From assembly GCA_043228905.1 (NCBI GenBank), contig JBHGNT010000008.1, positions 2,418,001-2,482,000 on the forward strand: a DNA stretch of 64,000 bases, given 5' to 3'. A program made the translations under genes and the position numbers. A model generated the notes under the pieces. The model did no database searches. It was not told the DNA's origin and saw only the letters and a program-made list of their open reading frames with translations. Positions 1-64,000 of this stretch are shown here, piece by piece. This stretch comes from Azolla caroliniana. Its lineage: Eukaryota > Plantae > Polypodiophyta. How positions within the stretch are numbered: the first letter of the stretch is position 1; each line of letters opens with the position of its first letter.

Positions 1-418
1 GGATAAAGAAATGAAAGATAGAAAGGAGAAAGAGAAAGAAGGGTGCCGATCCACCCGACCACCCCCGAGCGAAGGGATCGAGACGGACTCGAGCCTCGAT
101 CGGCGTCCCATACCACCGCCGTGGCGTCGAGTCGTACCTGGTGCTGGCGCGCTCGCTACAAGAGTTGACCCACCACACGAGCAGAGTCTCGATGTAGTCC
201 AAAGATGATCAAATGAGGGTAGCTAGGCCTCTTATTTATAGCGATACCCAAGGCCCCCAGGCAAGTTCACACTTGACCTAATGGGTTGTCTCAATCCCGA
301 GGATTAAAAGTAATCCTCCCCTTCTTTACACTCTCGTTTAACCCTCACACTTATCCACGTGTATAGAATACTACGGTAAATTCTTACCACGGGATATTAT
401 ATGGTCATGCCCGTAACA
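1..418 (-). repeat. 3' LTR of the outer element (runs about 37 bp past the window start)
   Basis: Minus strand reads PPT AAAGAGGGGGAG-TA-TGTTACGGGC. TATA box TATAAATA at 233-240 on the minus strand. Bases 1-303 are the reverse complement of 13174-13476. Confidence 0.9.
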
Positions 419-3092
419 TACTCCCCCTCTTTAAAACATTGCACTCTTGCAATGGAAAGTTAGGGAAGTTAGTTCTAAGAGTATTTTCGCGTTCCCATGT
501 GGCATCTTTTATTGATTTATCCATCCATTTTATTTTAAATTCTCGGATTTCTTTAGTACGTAATTTTTTTGTTTTAACATCGAGAATTCTTTCTGGTACA
601 TGTGGTTTAGAAGATAATTCTTTAGAAGTAACCAGAGTTTCAGTCGTAACTGTATTGTCGCCAGAACCTAGAAGTTCTTTTAGACGACTCACATGAAAGA
701 CTGGATGAATTCCGACACCATCGGGAAGAGCGAGACGATAGGCTGATGACCCAATGCGTTTGAGGACTGTAAAAGGTCCACAAAACCGTGGGGCTAACTT
801 AGCGCACTTACCCGTAGACAATGTCTTAGAATTGTGAGGTACACGTAAAAATACCTTCTGTCCAGGGTTGAATACACGAGGTTGCCTATGATGATCGGCA
901 TAAAAACGTGCTCTATCTTGAGCTGTTTTTATATTATCTCGTGCAATATGCAACATATCTTGCATATCCCGAAGAAAGTTTTGCGTACTTCGCAACTCAT
1001 CATGATGTATATTAACATCAATCGGGGCTCGTGGCTGAAAACCATACATCAACATAAAAGGACTATATCCCGTAGACGTATGCTTGGAGCTGTTATAAGC
1101 AAACTCCAAAATTGGGAGATAACGTTCCCATTTTGTTGGTTTTGCACCAACGTATGCTCGAAGCATGTCCTCAATAATTTGATTTACTCGTTCTGTCTGT
1201 CCATCGGATTGAGGATGATCCATGGAGCTCATGCTCAACGTAGTTTCTAACCTCTTAAAGACTTGTGTCCAGAAGTCACTAGTAAACTTTGGATCTCGAT
1301 CACTCACGATATCCATCGGTAACCCATAAAAACGAAACAATTCGTCAATGAATTGGTAAGCCAATTCAGGAGCTGTTACCGTGGTTTTAGTAGCAATAAA
1401 TCTGGCCATTTTAGTTAGTCGATCAACAACAACCCAGATGGCATCATGACCTTTTTGGGTGCGAGGAAGGCTAACAATAAAATCCATGGATATACTTTCC
1501 CACTTATTATTGGGAATGTCCAAGGGATGTAAAAGTCCTGCGGCTTTAAGTCGCTCGGCTTTGTTAACCTGACACTGGTGACATTTAGTCACATAGCTAT
1601 GTATGTCAGGACGCATCTTAGGCCAATAAAATTGAGTGGAGATAAGAACGAGTGTACGATGTATTCCAGGGTGCCCTGCTGAGGGTGCATCATGGCATTC
1701 AAAAAGAATCCTCTTTTTGACCTCGGGTAAATCTGGAACACAAACCTTCCCATTACAGTAGACAAATCGTTAGCAATGTGGAAGTATTCCTTCGAGGATG
1801 TGGTGGTGTCTGTTCCAGACTCAACTCTTGCCCAGTATTTTGTGAAATAACTGTCATCAGGATACTTTCCTCGAAGGTGATCATAAAGATCTGATGATAT
1901 TGCAGTGAAGCTAAGCATGTTAACTTCACGGATGAGACTTAGTGCATCAGCGACAATGTTCATGGAACCTTTACGATATCGTATGGAAAAATCAAAGTCC
2001 TGGATGAGATCAGCCCATCGTGCCTTACGACCTTTCAGGACTTGTTGGTCACAAAAATATTTCAAGGACTCGTGGTCCGTAGTTACCACAAAGTGATTTC
2101 CATAAAGATAATGGCGCCATGTTTTGAGCGCATGTATAACTGCAAATAATTCCTTTTCTTGAACGGTATACCGACATTGAGCAGAATCAAGTTTCTTACT
2201 CTCGAATGCTATTGCTTTACCATCTTGATACAAGACAGCACCTATAGCATAATCGCTTGCATCGGTTTCAACCTCAAAAGGTTTTGAAGGATCAGGTAAA
2301 AGAAGTGAAGGAGCCTTGCAAACCAGGGCCTTGAGTTCCTTAAAGGCAAGGTCTAGTGTAGCATTCCACACAATAGGTTTTGTAGACTTACGCGTTTGAC
2401 CTTTTAAAAGATCAGTAAACGGCGTCGTCAATTGGGAGTAATTACGAAGAGACTTTCGCAAAAACCCCACAAAACCAAGGAATGATCGAACTTCTCGAAT
2501 ATTCCGAAGAGTGGGCCAAAGCTTGATTTTCTCAATGCGAGAAGGATCAATTTCAACTCCTCGTTCGGTTATGAGATGTCCTAGATAAGTAATTGATTTC
2601 TTGAAGAACTCACATTTTGAGATCTTCGCATAAAACTGTTTGTCACGCAATGTTTGTAAAACAAAGCAGACATGTCTAGCATGTTCTTGTAATGTACGGC
2701 TATAAACTAAAATATCATCCAAGAAAATAACGACAAATTTTCCAAGTTGTTCTCGGAAAATGTCATTCATTTCTTGTTGAAAAATAGCCGGAGCATTGGT
2801 CAAACCAAAAGGCATAACCAAAAACTCGTAATGGCCATAGCGCGTACGAAATGCCGTTTTAGGAACATCGTCCTCACTTATTCGTATTTGATGGTAGCCA
2901 GTACGGAGATCAAGTTTCGTAAAATACCGAGCTCCCTAGAGACGGTCAATTAGATCGTCAGCCCGGGGCAATGGATACGAATTCTTGATCGTCACTTTAT
3001 TCAAGCGTCGGTAATTAATACACATACGCCATGTGCCCTCTTTCTTTTTAACCAAGAGAACTGGTGCACCCCATGGAGATTTACTATAACGT
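405..3092 (-). pseudogene. RT-RNaseH-integrase-chromodomain part of the outer polyprotein
   Basis: ORFs 2936-3092, 1589-2821 and 405-1616. In-frame TAG at 2936-2938 (DRL*GARYF) and a frameshift near 1760. The ORF reads through the PPT into the LTR. Confidence 0.92.
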
Positions 3093-3719
3093 TGTCGTGA
3101 AGAAAACCGTCCACGAGCGGAATCGGTGCACCGGAGCGTAGAAACCGACTCTTCATGCACGTGCGCCTTAAGTTGTATATAGGAGATCCTAGGTAGATTC
3201 GGTAGGTAGGGAGTAAAGGGGGAAACGGCTCCTTCCCTGCCTATAAAAGGAGGGAGACGAGGAGGGTAGGGGGATCGCGGAGAGTCGAGGACGAAGTGTT
3301 GTCGGTTTGCGTGCGAAGGCTTCTCTCTCTCTCTCTGGTTCGCAAACTCCATAGCTTCCTTCTGTGCAGGTTTCGGGAGGCTCGCGCTGCTCTGAGGAAT
3401 GCCCGAGTGCTTCCGGCAGCACCTCCAACCTGTTCCTGTCTTTCTGTGCGTTTACGAACAGGTATCGGCATCTGTCCGCCGCCCTGTTCGGTTGTAACCA
3501 ACTTCGTGTTTTAGTGACTCCGTGTTCTTGTCGTTTGTCTTGTCAATACATACATACTTTCGTGTCTTTCTGTGTCGCTGTCCCACTCGCGTCTTGCGTC
3601 GAAGGGCCGTGTCCCTGTGAGTCTACGCTCGCACGTAGTGGGTCTACCTCTCTTGCTCTTTGGTACAGGACCCCCGAGGTCCCGCCTCACTCCACGCATC
3701 CGCGAGTAATACCTCGACA
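3093..3719 (+). repeat. 5' LTR of the nested element (627 bp)
   Basis: Direct repeat of 9419-10051, with about 7 substitutions and a 6-bp (CT)n length difference. TATAAAA at 3242-3248. Confidence 0.97.
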
Positions 3720-3723
3720 TATT

Positions 3724-3741
3724 TGGTGAACCTGACGTGAA
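3724..3741 (+). promoter_or_regulatory. Primer-binding site, tRNA-Trp type
   Basis: TGGTGAACCTGACGTGAA lies 4 nt after the LTR. It is complementary, with one G:U pair, to the plant tRNA-Trp 3' end ...UUCACGUCGGGUUCACCA (tRNA sequence from recall). Confidence 0.75.
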
Positions 3742-3763
3742 AGAGGCGGCAGAAGAGCAGAAG

Positions 3764-5881
3764 ATGAGGGGGTCGGATCTCGCAGAGGCCATGGCTCCGG
3801 CCGTGGATCGGATATTGAGCACACGCGAGGGCACCGGTGCCCTCGACAGAGCCATTGAGGCGGTCGTCGGTACAATCGGCCGTTTCAGCAGAAAGGATGC
3901 TACGAAGTATTTGGCGTCCTACGGGGCGGAAATGCTGATGCGGGACATTCCGGAAGAGAGGCGTCTTGCCGGGTTCCCTCGAGTGGCGATGCCGAGCATC
4001 CATGCGGAGGTGCTCGAGGTACGGGCGGAGAGCCGTACCTGGGAGGAGTTCGAAGGCCGACTCCTAGAGAAATATGGGCTGGACGACGCGCTCCGGCTTT
4101 CGAAACGGGACTTCATGGAATGGGTGGAGTCCCCCGGCAAGGGAAGAAACGCGTCGGCACTCCTCCGGGAGTTCGAAGAACGCTTTGCGCGCCTTTCGGC
4201 GCTTGACCGAACCATTCTGGATACGAGCCGGGTCCTACTGTTCGTCAAGTCGGTGGACGAGCGGGACCGGGATCAAGTCGGCTCCTTGCTGGAAACTGAA
4301 GACGGGCTGACAACCGACTGGACCGCAGTTAAGAGAGTTTGTGGCCGTTTCGACAAACGGCGAGAATGGGCTGACAACGGGGCGGCCGGTGCGGGCTCTA
4401 TTACAGCAAGGAGGCTTGAACCGGCACCGCAAGTGCGAAGGGAAGAAACCCGGGAATGGCTCGAAACCGGTCCGGCTTCGACCAGCATGGTCAATGGCTC
4501 GTCCGGAGGAGCCGCGCTAGAGGAGTTGACGCGGGTGATAAAGGATCTCCAGATCGCCCAAACTCGAAGGGAAGGCGGCGAACCGGCTCGTGACCGACGG
4601 CCGGCAGCGGGGAACAGGTGCATGTGGTGCGACGAGGTCGGCCACATTCGGAAGGACTGCGGCGATTTCGCAGAGGCGTTGAGAAACCGGGTGGTGTACC
4701 TGTGGGAAGGCCGGGTGCACGCTGGCGACACCAGGAGGGCCCTGAGCCGAAATGACGGGCGAGGAGGTATGAAGAGACTGATGGAAGAGGCGGCGGCCCG
4801 ACACGTGGAGGCCATGCACTACTCGGCGTCGGCCGGTATTCGGGTCGGGGGCAGCGAGACCCGAAAGGAGAGCAAAGACGGTTTCTGGTCGGCAATGCTG
4901 GAAAGCCTCGCCGGCGCGCGACTGAGGAAAGATGAAACGGACCACGCTGAGAGACGGGTCCGGGAAATAACCGGGTGGAGCGATCCGGTCGAGGAGAAGA
5001 CGGGCTTCGTAGAAGCCGCTTGCCGGAACTACGAGGCTCTGGTAGAAGAAAAACGCGTGGGAAAAGCCGGGCCATCACAACGGTACGAGACCCGATTCGG
5101 GCAACGACGGAACGATGCCGGCGGGTCCAGCTCGCAAGATAACCCCAGGAAGGGCGGATACCGACTAGGGACGGAAATTGAAAGGACTACGGACCTACGG
5201 AAGGTCCTAGAGGAACGGATCCTCGACAGCAAGGTGGAGCTGTCATTACGGGAGGTGCTAGGGATCGCCAAGAAGGAGTTCCACGACTCCATTGTAGACT
5301 TGGTGAAACGGAAGAGACTGTCGACGGAGACGGAACCGGAAAAACCGGTGGAGGTGCGGACGACGCACATCGACGACTCGGCGCTGGAAGATGAGTGGGC
5401 GGAGAGCCACTATTCGAGGCCACACTGGGCCCGAGCAACCACGGAGACCCCGGTAAAAATCGGAGGTGTTCAGGAACCGGTGGTGGCGTTGGTGGACCAC
5501 GGTTCGGAAATAAACCTAATGTCCATGGACTTCTATAAGAAGGGAAAGTGGCCGATCAACACCAGGCACGGGTGGAAGATACGGGCGGCGACGCGCGCCA
5601 CCGAGGAACTGCATGGGGCCTGCCCGAACGTGCGAGTAAAGATCGGCGACGTCAAGATTGACCAGCACTTCTTTGTACAGGAGACGTCCTCGCATCCGGT
5701 CATATTAGGTGAACCATACATCACGGCGGCGAGAATGGAAACCAAGGTGCTGGACAACGGTTCGGCCTACGCGAGGGTCAAAAGCCAGGACGGGCGCCAT
5801 TCGGTGCAATTTTTGACGGTACGGCCGAACCACGAGAGAAACCGCGAATCCCTCGGTGGTGAGAGTCGGGAGGATTTTTAG
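3764..5881 (+). CDS. Nested element ORF1: gag plus aspartic protease
   Basis: Uninterrupted ORF of about 705 aa from the ATG at 3764. CCHC CMWCDEVGHIRKDC; protease ALVDHGSEINL...VILGEP. Confidence 0.9.
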   Translation: MRGSDLAEAMAPAVDRILSTREGTGALDRAIEAVVGTIGRFSRKDATKYLASYGAEMLMRDIPEERRLAGFPRVAMPSIHAEVLEVRAESRTWEEFEGRLLEKYGLDDALRLSKRDFMEWVESPGKGRNASALLREFEERFARLSALDRTILDTSRVLLFVKSVDERDRDQVGSLLETEDGLTTDWTAVKRVCGRFDKRREWADNGAAGAGSITARRLEPAPQVRREETREWLETGPASTSMVNGSSGGAALEELTRVIKDLQIAQTRREGGEPARDRRPAAGNRCMWCDEVGHIRKDCGDFAEALRNRVVYLWEGRVHAGDTRRALSRNDGRGGMKRLMEEAAARHVEAMHYSASAGIRVGGSETRKESKDGFWSAMLESLAGARLRKDETDHAERRVREITGWSDPVEEKTGFVEAACRNYEALVEEKRVGKAGPSQRYETRFGQRRNDAGGSSSQDNPRKGGYRLGTEIERTTDLRKVLEERILDSKVELSLREVLGIAKKEFHDSIVDLVKRKRLSTETEPEKPVEVRTTHIDDSALEDEWAESHYSRPHWARATTETPVKIGGVQEPVVALVDHGSEINLMSMDFYKKGKWPINTRHGWKIRAATRATEELHGACPNVRVKIGDVKIDQHFFVQETSSHPVILGEPYITAARMETKVLDNGSAYARVKSQDGRHSVQFLTVRPNHERNRESLGGESREDF

Positions 5882-5938
5882 AGAGGGCTGCCAAGGCGTG
5901 GGGCCGAGACAGCCCGGACACTCGGAAAAGACCCCACG
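5872..5938 (+). promoter_or_regulatory. Putative -1 programmed ribosomal frameshift signal
   Basis: G GAT TTT at 5872-5878 sits right before the ORF1 stop, then a 6-nt spacer. Stem GGGCTG(5885-5890)/CAGCCC(5910-5915); loop CGTGGGG(5897-5903) pairs with CCCCACG(5932-5938). The -1 frame is open into pol. Confidence 0.8.
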
Positions 5939-8900
5939 ACTGTACGATAGGTAGGGGATTTTGCTTCTCCGACAGCGGAGGGTGTATGATGGTCGGCATC
6001 GTTGGCGGAGAAAAGACAAGGGTGGAAGAGCGACTTCGAGCGTGCGGAGTTCTTGGCCCGGACGAGGAAATCAGCGGAGCCGTGGAGGCGGTCTCCTTCG
6101 ACGACACCTTGGGGATGCTGAGGAAGGTTGCCGGAGAAGACCTTAACGAAGACCGGACGATACCGGTATGTTCCGAAGAGATGTACGAAGTCATCGCGGA
6201 CTTCAGTCGGGGGCTCGGGTCGGATCGGACGGCCCGAGTTAGCACAAAGTACAAGACTGTGGACCGGAAGGTAAGGCCAGTCGCGGCACCCTTACCGGAG
6301 GGCAGCGAGTCCCGGATCAGAGGGGTTGTGTCGGACCCCAGTTTACGAGATCCGGCCGGCATAGGACACACCTTCACCGACGGGACGCTCCGGGAGCTCA
6401 AAATCGGTGGGGGCGGGTTCCTACTGCCGGCGGAGGAAGACTAGTTTCGGAGGATGCTCGGAAGGCACGGGAAAGCCTTCGCATTCTCACCGGAAGAGAT
6501 CGGGTGCGTAGACCCGACGATCGTGGAGCCGATGGTGATATTCACGGTACCGCATGTGCCGTGGAATCTCAAGCCGATTCCGGTACCGAGAGCTCACATC
6601 CCGAAGTTGATGGAGCTATTGAGGCAGAAGGTAGATATGGGCATTCTTGAACCGTCGAGTGCCCCATACTCGAACCGATGGTTTACCGTACCGAAGAAAA
6701 ACGGAACGTTGCGCTTCATTCAAGACCTGCAACCGGTCAACAGAGTGACCATTCGAAACGCAGGAATCGGACCGACCATAGACGAGTTCGCGGAGGCCTT
6801 TGCCGGAAGGTCGATTTACTCGGTCGGTGATCTGTACTCAGGGTACGACCAGTTCCAACTAGCCGTGGAGAGCAGAGACATTACGACGATGCGAACTCCC
6901 CTCGGCCTAGTGCGAATGTGTACCCTGCCGCAAGGAGGGACTAACTCGGTGGCTCACATGGTAAATGCAATGAACAAGGTACTAAGGGATTGCATCCCCG
7001 ACATCACCATGCCATTTCTGGACGACATCCCGATTAAGGGGTGCCCAGTGGAGGAGAAGGACGAGACGGTCGGGCCGGACGGATGCCGGCGATTCGTGGG
7101 GAAACACATCGACGACTGCGAAAAGGTGCCACAAAGGCTAGAGGATGCTAGGCTCACCTTCTCCGGGGAGAAATCGGCCTTCGGGCAATCGGAAATCCTG
7201 GTGGTCGGACACCTATGTGGGCCATATGGCCGGAAGCCGTCTCCGGCAAAGGTAGAAGCCATCTCCGCGATGAAGACCGACTGTAGCTCGGTTACGGAAG
7301 TCCGGAGGTTCCTGGGGGCATGCGCATTCTACCACATATGGATCCCGCATTACGCCCACGTTGCGGAGCCACTATACGGGTTGCTGAAGAAAGGGCAAAA
7401 ATTCGAATGGCAAGACGAGCATACGGAGTCGGTCCGGAAGCTGAAGGAAGCTCTTGCGGCAGCACCGGGGCTCCGGAAGGCTGTCTACGGGAAGGGCACC
7501 CCGGTATACATAACGGTGGATACGAGTCCGACCGGGATCGGATGGGTCGTCCACCAAGAAGACGAGGACGGCATTCGGTTCCCGATCCGATTCGGCGCGA
7601 AGGTCCTCAGTGAGCGACAGCGAGGGTACGCCCAGGTTAAACGTGAACTCTGGGGTATCGTTTCGGCAGTAAAGGCCGACAAAGACTACCTGATCGGGGC
7701 AGAAGTGATTATCGAGACGGATTGCCTGCCAATTCTCGGCATGGTTTCCGGATGCGCGACACCGGACCTGGCGATGCTCAGGTGGATAGCGTACATCAAG
7801 TCCCTGGACCCGGAGATATGACACATTTCCGGAAAAGACAACGCCATGGCCGACATGCTTTCGAGAGCGAGGTTTGATGACGAGGGCGGCATGGTTTCGG
7901 AGGACGAAGAAGTCGGTGTGGACTTCTTCGAGGCAGCATACGTAACGGCCGATGGGACGAGCACTCTGGCGCTTAACGACTTCGACGAGAGCATGTACGA
8001 CGGCGAGTGGCTCCAGATTGGTGGGTTTTTGAGGACGATGACGCCGGATGCGTCATGGACGAGGGACGAGGCAAACCGGATCCGGAAGAAAGCTTACCGA
8101 TTCTTTCTCCGGGACGGATACTTATGGAAGCACCCAAAGAAGAGGGACGGCGCTCCGCTCCGGGTGGTGGTGATGAAGGAAGAACAGGAGGAGCTGCTGA
8201 CGGCCTACCACGACAGCCCTTGGGCCGGACACCGTGGAACCTGGGCCACATTCGAGAAGATAAAGGGGAAGTACTGGTGGCCGGGACTGTACCGGGACGT
8301 GCATCGATTCGTGACAACTTGCGAGAGCTGTCAGATGCACTCCATAGTCCGACACCGGGACGAACTTCACCCTACGTACCCTCCGGCCATCCACTTCAAA
8401 TGGATGGTAGACCTGGTAACGATGCCGATGGGAGTAGGACAGATGCGGTATCTGGTCCTGGCTCGGGAAGATCTAACGAACCAGGTGGAAGGCCGGGCCC
8501 TTCAGAACAAAACGACTGCAGCCGTATGTAGGTTCCTGCTCGAGGACGTAATATGCCGGTACGGGTGCGTCGGGAAGATCGTGGCTGATCGCGGGGAGTT
8601 GGATGCCGAAGAGGCCGAGGAGCTGTTCGACCGGCTAGGAGTCAAGCTCTCGCTTACCACTGCGTACAATCCGGAGGCGAATGGAAAGGTGGAGCGCGGA
8701 CACGAACCGATCGTCAAGGCGTTAGTTCGGGCATGCGGAGGTCAAGTCGGGAACTGGCCGCGGCTGTTGCCTTACGCGCTGTGGGCGGACCGAACTACGC
8801 ACAGTTCGGTAACCGGATTCATGCCGGCAGAGCTGATGTTTGGGCAGAAGCCGATCATGCCGATCGAACGTACGGTCTCCTCATGGGCAACAGTGGACTG

Positions 8901-9345
8901 GAGAGACGAGATGAGCCGGGAGGAACTGTTGACGGCGCGCATACGACAGCTCGAGCGGAGACCGGAGGATGTGGAGCAGGCTGCGGAAAGGCTTCGGGTG
9001 GCCAGGACGAGGAACAAAGCCCGGTTCGACCGGACGCACCGGCTCCGACCGAAGAAGATCGAGGAAGGCGACTGGGTGCTAGTCTACGACAGCAGCCTTG
9101 ACAACCAGCACCGAGCGACACGGAAGTTCGCAAGAAGGTGGTTCGGGCCTTACGTGGTACAAAGCGCCAACGACAACGGGACGTACCATCTGGCGGAACT
9201 CGACGGTACGAGAATGGCGGTACCGGTAGCGGGGAAGCGGATCAAAGCGTTCAAGAAGCGTCACGACGACGAGCCGGATCCGGTTGACCTGGACCGCGAC
9301 GATGAACGATCCGAAACCGAGGAAGAACCGACGGGCGGGGAATGA
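5878..9345 (+). pseudogene. Nested element pol (RT-RNaseH-integrase) with two point nonsense mutations
   Basis: ORFs 5986-6444, 6454-7821 and 7846-9345 share one frame. Stops TAG 6442 and TGA 7819 look like CAG/CGA C-to-T changes. Motifs: GDLYSGYDQF, FLDDIPIKG, VDTSPTGIG, HHCC (H...GHRG...CESCQ), VDLV/ADRGE/GKVERGH, GPY. Confidence 0.92.
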
Positions 9346-9418
9346 AGGTTGGACAGGTTTTCTCCGTCCCAACACAATTTGGCGCATGCCGGTGGATGCA
9401 CGGTTAGGTGGGGGCGGA

Positions 9419-10051
9419 TGTCGTGAAGAAAACCGTCCACGAGCGGAATCGGTGCACCGGAGCGTAGAAACCGACTCTTCATGCACGTGCGCCTTAAGTT
9501 GTATATAGGAGATCCTAGGTAGATTCGGTAGGTAGGGAGTAAAGGGGGAAACGGCTCCTTCCCTGCCTATAAAAGGAGGGAGACGAGGAGGGTAGGGGGA
9601 TCGCGGAGAGTCAAGGACGAAGTGCTGTCGGTTTGCGTGCGAAGGCTTCTCTCTCTCTCTCTCTCTCTGGTTCGCAAACTCCATAGCTTCCTTCTGTGCA
9701 GGTTTCGGGAGGCTCACGCTGCTCTGAGGAATGCCCGAGTGCTTCCGGCAGCACCTCCAACCTGTTCCTGTCTTTCTGTGCATTTACGAACAGGTATCGG
9801 CATCTGTCCGCCGCCCTATTCGGTTGTAACCAACTTCGTGTTTTAGTGACTCCGTGTTCTTGTCGTTTGTCTTGTCAATACATACATACTTTCGTGTCTT
9901 TCTGTGTCGATGTCCCACTCGCGTCTTGCGTTGAAGGGCCGTGTCCCTGTGAGTCTACGCTCGCACGTAGTGGGTCTACCTCTCTTGCTCTTTGGTACAG
10001 GACCCCCGAGGTCCCGCCTCACTCCACGCATCCGCGAGTAATACCTCGACA
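9419..10051 (+). repeat. 3' LTR of the nested element (633 bp)
   Basis: Direct repeat of 3093-3719, preceded by a purine tract and followed by the TSD. Confidence 0.97.
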
Positions 10052-11800
10052 ACGTATATAACTCATTCGTAAATAGTCCTTGAGTTGCTTAGATACCTCA
10101 TCTTCTTCGAATCGACTTAAGCGATACGGAGGTATACTTATTGGTGCAACACCAGGTACAATATCTATACGATGGTCTATATTACGTTTAGGAGGTAACC
10201 CATCAGGTAGTTCACTTGGAAAAACATCATGAAAATCATTTAAGATTTCATCAAGTTGTTGTTGTTCAAAATATGTTAATTGAATCGGGACATTATCGAT
10301 ATTGTAAACGTGAATGTCCGGATCAAGTACACAATAAAATAACGTAGAACAAGACAACTCGGATATTGATGGACACGAGGAAACAATCGAGAGGGATTGT
10401 TTTTTTACACATTGAATAAAATGCGTACAATCGTTCAGTACAAAAGAAATGGAATGACGAACCCAATCAATAAATAAAGAAGAGTTTTTATTATAAAACC
10501 AGGGATAACCCAGTATTACATCGGTGGTACAAAGATTCATTACATGGAAGTCTACTTCCTCTATATAAGTATCAATAGAAATTCCTAATGAATGAATCGC
10601 CCCGTTGATGTATTGTACTCTTCCATCAGCCAAGTGCACCGTGTAGGTGTGATCACTTACGGTGGGTTGGATTCCCCATATCTGAACCAAACGATCATTC
10701 ACAAAATTGTGTGAGCTTCCCGAATCAAATAAAAATTGTACGGGAGATCCATTGATATACCCGTTTGCACGTAGTAAATCATTGGGACCCAATACATAGT
10801 GAGGGAAAGAACATTGACAATTACTTAAATGATGTGTATAGACCTGAAGGACATTAGGAATCTGACCTTTATGGTCTGCAACTTTAGCTTTGTTGTCGTG
10901 CTCTTTCCGTTGGAGCTTTCGACATTGATCTTTTGTATGACCCTTCTTTTTGCAGAATACACAAAAAGGATGTTGTCGCTTACAATCGCGATCCAGGAAT
11001 TCGTTGGGTGTCTTGCGTTTCCCAACAAATTGCGACTGCTTAGTCCCGGGCGCTTCGTTGGGTTTGTTATGGTCCTTCTTCGAAGTGCGTTGATAGCGAA
11101 GAACTATTTCAACGGCCTCTTCGAAGGATTTTGGATCCTTATCGTGCACTATCCAGTGATAGTCCGAATTGGGGATGCCATTGACAAAACAAGCTATCAA
11201 CCAATTGTCCCCTTCTAGACCCGATTTTTGGATTTGGGTTCTAGCATGGTGAACATAGTCTTCTAGCGAGGAAAATTTCCTGCTAGAGAGGTTCATTAAA
11301 GCTTGTGCTGCCTCGGTTCGAGTGGGAGGTTGCAGAAATTGACCCTTAAAAACCGTGACAAAATCTATCCAGGTATCGGGCAATTTCCCCATAGTACGAA
11401 GCCCACGCCACCAGGCGGCGGCCTTACCCCCGAGTTCTCGGCCGACATATGCAATCTTCGTACTATCTGGCGTGGGATAGAGCTCAAAATGAGACTCCCA
11501 TCGTCCCAGCCATGTGCAGATTGCTTCTTCGGTTCTTTCCTTTTTGTCTCCCGTAAATGGCTTAACGACAAATGATGGTTCGCCTTGTCGCTCATCAGGT
11601 CTATTAGTCTCACGTTGTAGACTAATGACACGTGCCTCAAGAGCACTCTGAGATTGCCGAAGTTCGGTCATCTGTTGAGCGGTGAAACTAAGGTATTGGG
11701 TTATTTGTGCCAAATACATCTCAGTGGACATTTGTCCAGGAGGATTCCCTTGAGTTCCTTCCGCTAGAGCGGATGACATGGGGTCGTTAATTTGAGCCAT
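10052..11800 (-). pseudogene. gag-protease-RT N-terminus of the outer polyprotein
   Basis: ORF 10019-11800 contains gag, CCHC knuckle, DSG protease and FPSELPDGLPPKR...IDHRI. Removing the nested element and one ACGT copy restores [22 protein letters not shown] in frame. Confidence 0.92.
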
Positions 11801-13173
11801 TAAAGATTATTTCTAGAAAAGAAATAGGACAAGGTCAGAGATATAGTCATAACATCATGTCGTGATGTAAACATATCATGGGCGAGCATTAATCGATATC
11901 ATTATCTCACGTCAATACCCCTCTAGACGTATGAGATGAGGTTCAAGATCAGGTTACTATGGTAACACAAAGGTGTTTAAAAACCATGGGGGTGACAAAT
12001 AAATGTCTTTCCCTGATCTCTATATCGATTTTTTCATGGTGGCTCCCTGAGGCTCAACCATGTATGTTCGCGTCATGAATAGTTTATACACGAAAAAAAA
12101 TGTTAACAATAAACTATGTTTCGATGCCCACATAAGTGGTTTCGGCTCTTTAAGTCCTATTACGAGGACCCCGAGGTGCACTTAGACCTTAAGTCTAAAC
12201 ATGTGTTATAGTCATATGTATCAAGGATGTTGTATGGTCTTGGTCATATTTGAACTCGAGACCTCGAGAACAAATACATTAAACACTTGAGCCAACCAAG
12301 TAAGTTGCTCTTCTCGAATGCTTAATGTTTGATGTGTATAAGAGATATGCGAGGCAATTGATCATATATGTTTTTTTAAAAGAACATATATGTCAAGGGT
12401 CCTTATTTCGCCCTCATTTACCAAAACTATGTTGGTACGTTACCTAACCTCAAGTCTTGTAATTATGATGGCATACGCCAAAGTGCAACCTAATGGTGAA
12501 GCCAAATGAGCCCTTGTTTCGTAGTAGGCTCACGTGGGCCATCACATGGTCACATCATTACGAATGCCTCTCGTAAGAACGAGCTCATGGTGGCATCGTA
12601 TCCATGTAACGAGGGAGGGATGTTGGATACGTGCGTCATTGGAGCGACCTCACTTGAAGCGGGTCAAGCCCTACGTACTCAACATCATTATGGCTATTGG
12701 CGTTTCTTTACGTAACGAAATCGAGGTCATCAACGGGGTTATCAACAATAAAAATTGTTGAAAAAGGGATGGTGACAACGCCATTCTCACAAAAATGTGA
12801 GGGCGGCCACCAACATCCTTTTCCCGACAAGGACAACTTTCGATATAATCACGTAATAACGAATATACACATATGTTTACTTATCACATATATACGATCA
12901 AATACGTATATATGTGACCACATATGCCTATATTAAACATATCGTTATATTAAATAGCCACAAATGATGTGATCGAGATACGTAATCGAGGTATATACCT
13001 CTACGCACACGAAACATCCACAAATAAGAGATCATCATAATACGCAATTGAGGTATTGACCTCTTACGCATACAAGACCAACCGCATATCGTTTACAACA
13101 AATCAACAACTCATACGCAAACGTAACATATGTTCGTGAACGTAATACATAATTGAGGTATTAACTCTTCTTT

Positions 13174-13513
13174 TCCTCGGGATTGAGACAACCCATTAGG
13201 TCAAGTGTGAACTTGCCTGGGGGCCTTGGGTATCGCTATAAATAAGAGGCCTAGCTACCCTCATTTGATCATCTTTGGACTACATCGAGACTCTGCTCGT
13301 GTGGTGGGTCAACTCTTGTAGCGAGCGCGCCAGCACCAGGTACGACTCGACGCCACGGCGGTGGTATGGGACGCCGATCGAGGCTCGAGTCCGTCTCGAT
13401 CCCTTCGCTCGGGGGTGGTCGGGTAGATCGGCACCCTTCTTTCTCTTTCTCCTTTCTATCTTTCATTTCTTTATCCTTATCTTAAGCTTACTTTAGTACT
13501 TAGATCTATAATA
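13174..13513 (+). repeat. 5'-truncated LTR copy of the outer family in inverted orientation
   Basis: 13174-13476 equals the reverse complement of 1-303 with one mismatch seen. It ends ATCTATAATA; the family end ATCTATAACA is inferred from the TGTTA start and from the relic at 15194. Confidence 0.92.
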
Positions 13514-14319
13514 CCTACTTACATTATTAAGTAGTCAGTTTGAAAGGATACGTACATAGTCTCATATTCTTGAACTCAGTCGGAGGGTGATTCCCCGATT
13601 TATGTATAAGTCACCTTGTATAGTCTTTCTGTAATAATCTCTCCTAACTAATGGGAAAGTAGCTCCTTTTTAGAGGAAAAAAATACTAACTATGATTTCA
13701 CCATATGATCTCCTTTAATAGTTTACTCATTAACTTGTTTTTTAACATGTAGGTTTCATAAAATACTCATCTATGTTGATTACCTTCTTCATTGATTTAG
13801 AATACTATAACATACATTACCCCTTTGAGACACATTTGTTTTACTTTATATGATTTCATCTACTAATCTTATGGTATATGCATGTAAGTTGGATTATATG
13901 CTCCTAAAAATCATAGATACTCAATTGGCTTTCTTATCCAAACCTCCTCAGGAACTCTTAGATTTATAGTTGAGCAAGGGGCAAGAAAATCAAGTAAACA
14001 ATTGTGATTGTTGTCTTTGCACACAAATTCTTTGCTAATCCCAATTTCATTTCATATATCAAAGCCATTCAACTAATAGTTTGGTCATTCTTTCGATGGC
14101 TCCATTTTGTTGTCGTCTTTTTGTGCTAATTGATTCTTCATTGTTATAGAATACTAGAAAGATATTTTCTCTGTCGTTGTTCCCATTATCATCATTGATA
14201 TAGTATTCTACCTAGGCCATGCATTGTTTGAAAAGTTACCTCAAGTTTATGCTTCACAAAATACACCTATACCTTTCTTGAGTAATCATGAATGAAACTA
14301 CCATAATATACAGAAAATA

Positions 14320-15365
14320 TGCTATGGGCATAACCATAACTTATCCTGCATTAGTTTTTATCATAGTTTTCTAAATGCAAGGATAAGAATATGGGGATTA
14401 ATTGAGAATGTAAAGAAAGGAGGATCACTTTTAATCCTATGGGTTAGGACAACCCTTAAGGGCCAAGTGTGAACTTGATTGAGGGCCTTGGGTTTGGGTA
14501 TAAATATGGGGGCTAGCTAACCTCATAGGGAAGATTCATGTTACAAACAAGGGATTGCATGAAACAAAGGCGAATATTACTCCAGAAGAGAGAAAGAGAT
14601 ACAATGGCTAAGAATGAAGAGAACGACATCAAAAGACTTGAACAATAAATTATGTAGCTAGTGTTGTTCACCTTGATCACAATGAAGGGGAGAACACATA
14701 TTTATCTGGGATCATCTCTCTAAGGATGGATATATCTAGTTGGTAATTACTCGTCGGTGATTTTTTTGTCTAATCTGATTCACGTACTGAGCAAAAAGAA
14801 GTTGGGGGTGAGTCTATCAAGACTGTCGCTTCTTCGTTCCTACTTCACGCTACGGAGACCTTCCCGGAAAAAACAACTAAGGAAGGTCTCCAACTAGCCC
14901 TACTCCTTCCATGAGTCCGCCGATGCCCATAACAAAGGAAGGGGAGAACACATATTTATCCAAGGTTACAAAGGCATGTATACAAAGATATCTTATATAT
15001 GGATATTGATGTGTATCACAATTATCCTAATGGGAAAAAACACTAGTGTGAGTTAGGAACATGTATGTAGTGATCGTATCTAACTAGAAATAAGTACAAC
15101 CGATATCTCTATAGGGGTAACTTTTATTTATATATATATATATATATATTGGATATTTGATCAAAAACATTAACATCAAGCTCTAGTACCAATTGTTATA
15201 GATGTATCTAATGCAAGCATGAGAATAAGGAAATAAATAAGAAAATAAGAGAGAAAGAAGGGTGTCAAGGGATTGATTTGGAGTTTCATGGGCAAAGGGA
15301 TTGATTTGTAGTTGAGCGCTCACCACAAGAGTTTGTTCACCACAATATCGAAATCTCAAGGTAGT
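14320..15365. mobile_element. Older diverged LTR relic of the same family, split into two opposite-orientation halves
   Basis: 14320-14527 (+) resembles the LTR 5' half (TGCTATGGGCATAACC...AAGTGTGAACTTG...TATAAAT). 15194-15365 (-) resembles the 3' half and is followed by a Met-type PBS TGGTACTAGAGC (15191-15180). Confidence 0.75.
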
Positions 15366-17864
15366 AAAATTGCCATATCAAGGATTTGAACTCAAATCCT
15401 TCCCCACATAGTTAATAACCTTAATGACTTGGCTATTCTAGTTAAATTGATTATAATCAGTATGATTATATGATCTAGACTTAATTAGCACATATTATAT
15501 TGGATGATTGTTCTTTATATTCTAGAATCGACTACAGCATGCACATCTCTAGAAAAATCTAGAATCCATTAGAGTATACACATTTCTAGAACTTTCTTTG
15601 TATGCATACCTCTCTAACCTTATATAAATATATGTGCGTATGAAGGTGAATAACACTAGCTACGTAATAGGTTATTTAAGGGGTGTTGGGTGTGAGAGTG
15701 GATAATGGACCACTTCTCTCAATCTTCTTCTTTTCCTTGCAGTAAGCTTCTTTAAGGGTTAGGAGGGAGGAATATTTAGCCTTTATTCTTGCTAAAGATC
15801 AAGATGAGAGGGTAGAAGAGATGAAAAAAGGAGGCACTAAAGAGGAGGGGATGTGGATGAGGGAGTCGAAAGCCATGATGAAAAAAGGCAAGGCACCGAT
15901 ATTGTTCATGAGTTCAAGCCACCAAAAGCTTATGTCCCCTTTCTATTTGTAATCTCACCATTGTTACACTCTATGTTAAAAGGGGTTTTCTTATTGTAAT
16001 TGAAGTTTATTTGGTTCTTAATCTAGCATATGTTATGCAAAGATTGTCAATCTTAATCCTTGTTAATGTCATTGCATAACATAACGGCGTACACAACCTA
16101 CTTGAGAGAAAGCAATCAACAGTTGTCAAATCAGATTTCATGAAAGGTATTCCACAAAGGAATTTTGCAACGGAATTTCACAAAGGGAATCATGGAGTGC
16201 CCTTCCGATTCCATGAGTGTTGATTCATTACATGAGAACTTTGTTCACTCATGTAGAAATCTATTTGCGATAACTCATAATTGATGATTGCATTTAGTAA
16301 CTTGCCACGAGGTCAATCATGCAAGTCAACGAGGCCAATACCTTTGAATTATTCATTGGAGAGTAAGAAACTTTATTCTACTCGATATTGGTACACAGTG
16401 ATGCTCAAAACTGCTTGAGATTAGAATGCATAAAGAAATATGGAGATGTTGCCTATATAAAAATCATTTTTGGGTAATTATAGATTGGTAGTCCTTTAAA
16501 TATTTGACATAATTGGTGAAACTCATGGGTGGTATGTCACAATGAGCTTAAAACAATTTTTTGTTAACATAATTAATTCCATTAACAATTTGATCATTAT
16601 GATCACCTTTGACTACTACTTTTAAAAAACTCATGAGCAATAGCTAAAACTATTATAGATGTTTTTCAATTCTTGAAAGGAACCTCCCACAATTTGTTCA
16701 ACCATAATGAAAAAGTTTTTGTTCCATAGACCAACAACCTCGGTCTCATGTACCAATCGAACAACTGTTCAAGTAAATTAGGAACGCTTTATGTCCTATG
16801 GAGTTTTCACCAAATATATATTGAGACAATATAGCTATTTCTTATTGATGTATTATTTTAGCCACAAGCCTCAATCAAAGTTAACATTCATCTATAAGTT
16901 AAAAACAATATAAACTAACTATCTAACAAATCGTGTTAAAATATATTGCATATTGCACTAGATGACTACCCACGATATAGCATGATTTTATACTGATTAG
17001 CATTTGGCAACATCGTGTATTAATCTTAAACAAAACGCATTTGCCTATGAATAAGAGCAATAAGTGCCAACTTTACATCACCACTAATTCTAACATCCAA
17101 GTGATAGTTTGTTTCTTGGCATTCCTTGACTTCTACTCACACCACCACCCATGAAACATTTACCACCAATGTAGCCATCATAGTTCCAACCTTTGGACAT
17201 AACCTTTTTCTTTTGTGCTCACAAAATGTTCGAGAAATATGACTGGTTGCAATTTCAATGGTGGCTCAAAAGAAAAAAGTCAATTGTTTGTAAAGCACGA
17301 TCCTATAGTTACCACCAAAACTAAGACAATACTCCTTTGTAGACACTAAAAGACACTTGTTTGTAAAGCACAATCCTAAAGCTACCACCGAAACTGATAA
17401 TACTCCTTTGTAGACACTATGGATTTTCTTGTTGCTAGGATATTTCCGAAAATAATGTTAAGCTGAAAAAATAAAAAAAGATAGTTTCCATTGAGCAAAT
17501 GAGTAAAACCCCATTTGATGGATGTCTTTTCTTAGAGAAGTGCATACCTTACTTTGTACCTATGATTTTATTGTGCCACACAATGCTTCATTTCTTAGAA
17601 GCGCACATCTTATTTTGTACCTAAACCATATGCTTGAAAATACTATGACAAATAAAATTTTACAAAATTGTGAATGTGAATTGTAAAAAAAATATGATCA
17701 AGACCTAATTATGGCACATAAGTATGTACACGAGAACAAGGCCCTAGGATGATTACACTGGTTATTTTTAGGGCTCAAGATTTTCAAGAAAAAAATCCCT
17801 TATTATCACCCTCTTCAAAATGCACCTACCGCTAGGTTTTGATGCAAAGTGTTTCCTGTAAAAC

Positions 17865-20800
17865 TCAAAGCAGCTCTATGGCTCCGGTTACTACAATAGG
17901 TCGAATAAATTTCAAGTAAGTTGCTTCCCCTCGTTCAACCAGCTTTGGAAGTAGGCCTGCTTCCTTGGCCTTTACTCCTTGCTCTGTCCACAACTTTTCC
18001 AAGATATACAGAAATTTCAGTCATACACCAAATTTAACCGTGAGTTATATAGCTACTATATATTGTTAATTAAGGTACCGTTATGTGAGGCCAGTGAACT
18101 TTTGATGCAATCCCACAATTGTTTGCAAGAATGCGCACTTCAAGTGCACACATCTTGCTGGAAAATAGTAGACCTGTCAACTCTGCAAGCAATTTCACAC
18201 CATGAAATTCGCCAAAAGCAGCTACTGCAGCTACTCCGTGTGAAGCCTTGTGTGCAAGTGTCACATGAGGAGCACGCTTTTGAATTAAACCCTCTATTCC
18301 TTTCCCAACAAAATACCTTTCCAAATCCTTATCTGCCAATGCTAGCTGAAAAACATTAAACAAGGGACATTAGTATTAACTATTTTTTGCAAACTACAAT
18401 GTTTACAGAACTTGCATATAATGTAAAAACTAATAGATTGTCATTATGTTAGCAAAAGCCAGAGCACAAATTTTGCACGTTATATAATATTCCAAGGTTA
18501 CAGATTATATCTTCAAAACTCACCTTCTTTAAAATATCAACTATCTCTTTCGATGACAAAACCAATGCAGCATAAGTCACATTTTTAAAAGAGCGCTCTG
18601 CGCCCAACAATTTCTGTAGAGGGATATCCCCCTTCAAAATGGCTAACAATTGTTCCCTTAAACTTTCAACAGTTTCATCAAAAGGAACCTACAGAACAAC
18701 AATATAATGCACAATTATCCAAGAATGAAGTGATGTTGGCCATGCCATACATGCATGCCTTTGGAGTATAAAATCATGCAATATATTTAACAGAAAACCT
18801 GGATGGCATCGAAATATGCAGAATGTGAATTGACAACTTCACGCAATTTTTGTTCCCAATTTGACCATTCTTGCCTGAAAGACCCTTTCGTACTATCTAG
18901 CCTAAAATTTTGATTATTCTTGCTTAAATGAATTTGCCCAAATGAAAAGTTTTACAACAGAATCAATATCCTTACTGAACACACCTCGCATGTTTTGCTG
19001 TGTGCTGCCTGAAAAGGTCAAGTCCATGTGTAACGACTTCCAAAACAGGTTGTGGGATATCAGGCCTTCAGTTTACAAAATAATGTTACCTTCACTTTTA
19101 TGAGAGTTACAAGCTAAAAATTTAAGTGGGATAATACATCTAAGGATATGAGGTTAAATTACTTGTTTTCCTTCAGTACAGGTAACTTCACAAGGTACCC
19201 AAAACGTCGCTTCAGATCATCTTCAAATTCACTTCGGTTCTATAGGCACCAGCTGTCACATCATCATCTGCTAGAGTCTAATCCATCAAAGAAATAATAG
19301 CAAGAAAAATATTACCTTTCCCTCATAAAGGTTGTAGAACATCAGTAAAACATATCCAGCATTTGGAGAGTTCTTATCCAAATTACCCTGTATGCATTGG
19401 AATCAACAAGATCAGGATATGTGATGAAATTTTCATTTAATTTCCCCTCTTAATAAAAATACAAAATTTCATTAGTTCCAGTTTCAGTTATATGATTCTG
19501 AATTCCCCATGGATTATTTTTTGTGCTTAGCTATGCCAGGTCTTGAAGTGTTAGGATTCCATCTACAACTCCTCATTTTTCCTCACTCACCTACGTGAGT
19601 TTTATTTTCTGTGACAGAACTGTGATAATCATCAGTTTCCTATCTCCATCCCCAAGCTACCTGACAGGAGCACTTATGGAGCTCTATGTCTTTATGCTCT
19701 TGCACACTTACATTAATATAAAGGGTTACAAATTATTTCGCCATCTCCATTCACATGCATCACTCCCTCAGTCTGTTCTGAGCATTGTGAAAGACATCAA
19801 TGAATGAAGTGAATCTCATATTACAGTGAGTTCGTCTTTCTCTAGGAAAACGTAGCAATTATGGTAGTTCATCACTGGACAGTAATGGAAATATAAATTC
19901 AGAAAGAATGATTCTTATGTTTCTCAGACTGTCAGAATTATGTCCAATATCTTGCAGCAAGCTCCACAAAAAGTTCTTACTGGATGATCTGCTCGTTGAA
20001 GTACACGGTATATGAACAAGCACAACATATCCAGTGAAAATGGATTTGAATCTGTGCCTGCAGAGCAAAGGTTTCAGATGACAGAAGAACAGCAAAATGG
20101 CTTAAATTATCCCTATGAATAAGGCCATTATTACCTTCTGAATCAGGCACAACAGGAACTCCGATGGCACGTGTACTTTCACACATGCTCTCGATCTGTA
20201 AACGAATAAACTTCTAAGCCACGTTTGTTACCAAACTTCCATATTAATCAGTACATACCTAAATCACATAGAACTCACAGTTTGCCAAACTTCTACATTG
20301 GGCGCATTTTTATCAGCTAATGTAATTCTCAATCGTGAGCCTTTCCGTCTCTCTTCTAAGAGCTGAGGCCAGTATCTCCCTGATCAAGTAATACATCAAC
20401 AAGGTGTACACGCATGTATATATACATATATCAAAGATAGATCCCAGAAACATGGATGAAAACTCACATCACTTCTACTCACATACTTCTAATCATAGTA
20501 TGAACCATACGTGCATTCGCATTCGAGAATGTTTCAATCATTCGAGTATGGTGAACACCCCTTGAAGTATGGTAAATACCATACTTTTGTATTCATTATT
20601 TATTATAAGGTAATAGTTTTTTAAAGGTCAGAAAATTAAGGTAAAAAGTGTAAAAACAAAACATAAGAATTTTTTTATAACATACGCATTAGTTTGCATT
20701 CATATGAAAAAGAATGTTTGCCAGTGCATTCGACTATATTACGTACTATGCTTCTAATTACATAACTGACTTTTCATTGAACATAAACACATGATCAAAG

Positions 20801-22537
20801 ATAGATCCCAGAAACATGGATGAAAACTCACATCACTTCTACTCAAATACTTCTAATTACATACTGACTTTTCATTGAACATAAACACATGCATACCTTT
20901 CATAAGATCACCCATTAACATATGCAGAGTTCTCCCATCTGACAGAGCACCAGGATTTCTAAGTAGCTCCTTGCATACGGCAGATTTTCCACAGCCAGGT
21001 ATTCCTGCATTTGCAGAAAATAGAAACATAGCTTGATTTATGCCTGATAAAGAAAAATAAATGCAGATGCAGCAGGCATTCAGAATTCAAGTTTCCTAAA
21101 GTTATCATTACAATACGTCATCTACGAAATATGGCAGGGAAGAAACAGTACCCGGAAAGAAAACTATCATCCCCTTATCACTATTGTCCACATTCATTGG
21201 CTCTGTGGATAGAAGTGAATCACCCTCAGAAACTGACTCATCTTCATATTCAAGCATAGGCAGGAAATTCTCAGTATTGATGACAGCTCCAGCAAATCCA
21301 ACCAATTTCTGATTAAGAGCACTTCTTTTTGCATAGGCTTCCAGGAATGGCTCTGCCTCAGATAGGTATATCTTTTCATTTAGACCTCTTCCTCTAAATT
21401 TCGTTGTTATATATTGCGCCCTATTAGATCAGGTCAAACAGAAAACATAAAACACCATAACATAACAATTCTTTATTCTCCTTCAGCTTTGGCATCAGAA
21501 GCCTTACCACTCAGTCAAAAGTTCATCAAGGTGTCGTTGTTTCTCACCAGATGTATTCCAGTTCCCCAATTGCCTGACAAACAAAGACAATAAATTTTAA
21601 ATAACAATGGTAAATCCGGAAAATAATGCTTTTCCAGAGACCGAAATTAAAGGATATCTATACAATATATATTATATCATTTTGGAAAGTTGATTAGCCC
21701 ATGAGGGCATATCTTCCAACTCACTCTCACTCCTCAGCTACATATCAGGAAGGCTCTTTTGCAAGTGTTACATGGACACTTTCCTAAGATGCCAATACAT
21801 AGATGTTTGCATATATCCTACAATACTTGCACTCTTTATTACTCCAGTTCTAGGAAACTTCAAAGCACAGTGGGAGTAGACCAGTTTCAAGCACACTCCC
21901 CTGAGCTTAGGTTCAAATCAATGAAATTGGTGAGATGCAATAAGAGATCGAGGGATGGACCTTTGCTCCATTGCATCAAAATTCTCTCAAAAAGACCAGA
22001 AACAGAACTGAACCTAATTTGCCATCATGTTATATTGATGTGACATGCGAGTTGAACTAATTTGTCTCAAAGGCTAAATTAGCCACTTGTCATATCATTA
22101 TTTCTTCCTTTATTTGATTTTGTATCCTTTCCATGATGGGAACTTCCTAGATTTGACCTTGTATCTTTCCCATGATAATTACTTCGTAGGTTTGATTTGG
22201 TTTCTTTCCATGATAATTACTTCATATATTTGATTTTATCTTTCCCATATTGATGTGACGAATGCACTGTATTAATTTTCTCAAAAGTCTAAATTAATGA
22301 ACATAACAAAAGCTTTTCAGGTTGTGGTTTTTGTTAACTGTAAGCAGGGGCCAGAGTTCTTTACACATGCAGACAACAAAAGGCGGGGGCATTGAATATG
22401 GTAAATGATTTACTGTTTGTTGTAACAACCTACTGTATATAGCTGCACCTTAGTTTGTGATCTAGTTAGTCTTCATTTAAGATGTAATCTCTTATTCGGT
22501 CTTATAGGCCATTTTGGCCTCTTAAAAGACGTTAATA

Positions 22538-22578
<41 letters not shown>

Positions 22579-25500
22579 ACCTGAGTTGCATCTATACATG
22601 CTCACTTAGGAGCACATGAACTTTTCATTTTTGTTTTGCCAAAACTTTCTATCACACCACCCTTCAGCACTATGCTCATATATCCTTGTTTATTTAATTT
22701 TCAATTGTGTATCTTGTGTTCTTTTCATATTTTTACACTAACATGGTATCTGTGCTTTGAGGTCCAGCACCTATCTAACAGAGCTTTGGAGGAGATGACT
22801 GCAGATGTGGGGGCCAATGAAAGGATGCTTTGCGTTTGCACAGATAACAGCAGCTAGTGGAAGTGGAAGTGGCGCCCCTAGTGAGCCTCCTGCAATGTCA
22901 AAGAGGAAGTCTGATGGAACGAACTACATGCTGTGGTAGTTCAACATGTTCACCTTGTTGGATTCATACAACTCCTAGATAGCATCCTTAAATAGATGCC
23001 AAATAGGTGGGAATAGCACATCCAAAGAATCTTATGATCATAATCACTCCAATTGCTCTAGATCTCTGGCATCAAGAAGGGTAATGCAAACAAAGTACGA
23101 AAATGTAATGGGGACAACCAATTCCATGCACACGTCAAAGGCAACAGATGCCTGGGATTAGTATGAGATGAAGAATGAGACCAAGATCCACAAACTGGAA
23201 TCAGTTGTCCACTGAGCAAATGGAGAAAGGGAAAGAATGCAGAGATGTTTATCACAAGAGAAAAGCATCTTCATGATGAGTTGTCAGCTTACAGATTGGT
23301 GAAATCATCTGTGGAGTTAGCATGAATGTGTATTCTCTCTTTGCCTCCAATACGCATTATCTGCTAGAACAGATAAAGAGAAGGCGGAAAGCCAACCAGA
23401 AGGTCATTCAGCATGCCAAGTACATGGTAAAAGATATATATCGCTCAGGACTGTCAAGACTACAAAATTAAAAGCCAAGAGTTCAATTCAACTGGTTCAG
23501 TGTCAGCCAAGAGGATTTCTGCACATTTAGCTGAAGATGAGGGAGTAATGCTGTGGCTAGTGCAGGACGCGGATGATGTCAAATCCGAAGGTCCTGCAGA
23601 AGTGTTCTCAGATGTGGATGCATCTGGATACACTTGGGCTATAGATAGCAGAGCAAACCGACATATGATAAGCCAGGAATTGATTTCAAAAGTTAAGGAA
23701 CATCAAAGATTTGTTAATCCCAGCGAGGAACAATTAGGGATGTCCGGCTGAGGGGAGTGGATGAGTGTATATGAGAACTTGATGCAGTGGGACAAGTGCT
23801 TGGTCTGGTTAGCAGATCCTAATTTGGTTCTGTTGGTTAGGTGCAACAATATTGGGTAACCTTTCAAAATATATTTGAGCTGGCTGACTGCATTCGTCAC
23901 AGATGAGAGCAAGGGCATAGCAGATGTGAGGATATGGCTTCAGCGCTTTGGGCACCTAAAATTCTGCAGGCAGATGAGCTAAGATACAACTTGCTGAGAG
24001 TAGCCTGAAGTCCCAGGGGGAGTGAGGTTTGCATGTTGGGCAAGCAGAGATGTAGGTCTTCTATGCAAGAGGCAAAGAGCGAGATATCTCCTCTAGAATT
24101 GGTCCACGCTAACCTCTACACAATTGTGGTAACAAAAGTGTTGGGTGGATTATCCTTTTTACTGATCATCAATGGTTAAAGTAGGATGTTGTGGGTATGT
24201 TTCATCAAAGAGAAGCCTGAAGTTCTTTGGTTTATAATGTGGTGGTAGATGGTGTATAAGCAACTAGACCTGAAGGTGAAATGTATTCAGACTGATTAAG
24301 GTGGAGAATTTCTTTCGAATCTGTTTTGAGTATTTATCATTGAAGAGTATTTGAAGGAAGCTGGTTGTGTTGTATACTCCACAGCAAAGCGGAGTAGAGG
24401 AACTTCAGAATCAGATGATTGAGAAAATGGCCCATTATATGAACAAGGAGCAAATGCATCTTTGTCAAATACATAGAACCTGGAGGCAAAGCCCTACAAA
24501 CTCCATGATTTTACTTAAAAGACGTGGGCTCGGTCATGATGTGGAATTTAGGCAAGGTTCACATACCTCAGATAGGACATCCAAGACATCAAAAGTAAAA
24601 TACACCATACACCAGCCAAAGGTAGAGCAAGAGCAAAGGACCCAGTAAATCCTGAGTAACTCCATCAAGCTCTAGCTGGAATGTCACTTCACTTCCCAGG
24701 GCAGGCAGATTGACTCTGACACTACACTAAGTAGGAAAATTGAAGATAAGACGGTACATCCTAAAAGGTCGAAGTGCATGAAGAAGCAAGCATGGTGGAA
24801 GTGGGCAATGGATCATACCATGAACCTAGCACTTAAAGAGGGTGATCCTTGAAGATGTCAAGTGCTAAGCTCTATGGAGGAGGCAATGGAGAGTAAAGAA
24901 GAGTTTGGACGTACAAGCTGAAGAGTATTTCGAACAACCAAACTTATGGATAGACCAGACAACAAGGTCATAAGGATGTTCTAGCATTACTACTCCCCGC
25001 ATTGCCTTTTGCACCACACAGTTCTTCAATAGTCTTGTTCATTGCCTATTACTCATTAACATGGTACTCTCATAGGCCAAAATCTCTTTCTTTCGTCTCT
25101 TTTTATATTAATTTTGAGGTCACATGGATAGCATTTGGTCTCCCAATGATAGTAATAATATTAATTTTCAGGTCAAATGGATAGCATTTGGTCTACCAAT
25201 GATAGTAAAAATATCTGTGCATCTCTGTTTATGTAGAGTGAGAAAGACACACTCATCAAAACTTTATAGTGGACAAACCACTTAAGTACATGTGATTTAG
25301 CCTTCGTCTCTGTTTATGTAGAGTGAGAAAGAGACATACTTATCAAAACTAAACAGTGGACAAACCACTTTTGTACATCTGATTTGTCTCAAAGGAAAAA
25401 AAATCTCTCCTCTGTCTTGATTTTTGGGTCCAACGTGTCCGATTTGGTCTCTTTTGGGTCCACTGCATCGGATTTGGTCTCCTAATGATGGTATATGTAT

Positions 25501-28500
25501 ATGTCTGTATGAAAAATGAGTAAAGATGGTAATATGTCTGTTTATGTAGAATTGAGATAGGCATGCTCATCAAAACACATGGATGAATCTGAAATTGGTA
25601 AGCAAAGTAAATAAAGTAAACACTCGTTTCTTTGTTTTTGATAGTAGACAGATCACTTTTTACATCTGATTTGTCTCAAAAGCCAAAAATCTTTTTCTTT
25701 CTCCTTTCTTTGTATTGATTTATGGTTCCCATGAGTCTGATTTGATCTCCTAACAGTGGCAATATAACTATCTATCTCTGTTTATATAGAGTCAGACAAA
25801 GACATGCTCATCAAAAACACATGTATGAATCTGAAGTCAACAAATAAACTAAATAAAATATTCACTCATTTCTTATTTTCTGATAGGGCAGACAGACCAT
25901 TATTTTACATCTGATTCATCTCATAGACAAAAAATCTTTCTTCCTTATCTCTTTATATTAAATTTTTGGCACATGGATTGGATTTAGTCCCGCAACAATG
26001 GTAATATATCTATATCTCTGTTTATATAGAGTGAGTTAGAGACATGCTCATCAAAACAGATAAGTGAATTTGAAATTGATAACTAATTCAAGTATTCACT
26101 TATATCACTTTAGTTACAAATAATATATATACATACTTGAGATAATAATCTCTGTATCTCCGAAAACCGAAGCGAAATAATGTGGACAAGCCATTGCGTA
26201 TAAGAAAAGTACGAATCTGTTAAATGACATGTAAGAATTATATATTTATATTTGTAAAAAACAAAGACGGCTTAATTTAAATATTTCACCTTGTAAGGTA
26301 AAAATTTCAATTTTAGCATCAAATGCTCTGTCTCATCTGCTAATGGCTCACTATGCAAACCTAAACTAGTCTGGCTTGTTTGGAACATGTCTGCAACTAG
26401 AGCTGTCTGGAGCTCTCCCTCTTTACTAGAAAACAGTTCAATATCTACAAAGAAACCTGTAGAAGATCCATAATCAATCATTCAACTCCATTCGGGTGGG
26501 AACATATGAAGTGTGACTTTTTGTGGATGTTTTATTTTTCAAACAGGTGGAACAAATTGAAAGCCGCAATATTCAAAATAAAGAATTTACCTCTATACAA
26601 TGGCCATAGCTGTGGATCCTTCCTGCAAATAGAAAGTATCATCAGTCAGCTTGACTCTCTATCATAATACGTTGAGATGAAGCCAAGAATTCTTTGCTAC
26701 TCTCCTACTTCTTGGTAACCGTGGGATTAGATCAGCTCCCACACTATTAATTGTTGTATTAGCTTAGTGATTCCCAGTTTTGCTTTTGATGAAACCTAAT
26801 AATTACTAAACAATAAATGTAACAAAAAATCACCCAAAACTCACCTCATTTGCACCTGATATCTTCGAAATACAGAGTCATTGAGTACATGGATCGTCAA
26901 TCTGAAACAAATGTTCATACTACTTTTATAATTTGCCTTCACATGACAAGGGTAACGAACTCCCATATTTCTTGATCGTAAAAAATGAATCATCTCCTGC
27001 ATAGTGAAGAGCCTTAGTACTGATCTCCAAGAATGTGAATTCAAATATAGGTTAAATTTTGGCATGAAATGTTTTAACTTTTTTTTATTAAGCAACAGCA
27101 AAAGGAGCACATGCCTGCAATTTTGATGCCATTTGATTAACAGGTGTGGCCTTAAGAAACTTGTTGAGCAATGAGGGATCACCTCGAGTAGCTGACCAAT
27201 CTGACAAATCTGCGCACATATCATGTCCAACATCTTGAAGAAGCGCATTAACTTGCTGTGGAGAATAATGAAAGTGTTAAACTTCAAAGGTTAATCTTTC
27301 AAATAAGTGACTCTGTACTCCAATGATATAATTTACCTTCTGCTCATTCTCTCTGTTCTCAGCACATAATTCACGAAGACTTTTTCCTGGTTGTGCATTT
27401 TCTAATCCAATTCCAAAGAAAAACAATATCAAAACCCATGTTTAATTCAAAGTGTAAATGTGAATTGCAATGTGACATTGACATCTTCAAAGGCTCAATC
27501 ACCAAAAGTTACATCCATGTGAATCTCAAGGAATCTCTGGTAAAATATCATGGCATACAAAGTACATCCAGTGGACCTGGGACATCATTACAATTGGCAG
27601 ATTTGTGGAATCATCAATGTGTGTCATGCCTACACAACCACATGCAAGATATTTTTTCTAAACACATGGCGAGTCATATGCCTGAAATTGACGTTGAATC
27701 TATCAGCAGACAAGTAGCCCTTATTCAAATTCTGTTGGACCTGTAAGTTCTAAAAATGCACATCAGATAATGCAGCTAAAGAACAAGCAAAACTGGCAGA
27801 AATATCTACACATAAGAATGATTGGAAGTAATAAGCTTGCATATGAGGAAAAGCAATCAGTTAGTATTGTGAGGTAAATGCCAAAAGATCATAATATCAT
27901 ACCTTTATATGTAACCAAAGGAAACTCTCGCAAAGCCTTTTGCATTTTCTCTGGACTTTGTGGACTGACAATCCTTGCAACCAAACCCTCAAGGATCTCC
28001 CCTTGTACATCAACATGGCTTTTGGTTGCTGAAACAAAGAAAAATTCGATTTTCAAGTAGAAATTTTAAAGAGAAACTATAGAACCATTAGTTATGGTTC
28101 CCAATCATTAAGATAAAAATGTCACAGCATCGTTAGTGCCTATGATCACCAAGAGACATTTAAAAAGGGCCAATGTAAGACCCAAGGCATAAAATGTTGC
28201 ACATGGAACTAAGTTAATGCTAGATCTTGCTCCAATACTTGCAAGAAAAGCATATGATTGCAATTCAGGCCAGGGAGTACAATGTGAATGATGGATGGCG
28301 CTCTGGCTTCTGAATACAAGGATAAAGATGACCACATAGCATACCAGATTATAGTCTGATATACCAACAGGATACAGGATACAGCTAAACGCGTGCATTA
28401 TGAGATATTCTCTCATAGAAAGATGTAAATAGAGTCACAAACATTCCAACAGGAATGGCTCCATTATTCCAACAGAAGATTAAGACGTCAACATTGCTAG

Positions 28501-31500
28501 ATACATGATACAAGAACCACCACATTGAGTTTCTCTCACTATTATGAAATGTGATGCTCTTTTTCCAGCAAGTAAAATAACATACATTAACCATCACATT
28601 GAGTTTCTATCACTTCTCCTCAGGGTGGAAACTTTCATAATGATCTTACAGCCTTATTTCAGGAACAACACCCAATCAAATCTTAGCAATCTAAATGTGA
28701 TGAATATTTTAGTAAACATAGGTACAGAATCTAAGAATCATAACACTTGAGGTCTCCTATGTTTAGAAGCTATATACCTTCTACTGAAATGTCTGAAATC
28801 TCATCCAAGACCTTGCTTACAGCCGTTGCCGTGCCCTCCTCACACAATGCATCATATGCAGTGAAAAAGGATGTGGCTGATTTTCTACACGAATTTTGCA
28901 GAAATTTACTGTTTCCTGCTTGAATAAATCTCTGGATGGATATGTTGATGCTTCATTCCAATAACAAGCCTCTACAGTCAAAATAACAGTACCTTGTTGA
29001 AAACAGCCATACATGATTGGCCGGTAGCCTCCACTGCCGACAAAAAGCAATAATTTCTGGAGTAGAATAAAATTTAGGCTTATTTTGAAGATTCGTCACA
29101 GCAGTGACCACCACTGTAAATGAAAATAGAAACAGCTCATTAGACATCCTAATGCTAATAAATATAACATAATGTCAGTCTTAGGTTACATGAAATGTTT
29201 CAAACAAGGAAATGGCCATTAATACATAACACGCGTGATGAGTAAAATGACATAGATTAACCATATTTGAGAGTTATATTATTTGAGGTGGAATTTGTAA
29301 TTTCTCATACATAACATGTGTATTATGTAATTGACATAAAATATTCACATATATAAAAAAGATGTTTTAGATCGTAATATCTGCTTCAGCACTTTGATGG
29401 TAGTAGACTTCCTGGATATAATCAAGCATGATATGCCAAAAGTAACTTTTTAAGATTGGTCTCATGACCAACCCTTTTAAACAATGTAAGAATTTATTAA
29501 AGCATGTCTTCAATCAATAAAGATATTAAGTTTGTCGCATAATTTTAGATTCTCGATACTCTTTTATGCAATTAGACATCAATTACTTTCTTATTGTAAA
29601 GGCATCATTAAAATTGCACTAACCATAGTCCTGCTTTGGCCTCTGTCCATGGTCACCCAAGACAGCTGTAACGAGCTCCATTGAAACACAGAGATGGTGC
29701 CTCTGTGAAAAACATAGTATTGAAACACAAACTCTTTCACTTGTTAATCAAAGATACATTAACTTCGAGAAATTAAGCAAACGAATATAAAAGAATTAAT
29801 ATAAATTATAAAATCTACAACATAATAAGATGAATTCATAAAGACCAGTAAGTTCCTAGATTACACATAAATTTGTTCACATAACACCCCACCTCAAGGT
29901 ATGCATTGAAATCCCTCTTTTTCACTGCTGCTTCAGGCCCCCAAGCTTCCTGAAATATTTTACTCAGTACAAAGACCCCGACAGCAGTGTATCTGCATTA
30001 ATTGAGCCGTGATTCTTAACGGTAGTGACTACTGCAGCCCAACTGAGGTTACGAGTATATGAGGCTACTTACAGATTTCCAAAGCTATTTTTGGCAAAAG
30101 CGCCATAATGGCCACTGTACATAAAAAGAGATCCTGAATGCTTCAAAGAGACCTGATAATAAGTTATAATATAAATTTCATTAAACAGTATACTTTTACG
30201 AGCATATTTGATATACAGTTTCCTTTGTATTAGTGCATAACTCACATTTAAAAAACGTAGTCAGTATATTCAGTAATGAAATCATGATAAATATAGTATT
30301 GCATATGAGGAATCAGTACCAATCTGCTTAATCTACTATTATATATCTCCACACCAACACTTAGTAAGAACTTGAACCTAGGTGAAGTATATTTCACATG
30401 TAAAAGACAAACGTTTGCCAAAATATCTAAATGTCAAAAATATGTCTTAATTTATCTTTACCTCTAAAACTCCTTTCCCTGAGTTAACAATATCAATCAT
30501 TTTCAAGCGAATCTGCATAGAATCAGACTGTTTTAGTGCTTCATCCAATTGCTACACAAAGTTACCAGCTTTTAGCTCCTTCATTCAAGCAATGTACAGA
30601 ATACCCTAGTTAGTGTTTTTGAACAACTTCAATGAGCACATAGCATTTCCTAAATAACTATGGCAAAAAGGAGAACCTCTTGATCAGACTTCTCATTCTC
30701 GAATTTTGGATAGAAGGTTGCCCTGATTTGCGCTTGAGCACTCCCAAGATCTCGTCCATGACAAGACGACATATGGTGATCTCCATCATGGGACACTGAA
30801 GTACTTGAACTCTGTGCTCTATCCTGGTGATCATCACGATTAATATCAGTTTTAACTGGAAAGTTTGATGATGGTGTGGATGATGTCTGTCCTTGGCTGG
30901 AATCACCCATGTTTGATTGTGATGAACCTTCTACTTTCACAACATATGCTGTTGCTGGACGTGATGGTCTCCACGTGCCCCTACGACCCCTCGTTCCCTG
31001 TGAAAATCAACATTAGCATCATTTTCAGCAAGCAAACTCAGAATATAGTCAATCATACTTCACCATGGCTTAAAAGCCGTTAATATTTCTTTCTTTGTTT
31101 CTTTCTATTTATTCGGATTCTATGCATTCATTCCAATTATCAGGGATGTCATGGCTGCACCCAATTGTTGTAGAGGCTCTATTTAGGTTGGCATCTTTCT
31201 TCATGGTGCATGGGAGCTTCCTTTGGCAATAGGTTTGCTAGGTTTGTCTTTTCCTCTTAACAGTTGGTGAGTGGGATCGATAGTATCATTTGGTATTGAC
31301 CAAACTACATAATGGTTTTAAGTTGTATGGTTTAAGCAGAAACAACCGAATTCATTGGATGCACCATCTTTGGCACTAACCCCCTCAGTGATTAGCAAGC
31401 CCATCACATAAGATCTCATCCAGCCAGTGATTAGGATAAAATATATGAAACTTTTGCAGTAGTTAGGTACATAGTCTTTTTCATGAAGAATCCATCTTCT

Positions 31501-34196
31501 CTACACCCCTGAGGATGGATTTAAACAACCCCTTAGGTATAAATGGATAACCAGTTTTCTGATGGATTGAGATGCACCAATACAGAGCCAGAATCTGAAG
31601 CACTACATATGTTGTTCCACAGTTTACAGTTGAGATTTCAGGATGCTTTCCCAGACTCTTTAGGAAGGGATTTGGACCATTTCCCAGGTAAGGATTTTGA
31701 TGAGAAATGTTTGGGGCTTTTTTCACTCGAGATGCACAGATTTAGGAAGTCTTTTGCTGACTAGATATTTAAAAGAGCTTTTAAAAAGGCATGTCTGACT
31801 TCTTCAGAAGGTCAGGCTCAAAGAAAACACAACCGGTACCTTGGATATTGTTTGATTCAGTATTCCATTCAAATTTTTCCATAGATGGCGGAGGATGCAT
31901 GTCTCCTTGGGTAGTACTCACGTTCAACCTCTGCTAGAAGTATCCTTATTTTCTTCATAGTATCCTCCACAGTATTTGTAACCATGGTCCCTAAATCATT
32001 TTACTGTGTGGTCATAACCTAGTTTCATAGCGAGGCTGCCAGAATTGGTAAAGTTAACTTTGCTTTATTTTCCCAAACATTCAACAAGATTCACATGTGG
32101 CAACTTTTGATCTCCGAGGTCACTTCAGCCGTTTGACATCATAAATATAACCTTTTGTATCATTTCATTAATATAACCAAGGCTTTGGCCCACTACTCGA
32201 GGTAATGGAATATGAGAACCAGCAGTACCTGGGGTTGTTCCTGCTGAAACTCAAGAGACACCAGAGGAAGTTGTTAAAGGATAACAATGCAACCACACAA
32301 GTTCATCAACAAAAAACAATCACAACCTTCTTTAGCCCCATCACTCCTATTTATGCTACAAATCAATCAAAGGCTACACAAATGGGATCCCCACCAAGAT
32401 ATTGCAAAGGGGTTACAGTAGATCAAGCAATCACAGTTTTTTTGCGCACATAAACCTTGGCCTTGTGGACAATGATCTCGGCACCCATCATCAATAGATG
32501 AAGGAAATTGTCTCCCACCATCACAGGTGTTCCATTCACTTTTGGAGATCTCTCAATTCTGGATCAGCCCATGCTAGAGATCTTTCAAAGGTGGAAATTG
32601 TAATCTGTCCAACTTGAGAATCATACATCTATCGATAATGAAAATCATATAGTTTCTTTTTTAAACTTTTTATTTACTCACATCTATTGTGGTTTGCTAT
32701 TCTCAAAGATGAGACAACATTTCAAAAGGTAACTTCTTGTTTGATCTTATAGGCAATTTTGGCCTTTTTAAAGACATTAATATATTTTTCGTTCTTTCTC
32801 CCTCTTCCTCTCTCTTTGATATCCACATTTTTGTATAATTGGTAAGAGTGTGAAAAACAACTTCAGCATCAGATTCAAGAGGCAAACTCTGATATGTACT
32901 CAGAAAACTAAAAAAGCCTTGACCTTGCTGAAGATAATTTCAGAATGAGATATCCACAATTAGCTATGATCAATAGATATGTACTGCAGCCGCGTGAGAT
33001 ATATCATGTGCAGGATGATATATAGGTATGAAGGGATGAAAACCAATATCAGCCTCAATTTCAAATAAGTAAACTCGAAATACAGTCGGGAACCTACAAA
33101 AACTCTGACCTCATTAAAGGTAATGGTATAAGAATCCAGATTTTTATATGACCAGCAAGTACGGGATTCAATTACAGAAGAAACTTTATGTGCATTATGA
33201 TGTGTATGAAGAATCCATTTGAAAAGAGAAACTCCTAAAAAAAAAAATTGACAGAAAAAGTTATTACAAAAAAGCCTAACTTGAAAAGTCATCAAAAGTT
33301 CATAATTTGACAACGTTTGGAAGATACTCATACTCTAATATGGATACATACATATATGACAGTTGTTTAATACAGGTGCATATTATGTGCGAGATGGATG
33401 TAACTAGAGCCGAAGACTAAGTTGTACTATGGATAAGGTGAAGGATGAAGTATCAAGGAGAAAATCATGATATTACTATGGTTTTACCATGTTTAAGTAT
33501 CAGAAGATGAAAGAGAACAAACAATTAAGAAAGAAATATGCATGGTGATTAAGTGTATTCCAAGATTTCACACTGTTTTTGAATTGAGAGATGAAATGGA
33601 CAAAGATTTAAGCAAAAAATATGGATGATGATGCGTATATTCATGGACAAAGACTTAAGTAAAAAATATCGAGTCTGATAAAGGAGACCAAAGATAATAA
33701 TAAGAAGCAAGAAATAAGCCTTATGATTAGTAGATTCTGAGATCCACCATGTGTCAGAATCAAATGCCAAAGGTAGATAAAAGCAAGCAAAAAATAAGCC
33801 TGATGGTGAGTACATTCTGAAATTCATCATGTGTCAGAATTAAATGATTAAAGAGGGAAACAAATACGCAAGAAACATCCATGATGAAGTATCTTTACAA
33901 ATTTTAAGCCCATGTTTTTGAATCGGAAGATCAAAGAGAGAATCAATCAAGCAACAAATAGGCACGTTGACATGTATATACCATGTCTGTCAACCATATG
34001 GAGACAATTAACCAGTTCTCACCACGTTTATGAATCACAACATCGAAAAAAGACGCAATATATAGCTGTATATGCCATTTTTTCTTGTACGGTGTTTCTG
34101 GATCAGAAGTTCAAAAGAGAGAGAAAAATAAAAAAACAAATAAAAGTCAAAACACGATATGCATGACGATGGTGAGTCAATTCTGAGATTTACCAT
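17865..34196 (-). CDS. RNL: Plant trifunctional tRNA ligase (ligase-kinase-cyclic phosphodiesterase)
   Basis: About 28 exons assembled in frame: 34194-34196 (ATG, tentative), 30677-30997, 30462-30512, 30073-30152, 29893-29992, 29624-29702, 28993-29113, 28778-28884, 27903-28028, 27337-27401, 27115-27255, 26845-26996, 26591-26622, 26290-26456, 26137-26216, 21508-21573, 21152-21420, 20897-21004, 20279-20379, 20135-20195, 19981-20057, 19316-19387, 19163-19239, 18985-19065, 18799-18901, 18524-18688, 18079-18345, 17865-17993. Motifs: IRATFYPKFENEKSDQE, KHSGSLFM, SMELVTAVLGDHGQRP, EILEGLVAR, P-loop GIPGCGKS, and the 2H motifs HVT and HIT. Confidence 0.95.
20494..20750. mobile_element. hAT-type MITE in a tRNA ligase intron
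   Basis: TIR CATAGTATG/CGTACTATG and 8-bp TSD CTTCTAAT (20486-20493 and 20751-20758). The empty site is present in the adjacent duplicate 20794-20892. Confidence 0.85.
22330..24985 (+). mobile_element. Degenerate Ty1/Copia fragment in a tRNA ligase intron (antisense to the host gene)
   Basis: ...CTAACA followed by a Met-like PBS TGGTATCTGTGC at 22744. Protease relic WAIDSRANRHM, pre-integrase WLQRFGHL, integrase LELVHANL, TD*GGEF, YTPQQSG. Many stops; boundaries approximate. Confidence 0.8.
25200..26100. repeat. Degenerate ~240-bp intronic tandem repeat
   Basis: TCTGTTTAT(G/A)TAGA...CTCATCAAAAC recurs at about 25220, 25307, 25536, 25775 and 26015. Confidence 0.8.
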
Positions 34197-34960
34197 GGAA
34201 GCTCGGCAAAGGGAGGCTAAAGACAACTCCTGGACTCAGCGATGGCAGAGGAGGGAAAAGCACAAACAGTTGACTGCTGCTCACAGCGATGGCATCGCAC
34301 AGGTGGGAAAGATCAAAGCTCCCGTATGAACCCAGGGCCAAACGAATGATTGATTTTCTTCGTTATATCTTCTTCCTTTGGCTTTTTACATGCTGAAGCT
34401 ATTTCTGCAGGCATTCAAGAATTTCCTATGAAAAGAGAAAGCAATGGAAATGATTGGAAACAACAAATTTCCATTTGAAATTTGCTCATATTCCTTCTCT
34501 CTTAGAACCTTCTAGAAAGAAAAAAAAAAACCAGACAACCCCTCTCTAATCCTGTCATGAGGTTTTTGCGTGGTTTCCGGGGGACTCTGTGTCCACGGCC
34601 ACCAGGAATGACATTCTCTCGGATCTTTTGAACTTGTCCTGTCGGCTTCGCCTAAACCCCAAGGTGCCCGTCGGGCATTGAAGCAAGCAAAGACCCAGGC
34701 CAAATCGTGGGGCTGCATCCTGTCACAAATTCCCCAGCTGCTTCATGCATGAAATAAGTACTTTGATCATTAGAAGAGATCATTCTGAAAAAACAATGCC
34801 ATGCACCGATGCAAATGCCCTCGAGGTTTTCTTTCATCCCCGCCTCCTTTACTTTGTTGCTTTTAAATCAGTCCAAACCATGCATTATTGCGTACCTGCC
34901 ATCCGGGACAAGGACTGTGAGGACGTTGGCATCACTAGTATACAAACAGCTCAAGAGAAC

Positions 34961-35887
34961 ACTATATCCAATAAGAATCAAACTTGAAATTTAGGGTTTA
35001 GATGACCTTCTCTCCTATCCATTAGATGATAGACCCACATTTTGACATCCCTAGTTGATAGTCAACCATTAATATCTTTTAGAGGCGACAAAAGAAGATG
35101 CAAATTTATCAACGTGTTTTCTATCTTGGATTAACATTCATGACTGTGTGCAATGGTGGGGTAAAACTTGGTAAGGTAGGTGGAATTATCTACATAGGTA
35201 ACACTTGATAAACAAAGTGCACATGTTGTATGTATACAATTAAATGTTAAGCACCTGTCATTGGGGACAAGAAACACGAGGGCATTAGCACCAAGAATAT
35301 GCATAAAGCTCAAGAGGACACTAGAAAAAGAGAGGGATAAAGTAAATCTTGCTTAAAACTTGTGGTCCACCCTAATCATAATATGAAGGGAGCCCAACCT
35401 CGTTGTAAAAAGCCATGAGAGTCACTTGTTGGTAACTTTCGTACTTTTCTTCTTCCTTATTGGGTTTTCTCCTTTCACATAATTCTACTAGAGTTATAAA
35501 GTCTTTCCTCTCAATCTTTCTCTCGAGCAAAAGAGTCACTAAGTTTTAAGCACTAATTAGCCAAACCCTAATCCCTCAACATATTGTCCTCTTTAGTTAC
35601 TTAACTTGCAGTTTATGCATGCTACATGTACACTTCCTTCATCAAACAATGCCTGAGTAGATAATTCCACCTACCTTACCAAGTTTTGGCCCACCATTGC
35701 ACATGATCATGAACGTTATCCAATAAGGAAGTCTACACATTCATAAAATTGCACATTTTTGTCTCCTATCTAAATAGTCATGGTTGACTATCAACTAGGA
35801 CATCAAAATGTGCATCTATCATCTAATAAATACGACAAATGGCCTTCTAAACCTTAAGTGCATATATTGATTCCTATTGTATATAGC
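34961..35887. mobile_element. Foldback / Mutator-like non-autonomous element with ~300-bp imperfect terminal inverted repeats
   Basis: 34961-35260 is the diverged reverse complement of 35590-35887 (e.g. AAAACTTGGTAAGGTAGGTGGAATTATCTAC vs GTAGATAATTCCACCTACCTTACCAAGTTTT). TSD not resolved. Confidence 0.8.
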
Positions 35888-38800
35888 TCCATAAATGCAT
35901 AAACAACCATTGGTTGAAGCTATGATACCTATCTCTTCTTTTTATTGGTAGAACTTCCATATCACGAGTCTCGACTCTGATAATGTCAATGTTTATGATT
36001 TGGATTTTGACGGATTATCATGTTTTTTGTATGTGTCTATGAGTTAGTTTACTAGTGCTAATGATTCCCCTGTTATTACATCCACTTCCAAATACACTAT
36101 GATAGGTCACCTTCTTTTTGGGTCATCGGATAATTATGTCTGGGTTGAGATGCTCCTTAGAGGGGGTTCTCACCACATCACTTTAACCATTATCTTCACT
36201 TTCGTTTTAGGTATACGAATGATGATCAAGATTTTGATCTCTTCAAGATGAGGGATACCAAAAACGTGTCATTCTTTTGCATTGTTATAGCATAATATTG
36301 AAGAGAATTGTTTGCTTGCCTATGAATTTATACATATATTTATTCACAAGAGGATTCGATTCCTCTTTTTTAGGTGAGCTAGGAATTGATGGTTCACTTA
36401 TTTTTTGCCTTACCAAAGGACACATAAACATCTGTTCTATATATTAGGCTCAGCTGGCACTTTGTTTTACATCTTTATGTGTGTCTACTCAACAACTAAC
36501 CCATGTGTTCATGTGCCCCCTAGGACTAGTAAAAGTTGTCATGGTTTTGAATAGAGAACACCAAAGCTCCCCCACCAATCATGGCAGTATTCGAAGAATC
36601 ATTAGAATGCATTCATGTGTATGCGTGAATAGTCCCGAATAAAAAGAGAAAAAAGGCAATGTGGGTCATTTCAAAGTAGGAATCAATGTTAACAAATCGT
36701 GGTATCATTCAAATATCGGTTGACACGAGGATTCTCAAAAGAGAAATCACATATATGCCGTAAATCCACATAAAACAAAGTTGATATTTTTTGGAAAAAA
36801 AACAAAGTTGATAAGTTTGAAGGATTGTCTAACCCTATTTACAAGGTATTTGAGTGGAAATCAAGCAAATTGTTGCATACCTCTTGAGATTTGTCAGAAC
36901 AATATGTGAACTAATAATGACTATCTATCCGCCACGTTAGCAAAAAACTCCATTATTTTGTGTTGATTAACTATACATATATACCTTTCGTGTCAATTTA
37001 TTTGCCACAATAATTTACATGACAGGAGTTTTTATCAATAATGGAGTTCAATTTCTATGTTCCATACACCATACAACCAACCACCCTATGACTTTTTGTT
37101 TACACTTCAAGTTTTGTGAATCATTGCCCCTTCCCAAACTTCATCACTTAGCAACATTACAAATATTATACGTACACCACAATTTGAAATTTACCTTTGA
37201 GATCTTGCTTTGTTGCTACATTACACAGGAGAGCTTTTCCTCCCATAATATATATCACCCTTGGTTACATAAATTATGTAACAATGGTCACCTTCGACAA
37301 AAGTTCCTTTTCAACTTAAGTGGTTCATCTTAAATCTAGTTGTAGCCGACACTCTTATTGGTTGGCATAAAAGCGTGGGAAACTAAAAAGATGCAAAAAG
37401 TTGTGTGATAAGATTATTACTAGGAATCCTACACATAACACTCTTACTTGCTAAGGACCATAAATTAAGACATTAGATACGTAACATAATAACGTGTTGT
37501 TCATGTCATGTTTGGAATCTTTCATGACTAAAAAAATGTGAAAAAGCGAAGACTGGGTTGAGCTTGAAATATATACAAATGTTTCTTTTACAAGAATGAG
37601 ACACCATAGTAAACATCCAACCATTTTTTTAAAAAATAGCTTCATTACAAGTTACAACTACAAAATATTGTTTTAATGAAAGTAAGCACATCAATTTAGT
37701 TTTATTGGTCATCTATAGTTGTTTTCGTAAAGAGAGGCAACACAAAATACTAATATTTCTAAGTTTAGTTAATATTATCCAATACAAGAACATAATAATG
37801 ATCAATTGTTAGTATATAGATATTCTAGTAGATACTCTAATAAGAATAAATATATGAGCACGAGGAGATTAGGGCCATGGTCCAAAAATAGCATTTTGCG
37901 ATAAGCTTGACAATACATGCATTTATGTGTGAATCGTGATGATAATGAACCCATGAGTATTGTCGTCTAATCGATGTTAGGGTTGTGTGCTAAAGATTGT
38001 CTCAAAAGCCGAAATATCAACTCAACCCATGAAATAATAGCTAAGAGACAAGAGGATCAACATACAATAAGAGGGAATTTTGCCTAGAATAATTTATGTG
38101 CGTGAATATTGAGATTTGGTAAGTCAACATTTCCCCAAGAGTGAAGAAAAGTTAGTGAGACACTAGATTTGTGCCAATACAAAAGCAATTAAGAAACTAA
38201 GATCAACAATTTTATTGAGAGAGAGTTGTCACATGCCCAACACCATGAACACGTACAATCATGGCATACTATATACTACACTTCAAAGTAACGTGGAAGC
38301 ATTGGCTCTATACATCCACAAATCTTATATTTATTGACTAAGTTTGGTATACAGTACAAGCTGTAAATTTGTGTATAAATATAGGTGAGGTAATTGTGGG
38401 TTGGAGTACGAAGCAATGGGTCTAATGTTAGGTTGTAAAGAAAAACATTATTGCGTTATGTGTAAGATGGCCTTCACTAACATTTAACTTTATCCTTTCC
38501 TACTAAAAAGCGACATTTTCAAATTCATTTTCCTTACTAGGTTAAAACAATAACATTTCCTTAGGGAATGTTAACAATAAAACAAGGGCCACATCATGAG
38601 GTGAAATAGATCCAATTTAAGTTTTTTGCTAGATTATGCATCGTTCCATAAGCAAAAACCAAAACCGGATGAATGAGTCCAAGGGTGGCATTTTGTCTCT
38701 ATGGGATGTGTGGGTGTGCACATCTATCTGATTCACGTTGTTCTCAATAATTTGTCAATAATTTCAAAACGTTTATATATGTATGTTTGCATACACATAC

Positions 38801-38974
38801 ATGTATTGGTTCTCGTTTTCAATATTTGAGAACCAGACAAACAATACATGTGACGAAGCCTCAATGAGAGCAAATCACAATGAGACATATCATGGATGTG
38901 CATGTCCCATTCATGTTGTTTTTAATCATCCTTCCAACACTTCTCACACACATATGGATGTATTGTTTCAGTAG

Positions 38975-39570
38975 CTGATATTCGAAGTTGACAAACAAGA
39001 CACATGTCTAAAGCCCCCTCGAGGATAACAAATCCAAACGAGACACGTGGTGGGGAGAGTATGTCTCATTCATGTCAGTTTCAAACCTCCTTGACAATTA
39101 TTGTTTTTCCATTCTGATATTCGAAGCTAACGAGCAAGACACACATCGAAAGCGTCGGGGAGAGGAGAATCCAAGCGAGACATGGTGCGGAGGTGAGAGC
39201 ACCTCATCGAAAGCCGACTTTGTTGATAAACTCTGAACATATAACGTATGTATGTATAGTTTTTACGTTTTGAACGAAGCAGACAAGTGAGACACGTGTC
39301 GAAGGGTTCCGCCTAGGCCTCCCTAGGCCCCCCTCCCCTAAGGAGGTGGGCACACACGTCTTGTTCAAAAGCCACGATTGAGCATTAATTCGGACTTGTG
39401 TAGATACATATATACATGTGTATGCATTTGTTCTTCAGTGCCATTCGAAGCCGGGCCGAACAAAGACACGTGTCAAAAGTCCGGGGAGCAGAGCAAATCC
39501 CAACTCCTCTCACAAACAAAATAACGAACAAACAAAGACGTCCACAATCGAGACGACACGTGTCACCCAC
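38975..39570 (+). promoter_or_regulatory. Degenerate repeat array carrying G-box/ABRE palindromes upstream of the LRR gene
   Basis: GACACGTGTC at 39291, 39465 and 39555; GACACGTGG at 39042; variant GACACATGTC at 38999. Units start (AT)TCGAAG. Confidence 0.6.
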
Positions 39571-41424
39571 CTCCTTTTCCTATCACATTCCTTTTTATTT
39601 ATTTCTAATTAATCAAATAAAAATAATTGCTTATTTTTATTAGATTTTTTCTTTCTCTTTTTCTTGTTTTACTTATTTATTTTTCTGTCCCTGGTCTCTT
39701 CTTCTTCTTCATCTCTTGGTCTCTTCTTCTCTCTGCAATTTTTGCTCTGTTTTTTCTTTCTTTTTGGTCTCCCTTTTCCTCAGAAGACCTTCGCATGCTC
39801 GGTCTGCGTCTCATCGAAGACAGGCCGAGGCAGATAGATAAAGAGCCCCTGCGGAGGTTTTTTTTTCTCAGAAGGTATGGTAAATTCTCTTCTTGCCTTG
39901 ATCCATGCATTTCCTGTCGCATCTTCTCTCTGTAATCACACCTCCCCCCACATCCAAAAAGAACCGAGATTCTTTCGGGTGATCGTTTTTGCTGAAAATT
40001 TGGCTCAGAAAACAAACAATGATGATCCTGCAAGATATCGCAGTTTCGGTCAGGTCTCTTCTGTTTCCTGGTGAAGGTTCAAGAGATCAGCTGTTTGGAA
40101 AACAGTAGTATTTGGAGAATGATCATCCTTTAAGAGATACTTTTTTTTTTGGAAACAATGACTTCGAGAATTCTTTTAGAGACTGTTCGTTTGAAAATGA
40201 TGGTAATTCTTTGAGAGATCATATAGTTGCAAATGATGTGACAGAGATCATTTGTTTGAAAAATGATGGTTTTTTTAGAGAGTCACGTGTATATATATGT
40301 GCTCAAACTTCATTTTCCACTGTTTCTATCATGTCTATGTTATTTGGGTGCATATGCTATGGATCCCCAGTAGGAAGTATAGTCTGTTACTATGCTATTG
40401 TTGTAAACTTTAAATGGCTTCCTGATGATGTTTCTTTATCATTATGCTTGTCTTATGCCTACCTTTTCCTTCAACTCCATACTGTGTTTCTGATTAGTAT
40501 GCTGGCTGCCAGTGTGTCAAATATGTGATCTTTCAACAGATTCGAACAAATCTTGGCTTGTTTCTCGATCGTTGCCTTCGAGTCATCATTTGGGGGTGAC
40601 TCGGGCATTTCAGCATCAATATTATACTTAACCCTTTTGTAGACTGTGAACCATTTTATGTGACATGTAAGAATCTAAATATGTTATTTTTTTATCTCAC
40701 CATAAGAGAAGAGTCTCAGATAAGTAAAATCAAGACTGAAAGTAGTTCTTTCCATTTTGTTCAATGTATTGTTGTTCTCAGTTCACTTTCCTCTATTTCA
40801 TGCTTGTTTGTGTTGGTTGCAGGTGTGAAGTTCAGAATTTAAGTTCCTGTCCCGATTATTTCATTTCACTCTGGCAGGCTTTGCGGCTCTTTGCTCTTAC
40901 TCTAGTGAAAGGGTGCAGGGGTTTGCTGAACAAGCGCCTTTGCACCTGGACCTAGCATATTCTACAGATTCACTCTCGTGGAGGTTCTGGCATAGGCTTC
41001 AAGGGCTCTTGGTGGATTATGGTTAAATTTCTTGAAGGCATTCATCTTGCATAATCTACCATACAAACAATGTGGTTCTTTCAAATTGGATCTAGTAGTG
41101 ACAAGTAGATACAGAAGCACCCTTTTAGTAAAGGCTCCTCAAGATTACCTTTTAGCAAGAGGTCTTTGAATCCTTTTCCAAATAAACCTCCTATATTTAA
41201 TGAGCAAGAATGTGTGTGCCGCTTCTAGCATCAGAATGTTGGTGTCTGTTAATATTTGACCTACAGGTCAACTGTGATTACAGAATCATCAATGAGTTCA
41301 TTAATGCCAATTCCTGCCATTCGAGTTCCTACAGAACTTGATTGATTGTTGTATTTCACTGGCTGTCACACAGTTCCTCATTTTGTGTTCAAGACTTAGC
41401 TGGGGTTAGTAAAAAACAGAAGGT

Positions 41425-43805
41425 ATGGATGATGGCAGCATCTTCATTCATCACTCCTTTAGAGAAGATGAACCACAATTGAATGAATGCAAGATGGTGA
41501 TGGCAAACAATGGGAAAATGATTGACAAGGATATTTATTCTTTTCAAAATGCACAAACAATTGAATCTGTTGTGAATATGGACACTCTAGTATTTACACC
41601 TCCAACGTTGGGGTTGGACATACATCAATGTCAAGTTGATTCTTTCAACAATGCTACCCATATTCGTGCTGTGCAAAACTGTGATGCGTATCTCCATGAA
41701 ATGCCACATAACCTCTATGCAGGTGCAGTTAACAGTGATGGGTATCTGGATTTCCTTGCTCACCAAGGTGAGGGCATGAAGCACAGGTCTCCTGATCTCC
41801 ACAAAGACGAAATACATTCTGAAGCATCTGGGAGAGTCTATGACATAGAGGCATTGGATGGAGAAGCTTACTACTCTGATGCAGTTCCTGAATGTTCAGT
41901 AATAATACAAACGGGTGCAGGATCTGCGGATGCTACTGATGAGAGATCCTACACTAAGAAAGATCTGTCCTCTGCTGAAGCAGGATCTGATAATGAGATA
42001 TCATCACACAATGACAGTGATTCCTCCTGTACTTATGAAGACTACATAAAAGAAAATCTTTTGGGTGTTGAGGATGCTCATGCTTCCCTCTCCATGCATG
42101 TGGAGGAACCTATCATCTCTGGATTTGTTGCTTGCACCAACAATATGGACAAGTTAGCTGCAGATGAAAATGTCATTACGATGCAAGAGACTTGGAGTAA
42201 AATCAGTAGTTCTAATGAAGGTTAGTAATTTGTAGCATTATGTTCCCAAGGGCATGGACCATCATGTTCGTACCTTACAGATATCCATAGCTTGTGGATC
42301 TTTGCACAACTTGATTGTTTATTTTTTGTCACTGACATTTTCATTTTACTCATAGTTAAAAGGAAACACTATCCAATCATAGATCCATACATTAACTCAT
42401 TGTATATATTCTCTGATGTTGCAGAGTCGTCTTTTCATAGGGTTAGGGAATGGGTTAACAATATCCAGCCACTTGATATGCTTCTTCAAGAGGAAGAATC
42501 TATATATTGGAATGCTGGGTGTAGTCAGCCTCAAAATTATGCAGCTGGTGAGCAGCAAATAATCAATGCTGCAGCTGTGCGATCATTGCATCCACTTTCT
42601 ACAGTAGCTCACATGACGGGCGTGGGTTTGCAAGAAGTACCGTCACTAGGGATGTTCAGCTACTTGAAGACATTGAACCTTTCTGCTAATACCATTGGTT
42701 AGTTATAATAAAGACCCAAAGATGGGATTGTTTGTGAGTATATACAATTTAAAAATAATAAATTCAAAGAGAGGAAAGTATGGTTGTACATGTAACAAAT
42801 TATGATTTCAACAGAGTATATTTGTTATGATTTCAACAGAGTATATAAGCTGCAAATAGTGATTCAAATATAGGAGAGCAGTTTTGTACATACATAATTT
42901 CTTAGTAATAATTTAAAAAGGGGTCCTTTGTCTGTGTTTTAACTCATCACAAAATTCATTCCTACAGTTCGAGTGCCAACAGGATGCTTACCACGAACCT
43001 TGCATTCCTTGGATCTCTCCAGGAACAAGATTGTACAGATTGAAGGTTTCAGAGAATTGACTCGTTTGCGTGTTCTGAACCTTTCTTACAACCGGATATT
43101 GAGAATTGGGCATGGTAGATGATATTTTCCTTTTTTCTTTTACCTAGCATCTGTCAAAGCTAATTGCTGACTTATTGTATCTTCCTTTACCTTTATGTCT
43201 AGCCATAAAATGCCTGAAACTTTGAAGGAAATTTCTCTGCAGGTTTGTCAAGTTGCACACTTCTAAAGCAACTTAACTTATCAGGAAACAAAATTGGTGA
43301 AGTAGAAGGCCTTCACAGACTCCTCAAGCTATCTGTACTTGATCTTAGTTTCAATAAATTAACAAGTTCTAAAGCTCTCGATCAGCTTTCTGCAAACTAT
43401 CGATCTCTTTTGGCCATTAATCTCGTCGGAAACCCGTTGATGACCACTTTGGGTGATGACACCACGCGGAAGCTTGTAGTGACCCTATTGCCTCATGTAA
43501 TGTATCTGAACAGGCACCTCATCAAGGTTGGCTCTATGAGGGAAACAGTCATAGACAGTGTTGCAAAAACTGTTCTGGGTACTTCTCATTTGTCGAGTAA
43601 GCCGAGCAGTAAGCCAAGTGTGAAGAAAATAGCAGGTAGACAAGTGGGTATCGTAACACCCAAGCCACATGGTAAGCATGTGAATAAGAAACCGAGTCCC
43701 ATGTCTGCTAATGGCAGAATGCCAATGCAGCAGCATCCCTCTCGTTATCAGCATCATCATCATTATTCTCATTTTCAAGAATCCCGTGACAAACTATCAA
43801 GATAG
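41425..43805 (+). CDS. Plant SDS22-type LRR protein of the outer arm dynein light chain 1 / MASP1-like family
   Basis: Exons 41425-42220, 42425-42697, 42968-43114 and 43243-43805 join in frame. Motifs: SFHRVREWV, LNLSANTI, LHSLDLSRNKIVQIEGFRELTRLRVLNLSYNRI, LSGNKIGEVEGLHRLLKLSVLDLSFNKL. CT-rich leader at about 39.65-39.8 kb. Start codon tentative. Confidence 0.88.
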
Positions 43806-45789
43806 CATGGGTGTCAATTGAAAGTACTTGATCAACTTTAAAAACCAAAGTTTCCTGTTTCATAGCATCTCAGTTAAAAACAATTGCACTTATTTGATGT
43901 TATCATGTAAAATGTCTCAATGGAGTTTCGTAGCACATTTTCTGGTTGCGCATAGCTATGTTATATGAGGTTAAAATCAGTTACCTTAGCCTCATTCATA
44001 GGAGTTTTTCACACTCTATATAAGTGGTGGGAGTTCTAAGTGGAAGGGCAAGTCGAGTCAACTTTGTAAGTAGAATACATGATGGTATTCATAAGGTGCC
44101 TTATCATTTGAAAGTTCCTAGTTTCTGGATAGAAGTAATGCACATTACACTATGTTTCTGTTGTAATGGTCTGTTTTATGTTTTCACATAGGTTTCAGTT
44201 TCTTGCCAATAATAGATGTGTTACAAAATAGGAAGCTGGTGTAAATTCTTACAATGTAACATTGGAACCAAAACGAATGTGTAATTAAGCAGTTCTATGT
44301 TCTTGTCTTCACTATTACTATAAATCTTGTTCATGTTTTAGTGTGAGGAGGCTAGGTCTATGTTAATGAAAAGTATGGTGGTTACCCTATTATGCATGTC
44401 TAATCATGCATTGTATCCTTACATGTGAACCTTCGTTCAAAATTGTCATTCTTGTTATCTTATTTCATTTCAACTCTTCTTGACACTTACTGCTCTTTTG
44501 AGCAACTCGATGGTCTCTGTAAAACTTCGTGCTAGATTTAACTATCCCATATGTATGATTCTCATGTGTTGATTCAAGAATTGATGATTCAAAAGTATGT
44601 TGATAGTTTGAAGTTTGAACATCCATTTGTTAATAGTGTAAATCTTGTGGCTATTTATTTACAAAGGCAGCCCACTTCCACAATTGGCAATTTGAAACAT
44701 GTAGATAATCGTTCCAACCATTTCTTGATTTCTATCCATAAATGTACCAAAACAAATGTTCTAGTGATTAGGTAACACAAATAATTGTCCCAAACATTTC
44801 CTAATTTTTACCTATGATAAACTTTCATGTTTTAGATAAAAAAAAGTGCTTGAAGCCTAAAACCTTTCCATGCTGATAGTTTAATTGAAACAATATGGAT
44901 GTATCGTGAGAAAGTATCCTTGGTTAAAGTATGGTACAACTTCCAATCTTTAGTTGTATGCCAAGAAGAGTTAAAGTAAGAAGTGGGGTATTTGTTTGAT
45001 TTGACACTATCCATGCAAATGCATATGTGTAAATGCAAGGCTAGCAAAACTTGACACTTCAAGCGGAATCATGGGATAATGTTTTGATAGAGAGTGAAAT
45101 GTTGTATGATGTGAAGATTTGAGCTCATAACCTTTTTAGGTCGATAGCCAAATAGCTTAATCGCTAAAGGAAGCTCATCTGTGGAAAATCAAAAGGCCAT
45201 CTTGAGAGTTCAGTCCACCTAACTCAAAGTGAAAATAAGAAACACCTCTTCAGATGTGTACATTATGTGATAATCCCCAATTAGGATTCAATGAATTAAA
45301 CCTCAGCTTGAGATGTCGACGATCACATGAATCATTGGGGAAAATGATATGAACCCGAGGTCCCATTGGGGAATCAGAACACTAGCATATATTGGAATGT
45401 CTAGTGCTCCGAGCAAGACAATGTAAGAAATGTCAAAGAGTGCATATGTGGAAAGAGGATCTGATTCCTATGTAACTTTGCTTCCCAATGCTGTGTTCCA
45501 ATGAGTTAAACTAGTGGAAGCCAAAAAAGAGAGTAAATTGTAAATAAAAATTTAAGCACACCCATAATATGTACATACATCAATAATTAAGAGAGTGATA
45601 TCATGTGTAATTATGATTCATGATATGCATATTGTTGCAGGGACAATTATGAGTTTATATTGAAGTGCAGCTTCTACAATAACCATTCATTCACTCATCA
45701 AAATATATGTATGTATATATATATATATGTATGTGGAGAGAGACAAAATTGAGGTTATGATTTGTAATGATGAGAACAAATATATATGT

Positions 45790-47950
45790 TTAACTCCGAT
45801 CATCTGAGGGTGATTGTTGGCTAAGGTTTATGATGTGAGGGTCCGAGTACAAGATGTCATGATGATTGCTATTGTGATCATTATGATGATGGGGCTGCAG
45901 GGTAGTGGTGGAGTGGCCATTAAACCCTGCAATTTGGTCCTGCTCATTGGTGCTGATTTGGTTCATTACATGGGTCTTCATGTGATTGTTATTCATATTG
46001 ATTGCAATGCTATTGAGTTGGTTCCTCAGGCACTTGTTGTCATGCAGGAGGTGGGCAACTTGTTGCTGCAGCTGCACATTCTCATCCATGAGCATCGTGT
46101 TCATCGCGGTCAGCTTCCCGTTCAAGCACTGCAGCCTCGCCGACTCCTTCCGTTGCTTCTCGCGGCACCTGCATATTCATATATATTGAAAAAAGTCAAG
46201 GTGAGTCAAGGAATGGGCAGTGGGTTATGGGGGGGGGAGTCAATGCCTTGAAAAACAGTCAAGGTGAGAGTCAAAGTGGTTCATGTACTTCCATGAAAGT
46301 CAATGATAAAGTAGAGAAGGAGTCAATGAAAGTAAAGATAAATGATGACTAATATTGCTGAAGACCATTAGGAGAAAGGGCAATGACAATGCATGGTGCG
46401 CGATATGGTGTAATTTGTAACAATGTAGTCAAGGAAAGTCAAGCTAGATGATGGACACATGGAGTCACTGATCCTTTGGGTTTGAACTTTGAACCATTAG
46501 GAGAAAGGGCAATGACAATGCATGGTTGGAGATATTATGTAACAATGTAGTCAAGGAAAGTCAAGCTAGATGATGGACACTCGGAGTCACCGATCCTTTT
46601 GAGTTTTGAATCATTAGGAGACGGGGCGATCACAATGGATGGTTACGAGATATGATGTACAATGATGTAGTCAAGGAAAGTGAAGCAAGATGATGGAGAG
46701 TTTGGAGAGAGGACTCCTTTGGGTTTAAACCATTAGGAAAAACCACAATGAGTTGTCTACGAGATATATGGAGCTACATGAATGTGGTCAAGGAAAGTCA
46801 AGCTACATGATATTGGAGCACTTGTAGTCAAGGCTAGTGAAGCAAGGTGATGGACAGTTGGGAATTAGGGAGCGGGGCGGGAGGGGTCCTTTGGGTTTGA
46901 AGCATTAGGAAAAAGCACACTAGATATAGCATAAGAATCCGGTCAAGGAAAGTCAATCTACATGGTGTTGGACATAATTGTAGTCAAGGAAAGTCAAGCA
47001 AGATGATGGACAGTTGGGGGCAGGGGGTTCTTTGGGTTTAAACCATTAGGAAATACATATCACAATGGTTTGTCTATTAGATAAGGCATAAGAACGTGGT
47101 CAAGGAAAATCAAGCTACATGATTTGTCTATTAGATAAATCATAAGGCATAAGAATGTGGTCAAGGAAAGTCAAGCTACATGATATGTCTATTGGATAAA
47201 TCATAAGGCATAAGAATGTGGTCAAGGAAAGTCAAGCTACATGATTTGTCTATTTGATAAATCATAAGGCATAAGAATGTGGTCAAGGAAAGTCAAGCTA
47301 CATGATTTGTTTATTAGATAAATCATAAGGCATAAGAATGTGGTCAAGCTACATGATTTGTCTATTAGATAAATCATAAGGCATAGGAATGTGGTCAAGG
47401 GAAGTCAAGCTGCATGATGTGGTCAAGTCAAGAAATTAGGTCAAGGCAGATGAATTTACCGTCTGTTCTGGAACCAGACTTTGATCTGCTGCGGGTCAAT
47501 GTTGCAGAGAGGCGCGCAGTCACGCACGAGCAGGAGCCTTTGCTGCAGGGTAGGCTTAGGGCATTGCCTGTACAGCCTCTCTAGGGCTTCCACTTGCTCG
47601 CTGGTATACCTCACATACTTCATATTGCCATGGCCATGGCCATGGCCATTGCCTGCTTGGCCAATACTGTTGATCACCTGGCTATGGCCAACGATCATGT
47701 GCCCCTGCAGCATGTCTGCTCCATTCGTCTTCATCGCCATGTCCTGCATCTGCTCCATGCCGCTGCCGTTGTGGACAGTGTTCATGCCCATGAATTGCTG
47801 GGCTTGGTGCTGATTCTGACGATCTGTGCTGCCAGCACCAGCACCAGCACCACCACAGATGTAGCTATGGCGATTATTAGTGGAGGTAGTGTGCAGGACA
47901 TTCAGGTTCTCCTCCGCCTGCAGAACATCATTGAGATCAAACCCCTGCAT
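45790..47950 (-). CDS. Class III HD-ZIP-derived protein with homeodomain and leucine zipper only (~289 aa)
   Basis: Exon 1 47460-47950 (CG|GTAAAT), exon 2 45790-46168 (TGCAG|G). KYVRYTSEQVEALERLYRQCPKP...NIDPQQIKVWFQNRR|CREKQRKESARLQCLNGKLTAMNTMLMDENVQLQQQVAHLLHDN matches the C3HDZ signature and intron position. Stop at 45790. Confidence 0.88.
46190..47450. repeat. Hierarchical intronic tandem array (about 120-bp older units, 61-bp younger units)
   Basis: CCATTAGGA...GTCAAGGAAAGTCAAGC units at about 46365, 46494, 46612, 46730, 46901 and 47043. Near-identical 61-bp units run from about 47096 to 47410. Confidence 0.92.
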
Positions 47951-48889
47951 GCTACTGCTAAACTGCTACTTCTGCTGCTGCTTAATCAGGTCGCTAATTA
48001 GGGCTTAATTAAGCAGGTGGATGCTTAATTAATTAAGCAAGGCGGTTGAAGGGTAGCAGGAAATCAATGCAGAGATTTGTACTGCTACTACTGCGTATAC
48101 GTATATGGGTGGCGGTGCTGCCTTCACATACATACATACATATATATACATGTATATAATGTATGTACATACGTATATGTATACGTATACGTATACGTAT
48201 TTTATTTATACGTATGTATGCAGCCGTTGTGTGTAAGAAGCGTCTGGCTACATAGATATATGTATGAGAGAGACTGTAGAGAGAGGAAATTCGTATTTTT
48301 GTTTTATCTATTTATTTATTTTATTATTTATTTCTTTAACCCCCCCGCCCGTGAGTGAGTGGTGGTGCCCCTTCCCTTTTTTTAAAACAAAATTAATTAA
48401 TTAATTAATTCCCAATTTACACATATGTTTATATGTGTACATTTTTTTTTTTTAACTCTCATCGAATTCCTATAGTTTTACGTTTTTAATGTAATATATT
48501 TATATAAAATTTATTATATATATATATATATTTCATCTTTGTTTTATTTTTTTATAAAATTTTGTTTTCTTTAATTTATTTGAATTTTTTTCAGTTTATC
48601 TAAAATTAATAAACACTTGTTTTTCATCTATTCTGTTACCATGCTCTTTGCATTTATGCACACATAGATTTAAAAATAATTAATAAAAAAATAAAAAAAT
48701 AAAGATAATTCTCTCTCTGTCTCTCTCCCCACCACTACTCTCACTCTCCATGGAAGACTGTTAAAGAAAGTGTTGGTTACATTCATGTCCACATGATCCA
48801 CATGTGATGGTGGTGGTGATGATGATCATCATCATCACTCATGAATCCTTTGAGATGATGGATGATGCCCTTTTAATGCATGCATACTG

Positions 48890-49175
48890 CTATTATATGC
48901 CCCAATCAAGGATATTATATATATATATGTATATAGCTAGTATTAGAGGAACCACTCTATGTATTATATGCCCCAATCAAGGATATCATACATAATACAT
49001 ACATACATATTGATATAGCTAATATTAGAGGAACCAATCTATGTTTCATATGCCCCCAATCAAGGATATCATACATACATCATACATACATATAGCTAGT
49101 ACTAGAGGAACCAATCAAGGATATCTATCATACATATATACATATACCTAGTATTGAAGGAACCAATCTATGTAT
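48890..49175. repeat. ~70-bp tandem repeat upstream of the HD-ZIP gene
   Basis: TATGCCCCAATCAAGGATAT...ATAGCTAGTATTAGAGGAACCA repeated about 4 times. Confidence 0.8.
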
Positions 49176-50599
49176 ATCGATGTGGCATGTGCCATGCACC
49201 TCCCTTTTTTTAACCTTACCTTCGTTGGATATGTGCAGGTCCCACACCATTCCCATTGCTAACTCTCCACGTGTCCGTGTAGCCCAGTCTGCATTCCACC
49301 CGTCCAACTTATGCAGTATCTCGCTTGCCCTAGCTCTACTCGGTATCATTATCCAAATGAACAAACTATTGAATTATTGTGATCCATGCATTATTATCGT
49401 TGTCTTGGGCTAGGGTCGGTGTTTCACATTCATTTTGTCCTCGAAAAGAACTATAACCCTTGCTTCTATGAACCTCAATAACATAGCCATGAATTTCAAC
49501 CCCCCTAATTGTGTCATCTTAGTCAACTCACCTTCAATGTTGGAGTCACCACATTGGTGACATTGTTGAAGGATTGAATTATTCTTCCATAAATCAATGT
49601 AAAATTTCATCAAATATTTCTTTGCCTCTACGTGGAACATTGATATAGGACACTCTTCCACAACATGCTCTCAACATACAAGTGATATGTCTTCATTCCC
49701 TTTGTAGTGAAAAATGCCCAACCTACAGTCTTATGCCATTTTCATAGCATGTCGTCAGCATGCATGCACCACATTAAGATTTAATTAAGCAAAGCCTCCA
49801 CGATGCCGATCTTCGAAACATCTAACTTTATTGACATTTGATAAATGAATTGTTGGCATCACAATCTCGGATCCAACATTCGAACAACGTTGCATTGAAC
49901 GAGTAGATAATAACTTAATATGTCACATTTGTTCCATGACCTTATGTGATCACAAACATGTGTGCCATACCTCGTGGAGATGGATTGAATGTGGATGTAC
50001 AAAAGCATGATTATATGTGGGCACAATGCTAAGAATGAGCAACAATGCACTCTCAAATGTGACATTTGCCTTGTTTGTTGTAAATTAGCCAATGTAATAT
50101 TGTTGTACAAGGTTTATGTTGTATACATTACACCAATATTGGTTACAACTTGAGCATAAAACATCGAGAGCATATTATTGCAACACTATCACCAAGATTA
50201 TGGCCTAACATTAATATGAATTGGATTAGTAAACGATACTTCCACATACACTAATTGGAACTCGATGGAACTTAACCTTGCTCCAATGTCTTGCCATGCA
50301 TATTTTATTATATAAAATCGATTAGCTCAAACTTAATGAAGGCAATCAAGGTTTAGTTTCTCATTGTTGTTAGCAACTTAGACCATTTGCCGATAAAATG
50401 GCAACTCTAGCAAAAGGACATTCAATTTGCAACATCCACAATCCTTTTTTTCCCAAAAGAGTTCCTGGATTAATATTAAGAAAAGCGTGGGAAGGCTACA
50501 AAATGTACAAACAGAGAGTGTTATAAAAAAGAGGTGGTCAGGGCAAGGACCAGGGGTGATGATATTTCCATATCGGTCCTTGAGAGGAGACCGTGAATG

Positions 50600-52400
50600 G
50601 AGGCAACTTCCTCCATAAGTGCATTAATTTTTTCCTTTTCTTAAAAACAACTTCCGAAGAGCCCAACATATTGTCATGACTCATATTGCCCACACACTAT
50701 TGCCAATAAGCTCTCCCATAATTCCAACAATATATTTGAGAGATGAGGAACTATGGAATCATATCGTCTTTTACAACGATTCTTCCATAAGATCCATAAT
50801 GTAACCGTAGATATTGTTTTCCATACATGGGTTGCACGCATTTGCTTGTGAGGTTGCTAAAAAAGGGACACAAGAATTAGATGCCTATTGGTGACTGTCA
50901 TAGCTTATGGAGCATCATCTGCCTCATACAACAAGAGTCTCAGACTAGAATGGAGAACCCCCCATACTGTTGATCCCTAGGAGAAGAGGCAACTTGCATT
51001 AATTGTCAGGAATAAAGAAATAACTTTATTCCATACATGTTGGGCTAGTGAGCAAGACTAGAGAGCATGCTTGATAGTTTCCTACATGTCATCGCAATAA
51101 CAACATTGTCTAAGAACGGTTGCCACATCTCCATTCAATGACTGACCTACTAGTAGTGTTGCATGTAGTAAAAGCCATCTAAAGAGAATATATTTGGTTG
51201 ATCCACTGAAAGACCAAATCCATTTCCAATAAGCCTTCAAATGAATGCTTGAAACACCATTTATTCCAATGCTTTTGGGTTGTAGGAGCTGGAATATTCT
51301 TAGACATGAGTAAGGTTCTGGCAAATTTCTCAGTTTATTGAAAGAATGGAACTTTGTGTAATGGATCCATCATGGGACTGGTTCAGAACCATCCCCCTAG
51401 GTCCCACATTAGCCTACTAACTGGTTGTTCGTGCATATATTAACCAGAGCATATCCTACAAATGAGCTACTGACGGTTGAGGATCTAATAGTCATTTCTT
51501 ACTAGATTTGGCAATCACCCTAATAGGAACTCCGTGCAGGTTTTGTAGTAATTTATTTTAAGGTGTATAAGGCTGCAATTTATTGTCCTATTGAATATGG
51601 AATTAAAAAATACCATTGTCTGTAGAAATTCCTTTAACAAAAAGCATCATGTCATTCGTAAGGCAACCAAACCACATATGCTCATGCATTGGTAGAAGTT
51701 GCGCCGAGGCCTACGAGAAAGCGGGTGAAATATTTGTTGTCATTGTCTTCACCCCATATACCAAGTGTAATTGCTTAAGCTGATTCACTTCTGGCATCTG
51801 CTGAAAATGAATCCAGGATCTCACTGATGTTGTTGGCCCATTATCAAGTTTTCCTCGAGCAAGATGAGTTCTAAGGCCCAATACATTTACAACAGAATTC
51901 TGGACGAGAGAATTAGCCAAAAGCGGCTTATTCATCCAACCATTCCACATGTTAGGCATCTGTTTGTGTAAGAAAATCTTGATTACATCCCATGCTCTAA
52001 CAATTCCCATGAGAAATCTATTGGATGTTAGATTCCGTCTTGGTGTCTATACATATGTCAATAACATCCATTTCAAAGAAGACTTGACCAGTTTCCTCCC
52101 ATCTTGGTAGATAATTGCATCAACCAACATCCACAATCCTAAATATACAACATTATCACTATAGATACATTGCCATTTGAATGACAAGCCACAACATGAA
52201 AATAGGATGGTTGGAAGAAGAAGTCATGGGAATCATAGCAAGGGGTGGTGAAAACGCTACCCACGATATTGGTATGATCCCATCAGTGCCAATACCTTGC
52301 CATGGGAATGACCACCATATGAACAGTGTTGTCGCCACCCCCCAACCCTATTTTTGTACTATAAACAAGAGTGTCATTCATGGCATCATATGTCATGATA
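50600..52400 (-). mobile_element. Degenerate L1-type LINE 3' region
   Basis: Trp-rich broken ORFs typical of the post-RT zf-RVT region (YWKWIWSFSGSTKYILFRWLLLHATL...CCYC). Many stops. Confidence 0.6.
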
Positions 52401-52828
52401 TATTGTTTCAATATTAGTAAAAGAACCCTAGTATGGGCTCTACTATTTTACTAAGATAATAAATTATTTACTTAATTTTAAAGTAAAAAAACATTGTTCA
52501 TAAAAATATAGAGTTATGCATGTAGACTATAGTGTGAAATTTGAATGTATATAGGGATGTGTACATAATTATTAAGCCTTACTACTTGAAATGCAGCTTA
52601 ACTTTTTACACATGTACATTGTAAATAAGTATTTGCTTAATGTGCATAGTAAGTTGCGTGCGAAGCAAATTCACTTATTCAACAATACCTTAACCCATGA
52701 AGATACACTACATAGCATGGTTCATAAAATTCGGTGTCCTCTATTGTATCAACGAAGATCAAGGCATTCCAAAAGGGAAAATTTTCTCTACATAAATCTA
52801 GATTTAGCAAAAACTATATACCTCAAAA

Positions 52829-52869
<41 letters not shown>

Positions 52870-54099
52870 AACGCCATAAGGATATACATACACGATATAT
52901 CATAAATCCAAGATCCCCTGTATTTTTCTAAATTATAACCAATGGCTTAAATAAATACTTTGGTGCTGAGTAAAACCACTCCACCTTATCAACAAGCCGT
53001 CTATAAAATATACATATGTCCCAGATGGCATGAAACTCCAAACTCTTAAGCTCCACTTGGTGAGTATTACCTTTTTATACTATCCAACAACCCTATGGGA
53101 TTATGCACAATCTCTATCCAAATTCCCGAATTTATTTGGGAAGGTCTTTCAGTCACATTTTGAAATACCTTCAAACATCGCGCCTTCCAAATATACCAAA
53201 TTGTAATACTACTTACCAATTGCCATATTTGAGGTTTATCAAAAACTTATTTATATTTGAGTATGTTTACTTGAACTTAATCTTTTGAATGGATTGAGTG
53301 AAGAGGAAAAGGATGTTTGTATTCATGTTAAGGCTTAGGTGCACTATAAAGTCATAGTATTTGCGTACATTTGCTTTCCTTTGTAAAGTGAAGAGACAAG
53401 TGTGCCACATTCCAATTTAATTTGTGGAACACATAAATTTTGACCTAAATTCCAATAACATGAACATTGAGTTATACTCAGTATACTAGATGCATAACTA
53501 GATGTAGCATGCTACAAGAGATCAATCATTCCCCCCAAGTACCATTACAACATCAACTTACATGCACAAATGTTTTTTATGTGAAAATACACAATTATGT
53601 TCATTGATGCGGAAAATACTACATTTATAGCACTATTTTTTGTCTCTCTCTCTCAGTCTCTCTTTTCTTAATTAATTATGGAAAGTAAACTACAAAGAAC
53701 TCAACACCAAGGAGACTATAATAATCCTCGTGGCTCATACACACTTCTGAAATTGTTGGGGAAGACTAGGCCAACAAATGGTTTGAATATGACATTGAAC
53801 ATATATGTATAGTATCATTTCACCATGAGTTTTTCATCTATGTATATTTGTTGCTAAGATTCATATTGTAACACCCTATTTGAATAATTAATTATAATAG
53901 TTACCATGATCTCAAACTAAAGATTGGAATTATTTGTATAATCTATTGTTATTGCTCCATATTTGCACCTACACCTTAATAAACTAGAATGCATATTCAT
54001 TGCAATAATGTGATCTTGTTTATGTGCTTAACTGTAGTTTTTTCACAAGCCAACTAGTTCATGAATCTATATGCAATAATTTGTTAGCTAATATGGATA

Positions 54100-56500
54100 T
54101 GTAAAGTCTTTTGCATACTGTTGTCATCCTCTCTTTGTTGACTCGATGAGCTTCGACTAAGTATTATGGTTTGTCTTCATGAGATAATTCTCGATCCTCG
54201 AGTTCTACAAAGCAATTACTCCTAGACATAACCTATAAATATACCCCAAGGTTAATGAGTATCATTTACCCGAAGTTCTTCTTACTTCTCATGTTATCTA
54301 AGAGGAGAGTAAGGGTGTCCTCTCAATGATATTCTATCCCGAATGTCATTTCTTTGACCACCCTATGCACATCCTACACTTAATTGGAGCCTCCTCATAA
54401 GAAGCAATAATACTTCAATTTGGTTGTAGCTCAGTTTTACTTAGCATTAGATTGTCGTTTACACTAATTAAACCATAATGCTTTTAGGCAAATATTACAC
54501 ACAAAGACAAAGACAAGACATATTGGAAAAAGTTACACTTTCTAATTATAGTGATAATGTTTATGATCATCTTAGAAATTTGAGCCCTTAGGAGGTTTTT
54601 ATTACTTCTAGGGCAAGGAGAACATCTCAAAAGGCATCTTCAAGAAATAAGGCTTCAAAAAGTCAACGAACAAGAATAAGCCCAAGTGTTATACAAGAAA
54701 TGAAGTTTCCAACACACTTGGTAGTTTACCTTGATCCTAAGACAAAATTATAAACATATGGATATACTAAACTCATGAAAGAGGATCAATGATGAGAAGT
54801 TGTTAACAAAGTATGAAACTTAGGTTTTGAATTACAAGAATGGAATTTCCAATAAAAAGTAGCAAGTGCTAAGACCCCTTCCTCTACCCGCAATAAACTC
54901 TTCTAGCAAGGATAAGCCAACCACATGTTGAGGATTAGATACATCTAGACATTGCTAGTGATTTAGGGCAAATGCACTCAACCTTAAGGTAGACTTCCCT
55001 AATAAAGGGAAGTCTACATGATGATTGAGCTCCTGTATTTGAAACATAACGTTCTAGGTCATATCTTAACCAACTACATAAAAATTATGGTTGAAGACAT
55101 TTTGAGGTCAACCCCCGGACCTTGACATGATGTGCTCATGAGAGTGAGAGGCAAACTACAAACTAGATACGTGGGAACTTATAATCATAAAACTCCAACA
55201 CAACGAAGTCATCAAAGAGGCTCTTCATAACTAGGTTGATTATATGCCTTACATGTATAAAATTGGAAGTTGAGAATATGGGCTTCATTCTCTTGGTAAT
55301 AATGAATTGGGTTGACAATTATGTTGATATCAAATATGAGAGTGGGAGTTAGTATAATAAGTTACGATTTATAACAAAAAAAAGGAGCCCGTCCATGGGC
55401 TCAAGCTGGCTAATTTCTCTCTTACCTTACTTCTATTAGGATCTTGAGTGTATACTTGAACCACAACATTAGATGTGAGATGTCCAACAGATACTCAAGA
55501 ATACCCATAATCACACCACCAAAAATAGCAAAGATTTTATAAACCACAAAACAAAGGCAAATGGGCGAATGACCATGGAGTAAACTAAAAATATGTGCCA
55601 AATGGAATAATAAGTATTCAATGGAAAGCATCAACGAATCATAACAAAGATATATTAAAAATAGAACAACAAATGTATATATCACACGTATGGAGGCCAA
55701 ACTTAGATTATGCATATGCCAAGCGTTTTCTTGTTACATGATCTATGTTTATGCATGTTCCAATGGGTCACTATTGAATAATTTAACTTTGATTATATAA
55801 ATGATATTTATTTGGTACCATGACTACTTAAAGAGTATTTATTATTTCCTTATTTACACCTTATTTTACACATCATGGCCTTCCAACCATTTACACACTC
55901 GTTGAACTATCAACACTATTGCACACCCATGAGGCAACAACATTTGTGGATGAACATGTGGCATCAATAAAGGGCACAAGGCTAAATGGGGGTGACAACT
56001 CAACAATCATTAGGATGGCGCTTCTCCTAAATCAAGTTTGGGTTTGTGGAATGTTAGCAAGCTCATTGGTTTGGAGCAAGGTTGGTGGTGATGTCAAAAC
56101 TTCTAAGGGCTCCATGAGGCAACAATGTTTTATTGGTAGTGGATAAAGTGGAAATAGCATGTTCAAATAGGGAGCCTATGTCTCGGTCCCACGTGGACAC
56201 AAAGTAATGGAGATAATTGGTCACATCTGCCTCTAGTTCTTGGTATGCATGCATTGCATCCTCTCATTTATTTGTTGGTAACTGGCCATTTGCAATTGCT
56301 TGGCTAGCAAGCACAACATTGACGTCGCATTGATTCCTATGAGGATGGGTGCAGAATTGAGGTGAGTCAATCTTGGAAGTTGGTGTTGGCTACCTCAAAT
56401 GCCACTGCCAACTCTAATTGTTCAGAGCATGAACTCATGCACATTCTGCTTTAGCCATCGTACCAATAAGATGGTTGAGCATTCATGTGGTGATGTGAAA
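54100..56500. mobile_element. Highly decayed LTR-retrotransposon debris
   Basis: A fragment reading RGKLQTRYVGTY (GPY-like integrase tail, about 55150) plus other broken coding-like segments. No intact structure. Confidence 0.35.
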
Positions 56501-57212
56501 CAACTTGAAGGTTCACACATTAATTGCTCTAGTCACATAAACCATAAACCATAAACCATAAACATCGATAATAACTTTAGATTCAAATAAAGACTTGACA
56601 AACCTATAAGGACCTGTCTCTTATCCATATGAAAGCCCCATTTACTATCTTCGAGAGACATGGCCCAAATGGCCAACAACTCCATGTTTACTCGAGTACT
56701 CTTCAATGTATGTTCTATGATGGGTACTTGATTAAGTGATTGCAATTGATATAGATAACGAACTCTTAGGCTTCATGAGGGGTTGCAATTGAATATCGTT
56801 TATCATATTGAGGTCGTCAATGCATTTTACTTCTTGTTATTTTGTTGTCACACATGCACAACTCCTCAAGTGTTTCCATGTTTAGTTTGGCATTTCATAG
56901 CATTGTGTCGTAGTTGTGGGCTTTTGTTTTATAAGAACGAGCTTCTTGGTTGGTGCCTCCATGTTATTGGCTCGTGGCACGAGATGGAAATTACATAGTT
57001 GTATCACTCTTAATTAGTGTCATGGCTCATATTGCACGATCTAGCGAGAGACGTACCATGGTGGCCTTCGATGTAATAAGGGAGACTATCATCTCTTGAA
57101 GTTGGTGCTCCTTGGACACAAGTTGCACCTTAAGCTCATGCATGAGGTGGACTGTATCTAGAATTGTGTACCCCATGACCACTACTAATTGGGATCATCG
57201 CTTTGTGTATAT

Positions 57213-57243
<31 letters not shown>

Positions 57244-59619
57244 GAGTTGTCAAGGTCACCACCAATTTAATGGTTGGTTGTGCCCAAAGGTGTCCTTTGG
57301 ATGTGCTCAAAAGTTGTTTGCTCCCACACATATCGATAAACTTGGTGTTGATTTCCTAAGGGCTCCACCCATCATTATCATAGCGAATTAATGGTTAACC
57401 AAGGGCACTTTAGGAGGTGGATTGATATTCTTTAGTTTTGGATGTATTGGCATTACATTCTTGATATGTGGCCAAGTGGGACCACATACGAGGTGGAATT
57501 TGAGAGTAGAATTGTCGAAACCTTCCCCACAATAGGGATAAACTCCTTAATGATTGTTGCGGTATGCATCAACCCTCAATATTGTTAATGCAAATAACAC
57601 CATATTTTCTAGTTTTAACAAGTCCATGAGGTTTAATATTTTTGATCTAGAATATTGTTCATAGGCTAAATTTGTCCAAAAACATGGCCATCTTGTAATT
57701 TGTGGATAATTATCCTTTATCAGGTAGTAATGACTAGTGGCCAAATTGGGCTTGTAATTTGAAAGGGGCCCTTTAGGTTTTCCAATTTGATTAAAAGGAC
57801 AATATCTTTTATGTAAAAGGGGCCTTTGGGTGCCCCCAAGTATAGGTTGCCTTATGGCGCTCATTCTCTCCCCTTGGCACCCACTTAGAGCCATTTTCCT
57901 TCATGAAGCTTTTCAAACTAATTAATTGAGATACATATGATTTTTAGTAGCTAATTATATATTTAATTGAGACACATTATATGTTTCTCATATGTGGACT
58001 CACATCTTCCATTTATGGGAGGGAATATTTAAATTCTTTTAATGTGTGTGCCCATTGAAGAGAGATGTAATTGGATAGCAGCATGGGTGAACCTACCATG
58101 ATTATTGAGCTTACCTACCCTAACTATTTGAGCTCAAGTGTCGTACTTGTGTGTTGTGATTGGGGGCGGTGAGGGATGTCTTGTTGTTTGGTGTTGGTGA
58201 GCAAATTGGAAATGTTTTCTACTCCATCTGCTATGATACGATTTCATATGATAGTCATTGATTTTTCCTCTTTAGAAGGTATTGTTGTTGGCATAGTAGA
58301 CAATACATGATAACCCAACAAAGACATATTAATTTACATGGTATCAAACTGAATTTAGCTTGAACATGAGCTCCATGAATTCGATAATCTTGCAATTAGT
58401 GACGTCAAGTGACAAACACTTGATGTAGTTGTTGGAATGCTCTAGTTGTTGTTGTTTATTGGCACGACCCTTTGCACTTGAAGCATACCTTTTTGAATTG
58501 ATGGTATTAGAGTCCAAATATACTATAAAATCAAAAGATAAAGAAATTAATGAAGGAGAAGGTTGGAACGAGGGGGGCTAGATCCGTTGGACCACCCCCT
58601 AGCGTCTCTCATTGCAAAGTTAAATGTCTTCAATTCTCTCCCTCATTCTTATGTGAATTAAACGGCACCAACTCACCATGACGCTAGACAAAACTATTGT
58701 AGAACTACCTCGTGGTTAGTTATGGTCATGCTTGTAATGGGCACCTTTTTTTTTAAAGCGGGAATTTAGAGGTCAAACGATGGTACTTTCTAGGCAATGC
58801 ATTTGTTGGCATAATGGGCACCAAGGTCCTGGTATGTGCTTCCTAAATTCACAAAAGTTGGTTATGCCATGGTTTCAAAATCATGTGGATAAGTAGATGG
58901 GAGAATTTTTAATCGACTCTAAAGGCAAATGAGTTGCCATTGGGTTGTCTTGTGGGATGATTACCCTAGTGGACCAATAGTAGAGGTGTGATTATGAAGG
59001 ATGCACCGTGTACTTAGGTTCCATGGGTCAACATTGACCTCTCTACGAACGCCAAAAAATTTGTAATATGTGTTTAAATGGTTGCTTGGGCATCAAGCAA
59101 AGCTAGTGAAGATCGATGAACGCCTTTGATTGTTACGTCAGACACTCCAACTGCAACATCGCAATGAGTCGTTCCTCCACCCGAGTCAAGGGTGTGGAAC
59201 AATCTAATTAAGATGTTAATTAAGTCAATTGAAGATGTTAATTAAAGATGTTGCATGTGGGTTAATTATGTTGAGGTAGAGAGGCTCGAACCTCGGATGG
59301 CCACCACGAGAACGCATTGATGGACTCACTATGTATGTATCGGTTTAACGGTTCGGTTCAGTTCGGTTCGAGCCGAAACCGGGCCTATTGCTATATGTAT
59401 ATATGTATGTATTGGGGCAATAATAAATAACAGTGAAATCATTCCGAAAGGGCATCTCTGAGTCATTTTTTAAAACGAACTCATCCCACCTTTCTCTCTC
59501 TCTGTTTTCAGAAGAAAGAAGAATTCTCCCTTGTTCCTTTCCTGTCTGCATGAATGGCTACATAGACCCAGGTAATGCGTGTTTTTTTTCTGTGCAGACG
59601 AATGGTACAATTCTTTGAT

Positions 59620-59623
<4 letters not shown>

Positions 59624-59665
<42 letters not shown>
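59624..59665 (+). repeat. (GA)n microsatellite in the probable 5' leader of SPAG16
   Basis: About 21 GA units seen directly. Confidence 0.95.
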
Positions 59666-59669
<4 letters not shown>

Positions 59670-60677
59670 ATATGAGAATCTTGTCACCAAATCACATGAA
59701 AGGGAATGTGATGCATGATGCAACGGTCAGGTATATCCTAATGAGATTAGTAAACGATAGCTACCCAGCCATCATCTCTACAAAGTTCTAGAAATGATCT
59801 AAAGGAAGTTATAAAAATCTACAAAAGGAGACTGGGAGCCTGTATATAATATTAGGGGAGATTACTGCATCAACGTGTTCAGGTAAAACTTAAAGAATCC
59901 ATACATAGTACAAAATAAAGGAATCCCATCACACTAGGAAAGAGTACAACTTCACGATGTATTCCTATGAGCTTTCACATAGGTCTATCCCTAATTGTCA
60001 TTATAGAAACCCAAAGCTCAAGATAAATAGCCTTTCAAATGAAATTTATACTTAATTCCTTTGAAGGTCCAGAGTCATATATGAGACCAAATTTTCATCT
60101 ACGTGAAGCTTATACAAAGTTTCATAAAATAAAGCAAAATTAAACTGCTACTGAAATTAGTCAATTAGCCCCATGTAACAGCAAGGTTGTGATGGAAGTA
60201 CAATGATGTATATGAACCATGGTTCATGGGTACAAGGGGTACAAAATGTGTTATAATATTGGGAGTACAATGTACACAATAGATTGTGGAGAGTTGGACC
60301 ATGAATGTATCAGCCCATGAGCAATCTCATAGGGGACAATGATACCTTGTATCCTGAAGTATCTGGATCAGCCCAATTTTTATCGGCGTGCTCGATCAAG
60401 CCTAGGAGGTGCTGATTGGTGTGCTTGATCTGGTATGTCCCTCCATAGAAGTATGATATTCAGGGGTTTGAATAGCTCTATCCTCAGGGATATGGAGAAG
60501 ATGGTCTCAGCAGACGGCTACAATGGACTCTAGGCTTTGATAAATTTGTGCCTACTGATTATTGTAAAGCTTGAAGCTGTAGGGGGAATTTATTCATAAC
60601 TTCGAAGTTCATGACCTAACAATGTGAATATTGTTATTTTTAGATTGGATTTCATTGGTAAAAAGATTTTTCAGACG

Positions 60678-63597
60678 ATGGGTAGTGAAGACTTGCTGAT
60701 TACTTCAAACCAAATGGGAAGATGTGATGATCCTGTTTGTAAGTCCAAGCCAATTTATAACTTCTTTATGTTTTAAAACTTGAAATATACCATCTCAAAT
60801 ATTGTATCTTTTTTGTAATACAATGTAGATGAAACAAGGGCTGAATACACATATGAAGAAGAAATACAATTATCTAGTGACTCTGATGAAGAGGATACAC
60901 ACTCTGAAGACCTGGATGCTACACTCCAGTCTGTTCAAAAGCTTTCGTATTTGTTTGGTAGATATGATGCTTATTACAATGAGAAAACTATTATATATAT
61001 ATATATATATATATTTTGACATGGGTTTAAACCAAAGAGAAAATTCATTTTTCTGTATACAAATTGAGAATTCTCTCAATATATTGAAATGTGTAGGAAA
61101 AGATAAGATTGCGGAAAAAACTCATGAAGAACAAAAACAGGCAATACATAGAGCAGAGGTGGTAGATGATTTTTTCCGAAATTTTCTTGTCAAAACAGGG
61201 CTCACAAAGACCCTCAATATATTTGAGGTAATTCTCTTTTTTCTACATAATGTCTGTGTTCTGCTATTTCTGGACAATTTTAAGATGGTCAGTTAGTTTT
61301 TTGGTTTTCTAATATTGTCTAATCCCACAATCAGACTGAATGGTTTGAATTCAAAGCAAGCGGAAAACTTAAAGATATTAAATTTGACAATGTTCCTGAT
61401 GAATATACAAGAAGCATGCATCTGGAAGCTTCAGTGTCCAGTTTGACACAACAGCTTCAACAAGTGAATTACTTGGCACAGTAAGCACTCAGACTTGATC
61501 CTTTTTCCGATTCTTTTAGAAATAGATAGTAATCCACCCAAGAGAGTGTTTGTAGTCTAACAAAGATTGCACATAAATCTACTAAATTTTCTTAGGAAAC
61601 TAAACATTTATCTAAGATTTGATAAAGATACACTCATTTCATCAGAGATTCCTTGAAATTGGTCTCAATTCTCTCTAGGAGTATGGATGCTATCAGTCTG
61701 TTTAAGTAAAGCTTCAAGCATACAATTGGGCCATTCGAATGATGAGAGTACTGTGGATAACCTCATGCTCTCAAATGGTCCTTAATCTTAATACAATCGA
61801 TCTATTTATTATAACTTATAATCATAAACATGAAAGAAATGATGAAAACACAGTTACGCCCTTGGTCCTTATCTAAGCTAGGCTACAGAGAAGCAAGGGA
61901 CACAACACAATGAGAACATTATTCGGGAAAACATCACTGCTTGAGAAATGCACACAAGGCATAGTAGATCCAAAACTTCTTTCATTTGCTAGTTTTGTTA
62001 CACTGTCATACAACTAATTGTATCTGACAGTTTTTAGTGTGGCTATGGCAATTTCCGTAGTTGCAAATGGAAACCTCCTTCAAAAGATTTCTTGTTGATT
62101 ACCTGTTTAATAGATGTTAGATAGCAAGCATGCTTTATGTCTTGAATCTGACTTTTGTCTTTCAGATTGCAGGTGCAGGCAAGAAATGTTAGAGAAACTA
62201 AGGAAAGAGAGGAATATTCATCGAATGCATCATAGGCGGATCGCTCAGGAGAAAAATAGACTCATAGTTGATGTCAAGGTCTGATTCTCATCTACTATTA
62301 GAGCTGTCTATTTTATAACCGTAATCTAAAATCTTGACAAATTCATATGATAATCTTGCATCGCATTAGTCAATTGTCAGATGTTATGTAATTGATAAAC
62401 ATGTAATTTTTAATAGAAATCCCATATATGCAGGCTTTAAATTTATAGAACACATAACATATGATGTCTAGCTTGTATATAACACTTGAAACCAAATTTG
62501 AAAGGTAATTATTAATGATGAGTATAGATATATCCTCATATATCTGTGTAGCGAATTTTAATATAATATTGGAAATCATCAAACTAATGTTGTAATGCAA
62601 TAGGGTTTGGGATAGTGCTATATATAGAATACAGAATTACATGAAGGGAATGAGTAGAAATAAGATATGTCAGGAGGAAAGGACATTGGAAGCAATACAC
62701 TGAACTGTAAAAGTCTTTCAGACACATGACAGAAACAATAGTTTTACTTTATTACATCATGTTCACGCACACCTTACTATTATGATATGTATGTCAACCA
62801 TGCTCAAACAGTATAACTGTGTAAAAATGTGAACAACTAATCTCTGTTTACCATAATTGTACCGGTTTGCTATAGATTCTCTTTAACTGCTTAAGTTTTG
62901 ACTATTATGAATTGCAGAGATTACAAAAACATTTTGCTCAATATGAACCAATTATAAGAGAGTTGAAACGCAAATATGAAGTTGCAGTCAGACAGAAAGC
63001 TCTTATTGCGCTTGAAAGAGACAAATTGCTAGAACAAGTACATATGTCATATGCATCTGTTATTTCTCAAGAAGGCACAAACCACATTCTCTTGCATCTG
63101 TTATTTCTCAAGAAGGCACAAACCATATTCTGTTATTTCTCATGGAGGCACAAACCAAATCGCTAGAACAAGTACATATGTCATATGCATCTGTTATTTC
63201 TCAAGAAGACACAAACCACATTTTCGTTCGTAAACCACATTTTCTTGCATATGCATTTGAAACTGACCAGTTAATCGGGTTAGTTATTAAACTAAAAATG
63301 GCAAATATGTCTGCAGTGTTCTGCTTCATCTCCCTCTGGAAAGAGTGAGACAAGTTCCTTATTTTCCTCTGGTGAAAAGCGTGATGGTTTGGAAAAAGAT
63401 TCAAGGCTAGCAAAATTGGGGCAGAAAGAAGGCATTGATAGCTCGAAGGACAAATATACAAGGATTGATCCACTTTCAATCAAGTTTAGCAGCAATAGTA
63501 GCAGTGCTTACGGTAACCCCCCGCAGGAAGCTACGGCTCCTGTTGCGAGTTTTACTTTGCAGAGGACTTTTCGGGGCCACTCCAAGCCTATAAGCAA
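60678..63597 (+). CDS. SPAG16: Sperm-associated antigen 16 / PF20 central-pair WD40 protein, 5' part (continues beyond the window)
   Basis: Exons 60678-60738, 60829-60957, 61097-61227, 61335-61480, 62173(or 62179)-62278, 62918-63037 and 63317-63597 are in frame. Motifs: EVVDDFFRNFLVKTGLTKTLNIFETEWFE, KLRKERNIHRMHHRRIAQEKNRLI, RLQKHFAQYEPII...LERDKL, and first WD entry FTLQRTFRGH. Confidence 0.9.
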
Positions 63598-64000
63598 GTC
63601 AGTCTCCTTATTTGTTTCCTTTTTGGCTTTATTTATATGGATATAACTTTGGTTACCTTGTAATTTTCTCATTCTCAATTTATTCTTAAGGGTATGGAAT
63701 GGTATAACATTGTTTAGCAATATTCTTCTAGCTCTTATGTGAATTAACATCCAAAGCAGGAAGCACTCACTACATCTTATCCTGTCGGTAGTTTTTTATT
63801 ATCTTTATGTGTCTGATTGGTTTCATCTGCAATTATCCCTTGTTGTGTCAACGCAAGCTTCAGTGCTTTAAGGTTTAGGAATAGATATTTTAAAATAGTG
63901 TTTTAAGGTCTAGATATCACAGGACTTACTATTAAAGTGTGCATTGTCTTCTAGCCTTTTTGTAAATTGTATTGAATTCGTTTGGTAGTTTTCCTTTCTT

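Follow-up and report, generated by a model that had tools for sequence, protein, structure and literature searches.

HD-ZIP III proteins, which regulate leaves and meristems, make up together with miR165/166 and the LITTLE ZIPPER (ZPR) microProteins a patterning module that is among the best known in land plants. A 64-kb stretch of the Azolla caroliniana genome (the whole of which we refer to as 'the window') contains a gene that encodes a homeodomain and a leucine zipper of the class III HD-ZIP (C3HDZ) type and then stops, short of the lipid-sensing domains of that family. This arrangement raises the question of whether the locus is a functional gene in its own right, a leftover of a duplicated one, or the beginning of a much longer gene. 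We consider it probable, though well short of certain, that it is a functional, C3HDZ-derived fern gene without anything past the ancestral exon 2; that it represents a real, conserved and truncated gene can be stated with considerably greater confidence.

Structure of the gene

Reading of the sequence yielded a 289-codon frame in two exons on the minus strand (491 + 376 = 867 nt), with the following parts:

47951..48040, minus strand: leader or proximal promoter, in which TAATTA palindromes are clustered (two GCTTAATTAAGC-like copies plus TAATTAG plus TGATTAAG)
47460..47950, minus strand: coding part of exon 1, with the ATG at 47950; 164 codons, comprising a 110-residue N-terminus followed by the homeodomain as far as WFQNR(R)
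47460..47620, minus strand: homeodomain helices 1–3 (first part), of class III type, with a 4-residue insertion between helices 2 and 3
46169..47459, minus strand: phase-2 intron of 1,291 nt, GT..AG, directly after WFQNRR
46015..46168, minus strand: start of exon 2, running from the end of helix 3 (CREKQRKE) into the leucine zipper, with no spacer before the zipper
45793..46011, minus strand: N/H/Q-rich tail of 72 residues; the first codon of the span (46011-46009) is Asn52, adjoining the zipper
45790..45792, minus strand: stop codon TAA, read from the sequence

Exon 1 ends with ...WFQNR plus CG, splitting the last Arg codon, which is completed by the G at 46168. The splice donor reads CG/GTAAAT (GT at 47459-47458) and the acceptor TGCAG/G (AG at 46170-46169), the latter preceded by an AT-rich tract; the two-exon splice model is a prediction from these canonical sites. 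Exon 2 (46168-45793; 125 codons) resumes the frame with CREKQRKESARLQ.... The intron is enlarged by tandem repeats, with a 61-bp unit present in 5.7 copies (47081-47418) and a 122-bp unit in 2.7 copies (46364-46697). Upstream of the ATG, 3 of the 9 CTTAATTAAG-like matches in the entire 64-kb window are clustered within the leader (48004-48037).

Pfam analysis identified a Homeodomain (PF00046, E = 1.7e-13) at residues 111–164 of exon 1, in which helix 3 keeps every residue that contacts DNA (W, F, Q, N, R and R). The zipper extends over six heptads, with leucines at exon-2 residues 12, 19, 26, 33, 40 and 47, all six of which are intact. The original prediction had called a two-exon frame of about 289 residues with canonical splice sites, a complete homeodomain and zipper, an N/H/Q-rich tail and a stop, and each of these elements was recovered in our reading of the sequence and by Pfam.

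The tail is open in the coding frame alone, for which its own base content gives a probability of about 0.03. At the stop codon the composition shifts, from 29% C and 21% T to 19% C and 38% T in the 3′ flank. A search of 1.84 billion representative proteins returned no match to the tail portion of the exon-2 query (residues 84–125), all matches stopping at residues 55–83. We also considered the tail as a possible homolog of canonical exons 3–4 and rejected this idea, as the alignment was suggestive solely through low-complexity residues.

A structural model (AF2) was made for a natural ortholog of the window gene, the Ceratopteris protein P0325, from a 34-row alignment. It comprises helices at residues 50–62 and 68–77, followed by a single unbroken helix at residues 86–150 (pLDDT about 94–98), with both ends of the protein disordered. 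Among PDB structures, the model best matches the HD-ZIP of PDF2 in complex with DNA (9lpe; rmsd 2.5 Å, 39% identity). Alignment of the ortholog with PDF2 contains a 4-residue gap between helices 2 and 3, and the homeodomain of the window gene is equally long.

Class III ancestry and the missing domains

On the evidence of its homeodomain, domain junction and intron, the window gene is a C3HDZ by descent. Its homeodomain is 54–74% identical to those of class III proteins (tblastn). The class III-type WFQNRRCREKQRKE junction between homeodomain and zipper is present, and this CREKQRKE junction points to a class III ancestry. Read-through ORFs of canonical genes break at the same intron position (P0003, P0008, P0028, P0121, P0127 and P0149), and the post-WFQNRR intron can be seen directly in a more distant relative, the 917-bp contig L002, where 455 bp of intron separate the last part of a homeodomain exon from a zipper exon of the ENVRLQ type. 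The homeodomain insertion, the CREKQRKE junction and the phase-2 intron are all common to the window gene and to canonical C3HDZ genes (REVOLUTA, PHB and CNA; among ferns, P0194 of Ceratopteris, with 893 residues, and P0212 and P0335 of Adiantum, with 836 residues), and identity to the latter is 54–69% over the homeodomain and 50–63% over the zipper. Canonical C3HDZ proteins, however, are about 840–900 residues long and possess START, SAD and MEKHLA regions and a miR165/166 site, whereas the window gene encodes 289 residues and has none of these.

A layout of homeodomain and zipper alone is also that of the HD-ZIP I and II proteins. Unlike these, the window gene has no HALZ (no Pfam match to PF02183 was found in it); its insertion, junction and intron are specific to class III; and the tree described below places it with class III.

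The absence of START, MEKHLA and a miR165/166 target site had likewise been part of the original prediction. The tblastn queries run against the 64-kb window (E ≤ 10, word size 2) were five full-length class III proteins, those of Musa, Ceratopteris, Adiantum, Cunninghamia and Actinidia, and seven shorter ones. Matches were confined to 47620-47459 and 46170 to ~45900, with the remainder being noise at E > 0.2. START produced no match in the window by tblastn, at this locus or elsewhere, or in a six-frame search for its hallmark motifs, and Pfam found none in either exon; the five full-length queries gave no tblastn match to MEKHLA, again both at the locus and across the window; and a site-pattern search of the same 64 kb returned 0 matches to the miR165/166 target site at up to 3 mismatches. 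Of the accompanying description of the gene as a truncated paralog free of the miRNA site, the intact domains and the loss of START, MEKHLA and the site therefore stand, while its 289-residue size and its tail proved to be lineage-specific (see below).

The point at which the ancestral frame was left behind is visible in exon 2. Canonical exon 2 ends in ...QQLQ(N/S)/GT, and this GT is read as Val in P0243, P0246, P0248, P0121 and P0149. The window gene has AAT/AGC at the same position; the ancestral donor is lost, and the frame therefore continues to a stop.

These observations bear on the possibility that the locus is in fact a normal full-length C3HDZ gene, whose START and MEKHLA exons are located beyond the window or dropped out through mis-assembly and whose apparent stop is spliced out. 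Fern introns can be long, and two GT sites within exon 2 (at 45969 and 45925) could act as donors. In the tblastn searches, however, nothing resembling START or MEKHLA turned up on either side of the gene (45.8 kb downstream and 16 kb upstream), and a convergent LRR ORF ends at 43805, 1,985 bp from the HD-ZIP gene stop, with non-coding sequence in between; any START exons would therefore be located over 45.8 kb away, beyond another gene. In addition, the canonical exon-2 donor is missing, the window contains no N or gap, the counterparts of the gene in Ceratopteris and Adiantum are annotated at 157–162 residues, and the gene tables for the two Adiantum loci (P0002 and P0250) contain no further gene up to 10 kb away in either direction. 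We therefore give a full-length gene very little credence.

Counterparts in other ferns and evidence of selection

A word search identified a protein (P0001) that is 82% identical over the whole of exon 1 and is encoded on L001, a genomic contig of 1 kb from a different assembly. The L001 and window copies of exon 1 are 91% identical in nucleotide sequence and differ by five indels, all of them multiples of three, and by 18 synonymous and 14 non-synonymous changes. The resulting dS of 0.23 and dN of 0.04 correspond to an omega of about 0.18, which is not near 1, in an estimate that is based on a single pair of exons with 32 substitutions and in which L001 could be a paralog rather than an ortholog. 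The leader is 90% identical between the two, versus merely 56% for the intron. By this comparison, the window gene is under purifying selection.

A search for HD+ZIP-only orthologs in ferns, which had been raised along with the original prediction, found them in Ceratopteris richardii, Adiantum capillus-veneris and A. nelumboides:

P0325: C. richardii KP509_05G016600, 161 aa, annotated as a hypothetical protein
P0250: A. capillus-veneris GOP47_0027663, 162 aa, annotated as a hypothetical protein
P0002: A. nelumboides L7F22_051693, 157 aa, annotated as a hypothetical protein

Three fern genomes thus already have this type of gene in their public annotation, as a 'hypothetical protein'; two of these counterparts lie on assembly records of 143–210 Mb. 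The three proteins have the same cut-down architecture as the window gene, belong to the same clade and have in common with it the derived residues KP[ST]L.QR, N[IV]D, LNGKLT and ENVQLQQ.VA. In each, the stop is located 9–12 residues past the zipper, in sequence that follows the ancestral exon 2, and the exon-2 donor has been lost. Their identity to the window exons is 67–74%, versus 50–69% for canonical proteins, and over the exon-2 zipper it is 67–72% versus 50–63% (tblastn); profile scores of the short clade range from 247 to 307 bits, versus at most 196 for canonical fragments, in a comparison that is partly circular.

The short proteins differ from the window gene at both ends, with an N-terminus of 40–47 residues and a C-terminus of 9–12 (as compared to 110 and 72), and the gene spans of the short Adiantum genes imply an intron of about 70–120 bp, as compared to 1.3 kb. 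Because the Ceratopteris and Adiantum counterparts have only 157–162 residues, the tail, the 110-residue N-terminus and the 289-residue size appear to be specific to the lineage of the window gene.

The same type of gene is probably also on record as an old Ceratopteris cDNA. The sequence in question, P0098 (UniParc UPI00000A4DC9, an early number), is partial, falls into one 90% cluster with the Ceratopteris protein and is spliced across WFQNRR/CREKQ; there is no called gene on record for it, and an origin from an mRNA or cDNA is suggested. P0098 and P0325 differ at the C-terminal end alone (FRFPTVSLM versus SDSPLSL-stop), which corresponds exactly to the outcome of a frameshift by one extra base. 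An extra Ceratopteris intron after ...SSTPSH was considered and rejected, as the single-base frameshift better accounts for the difference.

A search of sequencing runs found none with the stretch, and two runs with the same species label hold next to none of its words. The short fern proteins are each found on one genome contig, and on none of the transcript-sized contigs of the collection, which may point to low or restricted expression.

A tree was calculated from 115 columns of the HD-ZIP region in 39 rows, with the two window exons entered as separate rows. Both exons, L001 and the three short fern proteins formed one clade (support 93/87), which was retained upon inclusion of L002 (84/88). 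This clade has long branches, rises from an unresolved vascular-plant polytomy and is positioned outside all three clades of canonical fern proteins (Cunninghamia HDZ1 groups with one of these). Compared with canonical C3HDZ genes, the window gene has evolved much faster and in a clade of its own; the fast evolution of the short clade could also mean relaxed constraint. Given that the tree groups the window gene with short proteins of Pteridaceae, the truncation is older than the split of the A. caroliniana lineage from that family.

Might the locus nevertheless be a dead or dying fragment, in which exons 1 and 2 of a C3HDZ gene were partially duplicated and the frame is a functionless leftover? 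The search of sequencing runs found none with the stretch, the branches in the tree are long, the low-complexity tail has no relatives and the intron is filled with repeats, all of which would be in keeping with such an origin. Against it, the frame survives five in-frame indels with an omega of 0.18 relative to L001, neither the helix-3 contacts nor any of the six heptad leucines has been lost, the tail is open in no frame other than the coding one, and the same architecture and derived residues recur in three other fern genomes. We judge a dead fragment to be quite improbable. Purifying selection and conservation in other ferns together indicate that the locus is neither a fresh pseudogene nor the product of an assembly break, an artifact for which the window, uninterrupted by N or gaps, likewise offers no support.

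Proposed role and relation to the LITTLE ZIPPER proteins

If the window gene is functional, its origin and action might be envisaged as follows. A C3HDZ ancestor would have lost all sequence past exon 2 and kept the phase-2 intron after WFQNRR. Upon loss of the donor, the frame would have run on to a stop, 9–12 residues further along in Ceratopteris and Adiantum and 72 residues further along in the window gene. The product would be a nuclear protein in which a homeodomain is fused to a class III zipper, with disordered ends. The zipper would be expected to dimerize with itself, and probably also with full-length C3HDZ proteins, since it is about 60% identical to theirs and keeps all of its heptad leucines. 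Such a dimer would bind C3HDZ-type sites without START-SAD-MEKHLA and outside miR166 control. It could then act as a competitor or attenuator of the HD-ZIP III module, a role proposed because the START module, needed for target activation, is missing; in this respect it would resemble a microProtein that retains its DNA-binding domain.

The effect of START deletion has been reported for two Arabidopsis proteins: targets were not up-regulated by START-deleted CNA, which gave no phenotype, and START-deleted PHB still occupied ZPR loci (PMC11564692). In light of these results, a natural START-less protein would most simply be a competitor or an attenuator. The mechanism as a whole, that of a miR166-immune, START-less competitor or attenuating partner of HD-ZIP III, is a tentative proposal, to which we assign somewhat less than an even chance of being correct.

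The N-terminus of the protein suggests a different role. Residues 1–20 are the same in the window gene as in L001, the next ~50 vary and contain indels, and the invariant block includes FDLN, which we take to resemble the (L/F)DLN core of EAR motifs. Together with the intact homeodomain, this would be consistent with a transcription factor that acts autonomously on targets of its own, most likely as a repressor, and that combines an EAR-like motif, a homeodomain and a zipper in the manner of HD-ZIP II proteins; a repression motif in the window-gene lineage would then parallel the N-terminal one of that class. The FDLN, however, is not followed by the usual proline, and a four-residue match is weak. 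The motif is also absent from the Ceratopteris and Adiantum proteins, and it therefore cannot account for the whole family. Furthermore, the zipper has kept about 60% identity to its canonical class III counterparts, so that heterodimers remain likely. We consider an autonomous repressor unlikely, and return to a competitor or attenuating partner as the preferred role.

The ZPR proteins and the window gene are both derived from C3HDZ by domain loss with retention of a class III-type zipper, and ZPRs are expected to act via that shared zipper, in the same way as is proposed for the window gene. ZPRs, in contrast, are only about 70–105 residues long and are without a homeodomain, and their heterodimers cannot bind DNA; the window protein, which by Pfam analysis keeps its homeodomain intact, is not zipper-only. 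No ZPR matches were found in the exon-2 search of 1.84 billion representatives, and an atlas search gave unnamed streptophyte clusters alone.

A full-text literature search found no description of fern HD+ZIP-only class III paralogs; Aso 1999 and Floyd 2006 and 2014 were outside its scope. The last of these may itself deal with such intermediates in ferns. According to papers that cite it, Floyd et al. 2014 traced the ZPRs back to a duplicated C3HDZ gene at the base of the ferns and seed plants (10.1101/2025.07.30.667799, PMC5381583), and in one of these the work is paraphrased with the words 'sequentially shortened' (PMC5381583). An earlier description of such intermediates is possible, because the citing passages of those papers paraphrase the 2014 study as a stepwise shortening of the duplicate.

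A broader view of these genes can be put forward, which we regard as speculative and on balance doubtful. The short fern genes could represent a living 'homeodomain-still-attached' stage of a microProtein, either as the fern branch of the ZPR lineage or as a parallel run of the same process, and could form a miR166-immune layer of HD-ZIP III control via DNA-bound, START-less dimers; the lineage of the window gene may in addition have gained an N-terminal repression motif.

For genome annotation, such genes now appear as 'hypothetical proteins', and domain-based surveys of the family may miscount them. Ceratopteris can be transformed and has a counterpart (KP509_05G016600), making direct testing possible. 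The origin of the ZPRs from a multi-domain ancestor has been inferred mainly from end states, and a conserved fern gene that is without START, MEKHLA and the miRNA site but still has its homeodomain would provide a natural intermediate architecture.

Leader and N-terminus of the truncated HD-ZIP gene

Two features lie at the 5' end of the minus-strand, truncated class III HD-ZIP paralogue, whose start codon is at position 47950:

47980-48040, minus strand: cluster of homeodomain-like palindromes, 30-90 nt 5' of the ATG
47891-47950, minus strand: N-terminal block MQGFDLNDVLQAEENLNVLH, the first 20 codons

The cluster contains two copies of a GCTTAATTAAGC-like sequence, together with TAATTAG and TGATTAAG. 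Comparison with L001 (a 1-kb genomic contig from another assembly, which carries a second copy of exon 1 and intron sequence) indicated 90% identity across the palindrome-bearing leader, versus 56% across the intron. The palindromes could represent an autoregulatory or homeodomain-binding element within the leader. The region 5' of the gene also includes an AT-rich microsatellite zone, of which positions 48136-48172 form one short stretch, excluded from the later searches.

The N-terminal block displays no differences between the window and L001, and is followed by approximately 50 residues that are variable and contain indels. Within the block is the sequence FDLN, a candidate motif that we take to be similar to the EAR repression core. 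The block is absent from the annotated short counterparts from Ceratopteris and Adiantum (P0325, P0250 and P0002; 157-162 aa).

Intron arrays and genomic surroundings

The intron is swollen to 1.3 kb by two tandem arrays, both of which are built on a CTTGACTTTCCTTGACC core that is found again in the L001 intron. These arrays, and two further features of the window, are as follows:

46364-46697: intron array, 122-bp unit, 2.7 copies
47081-47418: intron array, 61-bp unit, 5.7 copies
41425-43805, plus strand: convergent multi-exon LRR gene, final ORFs with LRR_4, LRR_1 and LRR_6
405-11800, both strands: nested Ty3/gypsy-type retrotransposon ORFs

The LRR gene encodes a basic, histidine-rich C-terminus, and a distance of 2 kb separates its end from the stop codon of the HD-ZIP gene. 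The retrotransposon ORFs comprise gag, protease/RT and an integrase with a chromodomain-like end, in an arrangement where an AT-rich element hosts the insertion of a GC-rich element.

Short and canonical relatives

A 917-bp contig, L002, may add a further, more distantly related member to the short clade of truncated fern genes:

L002, 1-917: end of a homeodomain exon (..HVEPRQIKVWFQNRR), 455-bp intron, zipper exon of ENVRLQ type

Its zipper is followed by a poly-Q run and then a stop codon.

Among canonical full-length proteins, a third fern class III clade (P0212 and P0335 from Adiantum, 836 aa) joins the conifer protein P0231 (Cunninghamia HDZ1) in the tree (90/87), apart from the angiosperm sequences sampled there. 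Such a grouping of fern and conifer proteins, away from those angiosperms, fits the idea of an old euphyllophyte paralogue.
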